Of a stretch of DNA of 64,000 nucleotides, positions 1-64,000 are shown one piece after another (position 1 is the stretch's first letter; each line of letters opens with the position of its first letter). The notes beneath the pieces are model-generated. The model ran no database searches. It worked only from the letters and a program-made list of their open reading frames with translations, and had not been told where the DNA came from. This stretch comes from Antechinus flavipes (lineage: Eukaryota): assembly GCF_016432865.1 (NCBI RefSeq), contig NC_067398.1, forward strand, positions 312,170,001 to 312,234,000, written 5' to 3'. Both the position numbers and the translations under genes were made by a program.

Positions 1-1184
1 TCTGCAACATTTCACATTGAATTAATACAGCCATTTTGGAAAGCAAAAGTTAACAACAATGCACTAATGTATCCATATTTCCACAATCCCTCCAATATTG
101 ACTATTTCCATCTTTTGTCAACTTCTGACTTCTTACAAGGTCCACTTTTCTTTCACACTTGAAACCATATTTGCAACCATTAAGTGCACTGATAGGCAGG
201 CTTACCTAACTTAAAACAAAAGTAATTAATCACTGGTAGAGACAGCAGAGAGCATAGATCATTTATAAAGTTTGGGGAAGGGAGAGTAAAAGACAAGCAC
301 ACAGGTTTCAAGTTGGCAGAAGAATATCTCCTTCCAACTCTATATGGCATTATGACCTGAAAACTGCAGGTCTAGAATACATTTATTGGGTCACAGTACA
401 AAAAGTTACTCTTCTAAATTACAAGACTCCAAGACCATGGAATAGATACAAAAATATCATCTTTGGAACAGATACAGAAATATCACTGTTAGCTTCTGAT
501 AAAGGATCTCATATTCCTGATGAATACTTAGGCCTTCGTTTAATACCTCTAGCTACCTCATATCTGGAATTTCATCTTAACTTCTGCATCCACCATGTCT
601 TAGAAATTGGTCTTATTGAGGATAGCTCTCATCAGCTTTGGGTAACGAGTAGCTCTGACTATAACTGATGGAACCTGGCAGAACTTGTGCTGTACTAGCA
701 TAGTTTTCAAGAATGGAGGTAATGAGTAAAACTCAAAAGTCCTGGAGATGGAGTATCTTATTGCATTTAGTCACATCACATTGAGTTGTTTTGACTGCTT
801 TGGAACCACATAGAATCAAATAAAAATATTCATTGAAAAAGTTCTTATTAGCCACTGTAGAGATAAGTACAAAGACATATAAAACTATGGTCTCTGCTCA
901 GAAAGATCTTATGCTTTAGTTCAAGAGACTAAACAAAAATATGTAAGACAATAATTCCACCCTCAAAGGCCCTATAATTTTGTAGGGAGGCTACAGATAC
1001 ACTGGAATAGTTGATTAACAAGAGTTAAATAGAATCTTAGATTCAGAGTTAAAAGGGACTTCGGAGATTATCTAATCAAACTTCCCACCAACAACAGGAA
1101 TCCTCAGAAGAGGCAGTCCTCCAGACTCTGCTTTCTAATGAATTCCTGTCCCAGAAAGCAGTCTGTTCTTTTTCTTTTCTTTGA

Positions 1185-1520
1185 TAACTCTAAATATTGA
1201 GAAATGCATCCTTATATTGATTAGAAATTTGTCTCCCTACCACTTCTATTCATTTATCTTCATTCTGCTTTTTGAAGTCACAGAAAATAAGTTAATATTC
1301 CTTTCTTATATGACAGTCCTTCAAACATTTCAAAATAGCCATCATGTTCTCTTATTTTTCTTTTCTCTTTCAGAATAAACATCTCTACTTTCTCCAATTA
1401 TTCTTGATACACCATCAAGAATTTCTATAATCTTTGCCATTATACTAGTTACCCTTCTCAGGGCACATGTTAATATGTCAACATTGTTCCTAAATAACTA
1501 TGAGACTTTACATGCAATCT
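1185..1520. mobile_element. Ancient CR1/L3 fragment; similar remnants at ~32450-32740 and ~51130-51680
   Basis: Shared degenerate motifs (gaaattggtctccct...atatgacagtccttcaaa...tagctatcatg). Confidence 0.45.
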
Positions 1521-4500
1521 AACCAGTACCCTTGTCAAAGAGATTATACTGTACGGTACAAAATAATACAAATTTTATCAGAATACATGAATGATTTTTA
1601 AGTAAATAAAGCAAACAATAAATTCTGTAGAAATTCCAAAAAAAAAGAGATTCCTGTGCGCTGAGGGGAGTCAGAAAAGCCCACACAATGAAAGTAAGAT
1701 TTAAACTGTGTCTTAAAGGAGATTTAAGATTTGGATAACAAGAGAATAATTAAAATGAGATTCTGTGTTTTGGAAATAATGTAATATCCAAAGGCAAGAA
1801 TTAAAAAGACAAGCTTTGGGACAGTGAATAGACAAGGACTCCTATGAAAGAGTTGTGGGTAATAATACTAGAGAAATAGTTTCGGATTACATTGAACTCA
1901 AGGTTAAGAAACTTTGGCTTTACCCTCTAATAAGGGAGGAACTATTAGAGATTGAGCAAAGATATTTCACTATTAATGCAGCATCTTAATTTGTTCTGAT
2001 GATACAGAATTAAGGCTAATTATAAGCAAGATAGGTAGCTAATATATAAAAATGTTTTTAAATATATTTTAATAAATGCACATTTTAGTGCCAAAAAATT
2101 TTGTTTTTATATTTGTTTTGTAACAAATTATATATTACAGTGAAGACTCAAATCTACCAGTGAAAACAATGAAGCGGGAGGGGAGGTATACTTTTAAATT
2201 GCAGGAGAACTCAACTTTCAAACCTTGCCTAAGGCATATAAACAGGTTGACTCTGATTAGATGTGAAGGGTGAATTGGGAAAAAAAAAAAAAAAGATTAT
2301 AAGAGCTGTTATAAACCTATGGTAGCTTTTCTTTACAAAAAAAACTTTGTCATATAAGATGACTCTCTGGGAAGGGAAAGTAGGTGAGTGGGGAGTCCAG
2401 AGGAAATTTAGATTATATAAATGCAAATTATATCAGTAAAAATTTATTTTTTTAAACAAAGCCTATTATTTTCTTCTAATCATACAGGGCCAGAAAGAGT
2501 AATCAGGATGGCAATAATTATTTGGAAGGAAAAGTCATTAAAAATTATTACTGATTTAACTGGGGTAAAGTAAAAAGACTAAGGAATATTGCATCATTCA
2601 TCTACAGGGTACTTGAACAAAAACTGATGCACCAATAATGATATTTTCCATTAGTTTTTCCAAGTAAATACTACTGCTACTCCACTTAATAGGGGTACAA
2701 TTGTATTGTATCATATTATTACAGAAGGTTGCTTTTAGGGATATACATAACATTCATAGAATTATCACAGCACAAACTTAGAACTGGAAGGTACTCTAGA
2801 AACCAAATAGTTCAATCTACTCATTTTACAAATGGGAAAACTGTCCCTCAGAAGTTTAATGACTTGCCTAAAATCACACTGGTAGTGGCAGATGTAGAAT
2901 CTGAAAACAAATTTTCCTGACTCCAAGACCAACATGTTAGCCACTACATCATGGTACCTATTCTTTGCATCCCCATAAAGATTAAATACAATAATTAAGA
3001 TTTGAGAGAAATTTTGTTTTATTCTCCATTCCAAAAACATTGTTCCAAGACACTTAAATAATATATTAATCTTAAAAAAAAAAGACAGCAGCTTTAATTT
3101 ATACACAGATCTATAGTTTTATATTTACAAATATTTACATTTGATCTATATTTGTATAGCAATATACTAATGTAACTTGCCTGACAATCTCATAATTTTT
3201 TGTAATCTAAGGTTCTTACACAGAGATTTGTGACCAGTCTGAAGACAAAACAAAAGGCACAGAAATAATGTCACAGTAGGAATAACTGAATTTCCACAAG
3301 ATGAGAATTGTTAAATTTTAGGGACCAAAGAAAACTGAAATCTAAGAAAGATATTCTTCATTACCCTAAGAGAATTTAAGAAAGTTTCTTCTTGATAGTC
3401 CTGTCATGAGAACTAGCTTTATCATGCTTTGATTACTACTGAGGCAACCTGTTTCTATCTCTGGTAGCATAATCACTATAGGCATAGGCAGCTTTATGTA
3501 ATTAAAGTTGTATCCTTCAACACAATTACTGCAAGAGAATAAGACTAATTCAAATCATCCAGAGTATTTAGTTACTGTTGTCATTAACAAAAATAAAAGG
3601 AAACAAAGTGCATTGTAAAGTTCTCTACTCAAATCTTGTTACTTAGATTTCAGTAATTCTCTGTAAACAAAGAATTCCCAGTTATTGGAGTAAGGAGGAG
3701 GAAAACTGAAATCAAAGCAAAATCCTCATCAATGAAAGATCAAGCTTAAAATGAAAAAGGAAAAAAAAAATCTTAATGTGTTACATAATCTCTAGAAATA
3801 GCCAAGGCCCAGTTTGGGGACTGGGTTAATGGGGATTTAATAATCCTGTGGGAGAGAACAGAGAGGGGGAGGGGGAAAGTTCCATCTGCCAGCAGAAGGG
3901 GAGACAGAATCAAGAGTAGCAAAACAACACTTCAGCGTATGTAGAACACATGGAAAAACTGAATCTAAAATTCTCCAATGGAGCACTTCACTTAGAGGTT
4001 CCATGAAGGAATAAGGAACATAAATTCCATACAACCAAATTACTTATCTGCCCCTTGTTCTGAACACAGAATAAATCAGGTCTTTGCTATCAGTGGCCAT
4101 CAATGAGTGCTTCAATGAATTTTCCAAATTTTAGTTATGAGACCAGGTGCAACAAGTTACCTGATTTTTGCAACCAGATATATAATTTCTTAAAACCAAA
4201 TACCATATCCTAGATTATTTCAAGCACATTTTATATCCTAATATCTGCACTCACTACAGCAAAAGTCACTAAAGAAATCACATCACAGATCCTCAAAACC
4301 CTGAATTGTTCTGAAGGGAGTGATGATAAAAACAGACCTTCCTACACTCTTCCCAGAAAGCACAAAGTCTTTCACAATACCTGATCAAATCATACAAAGG
4401 AATAATCTAGGCTTCAATCTTACAAAAGGAAGAGGAAATGAGAAGAAAGATGGATTATAAACCCAGAAAAACAATGGTGGAAAGGGAGGGGAAATCATAG

Positions 4501-5669
4501 ATTTATCGCAAGGACAAACTTTAGAGGCCAACTAGTCCAAATTGCTCTTTTTACAAATGAAGAAATAGAGGCCCAGAGATTAAGTTACTTGACCATGGCC
4601 ATATAGGTAGGTAGCTTGATTTGAACCATTTCTTTTGACTTAGATTCTAGTGCTCTTTCCAATGGGCCATAGCACTACCTCACTAAGAATAAGTAACAGT
4701 TATAAAAAATTTAAAAAAGTAAAGCTCAGGGTAATAGCTGCTGTAATTTTTTCCCCATTTCTTAAGAAATGGTAGGGGAGGGGAAAGGAGAAAGACTTGT
4801 CAATTTTCTAATCATTCCACAATTCAGCCACCATTCAGCTAGGACTACCAAGCACTGGCAATGCAGTATTGCATAGAGACATGATGTTACATAGCTAGCC
4901 AACAGTAATATGCCATAGGGCAGCTTGGAATAAGCAGGAAATTTGACATTAACATACAACTACCCCCCACAAGAGTTAAAAAAAAAAAAAAAACAGGAAA
5001 AGAAAAAAACAATATTCTTTCTCTCCAGGAGTGAAGCAACAAGAATGAAAAATACCACCGCACTAGAATTAGACTGATTTTTGTTTAGAGTGGTCTGGTT
5101 TTGAGGGTTTTTTTTTTTTTTTAATGGTAGATAGGGGTTATAGTACAAGTATATGAAGGCCCGAGTTTGAATCCCACCTCTGAAATTTACTAGATGTGAG
5201 ATTACAGACAATTACTGATTGTGTGATCATGGTCAAGACATTTAACTTCTACCCTGTTTATTCATTGGTAATACAGGATAAAAAGATCTGTGCCAAATAT
5301 GGAACTGTAGTGAGGGTTAAAGGAAATAAATTATGTAATATGCTTTGCAAACTTCAAAGTAGTATATAAATTTAAGTTAACATAATAAAAGAGTTTGGAA
5401 GACCACTTATAGGAACTTTACTCTCCAAGAGTTGAAGAGGGAGGAAATTTTACAACTCCTCAAGAGTTCTGATTGGGGGTGAGGGGAAGGGAATTAGTTC
5501 TAGTTCATATACAGAGGGAGGAGTGAGTTTTACAAAAACTTAGCTCCTCAAGGTGTTCCGATGGGAAGGATCTTATAATAATAACGTAATTGCTGCAGGT
5601 GTTCATGGCGAGAGGAAGCTTGCAACGTTCAGCTCCTTCAGGAGTTCAAATGGGAATGGGAGAGATTTT

Positions 5670-5990
5670 ACAATAACCCATTTCCCCAGAGGCTTAGGAG
5701 GGTATAGTTGTCATCTTATCCTAGCATCCCAGGGGTCTGGATAGAGGTCTCTAACAATAGCCTCGTCCCCCAAGGATGCCACCGAGCTTTAGCAGCCCCA
5801 GAGGTAGGGGTTTCCAACAATAGACCCCTCCCGAGGGGTTTAGGGAATATAGATGTCATCTTATCCCAGCCCTCCAGGGATCTGGGTGGGGTCTCTGACA
5901 TTAGCCCCCTCTCTCACGGATGCCAAAATTAACTAGCACCCCCAGAGGTCTAAGTAGGGGTCTCTAATAATAACCCCCTCCCCAGGAACT
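5670..5990. repeat. Degenerate ~150-bp tandem repeat (dimer of ~83 and ~66-bp subunits) in UNC13B intron 1
   Basis: ACAATA(A/G)CC-like motif at 5670, 5754, 5817, 5898 and 5967; shared blocks tgtcatcttatcc, ggtctct, ggatgcca, cccagaggt. Confidence 0.7.
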
Positions 5991-5994
5991 CAGG

Positions 5995-6650
5995 TGGGAC
6001 GGACGCCGCCATCCCCCAGCAGCCAAGAGTCCGAGCGAGGGGCTAAGAGCGCAGCCGCGCGGAGTTTGGAAGGGGCAGGAAGGTAGGTGGGGGAGCCGGC
6101 CTCACTCACCCCGCACACAGAGCAGAGACATGGTCCGGGAGAAGCGCAGCCGGAGCCGCTTCTCCTCCGCCTCAGCAGGTGCAGCTGCCACTCGGGCTAC
6201 CGCTCGCCTCGGGCTCCCCGGCTTCGGCTCCGGCTGCTCCTCATGGCTCCCGCCCCGAGCGGGCGGCGCCGGCTGCTCCCCGAGATCCGCCCCCCTGTCC
6301 GGTCCCCCACCTCACTCGCGGCGTGGGCTCCGGGCGGCCGAGACCACCGGCTGGAGGGACAGGGGCAGGGGCGGGGGCAGCCGCCGCGGCGCCATCTCGG
6401 AGGGAGGCGGGAACAGCCAGAGCACGCTCTCCCCCTTCCCTCCCCCTCCTCTCTCTCCTCCTCCCCCTTTTCTCTTCCAGCCTTCTCCCGCCAGAGTCCC
6501 GAAGCCCCGGCGGAGTCCCAGCCCCGCCACCACGCCCCGTCCCGCCCTGTCCCTGACCAATCAGCTCCAGAGGACTGCTCTGATCCCGCCCATAAGAGGC
6601 CGGAGTGGCAGGGCCGGGCGGAGATTTGCTCTTGCTCTTTTGTAGGTGTG
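5995..6650 (-). promoter_or_regulatory. CpG island / UNC13B promoter and 5'UTR
   Basis: Dense CpG and GC content, GC boxes (CCGCCC), CCAAT box (GACCAATCAG ~6555) upstream of the UNC13B ATG on the - strand. Confidence 0.85.
6110..6131 (-). CDS. UNC13B: UNC13B (Munc13-2) first coding exon, 22 nt, MSLLCVR+G; rest of gene lies left of the window
   Basis: Reverse complement reads ATG TCT CTG CTC TGT GTG CGG G|GTGAGTGAG, matching the UNC13B N-terminus MSLLCVR(V) with a consensus donor. Lies in a CpG island, head-to-head with ATOSB as in human. Too short for the ORF track. Confidence 0.9.
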
Positions 6651-6671
6651 GCTTCAGTAAAGAACAAATTC

Positions 6672-6779
6672 ATATACAAACATACACACATACACACGCA
6701 CACTTGCACACGCACATATTCTCTCATCCCTATCAGCCCATTCACCCCCAATCTTCTCTAGAACAGGGGCGTAGTTCAA
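6672..6779 (+). repeat. 108-bp segment duplicated exactly at 8335-8442
   Basis: Identical sequence atatacaaacatacac...ggggcgtagttcaa at both sites. Confidence 0.95.
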
Positions 6780-6999
6780 AAGGAGTCCCTCTCCTCACCT
6801 GGAGGAGAAAGAGCGTGGTAACCAATTGCTCCGCCCGCTTTGGGGACGGGACTTCTAAGTCTCCTTCCTACCTTGAGCCTGTTAAGGCGGGGTTTGTTTT
6901 TCCTACAGGTGCATTTCCTTGAAGTGCCTAGGTTCCTGGGCTCTAAGGAATAACGTAAGATACCTCGCCCATCCCCCACAGAACAAGCTTCAGGGAGTT

Positions 7000-7215
7000 G
7001 TTCAATCCTTTTAGTCAGATCCGGCTCTTTGTGATCCCATTTAAGGTTTTCTTGGCAAAGATAACTGGATTGGTTTGCATTTCCTTCTTCAACTCATTTG
7101 ACAGATGGGGAACTGAGGCTAACGGGCGTTTAAGTGACTTGCCCGGGATCACAAAACTAGCGTCTGAGGTTGAGTTTGAACTTAAGTCTTCCTGACTTCA
7201 GGCCCGGTGTCCTAT
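7000..7215 (-). mobile_element. MAR1/MIR-type SINE
   Basis: ggttttcttggcaaagat...ctcatttgacagatggggaactgaggc...gtcttcctgact core and tail. Confidence 0.75.
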
Positions 7216-7418
7216 TCACTCTGAGTTAGTATTAATTTGGTTCAAAAAAGTTATCAAGGAGTGAGGCAAAAAAATTAAATATACAAATGATTGGCAGAAG
7301 CAACATAAAAATGAAAAATGCAGGGACTGCAGAGCAGTGAAGATGCTGGGGGAAAAGATCATTGAAGCATTTCCTAAAGTATGAAATAGAACAAAAAAGT
7401 TCAGAAGGAAACAAACAA

Positions 7419-7442
7419 ATTATATATATATATATATATATA
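7419..7442. repeat. (TA)n microsatellite
   Basis: Read directly. Confidence 0.9.
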
Positions 7443-8334
7443 CACTCTAAAAATAACATTGAATTTATTTTTTACTTTTAAAAAAATCAATCTGTATGCA
7501 GTAGTGATTTGTGGTTTTGTATGTATTAATCCTCTTTTCTTTAATCTATTTTTCTGTATGGCAATTCCCTCCCCCCCCCTTTTTATGTTTGTTAAATTTA
7601 GAACAAAAAAAAAAAAAAAAAAACTCAAATTTAGGCAGTTTCTTATTGCCCAAGAGTTTTTTAAAATGAAGCTATTCAACTTGGGAAAGATATTTTATTA
7701 GGGAAATTACTAATGTTTTTAAACTAATTGCTACTGAAAAGGAAAAGGGAACAGATTTATTCTGTAAAGCTCAATTAGGGCAAAATCAAAACCAGTGGGT
7801 AGAAGTTAAAAGGAAGCAGATTTTAGTTCTGTATAAAGAAGCATATTAATAGTTAAAACTATACATCAATGAGAGACTAGACTGCCTTAGGATGGAGTTT
7901 CCTCCATCACTGGAAGTGTTTAAGCAGAGGTTGAATAACCATCAAAGATGGTTGTGGAATGTCAATATCAGAGATGTTGTGGAAATAATTTATGTTTGGG
8001 CAAAAGTGTGGGCATAACCTCCTTCAGTTCTAAAATTCTAAGGCTCTAAGGAGGCAAGGTGAAATTGGAAAAGTAGAATAGATGCCTCTAGAAATTCCTT
8101 TCAGCGCTAAAATTCCATGATTCTCTGAATGTAGAAATGTTGAAAAACTGTACTTGAGAGAATAGTTTCAACCTCTTTACCATAAGAGGATGCTTCTCTG
8201 TCAGAGATATTTGGATATGAATCATTTGAGTAGAAATATTCAAAAGCTCTCAGATCCCTTCCAAGTAGGATACTTTTATTCTTTTCTCGTAAGTGCTACT
8301 GACATTAAAATAATAAGAGTTTCTCTTATTACTT

Positions 8335-8442
8335 ATATACAAACATACACACATACACACGCACACTTGCACACGCACATATTCTCTCATCCCTATCAGC
8401 CCATTCACCCCCAATCTTCTCTAGAACAGGGGCGTAGTTCAA
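8335..8442 (+). repeat. Second copy of the 108-bp segment at 6672-6779
   Basis: Read directly; peptide IQTYTHTHAHLHTHIFSHPYQPIHPQSSLEQGRSS appears twice in the ORF track. Confidence 0.95.
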
Positions 8443-8459
8443 GTAAAGACACATAAAGT

Positions 8460-8945
8460 AGATTTAAAATTATCTTTGTACAAAAACTAGAAACAAAGTG
8501 AGTTTCCATTGATTGGAGAATAGCTGAACAAATTATTGTATTTTAATGATGAAATTACATTTCATCAAAAGACATAGCAAATATAAATGATTCAGAGAAA
8601 CAGGGAGAGTGCTGTAGGAACTAATGCAGAATGAATTTAACAAACACTTCAAAAAAGTATTTTCATATAAAAAGTAGAACAGAGAAGATTTGTAAAATTG
8701 TAAAACCAATAGAATAATATATAGTGTGTCTTAAAAACTGAAAGCAAATGCTTACCAATTATAACTTGCTACTGAAATAAGAAAGCACCTTCCTTCTTGC
8801 AGTAGAGAAGTGGGAAATTCTAATGTTGAATATTCTGACTCATTGTGTCAGTTAGTTTTGCTTACCTGAGAAGATTCAGTAGAAGTAGGGGAGAAGCAGG
8901 AAGAGTATATCCAAAAATTACTGTGATTTAAAAATAAAAGGTTAA
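8460..8945 (+). mobile_element. Degraded L1 3' fragment
   Basis: cattgattggagaatagctgaacaaattattgtat... resembles the L1 ORF2 3' region. Confidence 0.6.
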
Positions 8946-10380
8946 ACTGTTGACTGTTCTCTCATTTCTTTAGATATAACTCAAATGCTTTGAAGTTTGC
9001 TCTACTATGATAGACTCCATGGCAATGTATATTTTAGAATTGTTCTCTCAGGGTGTGTTGTTTGAAAGAACTTATTTTGATACATTATTTCTCTAGTTAA
9101 GTTAGGCCTGCCTCCTACCTGTTGCTGACTCTTCTAGATTCCTAGAATCAAGACAGGGGCTATTTCCTCAATCAGTCTTTAAAAACAGGAAGCCTGTAAG
9201 GTCGTAGATGTTTTTTTTACAAATCCTTTCCTTCCTAATGAAAAAACTGGAGCATACTGCAAATAGAAAAAAAGAATTAGCTTTGCTAGGCTCAGGCCTT
9301 TATCCCCAGAAGCCTTATATCACTTGGAAATGATAAAAGTTTCTTCAGAAAAGAGAGCAAGGCAAGAAGTGACCGGTCTGGTGAGTCCCCAGACTGAAGG
9401 TGTTCCCTAGGTCAAAAGTTTCCAGGGCCATGATAAAGTCCAGTCCAGAAGACTGAAGCTGGTGAGAAATGAAGCTCAGAAAGTAAGGTAAGAAATCTGG
9501 AAATCATTAAAGACTTAACAGCATATTTTAAATTGAGATCCCACACCTACTTGACATCAAAGGAAGAACAACTTCCACAGCAGAAAATCAGCCTAATTTG
9601 GAATGCCCTCCCAAACCTGAGGAAAGTCCTGCCCTGATTCTAGACCATCTCTAAGATAGGATGGGTAACTGACCTATAAGAGACTAGCTCTTGGCAGCAG
9701 GTTTTGCCTGTGACAACCTTAGTGAAAGCTTGGTGAATCTGCTTCCACATTATGATACTTACTAAAGAATCCTTAACTCCAATTCAGAGAATGTGTAAGT
9801 ATTCAATACCTGTTTGCTGTTGGTTTACTGAATCATGGTGAAAAGTCTTTTAATATCTTCTGAGCCAAAGGTGAATGTGTATACAAAAAAGCACAAACAA
9901 AAGTTCTTTTCCTGATGGTATTCAAGGAAAAGGAAGAAATGTTGTTAGCTTCTGATTGCAGAAAAAGCAGAAACTACTGTCCACTGACTTATCTCCTCAC
10001 CCAAGGTTGCCATGTAGTCATGAATGCATAGTGAGTTGTATCTTCTCTCTTTTTTTGTGTGTTACTTTTTAATCTTGGGTGAATGTGAATCGAAGACATC
10101 ATGGATCAGGTCATGATCTGATATACTTCATAGATAAGGAAGATCTATTAGAGGTAAAACAACTAGATTCTATAGCACAATTTCCCAGTAGCCACAGCAA
10201 TCTAGCTGATCCTGAAGAGTGAAGGGCTTAACCAAGTCCAATGCTGAATTGACCCAGAATTCAAGATACCATATTCTTCAACTATTGAACTAAGAGCTTT
10301 CTTTAGGAACATTATTCTATAAGAACTCTTTCATTGGCTATGTCACACCTAGAAATAAATTTAATGGGGGAATATTTAAA

Positions 10381-12000
10381 TATTTTTTCAATGGTATTTT
10401 ATTTTTCCAATTATATGTAATGATAGTTTCCTTCATTTTTGTAAAATTTTGTGTTCAGGGCAGCTAAATAGTGCAGTGGATGTAGCACCAGCCCTGAAGT
10501 CAGGAGGACCTAAGTTCAATAGGGGCCTCAGACACTTAATACTTTCTAGCTGTGTAACCCTGGGCAAATCACTTAACCCCAATTGCCTCAAGGAGGGGAG
10601 AGGGAGGAACCTTTTGAGTTCTAAATTTTTCTCCTCTCTAAAACAGCAATCTGATATAGATTAAATATGTGCAATCCTTTTAAACATATTTCTATATTTG
10701 TTATTTGCAAGAAAATTCAGACTGAAAAGGGGGGAAAAACGAGAAAGAAAACAAAAAAGATGAAAATTCTATGTTTTAATCCTTATCTAGTGTCCATAGT
10801 TCTCTTTCTGGATGTGATTGGCATTTTCCATCACAAGTCTATTGGAATTGCATTATTGAGAAAAGCCATATCTATCACAGTTGATCATCACATAATCTTA
10901 TTGTTACTGTATACATTTTTCTCTTGGTTCTGCTCACTTCGCTCAGCACCAGTTCATATAGGTCTTTCCAGACTTTTCGGAAATCAGTCTGCTCATCATA
11001 TCTTATAGAACAATAATATTCTATTACTTTCATATACCATAACTTATTTGGCCCTTCCCCAACTGATAGGCATCCACTCAATTTCTAGTTCCTTATTACT
11101 ATAAAAAGAATTGGTATAAACATTTTTACATATATGGGCCCTTTTCCTTTTTTATGATCTCTCTGGAATACACACCCAGCAGTGACACTGCTGGATCAAA
11201 AGGGTATGCACAATTTTATAACTCTTTGTGAAGAATTCAAAATTTCTCTCTGGAATGGTTGCATCATTTCACAACTCCACCAATGATGTAGTGGTGTTCC
11301 AATTTTTTCACAAACACTCCAACATTTATCTTATCCTGTTATCATACCCAACCTGACGGGTATGAGGTGGTACCTGAGAGTTATCTTATGAAAAGTGATT
11401 TTCATATGACTAAAAATGGCTTTAATTTTATCTAAAAATTGTTCATATCCTTTTATCAATTGAAAAATTACTTGTATTCTTATAAATTTGAGTCAGTTCT
11501 CTATATATTTTAGAAATGAGTTCCTTATCATTAACACTGGCTGTAAAAAATTTTTCTCATTTTTCTCCTTCCCTTCTAATTTTGGCTGCATTGACTTTGT
11601 TAGGGCAAAAACTTTAATGTAATCAAAATTATCCATTTTATATTTCATAATATTTTCTAATTCTTTAGCCATAAATTCCTCTCTTCTCCTTAGATCTGAC
11701 AGGTAGACTATTTCTTGCTGTACTAATTTTCTTATACTTTCACCCTTTGTCTCAATCACGAACGCATTTTGACCTTATCTTGATATAGGGTGCTAGATGT
11801 TGGTCAGTGCCTAGTTTCTGCCATACTATTTTCCAATTTTCCCAAAAAATTTTGTCAATTAGTTTTCATTACAGAATGGAGTCTTTGGAGATTACTATAG
11901 TCATTAACTATGTGTTTTGTGCACCTAATCTATTCCACTGATCTCTCTTATTTCTTAGCCAGTACCAAATGGTTTTGATGACTGCCACTTTATAATTTTA
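10381..12000 (-). mobile_element. Older L1 3' fragment (ORF2 C-terminus and 3'UTR) with nested SINE
   Basis: Peptide NKLWYMKVIEYYCSIRYDEQ; similar to the L1 at 62-63.9 kb. Confidence 0.85.
10458..10611 (+). mobile_element. WSINE1-like tRNA-derived CORE-SINE nested in L1
   Basis: gggcagcta...agtgga...agcaccagccctgaagtcaggaggacc..gttcaa head; TSD-like TTTTG(T/A)GTTC at 10447 and 10612. Confidence 0.8.
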
Positions 12001-12311
12001 GGGTGGTGATGGAATTTTTATCCATCATCCATCATCCATTGGGAAAGTTAGATGGCAATGTAGATTACGATGCCAGGACAGGAGTTAGGAAGTTAGGAAG
12101 CCCTGAGTTCAAATCCAATCTCTAACACTTACTAGTGGTCATTTAACCTCTCAATTTCTTCATCTGTAAACTAGGATAATAGCACCTATTTCCCATTCTT
12201 GTTGTAAGGATCAACTGAAAAAATAAAAGCATTTTGCACAGTACCTGGCATATAGTAAGCACTATATAAATTTTAACTATTATTATTTCCTGTTTATAGA
12301 GTATATTCCCA

Positions 12312-12472
12312 GGGGGCAGCTAGGTATAACAATGGATAGAACACCAGCCCTGAAGTCAGGAGGACCTGAGTTCAAGTCTGGCCTCAGATACTTGATACTT
12401 CCCACTTCCTACCTGTGTGACCCTGGCAAGTTTTTGCCTCAGCAAAAAAAAAAGAAAAAAGAAAAAAAAAAA
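12312..12472 (+). mobile_element. WSINE1-like SINE with A-tail and TSD AGAGTATATT(C/T)CC
   Basis: A- and B-box head, poly(A), direct repeats at ~12298 and ~12473. Confidence 0.85.
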
Positions 12473-12974
12473 AGAGTATATTTCCTAGGCACCTACCTAG
12501 GACTCTTCTCTTAGATATATTATTCTTGAATATCTCCTTAACTTCCAGGGATTCAAGTATACTCATTCAATTGATGTCTAGATCTCATGCAAATGTTTAA
12601 ATCTCTATATAATCTTTCTATTGACTTGTCCAGTCTCATGTTCACTTACTGTCTGCCAGATATATCCACCTAGAAGTCCCATTGTCATGTCAAACTCAAC
12701 AGATCCAACACAGAACTAATTATAACCCCAACTCCCTCAAACCTAAGACTCCTCCAAACTTCCCTATTTCTGTCTTTTTTCTCACTAAGGTAGGAGGTGA
12801 AGTATTCTGAGAAGGAGAAGGAGGAGGTAGTTTGAAATAGCTTCTATGGAGAATGTGATAGTTAATCATGGAAAAATAAAAGAATTGTGGTCCAACATGG
12901 AGCTAGATTGTATAAATTTCTAGTGATTGCATTTATTTAAAAACAATGAGATAATACAGTAAATAAAATTCCAG

Positions 12975-13195
12975 ACCTGGAAGATTCATCTTCTTGACTT
13001 TTAAACTTGGTCTCAGACATTTATTAGCTGGATAACCCTGGACAAGTCACTTAATGCTTGCTTAATATTTGCCTCAGTTTCTTCATCTATAAAATGAGCT
13101 GGAGAAGGAAATGGCAGGTCTCTCCAGTATCTTTGCTAAGAAAATCCCAAAAAGGGTCACATTCAGACCCAAATGAAAATAACTGAACAACAAGA
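12975..13195 (+). mobile_element. MAR1-type SINE
   Basis: cctcagtttcttcatctataaaatgagctggagaaggaaatggca...tttgctaagaaaatccc. Confidence 0.75.
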
Positions 13196-14377
13196 TTCGA
13201 TTACTTGATTACTTACCCTAAAATTATTCAGTAGCCAGGTAAGTAGAAATAAAGGGAGACCATGTAGATAACCCAAGTTTAGAATTTAGCAAGGCATGAC
13301 TAGTGATGGGAAAAGGGGAAAAGGGATTCAAACAAGGATAGCTAAGAGAATGTGTTGAACTGATCAACCATGTAGTCAAGATGGTGAAAGGAGGCAAGAA
13401 AAGTCAGAGAAGGGGTGAAAAGATGTGTCATACAGTTTGATCCCAATCTAAATGGGTTTTCCAGTATAAATGTTCCTTCTCTGTTGTGCTGCAAAGTTCT
13501 ATGGAATGTTCTATAAATCTATTATTTGTCACTCTAAGCATCCAACCTGAGACAGGTTGGCAAAAACATCTCAGTGATAACTGTTATTCTTATTTTTCCC
13601 TAGGGATATTTACCACTATCAGGACCATCACCATCATCATTAGCTTTATTTCCATAAGTACAGTCAGATTAGCAAATGCTTATAGTTAATACTTCATATA
13701 AATACAAATCAAATATTTAAAACAAAGATAAACAAATATTCCTTGTGCCCAGAAGGAAAGATTTTAACCTTTTACAAAAGATTCCCAATAGAGAAAGGAA
13801 ATACAGGATTATAACCTTGGGATCTGTAGTACAGGGGAAATTTTTTAGCAATATAGCTTCCATTTTGACATTCCTTTTGCTCAATCTGTTCAAGCAGCCT
13901 CATTCCCAGAGTCCTGGTCTCTTTGTCTGTGGTAGTTTCCTGAACTTATGTTTCCACTTTCTCAGCTATATGTCTCATCGGAGTTGTTTCTTTTTGAGTT
14001 TCTTTCCTGGACACACTAAACCAACTTTTAAATGTCACTTGCAGTTGTGGGCTATCATTTTTAATCTTGTGTTGTTTTCTTTCTAATTCCCTCAATGGAC
14101 TAATTTACACTTTATAAAGAAATCATGTAGAATTGGTACATTTTTACTATTAGTTTAATTAGCCCCTTTTTGGTGATTAGCTGTTTGGACGAATTACTTT
14201 CTTATACACTGAAAAAAAGAGGAAAAATGGAGGAACTATCATCCTGAAGACAAACAATAAGTTTGGGAGAAGATAAGACAGAAGAAAAGATTAAAGAAGA
14301 AGTAGTCTTGGTTAGAAAAGGAACTTCAGAATTCTGGTTCAAAGAAGTAGAATAATTATGGGATATTTAGATTTATA

Positions 14378-14627
14378 GGACTGCTGCAGCTCTGATTGGA
14401 TGCAGCTTGGAGCGCGGCATGCATTACACCCCGGGGGGGGGGGAGGGGAGGCAGGGAACGGTGCATACAGAGGGTATGTAATGTAGTGTAGCGCAGGGGA
14501 TCACCTTCACTACAGTAGCAATCTCAATAGGGCTTATTTTCGGGGGAGAGCTTATTTTAGAGGAATCTTACACAGTAAGGGGAGGGTTTATTTTTGGGAT
14601 AGGTCTTATTATCAGGGAAACACGGTA
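14378..14627. mobile_element. Right end of a Tc2/pogo-like DNA transposon
   Basis: Ends GGTCTTATTATCAGGGAAACACGG|TA, with subterminal repeats of CTTATTTT..GG; no left TIR found. Confidence 0.5.
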
Positions 14628-15059
14628 GCTCCACCATGCAAGTCAAACTGTCCTCAGAAGAGAAACAAATTTGAGACCACTAAAGTGACAACCTTCTAAT
14701 ATTCTAGTGAATCCTTTTGTCATCCTAGAAACCCAGACTTACCGAAACTATCCAAGGACTTGGATTTCCCTTAATGGGAAAAACACTTGGACTTACTTGA
14801 CAATCCCCCTGAGATTCTGGTAAATCTTACTTTTACCCCACAGACCTATATAGATGTCCAGTTTAATGATCCTATGTTGAGAATTTATAAACTCCCCTGG
14901 AAAGAAATGGACTCTTCCCATTACACCTGCTCTATCCAAATAATTCATTGTAGTAGGAATGGGAAAAGCCTTGAGTTTTTGTTCATCCTTGTCAAAGCTT
15001 TAGGCCTTTCCTTGAGTTCCAAGGGTCATATACCAGTTCTCTCCAAAAGGCTAATGTGT

Positions 15060-15347
15060 GGAAAATGAATATAAACTGCTTGCATTTTTGTTTTTCTTCC
15101 CGGGTTATTTTACCTTCTGAATCAATTCTCCCTGTGCAACAAGAAAACTGTTCAGTTCTGTACACATATATTGTATCTAGGATATACTGTAACATATTCA
15201 ACATGTAAAGAACTGCTTGCCATCTAGGGGAGGGGGTGAAGGGAGGGAGGGGAAAAATCGGAACAGAAGTGAGTGCAAGGGATAATGCTGTAAAAAATTA
15301 CCCTGGCATGTGTTCTATCAATAAAAAGTTATTAAAAAAAAAAAAAA
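15060..15347 (+). mobile_element. Young 5'-truncated L1 3' end with poly(A) and perfect 15-bp TSD AAAAGGCTAATGTGT (15045-15059, 15348-15362)
   Basis: Similar to the 3'UTR of the L1 at 61.9 kb (ccatctaggggagggggtg...aaaattaccc); AATAAA followed by an A-tail. Confidence 0.9.
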
Positions 15348-16132
15348 AAAAGGCTAATGTGTCCTGGGAACAAATCCCCTCTCCTTACCAGAAGATTGGA
15401 ATTCAGGATTTTTGAATGTGAAGTACTGCTCAGGACCTCTACTTTTTTCTCTCTAGAAGGCTTGATTCTGAAATTCTCCAAGAATTCAGCACAGCACAGG
15501 AAATTGCTCCCCTCCCCCTTCTCTCTGTTGAAGACTGGTTCTGTAAACTCTTTAAGGACTGGACATTATTCAGGAAATCTCCCATTTCCCATTGAGGAGC
15601 CTGGGGTTCAGGAAATTGGGATCTAATAACTTTCTCTTGGACCATGCAGAATTCCCAGAAAACTCTTTCTGAAGATAGCCATGTGTGGTTCCTAGAGATA
15701 CAGCAGGATTTCCGCAGGTCCCAGAGTCACTCTTAACTCTTATGCTCTGTTCTCCTTAAAAGGGCACTTCAATTCTTCAATAAACCTTCAGCCTTACAAA
15801 GCTAGCAAAAAGAGGTGACTCTAAGAGCCAACCAATTTAAACCCAATTCACACCATCAAGAGATGCAATTAAAGTCCCAAGAAACTCATCAAATTTATCA
15901 AAGAATTACATTTATCAATATCTAAATTAATATACAGTTTTGCTTAACTTATTATAGATTTGGACTTTTTGTTTCTTTAGTTTTTGGGGGAAAGAGTGAG
16001 TACTTCAGATTGTTCGTTTAATATTGCAGAAAAAAATGTTAGGAGGACAAACCTGCAACTTTTTGGAGTTATGTTTGGAGGCATTGTACTAAAAGCAGGA
16101 GTGTAAAACTCTGTTCCTTGCATTTTCACTAG

Positions 16133-16268
16133 GTTGATTGTTATCCTTCGTTCTTCAAGAGAATCAAAATGCTATCACTATGTTAGAGTCAAATTAATGT
16201 GTCCAGCTGTGTCTGATCAGACCAATAGGAGTTCAGAATGCTCTGCCACAGGTCAAACACAAATATAG
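16133..16268 (+). mobile_element. Probable RTE-associated SINE fragment (WALLSI4-like)
   Basis: tccttcgttcttcaagag...tgatcagaccaat...gaatgctctgccacaggtc; family name recalled from memory, not searched. Confidence 0.45.
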
Positions 16269-16414
16269 TGCCATAATCTGATGATTTCCGGGGGTGGGGG
16301 TGGGGGGGCTTGTTGGCTATGAGAGAGAAGAAAGTGAAAACATAGTTAAAAGATTCTGAGCCATGGCATAAATTTTATTTGGACATTTGGAATAGTATTT
16401 TATTAATCTTCATT

Positions 16415-16600
16415 TCAGAGGTTCATTTTTTTGTGTGTAATGGATCCCTTTGGCAGTCTGGTAAAACCTATGGACTCCTGAGAATAATGTTTCTAAATAC
16501 ATAAAATAAAATAGATAAGATCACAAAGGAAACAAGTTACATTTTGAAATATTTATCAAAATATTAAAAATAGTTAATGACTCCTAGATTAGAAACTGAC
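16415..16600. mobile_element. hAT-Charlie MITE (Charlie4z-like)
   Basis: ccctttggcagtctggtaaaacctatgga...agaataatgtttctaaatacataaaataaaata; related copies at ~51730-51930 and ~61345-61520. Confidence 0.55.
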
Positions 16601-17531
16601 AGGAGAGGCATCAGGCTTGTGGTGGCACAGCAGAAAGTCTCAGGCAAGACCACTTGGTTTGTTGTGTTCTGACACTGGCTGACCAACTCCTTCCTTGGGT
16701 AAAGTGTTACTATGTCTTTCTGCAATCTTAAAAAAGGCTGAATGTTGTCTGATGTGGACTACTTACACTAGAGTAGTGGCCCAGATGGGAAGAGGAAAAG
16801 TAACACAGAAAAAAGAATATTTCCTAAGCACCTGCTATGTGGCAGGCACTATGCTAAGCACTTTACATATATGAGCACATTTGATCCTCACAAGAACCAG
16901 CTCAGATATTTCTAACTCCAGGGCTATGATCTATGTATTCAGCTACCTATACCTAAGTATCACATGTAGCCTTAGACTTGTCACATGAATATAAGTATTT
17001 TTAAATAAATTACAAATGAGTTAAAGTTTGTGGGTTTATATGTGATTATTTTTTGTTTTAATATTTGCTTTTCTTTATGGTTGACAATAATTTTATTCTT
17101 CAAAAAAATAGGAAATACTGGTTAAACTTCAAAGTATTCTTTCATTTAATCCATAATTTAATTCAACAAAAATTAAATATCTACTCTATGAAAACAATGT
17201 GTTGTAATGGATAGAATGCTGGATTTGAGTTTTAAAAAATGTGGGTTCAAATGCTGCCTCTGACACTTATTAGCTCTCTGAGCTGTAGGCAATACTCTTT
17301 AATTAGAATTGGGTTATAATCTAGGAAAGGAAATCATATGGCCTTGATTTATTTGAAAATACTATATAATCAGAATGGAAATATTTATAAACTATTAAAA
17401 ATGTTAGATGGAGTAAAGTACAAAGATATCAATTTGGCAGCCGTTTGGAAGATGAATTGAAGAAAGAAGAGATTGGAGGTAGATTGAACAATAAGGTTGA
17501 TATTATAATAGTCCAGGATAGAGGTGAAAAG

Positions 17532-17770
17532 TGGCAGCTAGGTGGCTCAATGGACAGAATGCCAGGCCTGGAATTAGGAATAATCTTCCTGCATTCAAAT
17601 CTGGCCTCAATTACCAGTTGTAAGACACAGGGCAAGGCACTTAATCCTATTTGCCTCAGTTTCCTCATCTGTAAAATGAGCCAAAGAAGGAAATGGCCAA
17701 CTACTCTAGGATCTTTGCCAAGAAAACCCCAAATGGGGTTGTGACATGTCAAACATTACTGAAAAGCAAC
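17532..17770 (+). mobile_element. MAR1-type SINE
   Basis: ggcagctaggtggctcaatggacaga head; tttgccaagaaaaccccaaatgggg tail. Confidence 0.75.
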
Positions 17771-17850
17771 TCAACAACAGAGGTGAAAAGGTTAAACTAC
17801 ATGTGAGTAAAGATGTGGTTATTATAGACATAATCCATTTAGTTAGTCCA

Positions 17851-17852
<2 letters not shown>

Positions 17853-17918
<66 letters not shown>

Positions 17919-17930
17919 CACACACACACA
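17853..17930. repeat. Compound (TA)n(CA)n microsatellite
   Basis: Read directly. Confidence 0.95.
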
Positions 17931-17955
17931 AATATATGTATACATCTGTCTATAT

Positions 17956-18160
17956 TTTGTTTAGTCATTTTTCAGTTGTGTCCAACTCCTCCAGACTACA
18001 TTTGGGGTTTTCCTGGCAAAGATAGTAGTGAGATTTGCCATTTCCTTCCTTAGCTCATTTTACAGATGAAGAAACTGAGGCACACAGGGTTAAGTGACTT
18101 GTCCAGGAGTCACACAACTAGTGTGTCTGGTTGTATTTAAACTAAGGAAAATGAGTCTTC
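17956..18160 (-). mobile_element. MAR1-type SINE, inverted relative to the 17.5 kb copy
   Basis: atttggggttttcctggcaaagat...ctcattttacagatgaagaaactgaggc. Confidence 0.75.
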
Positions 18161-21100
18161 TTATGTATGTGTATATGTTTATGCATGCATGTATATACAT
18201 ATATGTATATATACATGTGTATATATCTAGAAAAAGAAAGAGGGGATGGGGCCCTAAGTGATTGCCAAACTAGAGGAATTGGTGACCACAGTTATTGAGA
18301 ATTTCTGATTGGTATTTTCTTGGATACAACTTTCTCAGTGACAAGATGGGATTTCAATAGGATATATAATGGTGTTGGGTCTGCCATTCCCCAGGTGGAA
18401 TACAGACTCAACTCACTGGGTGTGCCTTTGCCTCTCTTTTGTATTTCCTTTCCTAAGAAACTAAGCCGCAATTTTTAAGATAGATGAAGTCACGAGGAAA
18501 TTTTTTGAATCCCAGAAAAGCAAAAGGTCTTGGATATCCTGCAAGTATCTCCAGAATAGCAGTGGCTGGTGGCAAGTGGAAAAATGGAGAAAGCCTGGAA
18601 GATCAAAATGTTTGACTGAACAGTGTCAAGATAAAATGTAACATGGCTAATTTAATAGTTCTTCAAAAACCCAAGAAAGATTGATTATTGGTCTCCCAAC
18701 TAACTGTACTAGTAGTAATAGATACTAAATTCTGATTTAATCCTATGCATGGACCTCTGATTTTCTTGTCATTACTTTCTGAGTGGGAATAAATTACTTG
18801 TCCCATATTCAATTTGTAATTGTGTATTTAGTGACTTTTTATTTCCCTACTTTGAAAGGAAAAAAACAAACAAACCCTAGATGAGAGCCCAAAGTAACAC
18901 AGTCCCCGAGTAGTAGGGGTGGGGTTTTGATGAAGCAATGAATAAGAATAAGGAGAAAAACCAGGCAAACCACAATGACAGAGGACTAGGAGGGTGTGGA
19001 TTACCAAGCCCTATAATGGTCTGCCAAATAATGTCTTTATGCTAGACAGTTATTTAAAGGAGACAAACTCATCTACAAATAACTATACTACAAAATGGAA
19101 AATGAGACATACAGAGAGATATTACAAGTACTGAAGAGGGAAAAGTAATTTTCAACTAGCTGAAGTATTTAGAGAAGGCTTTTTACAAGAAAATGGCATT
19201 TCAGCAAGATGCTTAAGCATTGGTAAGATTCCAATAGATTGAGATTTGGAAAATATTCCAGACACAAGTAATGATGTAAGCAAAGATACACAGGTAAGGG
19301 ATTGAAGGACATAGGTGACAAAACTTTGGTTTGAAATAAAATGTAAAACAAAGTTAGAAAATGGTAGTCACTCTACATCAGTGGTTTCCTAGCTTTCTAA
19401 CTTTCAATACAATACTGTTCTTTGCTGTGATAAATCACAACATTCAATTATTAATAGCTGAGCATTCTCATTAGCTTTCAAGTATAAGTTCTATACAATA
19501 TTCTAGAACTCTGATAGAATTCTGAAACTCTATTGAACCTTATTGATACTTGATTGATATTGAATCTCTCCCACTTTACTCATACTTTGAAAAATCACTG
19601 TTCTAGGCTGAAATTGGAATTTATTTGATAAACAACCAGGGAACCATTGGAGAGTTATGACAAGTAAGACAACCAAATCTGGGCATAAAGAATACTACAG
19701 TCATGGTGCAAAGGATGAGTTGTAGTGAAGAGAGGCTAGAAGGAATACCATGATGTTAGACTACTGAGATAATTCAGGAAGTTTTACTAAGTTGTTTGCT
19801 ATGAGAAAATAAAGGAGATAAAAAAGACAAATATAAGAGATACTGTGCCACTTGTTGATTGATTGGTGATAAGCCAAGAGCAGACTTATTGGTAGCTTAA
19901 GGAGTAAGGGAAGGAGAAACAAGCCCCTACTTATTGTTTCGTGTTTTTAAGCTCTTACTATGGCCAAACATTTCACTTTATATCCATAATACATATATAT
20001 TATATAACAATTTATCTCACTTTACAACCATCCTGGGAGGTAGGTGCTATTATTCCAATTTTATAATTAGTCACAGGTTAAGTGACTTGATCATACAGTT
20101 ATTAAGTTTTTGAGGCTCAGTTTAAACTTAAGTCTTCCTGACTCCAGGACCCAGGACTTTATCCACTGAACCACCCAGCTAGTCAGAGAAAGGTCATCAC
20201 ACCTATTGATCTTAAGGGTTGTGTCTTCATTTTGTTCTCCTTGGACAAAGTTAGAATTTCTCTCTCAGTCAGGATTTAATTATTAGTCCTAGGATTTAGT
20301 TAGGATAGAGTCAATAGGAAGAATTTATCAAGGAAAAAAACTCAACAATAACAATTAGGAACTAATTGTTAACTCCTGGAACTGACATCTTCCCTACTTC
20401 TACCCCCTCCCCAACACTCCTTTTAAAGAACCTATTGACCCAGAATAGAAACTTCTAGAAATACAACATTGTACCTATGCAGAGCTTTGAATCTATTATG
20501 ACAGTAGACTTGGAATGGGAGGAGGAAAGGGGAGAGTGTGGACCTGTAAAAATCTCTGGGGCTGAACATGAGTATCTGAAAAAAAGAGCAGCTCCATAGC
20601 CAGCTACTCTGTCCTAAATTTCTTACCCCAAAGCTTGATACCTCAAGCAGACATCATTTGGGCAGATATTCCAGAAATTGGTCTTCATCCAAGAAAAGAA
20701 TGTGGACCTTCAGCCAAAGGTGATCTACCACTTCTTACCCAAACTGCCAATACACATTTCATTCTCATTTTTCTAAACTGCAGGCTCATTTTTAAAAATG
20801 ATGGCAAATCAGGTGAAGACAGAAAGCAGAAACTGGGAACAGAGCTTACCTAGAAGACATTTGAACAGCTGGAGATGCACTGAATAGAGAGCACTGGATC
20901 TGAAGTCAAAAAGACCTGAGTTCAAATTCAGTGTCGGATACTTATATAAGCTGTGTCCCTGAGCAAATCATCTAACCTCTGCCTCAGTTTCCTCAACTGC
21001 AAAATAAAGATAACTATTTTTGTGAGGATCAAATGGGATAATATTTGTTAAAAGCTCTTATCACAGTGCCTGGAATATAGTATGCATTATATAGACGCTT

Positions 21101-21261
21101 CCCCTCCCTTTTCCCATTCTATAATACTCCAGAGCTACTCCAGAAATGGAATTATATGTACAGTCACACAACCAGTCAGATACTATGACTTGTACAGCTG
21201 CATTCAGATATATGGATTTACCCCAAAGTCTTAAAATATCTTACATACCTTGTGAGATACT

Positions 21262-21422
21262 CTTTTTAGTTTTTTTTTTTTTTATTTGCTGAGGCAATTG
21301 GGGTTAAGTGACCTGCCCAGGGTCACACAGCTAGGAAGTGTTAAGTGTCTGAGACTAGATTTGAACTCAGGTCCTCTTGACTTCAAGGCTGGTGCTCTAT
21401 CCACTGTACTATCTAGGTGCCC
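21262..21422 (-). mobile_element. WSINE1-like SINE
   Basis: Poly(T) followed by the reverse complement of the SINE; imperfect TSD tgtga(gat/a)actcttt. Confidence 0.85.
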
Positions 21423-21744
21423 TGTGAAACTCTTTAACAACTAAAGTGTCTCTTGGATTTCAGGTCAGCACTAGTTGTGTTCCTGTTTTGTATTGTCCTA
21501 TCCTGCCATCTTCAGGCAGCTAGGAGAAGAGCATCCCAGCATAAATGATCATTACAAGGCTGCTGGAAATACTTCCTCTCCTTTACTTCAGTTCCAGTCA
21601 CATTTTCCTAAGATTGATGCAAGAAAGAGGCCCGATTTCTTTTAATTCTAGCGTACACATCCATGGAAATGCAGTATTTTATTTACACTTGGCTGTTGCT
21701 TAATGATGTCAGATTCTTTTTGACCCTGTTTGGGGTTGTCCTGT

Positions 21745-22150
21745 CAAGAATATAGGAATGGTTTTCCATTTCCTTCTCCAGTGGATTAAGGCAAACACAT
21801 TAAGTGATTTACTCAGGACTACATGGCTATTGTGTCTGAATTTGGATTTGAAAACTCAGGTCTTCCTGAATCCAGGCCTGCTTCTCTATCCAATGAACAA
21901 CCTAGATGCCTCTCACTTATTTGCACGTTTTATGGCCAACTCTTCATGACACCATTTGGGGTTTTCTTGGCAAAAATACTGGTGTGGTTGGCCATTTCCT
22001 TCTCCAGTTCATTTTACAGATAAGGAAACTGAGGTAAACAGGATTAAGTGACTTTCCCAGAGGCACACAGAGAGTGTCTGAGGCTGGATTTGAATGTACA
22101 TCTCTTGAACCTGGGCCTGACAATATCTACTTCAACACCAAACTGCCCTT
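21745..22150 (-). mobile_element. Two tandem MAR1-type SINEs
   Basis: Two consecutive tttgggg...ccatttccttctccag...ttaagtga...gaatccaggc/ctgggc units. Confidence 0.65.
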
Positions 22151-23179
22151 GCCTACACTGTGGATCATGGGCCTATACCAGAGGCTGAGGGATGGAGGTA
22201 GACCAAGACAATTCAATGAATGCATCTCATTAGATGCCTCTTTCTAATGAGTAAAATATTTCCCATAGGCAGAAAATACTTATATATGTGTATATACGTG
22301 TTTCTTGCACATATTTTTCCATTTTATAGATGCAGTTGTGACAGTAGAAAGAATCTTCAGTTTCCTCAAGGTAAATAACTTCCTGCATTTATGACAATCA
22401 TAGTCTGTTCCTGGTTTAACAGATAAATGCTAGAGATTTCACTCCCAGAGAGGTCATATAACTTGTCAAGGTATGTAATGTATGAGAAAACAGATTCCTG
22501 ACTCCTGGTTCATCAACTCTATCCACTGTTCCACACAGCTTCAACTGCTGTGCTTAATAAAATTGAAATTTATTTGAAAAACTTTATAAATTCAAAGCAG
22601 TCTTCCCTTCCCCACTGCTCCCTCCCCCCATCCCATATATTTCTCACTGGATACAAAAAAATACTACACTAAACAGTGGAAAAAGATTGAATTTTTAAAT
22701 GTTAGAAATGAGTCTACACAAAAAGAAAAGTTGCAAAGTTACTGGTCTGGATGCCTTTTTTTTCTCTCCCTTAACCCTTTTCATGTATCATTTTTATTAG
22801 TACATGTCTTACCTCCTCTAATTCCGATGCAAGCTCCTTGGGAGGCAAAGCTAAGTTGGTTTTCATTTGAGCACAGAATAGATCCCTACCATGGAGGACA
22901 GGGCTTCATGCACACTGAAGTAACCTAATAAAATTTTGTTGAATTGCATGGTGTAGTGAAAAAGAACACGATAACCAGAAGACTTGGGACCTGTGTGGCC
23001 ACAGGCAAGTCACTTGAGGCTTCTGAGCGTCAAATTTCTTCATCTTCAAAAATTTAAGGAATTGTACTGAAGAGTTCCTCTCATTCAGTTCTCAGATTTT
23101 AGCATTTCCCATGTAAATAAAAACCCTTGCCTCAAATGGAGACCCGGCCAGAAATTACACTCTCTCCAAAGGGGAGCGC

Positions 23180-24030
23180 CTCCAAATGGAACGGGTTAAC
23201 CTAAGCTAATTTGAGGGCTAAATCGGAGCCTAAAGCCTGTTAAGAGCCCTTGTTACAACCTGAATCTCTCCTTAGTGCGTTCCTAACCTTTATGCACCAG
23301 TCTGAGGCAGCGATGCAGAGGAGGGAACAGGCAGGCTCGTGCTCCAGTTCACCTGGGCCCTGCGGGGTACAGTATGAGCACAGGTGACTCTGAGAGTCCC
23401 AGGCAACACACCTACATTGGGCCTGGACACCAGACCACTGTCCCCAGGATCCCGGCCTCAAGCCACACCCATTGGGGTACTGCTCAGCTCTCAAAGGCCA
23501 GGCCCCACCCCCTCCCAACCTGTCATCACAGAAGCCGCACGTGGCCGGGGCGGGACCTGAGGCAGTCCCCGTGTGTCGCTGCCGCTCCTCGGCTGCCGAT
23601 TGGCTGAACACAGCAGGAGGCCGGCTTGGGCCGCGGGACCGCTGCCGTCAATCAAGAGCCGCAGAGCCCAGCCAAGTCCCGACCTAGTCCAAGGGTGAGC
23701 CCAGAGGGGCCGAGTCCTCCCAGCCGTCAGCCCGAGCTCCGGGCAGTGGGGCGGAGCTCGGGCAGTGGGGCGGGGTCCGAGGGAGCAGGGTGGGGCCCAT
23801 CGGAGTGAGGGATGGACGGGGCGGGACTGGAGAGGGGGGACCTGCTGGGGGAGGGGCGTGGCTCGGGGGAAGGGAGGAAGGAAGGGAAGGGGCGGACCTG
23901 GGGGAGGGGGAGGGCGGGGCTAGGTGGCGGAGGCTGCGGCTGCTCAGTAACCGCCCCCAACCCCCTATTCTCTCGTCCCTGTCCCTCACTAGGTGCAAAG
24001 GGATCGACCATTGGAGCTACAGGTGAGGGA
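23180..24030 (+). promoter_or_regulatory. CpG island, distal ATOSB promoter with candidate first exon (donor AGG|GTGAGC at 23694/5) and 30-nt UTR exon 23993-24022
   Basis: CpG-rich; CACGTG E-box ~23538; ATTGG ~23598; GC boxes; consensus splice signals. Confidence 0.65.
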
Positions 24031-27000
24031 GGGAAGGATGGAGGGTGTTGTGGGATAAGGGGGAGGGAAAGGATGGGGGCAGGCTGGATGGGAAAGGACT
24101 CTGTGAGAAAGCTGGAGGGGGGAGGGGATCCAAGGGGCTTTGAGGAAGGGAAGGGGTGGGGTACTGTGTAAGGAAGGGGAGGGGTCTGTAGGAGATCTGG
24201 GATAGAAAGGGGAGGATCTGGTGGGACTAGAGGGGAGGAAGGGACGGCTATGGAGGTGGGTACTAAAGACGGAGAACGGAGCTGTGAGGGTATTCTAAGG
24301 GAGCATCCCCGGACGGTGGGGAAGACTGTGGAGTGAAATGGGAAGGCTATTTGAAAGAGGCAGATAGGGTGTCTGTATGACAAAAGAAAAGGAATCTGTA
24401 AATAGAACGATAGGAAGAGGGAGAGAGGAGGGGTTTGTGAAAGGTGGGGTCAGCTATGTGAGGGGAGAGGGATCTGGCAGGTCTCAGAGACAGCTCTGTC
24501 TAGCCCAGTCTTAGTGAACTGGAAGGGGCCAGTGAGGTGGTGCTTGGGGTGGATATATGACTCTGTAAGGTAGAAGAAAAATCCTCTGGGACAACTCTGT
24601 GAAGAGAAGGGGTTTCTTTGTGTGAGGAAGAGGGGGAACTAAGTAAGAAGCTCTGACTTGGAAGGCGAAGGATTTATGGCATAAGAGAGGGAGTTGGAGA
24701 AGTTAGGGAATAAATATACCAAAAAGAGCAGAGCAGTAGGGCAGTATTTCGTTATTAGGGATATTCTGGGAGACCTTTTGTGGGAATTTACATTACAAAG
24801 TAATGGGGAGGTGGAATGTGCTTGAGGAAAATGAGGGGGAGTGTAGGAGGAAGAGGGAAGTAGAAGGGAAACAGGGGGAGGAATGAAAAGGTGAGGATTT
24901 GTAGGAATCTGGTAAGGGGAGTGGGGAGGGTAGTAGAAGTTAGCAAGCTTTGTGTCCACAAAGTGCCCCTGCTTTCTCCTCAGCTCCCAGTACCCATGGA
25001 ACCCCCGGCCAGGGAGGGAGAAGATGCTTTCAGCACAAAGCCCCACTCGCCTGGGGGGGTGCTGAGCTCTCACGTGGGTGAGACCTGTTGCCCCTGGGGG
25101 GGACTCTGTCAATTTCCCCTAAATAAGGCATGGGAGATGATCACTTCTGTCAACTGTGAGATTATCCAATAATGACTAAAGTTGCTTTCTGGGTCCATGG
25201 AATCTCTAGGGAGCCCTCTCCCTCTCACCTGCCCAACTTCTGTTCTTCAACCCATCCCATATCACCTTCCATTTTCTACCTAGTCCTAATCTCAATCCCA
25301 CCCAGGTCCTCCTAAGAGGCTCTTAGCCCCCTATGTCTGCTCCTCATTGATGTCTGCCTTGGTCCCTGTCCTCTCTGTCCCCTGTCCCTGGCCTTCCTTT
25401 GCCCTGCCCCTTTGTTCTGGGTGTGTTCATTTGCCACTTCCTTCCTTGCCTAGGACTTGACTGGTTCTTGCCCTCCCTGGGCAAGCTTTGTTTTCAGGTG
25501 TCTGGGTCCCAGAGACCCTGGTAACATCACTGGATCCACAGATGGAAGGAAACCCTTAAAGGTCATCTAGAACCACCTTTCCCCTCATTTTACAGATGGG
25601 GAAACTGAGGCCTAGAGAAGTTATATGACTTGCCAAAAGTCATACAGGTAGTAAATGACAGAGCCAGGATTCACACACAGTATTTGACCCCAAATCTAAT
25701 AGTACTCTTTCCACAATGCCAAGCTGTGAGTCCTCTTCACTGCAGCAGACCTCTCCTGGCCAGGAACTCCCTGCATAGAAATCTGGTCTCTACTACTTGC
25801 TGAATACTCAGCTCCAATGGGTCCTTGTGGAAGACATTGAAGCTTATGTTCTCTAAATGAGAGGTTCTTTTTCCTTAGAACATGAGCCCTAGAAGAGAGG
25901 TGAGCTCTCAACCTCAGCTATAAAAAGAAGTTGCATTCTTTTTTGACAAACTCTTCTCTCCTCCCACCCACCCAGCAAGAATCAAACATTGGTTGTAATG
26001 TTTGGCCCTGTTTGCCCTTAATGTGAACCCTCTTGGATCCCTATGGAGACTTTGGGATGGTATTGAAGGCTCTTAAGGGCATAAAAAGGATTTTCCCTTT
26101 CTAGATTGGGGGGTAAGGCATGAGGAAGGATTCTGGCTGGGAAGAAGAAATGCTTTTGAGGAGATGAATGATGTATGTTTAAGGCAGCCTATGGTGTCAG
26201 TGACATGACAAGACTGCCCTAGACCCAGACAAAAGGGGGGCAGGTTGGTGGGGCGGGGGGGGGGGGGGGAGGAAAGGGGGGAGGAATAGGCTGAGGCCTG
26301 ATGAGGACGAACAGATTGCTATGGCAACACTGCTTCCCTGACTGTCTCTTTGAGAGGGTGGGCCCAGGGCAGACAGATTTTTCTGGCTTTCTTATTGGGG
26401 GAAGGGGGGCTGCTGGAAGAGAATAGTGACAGCCTGACTCTACCAGGCTCATAAGCTTCTGGGGAATGCACAGATTGCCCAAATAAAAGAGAGCATCAGA
26501 GACCCTCTTAGACAATGTTAGCAGCATTGGTCTCTTGCTAGAGAATGGGGTAGACAGGATTAAGCAGTTTACCTAAATGTTTTACCTAATTTTTTTTTGC
26601 ATGTGGGAAAGACAGACAAAACTGAATATCTTATTAGGCAATGGGTAGCTTAAAGTATGATAGAATTTAGAGCTTGAAGGGACCTTTAGGGATCATGTAT
26701 AAAATGAAAATAATTAATGTTTTGGCCAGCTTATCTTTTAGGATTGTGCGGTTTCAAATGAGATAATGGTTAGTGAAGCGCTTTTCAAAGTATATTATAC
26801 ACATGTAAGTTGTGATTATCTAGTCTAACATTCTATTTTAAAGATGAGGAAACAAGTCCAAAGAGAAGAAATAATTTGTTCAAAGTCAAGATAATAACAA
26901 AGCAGGGACTGATACTCAGGTAGCAGCTCTATCTTCTTCCCTAAATAGGTTGTTATTCTACTTTTAAATGACCATAGAAAGAGGAGAACTAGATTGGAAC

Positions 27001-29249
27001 AAGCAGAGTTGAATGAGTACTAGTGAAACTGGCTTGAGGACAACATAGGCATAGCCTTGAGGGAGAGAGCAGTACCTTTTCAATGAGATTTACTTCAGTC
27101 ATACCAGATTTGAGAATGGTGTGTGTGGAGGGGGGCAGGGGGAGAGGAGAGGAGGAGAGGAGATAGTCCTAGATTATTTATCTTGGGAGCAGGCTCTCCT
27201 ACTGAGGATCCATCCTACTAAGGAAAACTGAATTTCTGAATTGGGGTAAGCTGCTAAGGGGAAGTGAGTTTCTCTGGCTCTCTTCTTTGCTGTTGTAGGA
27301 TGGGTTAAGCAAGACCAAGATGGCTGAGAGTCAGCTTTTGTTCTTCTGCCTTCTCCCAGACCAGGGTGAAAGGAAGCCTGGATACACGGAGGATTGCTTA
27401 CTTTTCTTCTTTCTGCATAGACAGTAGAAAGTAAAATATTCCCCTCTCCTGGGATCCTTGGGTGGGTGGGTGGGTGGGTGGAGGGGAGGGGAGGATCTGA
27501 CTGGGCAGAAACTAAGACTTTATCAGAAATAGGTTTCTCTAACCCTAATGCAAAAGTTCTTTTTCTTTCAGATTGCCTCCTTACTTATTAGGGAGCCTAC
27601 CCTGACTTCTCTGTCTTCCCCTCAGGCTTCCTATTCAGCATCTTACTTTTTCTGGGCCTCTCTTGCATCAGCATTACTGATACTACTTGAGGTCAGACTC
27701 TGGTGCCTGTGGAAGTGGAGTCATTATCAGGGCAAGGAGGAAGGATGAACTTTTTTCTGTTCTCTGTTATCCCACTGGATATCCTAAAGCTTTCTCTGAG
27801 TACTCCACCAGGAAGGGAGAAAGCTGATGAGTTCAGTAAAAGTGTGTGTGAAAAATAATGTCAAGACTAGGTACTAGACTGTATTTGAAGGATAATGTCA
27901 AGGGGTGCTAGGAAAAAATAGGTTCTCGAGGTCTCCTTACTTGCCCCTGAAATGACCTTTGTTTACCTAAATAAAGCCAGGCCACTGATCTCTCAATGCT
28001 GTTGAGTCACAGCTGGTTGAGGGCACTTTAGCATCCCTAGATTGCTCGAGAAGAGTTTTGGTTTTTGAAGGGGATAATTACTTTTCTCTTTATTCTTCCT
28101 CTGCTCTAAACTTTCTCTCCCTTGAATTTTCTGCAGATTCATATTTAAGCTTTGCCAGAAGGCTTCCTCTACCTCACAAACCAGAACCAAGTGGGGGCTT
28201 TTATGTAGAACTGCCTTTGGAAAAAAGGGGACACATGGTAAGGGGAGGAGAGGACACTTGGTTGAGATTGAGGGCTGCCCTGTCATTTAATCTATCAGGG
28301 CTTGGGCTAAGCCTGGGGCCTTGGTGTGACTCAGGTAGATAAAGGGTGGAGAGTTTCGAGGGAGCTGTGAGTCATGGGGGTGAGCTCCACCACTGAGAGC
28401 TGGGCAGCTTCTCCAGTTTCCTCCTGCTTTGATGATGCTGTGAGTCCTCTTCCTCCCTTCCCCAACTGCTCTATACTATCTAGGTATATTCCTCAGGGCC
28501 TATGACCAAAATTTCTAGTGCAAGTTAGGAAATTACTGTTGGGTCTGGAGCATTTTAATCTTGGAATTCGGGTCCTTTTATTCTTTCCCCTTCCCCCCTC
28601 CTCTTCCTCCTTCCCATCCTTCTCTTCCAATTCTGGACTGTATTGGACCCAAATACAAAGATGTTTTTTACAATAATTGTTGAAGGTGTGGTGGAGATAG
28701 AAGTGGGGTCCACTCTGAGTGACTCCTTTTCTTATTTGGGGGTTCAAAACTCACCTCCAGCTTGGTCAATGTGGTCTAGAGGAGCTCGGTGAGGTCAGTC
28801 ACCCAGAGGCTCCAGAGTTTTTTGCTGAGAGGGGCAGATCAGAAGACTAAGGGGTTGGAGTAGGCTCTGCCTATGCAAAGAATCAGCCTTCCATTTAATC
28901 CAGACTTATGATTTCTTAAGTATAAGGCTACTCAGGTGAGGGAACTCCCTCTATCAATGCAAATTAACAAGTGTTTTGCAATTTAGTTGTAGAGAATTTC
29001 CGGAGGCACTGAGAGTTTAAATAACTTTCTTAGTAGGGCTAGTAGAGACAGATGTCAGACTTAAACTCAAGATTCCCCTCCCTAGGAACTGTAATTTTCT
29101 CTCAAAAAATTCAGGGACCTCCCATTCTCTTCTGGGTGGCCATGAAGTGGAGTTGAGGTCTCCAAGTTCCAGGGGACCTAGGACTTCTATGTCCTCAATG
29201 CTGTCTTATCCTAAAAGGGTAAAAGAGTGGGTGGGAGAGAAGCACTCAA

Positions 29250-29800
29250 CTGGGAACCCATGGCGAGTGAGGGGTTAATATAGGAGGCGGGGTTGGTCCG
29301 AGTAGGCTGGCCGCTACTGACCAATGGACGTGTGACTGGAGGAGAGGGTGTGCCTGACGAAGTGGTTGCAACGGAGGTCGGGGGGAGGCTGGCCCCCCAC
29401 GGACCAATGAACGTGGACGTGGCCTGGTGAAGGGGTGTGGTCGGGAGGAGGGGGCGTGTCCGATGCAGTGGACGGGCCCTGAGCCTGGGGGGGTGCTGGG
29501 CGGGGCGGTCCCATCAGCTGGTAGGAAATGGCCTGTGAGTCAGAGGGGCCGCGGAGCCGGCGGCACGGAGCCGGGGCGGCCCCGGGGTGGGACTGGGGCT
29601 GGGAGGGGCACGACAGCAGCTGGGGGGCCGCGAGAGCTGGGGCCAGTACCGGGGACCGAGCCCGCTAGCGCCGTACCTCTTCACAGACTGAGCCCGATCC
29701 ACCCTTTGTCTGGGTTGGGGGCCAGCAGAGGGGAGGGGTACCCAGGAGGAGCAGCAACAACAGCAGCCGCGATTCATACAGTTTGGGAACAGGGTGAGTT
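29250..29800 (+). promoter_or_regulatory. Second CpG island, alternative ATOSB promoter with first-exon donor CAGG|GTGAGT at 29793/4
   Basis: CpG-rich; two CCAAT boxes (29321, 29404); GC boxes; strong donor. Confidence 0.65.
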
Positions 29801-32800
29801 GCAAGATGCGTTTCAGGGGTCCATCTGGGAGAACTACTCAGAAATGGGATAACGGGGTGGGGGGAGGGTGTCTGAGACCAGTGGTGGGTAGGACCTGCCG
29901 AGATCAATTCTAAGGAGCCCGAAGAATCAGAAGGCCTAATGGAAGGTTGGAAGATCTATCCTGAAGAGGCTGAAGAATGACCAGAGAGGTTGGAATGAGA
30001 GGGAAGTTAGGATTGTAAATCAACTCTGGGGGCTTAGGTTGGGAACTTGAATGGACTGAGATGAGAAAAGTAGCATGGTGGTCTGATCTGGGGGAAAAGA
30101 CTGGGGTGTAGAGATAATAGCAGAAAATGGGGTCCTAGGAAACTTGGGGTGTGGGTCGGGGAATGAGAAGTTCAGACTGGGGACCCTGGAATGTTGGTGG
30201 AAGGTTGTATTCTAGATGGATAAAGGAGAATGAAATTCAAGAGTAAGGAGGAAGGTGTACAGTGGGACCAGCCCCTCCAGCTAGAAAAGAGGAGTAATCC
30301 TGGGGAAAGACTAGTAGCTTATGTGCTTCCCCTGACCTGGTAGCAGAGCCATTCTCCATATTCTCTCCTCTCCTCTCCCCTCCCCCACCCCCTTCTTTGC
30401 TGACTTGGTCAAGAGCAGAAGTGGGCCGGTTCAATGTTTATGGGGAGGGGAAGAGAGGGAAGGAAGGAAGAGGCTGGGACTAGGCTTCTGCTCTGCCCTC
30501 CCCCAATACTTCTCACTTTGGCCCCAGCAGGTGTCTGAAAGTGCTGTTACCATGGTGTTCTGGGACTTGTAGTCCTCTTTGGTGATATGCTCACGGCATG
30601 CTGGGAGCTGCAGTCCTTGCAGTCCACAGACTGGCACAGCTGTTAGACACCAGCTGGTGTTTCTGGGCTCCCACCTCCTGCAAAGAGGGTGAGGTCCATG
30701 CCTCTCCACTGAATCCCATCCTCCCTCCCCCACACACAGAGGAACCCCTCCCAAGCATTCTTATGAGTCAGCTTAGAGTCCTGGTCTACATCCAGACTGG
30801 CTTCGTGCTTAGAGAAGCAAGAACCTCTTGTTAAAGGGTCTGGTGCTCCAAAGGGCATTGAGGTAATGATCAGATGCCAAGGGTCACCTGGGGTACCATT
30901 TCATCACCTGGCTTCCCCAGGAGGAGTATCCCCAGAAGGTCAGAAGCTGCCGGTGGGGGGGTGTGACCTGAAATAATTACTGTTGGGGAGAAAACTGAGG
31001 ACATTCTCCTCAGGGCATATGTTAGCTGGGTGGAGAAGAATTCAATGCAACAAACTCTTAGCATCTTCTTTGTGAAAAGATGTGTTGAGGCTGGAAAGGG
31101 GAAAGCAGAGTAGAGGGAAAACAAAGTTTATTCTGGAGACTCCCCCCCACCCAAAAAGGTAAAATCCTGAATTTTACTAAATAGAGAACCATCAGATTCT
31201 AATAGAGAAGGAATTCTTATTGAAACTACCCATAATTCAAAGTCCAGCTCATTTTCCAACTACTTCATGAACACTGACCTCAGTCCATGTTGATTTGTCC
31301 TACACTTCCTTTCACCAGTGCCTTCTTAGTGGGTCTTCTCATTGGTCCAAATGGGATCCTTGTTTCAAGGGTTAAGATTTGGAAAGGTAGAGGAGGTAGG
31401 GCAAATACACTTATAGAAGAAAATAAAAGGTTATTTTTGGTAGATATACTAAATTCCAGCAGAAAGCCATATCCTGTATTAGGAACAAAATGGAGTTGGT
31501 AGGCAGTTTTGCCTGACCTGAAGGGAAATAGTCCCTAATCTTGATACCTATTCCCAGAGATTCCTTAAACAACTCCCTCCAAATGAGTTCTTGAGTGAAC
31601 AGTTATTAGGGGGTGGGAGTTGGGGGAGAAGGGGGCTGAGATTGGGTGCGGGTCTAGTACATGTGGGACAAATTAGTGAGTGTGAAATTGCGTTTAATAT
31701 GCAGGCTGTTTCCTAGAGAATAAACCCAGTTGTCCTGGGGCATAAAGAAACCACCTTCCGAGTAGAAGTTGTTTATGTGTAAGGAGTGTTTTGGGGTGGG
31801 GTGGAGGCCTTCCCCTTAGAAGTGAGGGGGGTGGGGTTTAGGTGTCTACGGCTGCGGTCCAGCACCGCTGCCCTCTCCTGGGTCTGCCTTATCTTTGGTT
31901 TACAGTGCCCTGGGGGGAGGGGCAGGCCTTGGGAAGAACTCCTTCCTAGCTCCCTCACCCCCACCCCCCCCAAACTTCTTGGGAACTGAGCCTCCTGTTA
32001 AAGAGCCAGACTGCCTGGGAGCCTATTGCCAGAGCAGAGCGCAGGCCTAGAGAACCAGGGAACCCAGTGAAGCCTGTGGGGGAAGTGTAGGGTAGGGTCT
32101 AACTGGGAGGAGCCCCGGGCCCCGGCTGGGAGGAGGGGGGAGGGGTGGGGGTGGGGCTAGGAATGGAAGAAAACTGGCTGGAGATTTGCAACTTGGGAAG
32201 TAGGGGGCGGAGGTGGTGGAGACAATCGACCTCTCCATGGCCTTGGGGCTCTAGGTATGGAGTTTCCTTCTGGAGGCTGACGGAAGAACTAGACTGGGGA
32301 TAGTGTTGTTTTTGTTTGTCTAGTATATATCTGTGTGGTGGGGACTTTGGCAGGGGTGTAGGGAAACTGAGGCGCAGTCTTGGCTATTATACCAGTCTCC
32401 ACTGGAACTGGGCATAGAATCTTGGAGCTGGAACGGATCTTAAAAGGTCACCTAGGCTGGTTCTACTTGTTAGAATCTCTTTACCTGTTCATATTCAATT
32501 TCTGTTTTAAATGAAATCACTGTCCCAGTTAGAGAGGCTGTTTCAGTGGTTGGCCAGCCCTAGTTAGGAAGTTATTTCTACTGAACCAAAATCAGCCTCC
32601 TTGAAACTTCCACCTAGTGATAACAGTTTGGCCTTTGGAATTATGACCAAATAAATCTCTTTCACATGACAGCCCCTTATCTATTTAAAGGCAGTTATCA
32701 TATCCTCCTCAATGCTGTCTTCAATAACTTAAAAGAAATCCTGTTTAGGGACAGTCACTGGGGAGTTCCTTCTCTCAGGGAGGGGAGGTTGGGTTACAGA

Positions 32801-32859
32801 GAGCCTGGCCTTGTGGCCCTGACTTGAATCCTGACTGATCTCTTTGCTTTTCTCTTTAG

Positions 32860-32999
32860 AGTGCCATTTGAGCCAAGGAGCTGCCCGGGATGGTGGCAGT
32901 GACCGTGCCAGTGGAGTGGGCATGGGCCAGACTACCAGCTAGTGAAGAGCAGTTGGAAAGGGGGATTAGAAAGCCAGGGAAGGGCCCCCCTGCAGCGTG
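32860..32999 (+). other. ATOSB: Probable ATOSB 5'UTR exon (140 nt)
   Basis: Acceptor tctttgcttttctctttag| and donor gcgtg|GTGAGT, located between the promoters and the first coding exon (acceptor at 35616/7). Confidence 0.6.
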
Positions 33000-33290
33000 G
33001 TGAGTGCTGGGTCTCAGAAAGATGGATAGACGCTCAAATTAAGCTATTTTTCTCCTCCAGGAGAGGGAGTGGATTTCCTCCTTACTCTGAAAATCCTCCA
33101 GGGTCGAGGCCAATTCCCTGTTTACTGATAATCCACCATGTATGAAGAGGAGCCACAGAGCCTTTTGCTAAGTGTGGAGTTGACTATGTACAGAAAAGGC
33201 ATAGTGATTACCCTCAAGGAATTTCCAGTCTAGGTGGAAAGACAGGACTTAGGAAAGAAACCAGCAAACTGTACAAAACCATCTGCATCC

Positions 33291-33423
33291 GGGACAGCTA
33301 GATGGCACAGTGGATAGAGCACCAGCCCTGAAGTCAGGTCCTCAGACACTTAACACTTCCTAGCTATGTGACCCTGGGGTCACTTTACCCCAACTGCCTC
33401 AGCAAAAAAAACAAAAACAAAAC
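33291..33423 (+). mobile_element. WSINE1-like SINE with B-box deletion
   Basis: Head and tail match the other copies; ~20 bp containing GAGTTCAA are missing at ~33338. Confidence 0.8.
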
Positions 33424-35691
33424 TAAGTCCTTATTAGTACAAATGATGATTCTTCCTTTTTCTCCTCCCCTCCTCCAAGTAGTTGCATTATTTAAATTCA
33501 CACTGTATATTTCCACCAAACTAGAAAGAGTTACATATTATAACTTCCAATAAGTTTGGATTCAACTACATGGAATCATTCTAGGGAGGGAATTCATTAT
33601 TCAAATTAACTGGGACCTGGCTGTGTTATGGATCTTAGTTCTCAATGACTGAAACAGATAGAGTAATGGCAATAATGGGAAAGTGGGATTAATAAAGCTT
33701 CCTGGAGGTAGTGAATTTGAAATTAAACTTGAAGACATATATTGCACTTAGATTAGTAGAAAAGACATTTTAAGTTAGGAGACTACCATATGAAAAGGCA
33801 AACATTGGAATAAAAAGATTGTAGTTAAATTGAATGGCTCAAAGAGTGTTGTGAGGGATTTCTACATACTCTGCATTTCTTATTCTATGCTAGTTATTAG
33901 GGAAATGCAAGAGGAATGAAATAATGTAGTTTCTGAAACACTTTTAAGGTTCATTGCTTTCTAACAGTCAAAAATCTTTTTATTGGTGTTCTAGGCACTC
34001 AGAAATTGAATCCCAGGCTTCTTTTATGGGTCATGTTTTCCCTTATTTCTTTGTATATGCTAACCCTCCATCAAAACTCTAATTCTTCTTGTTCTCATTG
34101 CCTTTGGTTACACTGTCTTCTCTGACTATAATGCATTATATGGCCCTCCTCCCCATTCTCACCTCCCCCCAGTGACTGTTCAAATCCCTTTCCTCTGTTA
34201 AAGCCCAGTTTAGGTTATCAGTGCCTCCAGGATGATTTTCCTTGATTTTCCCATTCTCTCCACCACCCTTCCTACCAAAAAAAAAAAAAAAAAAAAAAAA
34301 ATCCTACCCTTGGAAATAACTTCTTTTTCTGCTTTCTCATAGCAGTTATTCTAATCTTATGTTTATTTGTATAACTATCATTTCCTTCCCCTTCCAACTA
34401 GATTGGAAGCTTATTGACAGTAGGCAGGAGCAATGTCTCTTTAATATTTATATTCACCAGAGTGCCTAACAGAGTGCCCTGCACAAATTAGGAACTTAAT
34501 ATTGAACTGATTTAGCAGGGGGATAAAAAAAAAAAAACCTATAACTGGATGAAATAACTGAGACCAAGTGTAAGACAATCTATGGGCAAAGATTCAAAGG
34601 AAAATGTGGCACAAGCTGTATGCTGAATGGCTAAGGGAGGGTGCATTATAGGATACAGTGAATTTGGGAAGGTTTTATAGACATTATGAATATTGTTCTG
34701 ATCTTGAAGAAGTCTTAAGAATTGAAGAAGGTAGAGAAGAGGATGAGTTTTCTGCTTAGGTGGAACAGCAGTTGGGTGGAGTAATGGAAAATAGAGCAAA
34801 TGAGTTTAGGGTCAGGAAGACTTGAATTTGTCTTGCTTTAAACACCAGCTTTTGTGGTCTTAGAGGAATCAACTTCTTTGTGCTTCTGTAAAACAAAGGA
34901 CTTAGAACTCCATGTCCCTTCCAGCTCTAAATCTCTGGTCTTATGATGCTGTAAAATGAAAATGGGTATTGAGGGCAAGGGAACAGAAAAGAAAGCTGTA
35001 AATAGATTGTTTCTGCTTGATTGGAATCTATGTGCTGGGGAGAGATGAAGAAGAAAGCCAGTCAGTGGAAATCTATGTGGATTTGATATTGGAAGTTTTA
35101 GGGAACCATCATAGGTTCTTGAACTTGGGATGACATGAGAGAGTTTTGAGAAGGGTTGTCAGCAGCGTGGAGTGAGGGGGAGACTACAGGCAGGGAAACT
35201 TGGTAAGGGGAGATTGCATCAATAAATTATAAGCTAGATTGTGAGGTTGGAAGCCCTGGGAATATTGAGGAAAGGTCAATTTGAAGAAGGAAAGATGAAT
35301 ATCAAAATAGATTTCTTGCCTTGATTTAGGAAGAGAATGTTGCCATGGAAAGAAATGGAGAAGATGATTAAGGATGAGAAATTCAGGCTAAAGGTTAGTT
35401 TTATTTGAGGCCTGTTCAGTATGGAGAGGTCTTTTGGGCAGCTGGGTATGTAGGCCTAAAGTACAAGTGAAAGACCAAACGGGTAGATGTGAATTTGAAA
35501 ATCACAGGTGTGACCTTACTCACCTTCTGTTTCCAGTGATCGGGGGCAATTCAAGGAGCAAGTCTGAGACATTCAATGGGAAACTAACTTCTCTTCCTTT
35601 TCTTCTTACTTTCCAGATGTGCCCAGGCCCCCCAGCCCAGGCCCAAAGCAAAGGCCTCCTGGGGGAACTGCTCTGACTTGAGGGGAACTCC

Positions 35692-38600
35692 ATGCGCCAC
35701 GTGCAGGTGGAACCAACGCCATCCCCTGAGCCTGGCCCCTCACAGCCCCCAGGTGGGCAGGGGGGCCCGAGGGGTGGGCTGCTCATGGGCTTCAGCCAAG
35801 CAGGAGGGACTGTGTCCCAGGGAGTCTACGAGGTGTCTGTCTTCTCCCCTTTGGCCAGCCCTCCTGAACCCCGTAGGGCCCTGAAGCGGCCAGGACCCCC
35901 TACTGAAGGTGTCCGTGAGGCAAAGCGAGGTCCAGGAATAGCTGGTCGGGAAGGACAGCTTCTTGAAGAGCTAGCCACAGTAGGGCCATTGGATGCTGGG
36001 CTCAGCCTGGGGCTTGGAGGGGCGGGCCAGCACTTCTCACATCGTGGTCTCCAGGTTGTGGAACATCGGGACAGTTCAAATCCATCTAGGACTACTGGAG
36101 CCTGGATTTTCCCTGGGCCTCTACCACATGCTTCCTATAGCACTTTGCACACCAGAGACTGGGGCCCTCCAGAGCCCGGGGGGAGGAGGGCCCCGGGTGA
36201 GGTCCCTGGGCCAGGGTCACCTTGTGGCCAGCTGCACATACTTGATGCTGATTTGCACAGTCTTGCACAGAAAGGGGAAGAAGACCCAGGACCCGAGATG
36301 GGCAATGGGAGCAGTCCCTGGCCTGGAGAACCCCCTGGTACTGCCAATGGACATAGTCCTGAGCATACTCCCCCAGGCCCAGTCCCCCCAGGGCCCTGTC
36401 CTGCCAAGCGGAGGCTGCTCCCAGCTGGGGAGGCTCCTGATGCCAACTCTGGAGATGAGGGACCAGCCCCCCGAAGGCACAGGGCAGCTCCTTCTGGCCC
36501 TCCCCCTGCTGCCCGAAGTACTGATGCCAAAGCTGCGCCGTTCTGGAACCACCTGCTGCCTGTTCCCAGGGAGCCAATGCAGGTGAGCCCCGAGCTGGAA
36601 AGGAAGCCTGCAGTCGTAAGTCTGCTGCCTTCTGTCTGTCTGCTCAGAGGGCTGCTCTAATCTGGTCCGTGTCTCCCTGTGAAAATAAGCAAGCTGTTAT
36701 GTACGTCCTACTGGGGCTTTCCTCCAGAGCCAGTGTCCCTCTGAGCAGATTTTGTGGAAGAAGGTCCAGGCTGATGTCCCGGCCTGGCGCATATATTCTA
36801 GGTCCCGTTTCATCTCCAGACCTTAACCTTGGCTCTTTCTTCTTCCTGATGCCCGCTCTCTGGGGGTCCTGAATGGTAACTTTTACCCTTTGAGCTCCAC
36901 CTCTCTCCTCCATGCCATGTTTCAACTCCTCTCCTCTTACTGATCGTGGCCCTCTCTTCTCCCCATCCGTTGCAGGGACTGGCAGACTGCAGTCCTACAG
37001 GACGAAGGCTGAAAGGTGCCCGAAGACTAAAACTGTAAGTGTTTGACCTCATTTTGCACATCATCTCCATGTCAGCTCAGCACAAGGTTGTTCCTTTTCT
37101 TTCTGCAGATGGGTATTTAGTCCAATAAGCCCCGGGGAGGTCAGGGGGGAGATGGGATGGATATTTTAGTGGTAGAGAAAAGGTGGTAGGGAGGGAAGCT
37201 GGGAGTAAGGAGACTATACTGAGTAGCCTCTTTCTCTTCCCCTTCTTAAGGAGCTCCCTGCGAAGCTTCCGGAAGGGACCAGGCCTGCTGATCTCTCCCA
37301 GTGCTCCTCCTGTTCCTACCCTTGCTGTCAGCCACACCCTGCTAGGCAATTTTGAGGTACTGACTTTCCTGGGTCTTGGAAAGGTGGGGAGGGGGTGAGA
37401 GAAGGATTAATAAAAGGAGAGATTTCCATGCAGAGAGGGCCCCATGGAAATCATTTTAAGGAAGTGTTGGAAAGGTCTACTTCTCTCCTTTAATATGCTG
37501 TCCCTGAGGCAGCCAGATGGTTCAGTGGACAGACCCCAACCCTGAAGTCCACAGAACTCGAGGAGTTCAAATGTGGCCTTGGAGACTAAACACTTAGTAG
37601 GTGTGTGACCCTAGATGAGTCCCCTTAACTAACCCCTATTCTCTCACCAAAAAAAAAAAAAAAAAAAAACCACCAAAAAACGTTATTCCTTATTAACATT
37701 TAGGAGTCATTGCTTCGAGGTCGATTTGTACCATCTGGCCACATTGAGGGCTTCACTGCTGAGATTGGGGCCAGCGGTTCCTACTGTCCCCAGCATGTCA
37801 CCCTGCCTGTTGCTGTCACCTTCTTCGATGTCTCTGAGCATAGTGCCCCTGCCCCCTTCCTGGTAAGTACTGCTTGGGCCTGTTTTACAGTTGCTGGAAA
37901 ATTATGGGGAAGGTGGGAGTAGGGGGTGGGGGAAGGGGAGGAGGAACAGGAGAGGAATGAGAGGAAAATCATCAGCTTTTGCCAAATTTCCTCTCCGTCC
38001 TCTCTTGGGAATCTGGTGAACACGTCTGGGTCAAGAGCTTTGGGGACTGGAAAGTTCCTGGAGGTTCTAGGACTAAGAGGTTGGGGGCGCTGAGTTGGAA
38101 GAGGGGACTCTGGGCTCCTGGGGACTTGGGTTCTCTTAGCTGATGGCTCCATGGCTCCTCTGGAATCCCCAGGGCGTCGTGGACCTGAATCCTCTGGGGA
38201 GAAAGGGCTATAGCGTTCCCAAGGCGGGCACCGTTCAAGTGGTGAGTCTGCCCCGTGGGGAGAAAATGGGTGGCAGCAAGCCCCTCCCAACCCCACAACT
38301 ATGGAGTTTAGGGCGGGAGGGGATGGTGGGATAGCCCCCTAGGGTTTTTCTTAATCCTTTTCTCCCTGCCCCCAGACCTTATTTAACCCTAACCAGACGG
38401 TGGTGAAGATGTTCCTTGTGACCTTTGACTTCTCGGACATGCCTGCCGCCCACGTGACCTTCCTTCGCCACCGACTCTTCCTGGTGCCTGTGGGTGAGGA
38501 GGGCAATGTGAGCCCCACCCGCCGCCTCCTCTGCTACCTGCTGCACCTCAGGTACAGGTCAAGGATATGTTGGGGAAAACACAGGGTCTTCCTTAGATAC

Positions 38601-38887
38601 AATCTCCCATAATACCTCCAGTGTCTTCCCCGACTCTCGTTTTTCCCTTTTGCTCGTCGGTATCTTTCCAGTCCAACGATCTTCTCTTGCCCCAGACCTC
38701 ACTTTGGCTCCCAATCCTTTGTACCCATAACAGATTCCGGAGTTCTCGCTCTGGCCGGCTGTATCTGCATGGGGATATCCGCCTCCTCTTCTCTCGCCGG
38801 AGCCTGGAACTAGACACGGGGCTCCCCTATGAGCTGCAGGCATTGACAGAGGCCCCTCAAAATCCTCGTTATTCACCTTTGCCCTGA
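35692..38887 (+). CDS. ATOSB: Atos homolog B (FAM214B), 537 aa; exons 35692-36582, 36976-37034, 37251-37356, 37704-37862, 38173-38241, 38376-38551, 38734-38887
   Basis: MRHVQVEP start; C-terminal conserved domain (LLGNFEESLLRGRF, GFTAEIGASG, KMFLVTFDFSDMP, HGDIRLLFSRR, NPRYSPLP*). All introns GT-AG; exons sum to 1614 nt and stay in frame. Confidence 0.95.
37507..37680 (+). mobile_element. Diverged CORE-SINE with long A-tail in an ATOSB intron
   Basis: ggcagccagatggttcagtggacaga...gagttcaaat...gtgtgaccct, then poly(A). Confidence 0.75.
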
Positions 38888-39271
38888 CTGCCCTGATGAT
38901 TTCAGGCCTTTCCAAGGACACTAGCCTACTCCATCTTGGACACGCTGGGCCTGAGGAGAGAGGCAGGTCCTCCAGGCCTGAATTAAAGGGACAGCTAAAC
39001 TCAAGGCTGAAGTATTGACCATTTGGTGTTTGAAACTCCTGTCCTTCATCTTCCAACTAATTAATGCCCTGCTCCAGGTTCACACACACTCTCTCCCCTC
39101 CCTTTTGGCTTCCCAGCCACTACCCTAGATGGTGAAGAAGAGAAATTTACCTGATGTTTGCAGTTGTAGGGAGTGGGGCCTTTCCACGTTCTGTAGACCA
39201 TGGGAACACAGGCCTATTACCCTTCCCTCAGCTCTCCCTTCCCATCCTGGGCAGGAGCCACCTCTTGTTTT

Positions 39272-39294
39272 ATTTATTGTTAATTTATAATTTA
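39272..39294 (+). promoter_or_regulatory. AU-rich element in ATOSB 3'UTR
   Basis: Three ATTTA pentamers (39272, 39283, 39290) in an otherwise GC-rich UTR. Confidence 0.4.
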
Positions 39295-39601
39295 TTCAGT
39301 TGGGACAGCTTTGTTGACCTCCAAAACCTGACAATTGACATGGCTCCACCCATCTCAGATACTGCCCTAACCTCCAGGTTTGAGCAGACTGACTCTGGTA
39401 AGGGGAAAAGAGCTGCCCTTTCTTGGCAATGAGGCTAGGAGGAACAGGAGAGTGTAGCAGAATGGTGTGGGGGTGGCCTTACTCCACGTGCCTGAGGGCC
39501 AGAGTAGAGGTGTTATCCTGAAGAGACTGGGTCAGTAGCCAAAGACCTAGTTTCCCTGTTTCCTGTCTCCCTTGCCCCACGATGCCTGCCAGAAGCCAAA
39601 C

Positions 39602-39611
39602 GTGTGTATGT

Positions 39612-39641
<30 letters not shown>
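39602..39641. repeat. (TG)n microsatellite in ATOSB 3'UTR
   Basis: Read directly. Confidence 0.9.
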
Positions 39642-39642
<1 letters not shown>

Positions 39643-40068
39643 ACAGAGGGAAATAATGAGGGTTAAGGTGGGCTTTATACTCCAATGTAGCCCTCCCCTA
39701 GCATCTGCCTCTCCCACCCGTGGGGTCCTGAGTGAAGTGTGTGTGTTTGTGTATGGTGTAGGGTAGGGGGGGCAGTTGGGGCAGAAGAGGCATGGCTAGG
39801 GGAGCAGAGTCAGGGCCAACAGCTAGGACTCTCCTCTTTCCCACCTCTTGCTTGGGAAGAGGCTGAGTCCTGGACTCTGACCGACCTACCTCAGCTTGGG
39901 GGAGGAATGGCCCCTGCACATTGTGTTGTGGTTGCTGTGGTTCCTGGCTGTCTGTCCTCCCTACCCCTAGACTGTATTACCCTATCCTGGACCCTGACCC
40001 AGCCCCAGCCCTGCCTCCTGGGGTGAGGTTAGGGGAACAAGCATTTGCAGAAACTTGAAAATCAGAGG

Positions 40069-40074
40069 AATAAA
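40069..40074 (+). terminator. ATOSB polyadenylation signal AATAAA
   Basis: First AATAAA after the stop, followed by U/GU-rich sequence. Confidence 0.55.
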
Positions 40075-41779
40075 TTGTATCTGGTACTTTTCTTAAAAAA
40101 AAAAAAAAGAAATTTAATAAATTTTTGTTTGGAGACATGATTTGAGCCTTACACTTTTTGATAACGGATTAAGAGGGGAATATAGACCTTGGAAGAAAGA
40201 AAGAGACTGGACAAGGACAGATAATATGAAACTCCAGGCTTTTTTCAGTGATATCTTCCTAGCATAATTGATAGTTAGAAAGGAGCCTTACAGAAAAATC
40301 TATTGACTCACTTTATAAAAGAAATTATGAAATTAATTTTTTAAGATCACAAGGGGCATAGTAAACAGTTTTGAAGTCTGGGAAGTATTCAATTCACTGA
40401 AATGGGAGTAGGACTATCTCTGAAAAGACATGGGTTGTGTGTTTTATAACAGCATTTATTTAGTACCTAGTATATCCTAACCAGTACTACTATGCTAACT
40501 AAATACTTTAAGCATATTACCTCATGATCCTCCCCACAATGCTTAGAGGTAAGTGCTGTTGTTATCTCCAATTTACAATTCAGGAAACTAATACAGGTTA
40601 CACAGGGTTATACAACTATATTTATTAAGTACCTTCTGGGTGTAAAACTATGCAAGGTACTTGGGTGGGGGAAGGGTTTGACTCCACTCCCAAAATAATA
40701 ATAGGTAACATTTATATAATGCTTACTATGTACCACAAACTGTACTTTACAATTATCTTATTTGACCAAGAAAACCTTGGGACATGGGTGCTATTATTAT
40801 TCTCAATTTCCTGGATGAGGTCACACAGTGTCTGAGGTTAGAGTTGATCTTGTCTTCCTGATTCCTAAGTCCAATTTCCCTTAATACCATCATCTCCTCT
40901 GTGTGACTCTTTGGTCACACATTAATATAATAAGCACATCCTTCTGAATATTATATAAAGCTCAAAATCAAGTAGGAAAAGATTACAATGATAGCTAAGG
41001 ATGGTCTAAGCAAATAAAATTGGTAAAGTAAGGAAAACCAATTTGGGAGTGGGAAAAATGGAACTCAGGGAAAGATTTCAATGAAATGATATTCTTTGAG
41101 GGGTTTCAAATAATGGGTAGGAATTAAACAGCCAAAGTTAATAGAAATAGGATTATATGTAACATTCTAGGAATAGGAAATGTCATGAGTCATGTAGAAA
41201 AGTGTATGGTGTGTACTGGAAGCAGCAAGGGATCTAGTTTCTAGGAGCATAGATCATACTGAATGGAGTCGAATGAAAAATGGCTCGATAAAATTTTCCA
41301 GATTGTGGATTATTATTACTCTGAATTTTAAAGGGAGGCATTAAGTGTGGATAGAAGTAAAGCAACAGAATGAAAGGGGAAGGTTGTGGGAGAACTTTGG
41401 GGGTGGAGGGGAGGTAGTAGAAGTGGTAAGAGAGAAAAAATTCTGGAAATGATGCAGAGGTTGAAACAACAGGATGTAGTAACTGAGTGGCTACAAAAGG
41501 AGAATGGGAAATATCCAAACATGAAAGATTGTATGAGTTGTGCCAGGACAAATAAAGATAAAAAAGGTCACATATCCAGCCACATAAACTTAAAAAAAAA
41601 TGGGTATTAGCTCTATGTTTTGTTTTCTTTTTTCGCCTAGAGGGGATCTGAAGAATCTGCAGGGAGCTGTGGTAGGAAAGCAGGGAGCTGAGAGATCCCA
41701 AAAGCTCTTCGCATTCTCTGGTGAGAGAAAGTCCAGGGGCAAGGGGAAGCCAAGATCCAGTCACGAGGGTAACTGAGGA

Positions 41780-42700
41780 GGATGCCAGTCACTATGGCAA
41801 CGGGGAATCGGGTCAGTCACTGGTAGTGGGGGAGGGGTACTGGTCATCTCCCGGCGAAGTCATCACTATGGCAACATAATGGCGTCTCCCTTTGGGACGC
41901 CACAGCAACCTTTAACTCTCCCTCTATCCCCCAACAATATTAAGGGGCCCGGGAGAGAAAACGGAAGTTTGGAGAGAGATTAGGGAAAGAATAAAGGAAT
42001 CTGGCCTTCCCAGGTCACCTGTACACTGAAGGGTCTATAAGACTTTTCTTCCATTGGGGCTGGAAACCAAAGAACCGGCTTGTAAGTCTAAAAGACTGGG
42101 GAACAGCAAGGGATAGAAATCAGTCCCGGAACGCGTCATAGTGAAGATTTCGCTTTCCGGGGAACTGTTTGGACTCTGCTCTGCGGAGCGTCAGTGATTG
42201 GCTCCGAGACCAAGCGACAGAAGGAAGTGTTTCCGGAGGGGCCGCATGAGTTGGTGCACGCTCTCCAGGAATAGGGAGGCGTCGTTCTAGGCCGAATCTC
42301 GTTGGTTCCGGAGGTCAGGTCGCGGCAGTGGCGGTGCTGTGAGATGCTAGTGCGCGCGGCGCGGGGGGCCGGGGGCCTTGTGCTCAAGGTGAGAATGAGG
42401 CTGGTCCTCCTCCCCGAGCCCTTCCCCGGCAGGGGGGTCACGACCACAAGCAGTGGCGAAGGTCGGGCCCCTTCTCCCATTACTACTTAGTGAAGATGGC
42501 ATGGGATATCACACTGTTGAGGGGAAAACTAAGGGGTCAGAAATAACTCCCCTCCACGTGGGACGGAGCGGAGGGGTGTGTGTGTGTGGGGGGGGGGTGT
42601 TCTCCCAAAGCGTGCGCAGCTCTTCGTGTCACCTCTGGGCTCACCTGCGCCCTCCCGTGCTGCGTGTCTTCCCTAGTGCTTCACCTGCCCATCCCCACCT
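41780..42700 (+). promoter_or_regulatory. CpG island / STOML2 promoter
   Basis: CpG-rich; ETS/GABP-type GGAAGT and TTCCGG motifs (~42030, ~42222-42236); ATTGG ~42197; YY1-like ATAATGGCG ~41876; RFX X-box-like sites. Confidence 0.8.
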
Positions 42701-45700
42701 CCCCTTTTTTCTCTCACATTCTCAGGATCCCCACCTCCCTTGTTTTGTTTTTCCCATCCTTGCTGCCCCCATGTCTACTTTTTATTCGTACATCCAAGGT
42801 CCAGCAAACATGTGAGCCTGTGCTGTGAGCCTGTCTCCCTTTTTACAAAAAGGGATGTTCTTCCAACTCTTGTTACTGTCCTATTCCATGTTCATTTCTT
42901 GTCCTGAACTTTCCTCGTGTAAGGAAGCCTCTGTAGCACACGTTCCTGTTCCTCACTCTCCACCCTGTCAGGAAGGTATCTTAACATCCATTTTCCCATT
43001 TTATCCCTGCTATCCCCAACCTCCAGTCTCTGTCTTACCCACTCTCCCCATTTTCCTTTTCCCCACCTCCCTATCCATTGTTATTTCTTCCAGGGTCCCA
43101 GAGCCTGGCTGGGCCCCACTCAATACCGGACAGCTTCAGGCCTACCGAGAAATACAGTCGTGCTGTTTGTGCCGCAGCAAGAGGCATGGGTAGTGGAGCG
43201 GATGGGTCGATTCCACCGGATTTTGGAGCCAGTGAGATTTCCATTTTTCCTTCCCTTTTACCTGTGGGGAATAGCTGGGGAAAGCACTGACTATGAAAAA
43301 AAAATGAACCAAGCATTTATTTAGCACTTATCATATGCAAAGCATTGTACTCAGTAATGGACATACAGATAGGGAAAGTGTGGCAGTCTTTTCTTTCAAG
43401 GAACTCACCTTCTAATGGGGAAGACAACACATGGATTATCTAGAAGCACCTATGGACTGAATGTTCTTGCATAGGGACTATTTCTTCTTAATTTCTACCA
43501 GATCCTCTGACCCTTCCTCCCACTCTTAACCAGGGTTTAAACATCCTAATCCCTGTGCTGGATCGAATCCGATATGTGCAGAGCCTCAAGGAGATTGTCA
43601 TCAATGTGCCTGAACAGTCAGCTGTAACCCTTGGTGAGGAGGGCACTCTTCCTTGTGCCAAGGCTCAAAGGGGAGCAACCACTGTCATTCTGCATTTATG
43701 TGCAAGTGTCATTGTGTAAAGGGGTGTATGATTGTGGGTGACTCTTAGTTGAATGTGAGTGCATGAGAGAACTGAGGAGCAATTGGGAGTCATGGTAGAG
43801 AAAGCCAGTAAGGGAAGGAGGGAAGGATACATTAGAGAGGGAAGAGGAAGGGCTTTGGGGAGAAAGAGGAGCTGTGAGATAGAGGCTGAGAGACAGAAGA
43901 CCTTGACTTCCTCCCGTTTTTCCCTAGACAATGTGACGCTACAGATTGATGGAGTACTTTACTTGCGCATCATGGACCCTTATAAGGTATCTTTCTACTT
44001 CCAAATTTGTGGGCAATTTTTATGACTCCTTATCTTGGGACATTATATTCCTTATCATAAACTCTTCCCCTAGGCGAGCTATGGTGTAGAAGATCCAGAG
44101 TATGCAGTCACCCAGTTGGCTCAGACGACTATGAGAAGTGAGCTTGGAAAGCTCTCATTGGATAAAGTTTTTCGAGTGAGTGGAGTCAGGTCACAGCTTT
44201 TGGTCACTTAGGGTAAAAGTATAAAGGCTCCTTTTTACATACTTGTTGTATTTAATCTTTCCCCTGGAGACTTGATGATGTGATGGGGAGTCAAGGGAAG
44301 GTGTCACGTTGTCTGCCTGTTCCAGCTCCCTAGAACAGGGCTCCCACTGAGATAAATAAGATGTTATCTCATCTTTATCCCACACCAGGAACGAGAATCC
44401 CTGAATGCCAGCATTGTGGATGCCATCAATCAGGCCTCTGATTATTGGGGTATCCGCTGTCTCCGCTATGAGATCAAGGACATCCACGTACCTCCTCGAG
44501 TCAAAGAGTCCATGCAGATGCAGGTTGGGGGAATGAGGGCGTGGCTCTTGGAATGGTGGGGCAGCTTAAAGCTGGAAACCATAGGAACTGGGAAGGAGTC
44601 ATTGGTTGCAGAGACAGAGACCATCCTGTTCAAATGCCTAGTGAGAATGGCAATGGAATCTGTTTTTTAGTCCCTGGTCCCTGCTCTTTCATCTTCCTGG
44701 GAAGATTCTATTGATGGGGATTATGGTTATCCATATCTGAATTCTCTAGCCTTCTTTTTACCTCCAAGATGACCTTGGGATGAGAAAGTATAGCTGTGTC
44801 TCTGTTTGAGTGCTATCCCTGATAGCCTGAAAACTAGGTCTGTCTCCTTGGTGACCTTGGGGTGGGGTGACCCTGCTTCCAGGTAGAGGCAGAACGTCGG
44901 AAACGTGCAACGGTGCTTGAGTCAGAGGGAACTCGGGAGTCTGCCATCAATGTGGCTGAGGGAAAGAAGCAGGCACAGATCTTGGCCTCTGAGGCAGAGA
45001 AGGCTGAACAAATCAACCAGGCAGCTGGTCAGTGATGGTGGGGGTAAAGAGGGGGTCTGGTCTGGCCAGACTTCTATCCCTGTAGGGATTCTGGCCAGGA
45101 ACAAGTTTTCCCTGTTTGCTGTCACTGAGAACTCTTGCCCTCCCCCAGGCGAGGCCACTGCAGTGCTGGCCAAAGCAAAGGCCAAGGCTGAGGCTATACA
45201 GATCCTAGCAGCAGCTCTGACACAACAAGTGAGTGAATAATAGGAGGTAGGAGATTTCTTGTCCTATTCCTAAGCAGGAATGCTCCACAGGTGTTCCCCT
45301 ATCTACTTTTGGGGGGTTCTCTTGAAGCTGTGTTCCCTGTAATCTGAACTCGTCATCTCTGAAGTGTCACATCTTCTATAATTCCTGACTTCCCACTTCC
45401 CTTGATTTAACCTCAAAATGCATTCCCTAAGCCTATGTCCTTTGACTCTATGGCCTTGTGATCCTGATTTCTTGTTTCCCATGGCCCCTGACCTCACCTG
45501 TCCCCATATTTCCTGATCTCATTTCTCATGACCCCTTATGTTATTTATACTTCTTGTAATTCTTGACCTGATGATCGTGGTGGTGACTACAGAATGGAGA
45601 TGCAGCAGCTTCCCTAACAGTGGCCGAACAGTATGTCAGCGCTTTCTCCAAACTGGCAAAGGATTCCAACACCATTCTGCTACCTTCTAATCCTGGAGAT

Positions 45701-47382
45701 GTCACTAGCATGGTGGCTCAGGTTAGAGTCTCCCTCAGCATCCCCATTTTAGTTGAATTCTACCAGAAACTGAAGTAGTCTCTCAGATCACCCCAGGGAA
45801 CATTGTCTCTAGATGTTGTTTCTGGATCTCTCCTTTCCTGAAGATCTTCCTCACATCCCCAATCAAAAATAATTAAATCTTCCTGCAGAAATAGTCTTGT
45901 TCTTCCCCCTTTCAAGTTGAATATCCTCCTTCCCAATGAAGTACTGATTCTCCACCTCCAGTACATGAATTACCGTTCACTGTGGGTCCTCACTTCTCCC
46001 TTTCCACCTATGAATCAGTCAGTCGGCCTTAAGGTTTTTACTGTCTATTCTCTGCCTATTGTCCTATTCCATGTGGAATGCTCCACAGGTGTTCCCCTAT
46101 CTACTTTTGGGGGGTTCTCTTGAAGCTGTGTTCCCTGTAATCTGAACTCGTCATCTCTGAAGTGTCACATCTTCTATAATTCCTGACTTCCCACTTCCCT
46201 TGATTTAACCTCAAAATGCATTCCCTAAGCCTATGTCCTTTGACTCTATGGCCTTGTGATCCTGATTTCTTGTTTCCCATGGCCCCTGACCTCACCTGTC
46301 CCCATATTTCCTGATCTCATTTCTCATGACCCCTTATGTTATTTATACTTCTTGTAATTCTTGACCTGATGATCGTGGTGGTGACTACAGAATGGAGATG
46401 CAGCAGCTTCCCTAACAGTGGCCGAACAGTATGTCAGCGCTTTCTCCAAACTGGCAAAGGATTCCAACACCATTCTGCTACCTTCTAATCCTGGAGATGT
46501 CACTAGCATGGTGGCTCAGGTTAGAGTCTCCCTCAGCATCCCCATTTTAGTTGAATTCTACCAGAAACTGAAGTAGTCTCTCAGATCACCCCAGGGAACA
46601 TTGTCTCTAGATGTTGTTTCTGGATCTCTCCTTTCCTGAAGATCTTCCTCACATCCCCAATCAAAAATAATTAAATCTTCCTGCAGAAATAGTCTTGTTC
46701 TTCCCCCTTTCAAGTTGAATATCCTCCTTCCCAATGAAGTACTGATTCTCCACCTCCAGTACATGAATTACCGTTCACTGTGGGTCCTCACTTCTCCCTT
46801 TCCACCTATGAATCAGTCAGTCGGCCTTAAGGTTTTTACTGTCTATTCTCTGCCTATTGTCCTATTCCATGTGGAATGCTCCACAGGTGTTCCCCTATCT
46901 ACTTTTGGGGGGTTCTCTTGAAGCTGTGTTCCCTGTAATCTGAACTCGTCATCTCTGAAGTGTCACATCTTCTATAATTCCTGACTTCCCACTTCCCTTG
47001 ATTTAACCTCAAAATGCATTCCCTAAGCCTATGTCCTTTGACTCTATGGCCTTGTGATCCTGATTTCTTGTTTCCCATGGCCCCTGACCTCACCTGTCCC
47101 CATATTTCAGTACTCACATGCATCTCCTCTCCCTGGTGTCTTGTTCCCGTCTCTTGTTCCCCCATTTTCATGCCTCTGTCCCTTGCCCTAATTTTTTATG
47201 TGTTATTACACCAATCATGTAATTTTGTTTTTTTCCAATCCCAGGCCATGGGTGTGTATGGAGCCCTTGCCAAAACCTCTACCACCGAGGCACCACGCTC
47301 AGTCTCTGATGGAAAAATCAGGGTTGCCCAGCGTGCAAATACTGGTCAGGATGAAGAACTGGAACGTGTAAAACTGAGTTAG
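42344..47382 (+). CDS. STOML2: Stomatin-like protein 2 (SLP-2), mitochondrial SPFH protein, 356 aa; exons 42344-42388, 43094-43231, 43534-43633, 43928-43986, 44074-44175, 44389-44523, 44883-45027, 45149-45228, 45593-45721, 47245-47382 (extra exon 9 copy at 46391-46519)
   Basis: Peptides MLVRAARG, VVLFVPQQEAWVVERMGRFHRILEP, DNVTLQIDGVLYLRIMDPYK, ASYGVEDPEYAVTQLAQTTMRSELGK, VEAERRKRATVLESEG, AMGVYGAL...ELERVKLS*. GT-AG introns; 1071 nt with a single exon 9. Confidence 0.96.
45277..47108 (+). repeat. 798-bp direct tandem array, ~2.3 units (A 236 bp x3, B 562 bp x2)
   Basis: Read directly; identical ORF-track translations recur at 798-bp offsets (45303/46101/46899; 45760/46558; 45917/46715). Confidence 0.97.
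46391..46519 (+). CDS. STOML2: Second identical copy of STOML2 exon 9 (43 aa, phase 0-0)
   Basis: Same 129 nt and same flanking ctacag|...|GTTAGA splice sites as 45593-45721, offset by 798 bp. Confidence 0.6.
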
Positions 47383-47527
47383 CAGAGCCTAGCTTGGCTT
47401 GTGGGCCCTGGGAATCCTGGGAGAGGCTTCTGATCCAGGACCCATCTTTACCCCACTGCCCTCAACACTTCTGGACCCCTCAGCCAAGATTTTGGTTTTT
47501 ATTTTTTTATTTGAACTTTAATCATGT

Positions 47528-47533
47528 AATAAA
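47528..47533 (+). terminator. STOML2 polyadenylation signal AATAAA
   Basis: AATAAA ~145 nt after the stop codon. Confidence 0.75.
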
Positions 47534-48449
47534 TACATCTAGTGGGACAGCAGCAAGAAGCAGTCTCATTGTCTTATAATTTGGGGGAAAGTTCAGGAAA
47601 CTGGTTTTATAGTTTTATGAGACTGTGGATTGACTTTTTCCTGCATACTCCACATCCATATTGGGGTTTGGAAGCATTTTTTTCCCTTCAGAAGTTGATA
47701 TGGCAAGTAAGGCAGGTATTAAGGAGGTTTTAAAAAGGAACACTGGAAACTCTCCACAACACCTCCATGCTTTCTGTTTTCCCATTGTAGAAGAGGGTAT
47801 TGGAGGCCTTCGAGAAGAATCTCTTGTTTCCTGTTGCCCTGGGGAATCACTGCTCAAACTTATGGGGTAATAATTACCTATTAAGGGTGATATGGAAAGC
47901 TCGATTTTTTTTCTTCTTACTGTCTTGAGGGATTTAAGACCAATCTCACCCTAGTTAGCCAACTGCACCATATAGCTTATACTCCCACATAAGTCCACCC
48001 CAGGGGCTTAGTCAAAATCCACAAAAAGCCTGCTCTTGCGGCATTTCTGCAATAACCTCTGGGTTCATCTCCCTTTGTTTTTGAGCTGACTTAACTAGGG
48101 CTGGACACCAGACAAAAGGACTTATAAACACTAGTGGAATGGAAGAATACTGGATCAAACAAAACTCTCACCTCAAATGCCACAATTCTGTTTAATCCTT
48201 TCCTCTTGCCCCCATTTAAAAGAGTTTGACCCCCTTCTGCTTCTACCCCTGATTAGTGTCACAGGCCTCAGAAGTGCTAACTGGGAGAAAATGTCCAATA
48301 CGAAGGGACCCTCTCAACTTCCTCCCCTTACTGCCAACCCAGAGTGGTGATTTGCAGATTAAGAAACATTTATAAACACCGTCTTGCCCAACACATGCTA
48401 GCTGCTGGGGATGCAAAGGCAAAAAAGGTCCCTCCACCGTTCAGGACTG

Positions 48450-49000
48450 CTGGGACGCCCATGCTGTCCCTGGGATGCCCTGCCTCAGACCTGCTGCCCT
48501 TTACTCCCTCTTCTTCATCCTTACGTGAATGTCCTCGGGAGGGGGCGCTCCAAGTGCGGCGCTCCACTCTAGCTTTGTGTGTCTCTTCTCCATGGTGTGC
48601 GGGACGGAGAAGAGGGCATTGGCGAAACGGAGCCACACTTCCGGTTCTTAGCGCTCTGCTTCCGGCTGCCTGCTGTGCTGCTCATAGGTGACTGAGGGTG
48701 TCTAGATATCTCGCCGGGGACCCCCTGGGACTATGAGCAGGGTGGGAGGGACGACCTCTTAGTATCCCTATGTTCCTGACCCCTTCCCCGGGTCGGGGAG
48801 GGTAGCTTGAATCCTTGTGTTTGCACGTCCCGTCCGTCCTTTGCCGCGTACTTTTCCGTCACCCTTCTACCTCAGGTGTGCTCCACGGCCCATGGCCTTC
48901 CCTCCCATCCCTCCGCGGCCCCCTGCCCGGGAGTCTCTTTAACCCCTCCCCTCCCCCTTCTGTGTCTCATACTCGTAACGTACCTTCCTCCCCTCAGTGT
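48450..49000 (+). promoter_or_regulatory. CpG island / PIGO promoter and non-coding exon 1 (candidate donor catag|GTGACT at 48687/8)
   Basis: CpG-rich; tandem ETS motifs ACTTCCGG (48638) and GCTTCCGG (48658); ATTGG ~48618; ATG-containing exon acceptor at 50538/9. Confidence 0.7.
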
Positions 49001-50539
49001 CCGCATGCCCTGCATCCTCCCGCCGACCCATATGTCTCTTCCACTCCTAAGGCTCCTCACTTCCTGCTAGTCTCTCCCTAATATCCCTCACCTCTTCCCC
49101 TTCGTTCCTGTGTTCCTGCATCCCCCAACCCCTACCCCTTACACCCTTAAAGCATCCCACTCCCCGCTACTCCTTTCACTATCCTTAACCCTTCCCTCTC
49201 TCGTGACCCCGTCCTCCTGACGCCGCCTTCCTGTGTCCCCAACATCTCTTCTCCTGACCCCATCTCCCCCAATGCTGTTTCTGCCTTCTTACTCTCTCTC
49301 CGTCACTTAGGCCCCAGTGTCCTGTCCTAGTAGCTCTCTTCCTTCACCACTGTCCACCTATTGGTGTATTTTAGGTTCTTCCCGACCTCTGCTTTGGGCA
49401 CTCCTTCATCCCCTTCTCCCCTCCCCCTTCCCTAATGGTTCCTTCCTTGGTGCTTAATCTTTCCAAATGGGGAGTGGCTTGTGCTTATGGTCCTGGTGAG
49501 GGTGACTTTGACAGGGGAGAGGCTGGTCTCAGGGGAGGGGGGGCTGGAGGGGGCTGGGAGGCGGTGCTTCTAAGCTGAAAAAGCAAAGGGCCCCATGCTG
49601 CTCACTGCCCAAACCTGTTTGTGGGGCAGGGAGGGAGTAGTAAAAGGAGAAAGTTTTAATTAAGAAAGAGAAAAAAATGAGAGGAGAAAGGATTCATAGG
49701 GATATCTTGGGTTAGAGAACTTGTTTTTTACTGTATCCCATGTCCCAGAGAAGTAGTTGTTGGAGTGATATTCCATTCTCACACTTGCTGTTCAGCCATT
49801 TCTTTCCAGCATTTAAGTGTCAGTCACATGCCAGACCGATATCATTTAACCCTCATTTCATACAATTCTTATGTGTAATAATAATATAAAAGTGCTAATA
49901 TTTCCCTGGCACTTTAAGGTTTGCAAAACATATTGAACATATTTTGCTTTTATCCTAACAACCACCCCAGAAGGTAGGTGCTATTATTATCTTCGTCTAA
50001 TCTCCAGTTTTCTTGGTATAGCTCCAGTTGCTGTAGTACAAGATTTCTAACCAAAAAATAAGGAGGACCTAACACTGATGAATTCCTCAGGTCTGATGAA
50101 AGTCATAAGATCCTAGCTCTAAAGAGAGAACCTACCATAGAGACCATGTAGTTAGATTTACAGAAATGAAAACTGAGACATAGCATGAAACAGCCCATAC
50201 CGTTAGTGAAGTAGGATGGAACTATTTTTATTTAAAAATTACAGTAATCAAACTTGGAATGAAAGGTGACTTGTACTGTTGAGTTAGAGAATGGGTTCAA
50301 GGAAGGCTTATTAAGATAGTGACTTTGAACTGAAATTTGATTGAAAAGAGAACCTGTTTTCTGTAGCTTAAGTGTTCTTGATTAGTCTGCCTTGAAGATT
50401 TATATGAGAGAGAGATAGAAAAAGGGATTCATGGGGGTGGGGGGGGCGGAGAGAGGGAAGAGAGAGAGGGAAAATGTGCACAAGAGTTTGAATGAGCAAT
50501 GAGAACTTAAGTAATGTGTCTGTCTTTCTGATATACAGA

Positions 50540-53500
50540 ATGCTGAAGGCCCTGGTATTGCTTTTCCTGGCCTGGGTCTGCTTCCTCTTTTATGCTGGAA
50601 TTGCTCTCTTCACCAGTGGCTTCCTGCTCACCCGACTGGAGCTTACTAATCATAGCAGCTGTCAGGAATTGCCTGGAAAGGGACCTCTGGTGGGAGGTGG
50701 CCGAGGTGAACCCGGAGCCTGCTGGACAGCTCCCCGATTTTCCCGAGCTGTGGTAGTGTTGATAGATGCACTTCGATTCGATTTTGTACAACCTTGGTCA
50801 GGTGGCCTTCCTGCCCAATACCCCTACCTAGGAAAACTAGGTTCCATACAGCACCTTTTGGAAACCGAGCCACAACATGCCCGCCTGTATCGGTTCCTGG
50901 CTGACCCACCCACCACCACCATGCAGAGACTCAAGGCCCTCACCACAGGCTCTTTACCTACCTTCATTGATGCTGGGAGCAACTTTGCTAGCTATGCCAT
51001 CCAGGAAGATAACCTCATCGCTCAGCTCAACAACACTGGTCAGTCTAAAAAGATTATGGAATGTTAGAATCTTAGAATGTTAACGTTTTAGGATGTTAAA
51101 ATGATATTAACCTAGAATTGAAAGGGATCATCAGGCCAGATTCCCACTCAGTGAGGAATCCCTTCTCTAAAACCATGATGAGGAGTTATCCTGCATTTGC
51201 TTTTATACGTTTAGCAGCAATGTTAATCATTAGAAATTTCAATTCTGAAACTTAAATCTGTTGCTCCCAACTACAAAATAAGTATGCTTCTTTGTGATAG
51301 TCCTTTGCTATTTGAAGATAGCTATTATGTCTACCTTAGACTATTTTACCCAGGTTAAATGTCCTCAAGTCATTCAGTCCATCTTTATATGATAATATTT
51401 TCAGGCCATCACACATCATTCTGGTCATACCAATATGTTCCTGCTATTCTCCCCTTAATATCAGTTTGTTAATGTTGATATCATGGTACCCAAAGGGAAC
51501 ACAACATTTCTAAAGTGTTGTGTGTTACCTCCTGCAGTTATATTTCTTTTAAACATTAATGTCTAAACTATATTAAATACTATATTCCTTCTAATTTAGC
51601 CTAAAGTCACAGTTTTTTTGGTCTCATAATTGATTCATATTGTAAGCCCAGACCTCTTAAAAAACTCAATACTTGAACTGCTGTTAAGACAAAGAGGTTA
51701 GTGTAGTAAAGAACTTTAGAGACTAGGTAATCTAGGATTTTTTTTGCCTGGAGTCCATGAGCTTTAAAAAACATATATGTATATACATGTTAACTATTTA
51801 TTCGTTACAATTGGTTTCCTTTGTAAATCCTATGTGTTGTTTTTTATGCATTTAAAAACATTATTCTGAGAAAGGCTTCTTGGGTTTTATCTACTAATGA
51901 AGAGGTCAGTAATACAAAGAACCAGATGAACCTATGTTGTGGCCCAACCCTCTTAATTTTTTGAATGTACTAGGTCTAGTCAAGTGAAATGATTTACCTA
52001 AAATGGTACAATTAATTTGTGGAAGAGTTGTCACTAGAGCCCAGATGCTCTTCCAGTCTTATGCTTTTTCACAATATGCTACAGGTTCTTCTCATACTTT
52101 ACCTTCCTTCCTTGTGTGTTCTCTTCACTATCACAGAGTCTCCACTTTCTTTGAGGCTTTTTTCCTACTGTTTTATCTGTCTCTGTTCTCCTTATCAGCA
52201 ATTTAAACCCCCGATGCATACCCAGCCCTGTGCTAAACTTTGTTGGCCCACAATAAGGATATAGTCTTTCCCCTCCCCCCCAAAAAAGTTTACAACATAA
52301 TTGAGGAAAATTATTTACTTTTATTAAACAACTAGAGAATGATAAAAGAAACAAACTCTTTGGTGGACTGGATTATTTTTGATTGTTGACTGGTACAACT
52401 AAGTATTTATGTGGTGAATTGTTTTTATCAGACTACTATAGATTAGCTATTTGAAAGGAAAGATTATGGTAGATTAGAATGGTTGGGTAAGGTTTCATAT
52501 AGGAGGCATGACTTGAATTGCATTTTTAGTAATGGGTAGGATTTGGATAAGCAAAGAATGAGGAGGGGAGGGTATTACAGATGGTATGAATGGTATAAGC
52601 AAGGGCTGGGATGTAAAAATGGAAATGGGTCATTGCCTTTTGAAAAGAATGACATGGCTAAAGCAAAAGATTTATATTGATGAGGGAAGAAAAGAAGGGA
52701 GAATTGTAGAGTGAGGCCATATTATAAAGTAATCTTCAAAAATTTTCCCTGACTCTTCCAATGCTGCAGGGAAACGTGTGGTCTTCATGGGGGATGACAC
52801 TTGGAAGGGGCTGTTCCCAGGAGCTTTCTCTCAAGCCTTCTTCTTCCCATCTTTCAATGTTAAAGATCTACACACTGTGGACAGTGGCATTCTGGAGCAC
52901 CTCTACCCTACCAGTGAGTAGTCCTAAATGGGATCTGGGCTTAGATTTTAATGGAAGGGAGAAGTGGGGATAGACCAGTCTTATATTTGGGCCATATTCT
53001 GATAAACTCAATTTGTAAAATATAGAATTAAGACCATTGGAGACTATTTGTATTTGTCCCAACATACATTGGATCTGATTTTGAGCTGCAGTATGCAGAG
53101 GGGTAAAGATGTGATGCTTTGAAAGTCCTTTGGATGGTACTTTCCTGGGTGATGAGATTTGGAGTCAATTTCCATTGGTAGAGGATATTAAAGGCTGAGA
53201 AATGAAGGAGGGGTATCAGGTACTTTGTCTCAGTGTTGCTATCTACAGTGGACAGAGATGACTGGGACCTGCTGATTGCTCACTTCCTGGGTGTAGATCA
53301 CTGTGGCCACAAACATGGTCCCCACCATCCTGAGATGGCCAAGAAGCTGAACCAGATGGACCAGGTGCTTCAGTAAGTTGTACCAGAGAAATTTAGTTGT
53401 AGGCAGGAAGCAGGGCCTAAATTGATGATGGAGCAAAGATAGTAACTCTTTGGGGATAGAGAGGGAGGGAAAATGAGAGAGGAAAACAGACAAACAGACA

Positions 53501-56500
53501 CAGAGGAGTAAGAGTGTTTTGAGTGTGGTAGGGGGTAATTAGGTATGGAGCATGATCTGGTCAGGACTGCTTTCATCTTCTAATATAGTGTGGGAGTAGA
53601 TCACTCTATATTTGTTGGTTCTCTATCGAAGTACTTAATGTGATTAGACATTCATTATTGAGATTTTGTCTAATACTCTGCTGGCTCCACTTAATTATTG
53701 CCACCAGTATTCCCTTTCAGAAATTTGAGGTCATGTTTATTTGGGTTCCCTCTATCATTGAGTAACTTGGGGTCTCATTGAAAACTAACCTGAGGGTAAT
53801 GGGGTCTGATTACCAGTGGGACTTTAGACAGAGCAGTTAACCTATCTGGACTTCAGTTTCTTTTTATGAATTAGAAAATTTATTTGAACTGTTTGCTTCA
53901 TAGAGTTTTATCATGTTAGGGCTAAACAAGATAACTTGGCATCCTGTAAAACCACAAACTCCTAAGACTGCTCTTTTAATGAGTGCCAGGGGTCAAGGGA
54001 TGACTATACTCAGGGTAGTATCTTCCCAAAGGTTTCTTCTCTTCCCCCCACTGTTTTGTGCCGTGCAATTAGGACTCTTGTGGAGCGACTGGAGAATGAT
54101 ACATTGCTGGTGGTGGCTGGAGATCATGGCATGACAGAGACAGGAGACCATGGTGGGGACAGCAAGCCAGAAGTAATGGCTGCCCTCTTTCTCTACAGTT
54201 CTTTGCCCCTTTTCCCCAGGGCACCCCCGGAGGTAAGTTCAAAAAGCCATTAGTTTTTTTTCCCAGGTCTTCTCTTCCCTTTTGACCCCTTGGACTCTTT
54301 TTCTCTTTTTGATCTCATTATCTATTAGGTGACTATTTCATCCTCTTCCCCACAATTAACAAGCCACCTCCATATTATCCCTTACCTCAGATATTTTATT
54401 GTCCCCATACTTCTACCACCTTCCCATCCCTTCCCTTTCTCTTTAGATACCTTATTTTAATCACTTTTACCTATCTCTATCACTTTTAAATGTTCTTTTC
54501 TTTGCTCCTCCTCATTGCACTCTGGACTTTGGTCTTTTTCCTCCACCCTTTCCACTGATTCTTTCCTACCTTTGGTTTTATTGCCTCCAGGACCCGGAAG
54601 TGGTTCCCCAGGTGAACCTGGTACCGACACTCGCCCTTCTGCTTGGCCTGCCTATACCTTTTGGAAATATAGGAGAGGTGATGGTGGATCTGTTTTCAGG
54701 AGAAGTAGATACCCAGCCTCTTGCTACAGCTTTTGCACAAGCCTCTGCCTACCATCTCAATGCCCAACAGGTATGGGAGCAGGGGACAGGGCTGTCTTGG
54801 ACTAGAATCTAGGAGTTAGAAACTTGAACAGAAAACCTACAACCCATGCCTTCATGTTCATCCTTTCTCTACCTATCATCTCCTGACCCATTTCTGTTCT
54901 TTACTTATCCTATATAAGATGTGGGTTCTAGCCCTGGGGCTTTCTGGCTACTGTACATTTCTGTTTTTTCCCCCCTCCACCCTTTCCATGCCTTATTGAC
55001 ATTTTCTTTCCTGTACTCTTTCTGCAGGTATCCCGTTTTCTTCATGCTTACTCATTAGCTGCCCAGGACTTGCCCCCTGAGGAATTGCAGCGCCTTCAGA
55101 ACCTCTTTTCCTCTGCATCTTCTGAATACGAGCGACTGCTAGATCAGCTGAAGAATGAAGAGGTCAGAGAGGCCGACGTACAGGCTCTGATCTCCCAGCT
55201 GAGATTGTTCTTGCAGGGAGCGAGGACAGCCTGCACAGAGACATGGGCTCGATTCCGCCCAGCCCGAATGATAGGGGGCACTGTGCTCCTGGCCTTCACC
55301 TGCCTCCTCTGCCTAGTGACCTCTGGGCTCACCAGCTCCCCTGACTTCCCTTTCCTAGGCCTGCTCCTAAAGTCTGTGGCCTGGGGCCTGGTAGGAGCTG
55401 CCTTGCTAGCTGGGGGACTGATAGTAGGAAGGAGTGGGCTAGACCCAGCTCTGTTGTGTTCGGGTGGTGCAGCCACTTCCCTCATGGCCTTCCTCTGGGC
55501 TTTAAAATGGAGAGAGAAGCCACCAATGGCAGTCTTTCTCCCAGGCCCTTTGCCCATCCTGGTGCTCCTTTTTCTTCGATCTGCTGCCCTCTTTTCTGAC
55601 AGCTTTGTCCTGGCTGAGGCCCGGGCAGCCCCCTTCCTTTTGTGTTCATTGTCCCTGTTTGTGGTGGCTCAGCTGCACTGGGAGGGCCGGCTTCTGGTGG
55701 GGGGACCCACAGCTTCTTGCCTCAGTTCTCCCACAGCATCTGTGGCACGGCGGGAGGGTCCTCGGGCCTTGGGGCTATTGGTTGGCCTGCTCCTGTGTGT
55801 ACGTCTGTCCAGTCTCTTCCATCGCTGCCCAGAAGAGACACCTGTTTGCCAATCATCACCCTGGTTAGCTCCTTTATCTTCAGTGGGTGGTGGCCAGGCC
55901 AAAAACCTTTGGTATGGGGCATGTCTAGGGGCACTAGGGGTGCTCGTCCTGTCTGTAAGATTTTGGCTGCGCCGCTGTGGGAATCTGAACAGCTCTGCAC
56001 CTCCAATCCTCTTTGTGCGCTGGGGATTGCCACTGATGGCTCTGGGCACTGCTGCTCACTGGGCATTGGCTTCAGGCTCAGATGAGGCACCCCCCAGGCT
56101 GCAGGCCCTGGTGTCTGGAGCTGTGATAGGGTTGCCACGGGTTGTATTGGGTCTGGCAGCCATAGGACTAGGACTGCTTCTTTGGCAGCCTGTCACAGTA
56201 TTGGTCAAGACTGGGGCAAGCAGCCCCAACCCCATCGTTGTCCCTTTTGTGGGACCCCCTGCTTCCCAAGCTGACTTGGACTATGTAGTCCCTCAGATCT
56301 ACCGTCGAATGCAGGAGGCACTGAGGGGGAAGCTGGCTGGGGGTGGGGGCCAGACACCACTGGCACTGGCAGCCTACGGGCTGGGGAGTGTGTACTCTGC
56401 CGCCGTGGTGACCACTCTTGCCCTGCTGGCCTTCCCGCTGCTGCTGCTACACACTGAGCGGATCATCCTCGCCTTCCTGATCCTCTTCCTTCAGAGTTTC

Positions 56501-59266
56501 CTACTCTTGCAGCTGCTCGCCGCTGCTGTTGGAACCCCTGCTGGAAGCCCTGGTAGGCGGCAGGGCAGTCCCGTCCATAGATACCCCTAAAATATCCATC
56601 TCCTTGCCCTTGGAACAGCTATACTCCCAGGTGGACCATCGAGGCTGGGGAGAAAGGTTGTCCTCTCCTTAGTAATGACAGGCCTGCTTCAGTCACCTTG
56701 ACATTTGGTCTTACTTTGTAATAGTGACAACTAGATCTTGAGGAAATTCTGATCTGGGAGAAGTCAGGGCTCAAACACTCCCCTCCCCTCCCCCCGCTCC
56801 ACACCTATTGCCTTCCCCACTCTAATCAGGATTGTTTCCTTTGGAGAAGTTTTACTCCACTGATTAATCTCTAGACAGTTAGGTGACCATTTGTCTACAA
56901 CAGTGAGCATTGGGGAAGTTGGATCAGGGTGACTAGGCAGAGGAGATGGATGCAAAATGGGAGCAGGATTAAAGAGTAGAAATGGTCAAGGAGCAGAGTA
57001 CAGGAAAGTCATGTGACAATGTTGGGGGGAAAGGAGAACAAGCTAACAGTGTTAAGGTGATAAATTTGTGTGTTCTTCCCAGGTCCCTTCTCCGTGCCAT
57101 GGCTATCTATTTCTGCTTGGGCTCTCACAGCCACTCAGACCTTCTACTCCACAGGCCATCAACCTGTCTTTCCAGCTATCCACTGGAATGCTGCCTTTGT
57201 GGGCTTCCCTGAAGGGCATGATTCATCCCCTGTGCTGCCCGCTCTGCTCGTAGGGGCCAACACCTTTGCCTCCCACCTTCTTTTTTCAGGTATCTCATCC
57301 CCCAACCTCCATTCCGTCTCCTGAGACTAAGACTCTAGAAGGGAGTGGTGGTAGTTTCCACCTGAGTGGGGGAAGGGAAGAAATTTACTGTTTCCTTTGA
57401 TCTCAGTTGCTCAGTGTGTAAGACTTTGGCCGAGGCATCATGAGACACTGGCCCCTTGGCACCTTTTGTTAGAGAGAAGGGTCCTCCTTTGTGAAGTCCC
57501 TAATCTGGTCTCATTAAAGCACAGAATTAAGTCAGGATGGGGCTGTCCTATGGGAATCGAGACTTGTTCTTGGAACCTAAGGTAACCTCAGACCTATTTC
57601 CCCTCACCCCCGGAGGCAGTTGGCTGCCCACTGCTCTTGCTCTGGCCCTTTGTGTGTGAGGGCCAAGGCTCTACAAAGAAGAAAAAGTCCCTGACCAGTG
57701 GGGCTGAGGAGGAGGGAGAGAAGGAGGAGCCATTGATGGAGATGCGTCTCCGGGATGCCCCTCACCATTTCAATGCTGCTCTACTACAGCTGGGCCTCAA
57801 GTACCTCTTCATCCTGGGTATACAGGTGGGTATGATTAACTTGATATGGCTGGGAATTTCAAGGGAGGGAAGTTGAAGGGTTAGTCATTTTAAACTTGTA
57901 TATACCATTTTACAATTTTTTTTTTTATAATCTGTTGGTGTTTTGGGGGGAGGGAGGGAGGGAGGATCACACTGTCACTTCCCAATGACTTCCTAAAATA
58001 AGTACCACCAAACAAAACAAATCAACATCTGCTAAGTGAGAGGAGACATGCTTCACTCTCAGTCACCTCAGTTTTCCAAGCTCATTGAAATACCTTTTCT
58101 CATTTGGTTCCACAGTCCTATATAAAAAGACCAAAATAATTTTTTCCAACTTAGAGGTAAGGAAACTGAGGCCCATGTTATTTCTCCAGGAATGCATATT
58201 GAATCACTGGTAGAATGGAGACTACAACACATATCTCTTGGCTCTGCTTCCAATTCCTTTTGTACCACACCACGATCCAGACCCAACTAATGATGTTCAA
58301 CTGACCAAGGAAACCCGATGTAATCCATATCCCCAAGGGATGGAAATACACATTTTTCACTCAATTTTTTCCCAGTGTGAGGGAGCAGTAATTTGTTTAG
58401 CCTTACCCTCAAGGAAGGTGGGGAGCTCTGAGCACTAGAGACAAGAAATTGCAGAATTTTAATAGAACTTTCGGAATGACCATTTTCTCCATGAAGTAGC
58501 TATGGTTCATGTAGTTAAATGACTTGCCTGAGATCATACAGCAAGTTAGTAGACAAGTCAGGAGTAGAATCTGGACCCACAAGAGTACCGAGCTGTGTTC
58601 TTTCTGTCACACATGCCTCTGCTCTTCTCCTCATCCTCAGAGTTTTCCTCTCATCTTTCTCTGCCTCTTCATACACCATCCCTTTCTCCCCCTTCTCATC
58701 CCTCCTCATCCTCACTCTTCTTTTCCTCATTCCTTCTTTCCCTCTAGGTCTTAGCCTGTGTTCTGGCAGCTTCCGTACTCAGGAGACATCTCATGGTCTG
58801 GAAGGTGTTTGCTCCCAAGTGAGTAACTGTTTTCAATCAGGGGAGGGATGTAGGGTGGATGGGGTCCAGAGTTAAATGAGAAGTTGAATGGATGCTTTTT
58901 GATTTGGGTATCAATCTGCTTAGACACAAAGTAAAAGGGAAGTAGAGAGGTATCTTCTGGAAAAGGGTTGGTAGTGACCTGGTGAATTAGGAGTTTGTAT
59001 GTTCTCCCAGAGTGTTAAAGTAAGGAGTGGGAGAGAGTGGGCGGAAAAGGCTAGCCTCCAGTGAATCTTAACAGTTTGTATTAATGTTCCACCACCATAC
59101 TACAGCATCCTAATGCCCCTGCCTCTCTGCTTGTAGGTTCATCTTTGAAGCTGTGGGTTTTGTGGTGAGCAGCGTAGCCCTCCTTCTGGGTGTGGCACTG
59201 GTCATGTGGGTAGACAGAGCTGTGGGATCCTGGTTCAAGCAGCTCATTCTATCCCAAGAGAGGTAG
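50540..59266 (+). CDS. PIGO: GPI ethanolamine phosphate transferase 3, 1081 aa; exons 50540-51038, 52770-52913, 53249-53372, 54073-54232, 54591-54770, 55028-56552, 57083-57289, 57620-57825, 58748-58818, 59137-59266
   Basis: [24 protein letters not shown] start; alkaline-phosphatase-superfamily motifs [32 protein letters not shown]; multipass hydrophobic exon 7; [17 protein letters not shown] introns; 3246 nt in frame. Confidence 0.96.
51730..51930. mobile_element. hAT-Charlie MITE (Charlie4z-like), opposite orientation
   Basis: attggtttcctttgtaaatcctatg...atgcatttaaaaacattattctgagaa. Confidence 0.55.
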
Positions 59267-59782
59267 CTTTGGTCACATGATCTTGGGGCCAATCTCACCT
59301 CACACCCCCAAGGCAAGTGAGCCCTGGGTTCATCTCTCCATAGCTTGTCCTTCAGTTCTAGAATTGAGACAACCTGCTGAGCAGGACCTCTGGCTAGGAC
59401 TTGACCCTGGACTGCGTCTTGTATTCCAGACAGCGTGTGTACCCTACTCTCAGGGGGTTTGTAGCAATGGGTTACACACTTGTGGAGCCAGATGGTAGCA
59501 GACTTTATTAAGGTGTTCAAATTCAGGATTGAAGGGAGGCAGAGGACTCGGGTCTATGCTGAAATTGTCTCTCCTCTGGAGGGATTGGAGGCTGGCCAAG
59601 CAGCTGCATAGAAGCATTGGGCTTGACTCTGTTCTTTCCATTAATTTTCTCATCCGAGCCTGACTGAGCAAAATGACTCTGTCTCTTCCTAAATGACGAT
59701 GGGTTAAGTGAACTTGAGGCACTGGAGAAATCTAGGGTGGGGCCTGGTGGGGGAAATGAGCTGCTTTGTGTGCCCAGAATGA

Positions 59783-59788
59783 AATAAA
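59783..59788 (+). terminator. PIGO polyadenylation signal AATAAA
   Basis: AATAAA followed by GU-rich tgtgtttgtgtg. Confidence 0.6.
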
Positions 59789-61182
59789 ACACTGGAGAAA
59801 TGTGTTTGTGTGAAAGAAAGAGATGCTGGAGGGAAGAAACCCCTATCTTGTGGGATAGGACTTTGTGGGGGAGAAATATTGTTTATAATCAGTTTCTGTC
59901 CTGTTCCACTCAGCTTCTCACATGCCATATTCTAATATATTCTTCCAAGTTTGATACTCTTCATTCCCTTCAAATCAGTAAATCTGCTTACTATTTATGC
60001 CCCGTCTGAGCACCATGTGAGGTTATATTATGGATATCACAAAAGAATGAGTCCTCTCTCTTTAGGAGCTTCCTATTTTGAAGGGGGAAGAGGACTGGAG
60101 ATAGGAGTGCATCCTGAGTGAGGGAATAAGAATCACAGAATTTGAGAATAACTAGAGCCTGTTTGTATGATTGAGTCTCTTTCACAGAGAGTCAGATGCA
60201 GAGACACAGAGTCTCTTTTGTTTGACCTAGGGTAAATAACTTCCCAATGTTCCTGAATTTCCTCATCTTTAAAATGACAGAATGGCTGGTTGCTAAAGTC
60301 TCATGTCTCCAAATATGTGATTTTAGGATAACCTTCCTAAAAACTTACTTAAAACTTAGTCTTCATTAACTCCCTATTGTAAATTCCTCAAAACACTCCA
60401 CCATCTAGCTACAACTTGTCTCTTTGTCTTGTTCCCAATTCAGTCATTCAAATGTGTCTACTGTGCAAAAAACTACAAAAGGTACATGAGGATTAAATAA
60501 TGTATGGAGGGGCAGAAAACAAGTATTTATTAACCATCTACACAAAAACCTATGCAAAAGCATTAGTAAAGCACTATGCTAGGAGCTTTACAAATACTAT
60601 ATCATTTGATCCTCATAATGATTCTGGGAGGTATAGGTGCTGTTATTTCATTTTTACAGTTGAGGAAACTGAGGCAGACATGTAAAACAGTTTGCTCAGG
60701 GTCACACAACTAGTAAATATTTTAAGCTAGATTTAAATTCGGGTCTTCCTGACTCTAGCCCCAGTATTTTATCTGTTTGTACTACCTAGCTGATGAAGAA
60801 ACTGAGACCCAGAGAGTTAAGTTGATTTAGTTAAACTGGAATTCATGCTATTCCCATGAATAAGAGAAGTATGGATTAGACTACCAGACAATTAGGTAAA
60901 TTTGGAATTGACTTAATGACTGAGCTAAAAAGAATAGTTGATTAATGGAATGGTGTCAATTAGAAGGGATGTCTATGGTGGAGCATTCCAGGGATCTATC
61001 CTTATCCTGCCTGCACTGTTCAACATTTCTTTAAATTGTATGGGTGATGGTGACATGCTTATTAAATTTTCAGACAATAGAAATTTGAAATAATTAACAT
61101 TAGATCACAGTCAAAATCCAAAAATTATCTTTGGTCCTGCATCTCAAAATGTAGGGAATAGTATGAAAATTCAAGAAAGAAG

Positions 61183-61327
61183 TAAAAGTTATATTTCTAT
61201 CCTTGCTATCTAGGGGAGGGAGTGGGAGGAAGGGAGGGGAAATTGGAACAAAGGTTTTGTAAGGGCTAATGTTAAAGAATTGTCCACGCATATGTTTTGA
61301 AAAATAAAAAGCTTTTAAAAATAAAGG
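61183..61327 (+). mobile_element. Short L1 3' end
   Basis: atctaggggagggag...aaattggaacaaaggttttg...aataaaaa; same 3'UTR family as the other L1 copies. Confidence 0.7.
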
Positions 61328-61344
61328 GAAAGAAGATGGCCTGG

Positions 61345-61520
61345 AGTAGGAATTCTTAATTTGTTTTGTTACAGACCACTAGCCATCTGATGTAGCTTAT
61401 GAACTCCTCAGAATAATGTCTTTAAATGCATAAAACAAAAAAAAACCAAGTTATATTGAAATGCAGCAATAAAAAAATTTCAAAAAACAGATTCATGGAC
61501 CCTAGGTTAAGAATTCCTGG
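61345..61520. mobile_element. hAT-Charlie MITE (Charlie4z-like)
   Basis: ctcagaataatgtctttaaatgcataaaa...catggaccctaggttaagaattcctg, with TIR-like ends. Confidence 0.55.
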
Positions 61521-61882
61521 CCCCAGGACTCAACCTTTTGCCTTCTTCAGCTTTTTATAGGACCTTTTTATTGGAGTACTATAAACCCATAGATTGGCCG
61601 CCCTAGATTGGTAGTGTGATAGGAGAGAGGCAGCTATGCCAACCAAACCAGAACCTTAAGAGGGTGTGAATATTGGCCATATTCTTGGTCAGTGTTCTCT
61701 AATGGGATCCATAGGAAGGGAAGGTTACCTGACTCTTTTATTGCGATCTTACACATTGTGACATTTTAGGGGCTCAAGGGACATGGTTAAAAGAAGGAAT
61801 GTTGGTGCTTTTTTGTGTGCTGAACATGCCTGCATTGTACTGAAATGGAAAATTTGATAGTGTTCTCAAAATCTCTAGTCTT

Positions 61883-63914
61883 TTTATTATTATTATCATT
61901 ATAGGTTTTTGTTTATAAGATATATGTATGGGTAATTTTTCAGGATTGACAATTGCAAAACCTTTTGTTCCAATTTTTCCCCTCTTTCCCCCCACCCCCT
62001 CCCCCAGATGGCAGGTTGACCAATACATGTTAAATATGTTAAAGTATATGTTAAATACAATATATATACACATGTCCATACAGTTATTTTGCTGTACAAA
62101 AAAATCAGACTTTGAAATAGTGTACAATTAATCTGTGAAGGAAATAAAAAATGCAGGCGGACAAAAATAGAGGGATTGGGAATGCTATGTAGTGATTCAT
62201 ACTCATTTCCCAGAGTTCTTTCTCTGGGTGTAGCTGGTTCAATTCATTACTGCTCTATTAGAACTGATTTGGTTCATCTTGTTGTTGAAGAGAGCCACTT
62301 CCATAAGAATCATCCTCATATAATATTGTTGTTGAAGTATATAATGATCTGGTCCTGCTTATTTTGCTCAGCATCAGTTCATGTAAGTCTCTCCAGGCTT
62401 TTCTGAAATCATCCTGCTGGTCATTTCTTATAGAACAATAATATTCCATAATATTCATATACCACAACTTATTCAGCCATTCTCCAATTGATGGGCATCC
62501 ACTCAGTTTCCAGTTTCTGGCCATTACAAAAAGGGCTGCCACAAACATTCTTGCACATACAAGGGTCCTTTTCCCTTCTTTAAAATCTCTTTGGGAAATA
62601 AGCCCAGTAGGAACACTGCTGGGTCAAAGGGTATGCACAGTTTGATAACTTTTTGAGCATAGTTCCAAATTTTTCTCCAGAGTGGCTGGATGTATTCATA
62701 ATTCCACCAACAATGTATCATCAGTGTCCCAGTTTTCCCACATCCCCTCCAACATTCCACATTGTCTTTCCTTGTCATTCTAGCCAATCTGACAGGTGTG
62801 TAGTGGTATCTCAGTTGTCTTAATTTGCATTTCTCTGATTAATAATGACTTGGAGCATCTTTTCATGTGGCTTGAAATAGTTTCAATTTTATTATCAGAG
62901 AATTGTCTGTTCATGTCCTTTGACTATTAATTGGAGAATGGCTTGATTTCTTATAAATTCTTATAAAAATCACAATAAAAACGTAGTATATATTTTAGAA
63001 ATGAGGCCTTTATCAGAATCTTTGGCTGTAAAAATGTTTTCCCAGTTTGTTGCTTCTCTTCTAATCATGTCTGCATTAGTTTTGTTTGTACAAAACCTTT
63101 TCAGTTTGATATAATCAAAGTTTTCTATTTTGTAATCAATAATGATCCCTGGTTCTTCTTTGGTTACAAATTCCTTCCTCTTCCACAGGTCTGAAAGGTA
63201 AACTACCTGTGTTCTTCTAATTTATTTATAATCTCATTCTTTATGCCTAAGTCATGAACCCATTTTGCACTTATCTTGGTGTACAGTATTAAGTGTGGGT
63301 CGATGCTTAGTTTCTGCCATACTAATTTCCAATTTTCCCAGCAGTTTTTGCCAAAAAGTGAATTATTATCCCAAAAGCTAGGGTCTTTGGGTTTTGTCAA
63401 ACACTAGATTGTTAAAGTTATTGACTAGTTTGTCCTTTGAATCTAACCTATTCCACTACTAGTCTATTTCTTAGCCAGGACCAAATAGTTTTGGTGACTG
63501 CTGCTTTATAATATAATTTTAGATCTGATACAGCTAGGCCACTTCCATTTGATTTTTTTTTTTCATTAGTTCCCTTGAAATTCTTGACCTTTTGTTTTTT
63601 CATATGAACTTTGTTATTTTTTCTAGATCATTAAAATAGTTTTTTGGGAGTCTGATTGCTATAGCGCTAAATAAATAGATTAGTTTAGGCAGTATTGTCA
63701 TCTTTATTATATTTGTTCGCCCTATCCAAAAGCATTTAATATTTTTCCAATTGGTTAGACCTGACTTTATTTGTGTGGAAAGTGTTTTGTAGTTTTGCTC
63801 ATATAGTTCCTGATTTTTCCTTGGCAGATAGATTCCCAAATATTTTATACTATTGGTAATTACTTTAAGTGGAATTTCTCTTTGTAACTCTAACCGTTGG
63901 ATTTTGTTAGTCAC
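61883..63914 (-). mobile_element. 5'-truncated LINE-1 (~2 kb; degraded ORF2 C-terminal half plus 3'UTR and tail) with 13-bp TSD AATCTCTAGTCTT (61870-61882, 63915-63927)
   Basis: ORF2 peptides KYLGIYLP, GRTNIIKMTILPKLIYLF, CWRGCGKTGTLMIHCWW; G-rich 3'UTR; perfect flanking direct repeat. Confidence 0.93.
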
Positions 63915-64000
63915 AATCTCTAGTCTTAAAATGCACTAAATATGTCTTTACCAGCTCAGTCAATTGCAGCCCTCCCTGGGATTATGAGACAAATCATTAC

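What the first reader, a model, noticed from the sequence alone, without database searches (positions are those of the whole stretch)
45277..47108. In-frame tandem duplication of STOML2 exon 9 inside a perfect 798-bp array
Seen: exon 9 (NGDAAASLTVAEQYVSAFSKLAKDSNTILLPSNPGDVTSMVAQ, 129 nt, phase 0 at both ends) occurs twice, at 45593-45721 and 46391-46519, with identical splice sites; no differences were visible by eye. Splicing both copies gives a 399-aa rather than 356-aa protein with no frameshift. Established: STOML2 is a conserved mitochondrial SPFH/stomatin scaffold, and this segment lies C-terminal to the SPFH domain in the helical region implicated in oligomerisation. Inference: if real, this is a very recent, possibly polymorphic exon duplication that lengthens the oligomer stalk or provides raw material for mutually exclusive exons. 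Perfect identity equally fits a false duplication in the assembly.
Basis: partly seen in the sequence, partly recalled or inferred. Interest (0 to 1): 0.75.

Follow-up and report, generated by a model that had tools for sequence, protein, structure and literature searches.

The report
Perfect doubled STOML2 exon 9, unverified
The yellow-footed antechinus reference genome shows exon 9 of the mitochondrial scaffold gene STOML2 twice inside a flawless 798-base repeat, but I could not get read evidence, so it is either a known kind of assembly error (a false exon gain) or a very young real exon duplication.

Summary
Window 45277-46310 equals 46075-47108 base for base, which gives 2.30 copies of a 798-nt unit. 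The 129-nt exon 9 (43 aa, Pfam Band_7_C, E=3e-20) and its splice sites occur twice.

New points:
- The array has the form A-B-A-B-A (A = 236 nt, B = 562 nt and holds the exon). One simple duplication cannot produce that form. It needs an earlier A...A direct repeat around exon 9 plus one more "loop".
- The extra loop could come from unequal recombination in the animal or from an assembler going round the loop once too often.
- The window is from Antechinus flavipes, 727-Mb chromosome. That assembly was built from noisy PacBio reads with wtdbg2 v1.2.8 and polished with Pilon using 100-nt reads. wtdbg2 is known for "glitches", and 100-nt reads cannot span A.

The decisive tests could not be run:
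- Protein word searches found no antechinus STOML2 products.

My odds are about 50% artefact (true gene has one exon 9), 40% real young and probably polymorphic duplication, 10% other. Either way it is a known kind of thing. Interest is low to moderate until spanning reads or RNA junctions are checked.

The parts
45149..45228 (+). STOML2 exon 8 (80 nt; last 26 codons read from 45151)
   Evidence: AG before, GT after, stop-free in frame with exon 9
45259..45270 (+). 12-nt motif that also lies just before A copies 2 and 3 (46059-46070, 46857-46868); separated from A by 6 nt here and by 4 nt there
45277..45512 (+). A copy 1 (236 nt, in intron 8)
   Evidence: 100% identical to copies 2 and 3
45513..46074 (+). 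B copy 1 (562 nt: 80 nt of intron, exon 9, 353 nt of intron)
45593..45721 (+). exon 9 copy 1 (129 nt, 43 aa, phase 0 at both ends)
   Evidence: Pfam Band_7_C E=3.1e-20
46075..46310 (+). A copy 2
46311..46872 (+). B copy 2
46391..46519 (+). exon 9 copy 2, identical to copy 1
46873..47108 (+). A copy 3, followed by unique intron sequence
47245..47382 (+). exon 10 coding part (45 codons) and TAG stop
44389..44526 (+). exon 6, part of the SPFH domain
   Evidence: Pfam Band_7 E=2.3e-5, above the curated cut-off

Best explanation
Most likely the second exon 9 is an assembly artefact, a 'false exon gain'. On this reading the animal's STOML2 has one exon 9 and encodes the ordinary protein. What the genome really holds is at most L-A-B-A-R: a young 236-nt local copy (A) sits in both intron 8 and intron 9, flanking exon 9. 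In an assembly graph such a layout is a loop (A to B to A), and the number of turns has to be decided by the software. Either the consensus-joining step of wtdbg2 v1.2.8 or Pilon's local reassembly with 100-nt reads, which cannot span the 236-nt A, took the loop twice. That wrote A-B-A-B-A. Shown here: the exact anatomy, the species and the published assembly method. Inferred: that the extra turn was made in software.
For: (1) The array is 2.30 units, A-B-A-B-A. A single non-homologous tandem duplication gives 2.0 units. This form needs a pre-existing A...A repeat plus exactly one extra loop, which is the ambiguity graph-based assembly faces. (2) The window is A. flavipes: the ATOSB exon matches the NCBI protein of that species at 100%, on a 727,308,865-nt contig. 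That assembly used Canu-corrected PacBio reads, wtdbg2 v1.2.8, and Pilon with 100-nt BGISEQ reads. [quoted passage not shown] Within-contig 'sequence expansions' and 0.3-2.3% false duplication are reported across assemblers, and a wtdbg2 assembly had by far the most genes without a transcript alignment (PMC9668749). False exon gains are a described class of annotation error (PMC9516828). (4) The copies show zero differences over 1034 nt. The only other young local repeat in the 64 kb is also 100% identical, and nothing lies between 81% and 99%. A steady natural process would give a spread of ages. (5) Exon 9 is strongly conserved: 98% to eutherian-like fragments, 89% to a frog, 84% to a bird. 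A 43-aa insertion there would probably be selected against. (6) Other agents' unchecked notes report reference-only errors in this assembly.
Against: About 100x of long reads each span the 1.8-kb array, so the assembler had the information to count the copies. No assembly gap or N lies nearby, whereas classic false duplications usually sit at gaps. An assembler cannot invent the B-to-A junction, so at least A-B-A must be real. A perfect 236-nt direct repeat is a good substrate for real unequal recombination. Other agents' notes say several young local copies in this genome were confirmed in relatives (unchecked). No read, depth or RNA test was obtained.
Confidence: 0.5

Rival explanations
1. 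A real, very young germline duplication, probably polymorphic. Step 1: a 236-nt piece of one intron was copied about 0.8 kb away into the neighbouring intron (a local templated insertion), giving A-B-A around exon 9. Step 2: unequal crossing-over or replication slippage between the two perfect A copies gave A-B-A-B-A. Both exon copies keep identical branch sites, acceptors and donors and are separated by a 669-nt intron. Both would therefore be spliced in, adding 43 aa in frame to the Band_7_C region of the protein.
For: The assembled sequence shows it with intact splice sites and frame. A is 236 nt and perfectly identical, which from general knowledge is about the length that supports homologous recombination. 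The middle and last A share the same left flank (12 nt, a 4-nt patch, then A), as expected if both derive from the intron-9 copy. The contig is long-read based with no gap. A similar perfect 108-nt local copy lies in the same window. Other agents report many such copies in this genome, some shared with relatives (unchecked leads). Ko et al. describe a true allele-specific tandem duplication inside a contig.
Against: It needs two events at one locus, both so recent that 1034 nt carry no substitution. It inserts 43 aa into a segment that is 84-98% conserved across tetrapods. There is no independent read, relative or RNA support. The assembler is error-prone.
Confidence: 0.4
2. The whole repeat structure, including the A...A repeat, is artefactual, and the true locus is L-A-B-R or L-B-A-R. 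Alternatively the true copy number is higher, or differs between the two haplotypes in a way that the collapsed assembly misreports.
For: Both young local repeats in the window are perfect and shorter than one 256-nt wtdbg2 bin. The bin size is from my own knowledge of the program and is a speculative link.
Against: A consensus step would have to create junctions that no read contains. No mechanism is known to me that would paste a 236-nt perfect copy 798 nt away.
Confidence: 0.1

Closest known systems
False exon gain from a homotype false duplication (Ko et al. 2022, PMC9516828)
   Same: An exon is duplicated within its gene in the assembly. The copies have no haplotype-specific differences, which produces a longer predicted protein.
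   Different: [quoted passage not shown] Here there is no gap, and depth could not be measured.
Tandem exon duplication as a route to longer proteins or mutually exclusive exons (general knowledge, e.g. Letunic, Copley and Bork 2002; not read here)
   Same: A phase-0, symmetric exon is duplicated in tandem with its splice sites, and the frame is preserved.
   Different: Known examples are old and diverged. Here the copies are identical, so no alternative isoform diversity exists yet, and fixation is unproven.
Non-allelic homologous recombination or slippage between short direct repeats
   Same: Perfect 236-nt direct repeats flank the duplicated segment, and the product A-B-A-B-A is the expected gain allele.
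   Different: No reciprocal deletion allele or population data are available. The same product is what a graph assembler makes by one loop too many.
Local templated insertions (repair or replication template switches)
   Same: A is a 236-nt copy of sequence about 0.8 kb away. A second perfect example of 108 nt, copied 1663 nt away, lies in the same window.
   Different: The 12-nt shared motif with a 4/6-nt mismatched patch at the left edge does not fit simple microhomology priming in either direction.

Membership tests
STOML2 (stomatin-like protein 2) gene | SPFH/Band_7 domain followed by a Band_7_C region | tested here: met
   Exon 6 hits Band_7 at E=2.3e-5, above the cut-off. Exon 9 hits Band_7_C at E=3.1e-20. 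The search was done exon by exon; the joined protein was not built.
STOML2 (stomatin-like protein 2) gene | Conserved neighbourhood (ATOSB upstream) | tested here: met
   35692-36657 is 100% identical to ATOSB of A. flavipes. That human STOML2 is adjacent to ATOSB and PIGO comes from my own knowledge.
Real germline tandem exon duplication | Two exon copies with intact splice sites and preserved frame in the sequence | tested here: met
Real germline tandem exon duplication | Duplication junction and copy number supported by independent reads (spanning long reads, or normal depth on each copy) | not testable with these tools
Real germline tandem exon duplication | Linear transcripts with an exon 9-exon 9 junction | not testable with these tools
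   No RNA reads could be laid. The word searches found no antechinus STOML2 fragments.
False exon gain / homotype false duplication | Copies without haplotype-specific differences | tested here: met
   0 mismatches in 1034 nt
False exon gain / homotype false duplication | Adjacent assembly gap or unsupported join | tested here: not met
   No N in the 64-kb window. An unsupported join without N cannot be seen from the sequence alone.
False exon gain / homotype false duplication | Read depth per copy about half of normal or lower | not testable with these tools
NAHR-type gain between direct repeats | Identical direct repeats of about 200 nt or more flanking the duplicated segment, with a hybrid repeat at the junction | tested here: met
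   A = 236 nt, three identical copies. This is equally expected from an assembly loop.

The most novel reading that the evidence does not exclude
The duplication is real and both copies are spliced in. Some yellow-footed antechinuses would then make a 43-aa-longer SLP-2 with a doubled Band_7_C segment. That would be a naturally segregating length variant in the part of an SPFH scaffold thought to close or stack the oligomer, caught within at most a few hundred thousand years of its birth. Its precursor state (a 236-nt repeat on both sides of the exon) would still be visible.
Probability: 0.3. Interest if true: 0.45.

Novelty: new member of a known kind. Interest (0 to 1): 0.3.

Why it matters
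If real, it is a clean snapshot of how a symmetric exon is doubled: a local copy first creates flanking repeats, and recombination then doubles the exon. It would also be a natural experiment on how much extra length the C-terminal region of a conserved mitochondrial SPFH scaffold tolerates. If false, it is a concrete example of a false exon gain inside a gap-free long-read contig. That would warn that perfect sub-2-kb repeats in this widely used antechinus reference, and the protein models built on them, need read-level checks.

Tried and rejected
- **Read laying.** I asked for window 46281-48100, chosen to avoid the long repeat. Local reads of the window (ORF listing, and self-BLAST in the sandbox) did include them passively.
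- **The look-up of encoding contigs.** It was closed, so no relatives' loci could be fetched.
- **Word search with the exon-9 open stretch.** It returned only fragments from other species. P0001 looked eutherian and could be human, so I did not use it further. P0018 shares exon 9 but has a different intron, and its species is unknown.
- **Word search with 47002-47379.** Nothing was found.
- **RefSeq STOML2 protein of A. flavipes (356 or 399 aa).** It could not be reached. The joined-protein step was left out.
- **Big HMMER search.** Not used: the operators reserve it for open proteins, and its 50%-identity representatives would not separate the antechinus protein anyway.
- **PDB sequence search with exon 9.** No hit.
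- **TRF.** It is blind to a period of 798.
- **Older homology at the array edges.** Alignment of L against the end of B, and of R against the start of B, found only the 12-nt motif.
- **P0026 resemblance.** An intron-derived peptide of P0026 weakly resembles the A-to-R junction (E=8). It is not significant and was dropped.
- **Bacterial promoter/terminator scan.** It was irrelevant.
- **Numerical coincidence with wtdbg2.** The 1034-nt repeat and 236-nt overlap resemble wtdbg2's 1024-nt nodes and 256-nt maximum node overlap. I could not test this and give it no weight.

Full report
**Observation.** A script comparing the window with itself at offset 798 finds one uninterrupted exact match, 45277-46310 to 46075-47108 (1034 nt). 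The repeat finder reports the same three-copy family. The array 45277-47108 is 1832 nt, or 2.296 units. The window has no N. The 129-nt exon at 45593-45721 recurs at 46391-46519. Both copies translate to the same 43 residues without a stop, are preceded by AG and are followed by GT. Exon 8 (45149-45228) ends on a full codon. Exon 10 (47245-47379, TAG at 47380) starts on one. Including both copies therefore keeps the frame and adds 43 residues.

**Gene and species.**
- Exon 9 matches Pfam Band_7_C (E=3.1e-20), and exon 6 matches the SPFH domain Band_7 above its cut-off.
- The other exons are visible as open stretches on the + strand between 43.2 and 45.2 kb.
- A 322-aa open stretch at 35692-36657 is 100% identical to 'atos homolog protein B isoform X2 [Antechinus flavipes]', encoded on a contig of 727,308,865 nt.
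- The genome paper gives the largest chromosome as 727.3 Mb (PMC9290055). The window is therefore from the AdamAnt reference of the yellow-footed antechinus, as other agents' notes had said.

The array is not two units. It has the form A-B-A-B-A:
- A = 236 nt, at 45277, 46075 and 46873.
- B = 562 nt, at 45513 and 46311, and it holds exon 9.

Only four junction types exist: L-A, A-B, B-A and A-R.

A single non-homologous tandem duplication gives exactly two units. To obtain 2.3 units with A followed by unique sequence, one of two things is needed. The first is an earlier state L-A-B-A-R, with a 236-nt copy in both intron 8 and intron 9, plus one extra B-A turn. The second is a three-jump replication accident. 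The first is simpler.

A 12-nt motif lies 6 nt before A copy 1 and 4 nt before copies 2 and 3, so megablast extends the homology to 45259 with a small mismatched patch. Copies 2 and 3 share the same left flank, as expected if both descend from the intron-9 copy. The patch does not fit simple microhomology priming in either direction, and I leave it unexplained. L, R, A and B have no other relatives in the window.

**What could decide it, and what happened.**
- The look-up of sequencing runs listed two samples that hold 0.90-0.91 of the words, three further organisms at 0.62-0.74, and one at 0.39 with RNA runs.
- To respect the rule against long repeats, I asked read laying for 46281-48100: the tail of A, then B, A and R. 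With that stretch, a B-to-R or exon 9-to-exon 9 join would have shown as a joint.
- The exon-9 word search returned only ORF fragments of other species. A search with the stretch spanning the A-R junction and exon 10 returned nothing.
- No read depth, spanning read, relative's locus or RNA junction was obtained. I sent nothing from 47481-47523 to any external search afterwards.

**Priors from the assembly method.**
- The reference was made from about 100x PacBio reads corrected with Canu 1.7. It was assembled with wtdbg2 v1.2.8 and polished with Pilon 1.23 using 50x of 100-nt BGISEQ reads.
- The HPRC comparison reports within-contig 'sequence expansions' and 0.3-2.3% false duplication across assemblers. 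It also reports over 1,600 genes without transcript alignment for its wtdbg2 assembly, against 100-400 for most others (PMC9668749).
- Ko et al. define false exon gains and homotype false duplications. They also show a true allele-specific tandem duplication inside a contig (PMC9516828).
- An A-B-A layout is a loop in any graph-based step. Reads of 100 nt cannot cross the 236-nt A, so polishing could neither detect nor correct one turn too many. Joining a left extension 'L-A-B-A' to a right extension 'A-B-A-R' through a single A gives exactly A-B-A-B-A. This mechanism is my inference.
- On the other side, each long read spans the whole 1.8 kb, there is no gap, and the B-A junction must exist in reads.

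**Other internal hints.**
- A self-comparison of the 64 kb finds only two young local direct repeats, and both are 100% identical: this array and a 108-nt pair 1663 nt apart. Every other local repeat is 68-80% identical. A steady natural process should leave intermediate ages. With only two cases this is weak evidence, and unstable repeats may be lost before they age.
- Exon 9 is 98% identical to eutherian-like fragments, 89% to a frog and 84% to a bird. A 43-aa insertion there is more likely harmful than neutral, which lowers the odds that the reference animal carries a real one.
- Other agents' notes (unchecked) cut both ways. They describe reference-only errors in this assembly and young local copies confirmed in relatives.

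**Verdict.**
- Best guess, at 0.5: a false exon gain. The true locus has one exon 9 flanked by a real young 236-nt repeat, and software went round the loop twice.
- Rival, at 0.4: a real two-step, very young and probably polymorphic duplication, made by a local templated copy followed by unequal recombination between the A copies. Both exons would be included, and the Band_7_C segment would be doubled.
- Remaining 0.1: other assembly states.
- Either outcome belongs to a known kind. The tests that settle it are simple and are listed under next steps.

Noticed in passing
window 6672-6779 and 8335-8442: A second perfect direct repeat: 108 nt, 100% identical, 1663 nt apart. It flanks a CpG-rich stretch and a MIR-like SINE. 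It has the same A...A layout as the presumed precursor of the STOML2 array. Real local templated copy or assembly glitch is unknown.
   Followed up: partly
window 45259-45276, 46059-46074, 46857-46872: A 12-nt identical motif followed by a 6-nt (copy 1) or 4-nt (copies 2, 3) non-matching patch lies directly before each A copy. Neither simple microhomology priming nor a clean breakpoint explains it.
   Followed up: partly
window 35692-36657 (+): Large ATOSB (FAM214B) exon, 100% identical to the NCBI A. flavipes protein and 98% to the Tasmanian devil protein. It fixes the species and the chromosome (727.3 Mb).
   Followed up: yes
window 50492-51067 and 55070-56590 (+): Long open frames with many hydrophobic segments downstream of STOML2. 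From memory of the human 9p13.3 gene order they look like PIGO exons. Not searched.
   Followed up: no
They lie in the STOML2 3' UTR region. I worked beside them.
   Followed up: no
window 45722-45727 and 46520-46525: The exon 9 donor reads GTTAGA, with a non-consensus T at +3. The acceptor has a purine-rich stretch just before the AG, with its pyrimidine tract further upstream. The splice sites are therefore only moderate, which would matter for whether both copies are included if the duplication is real.
   Followed up: no
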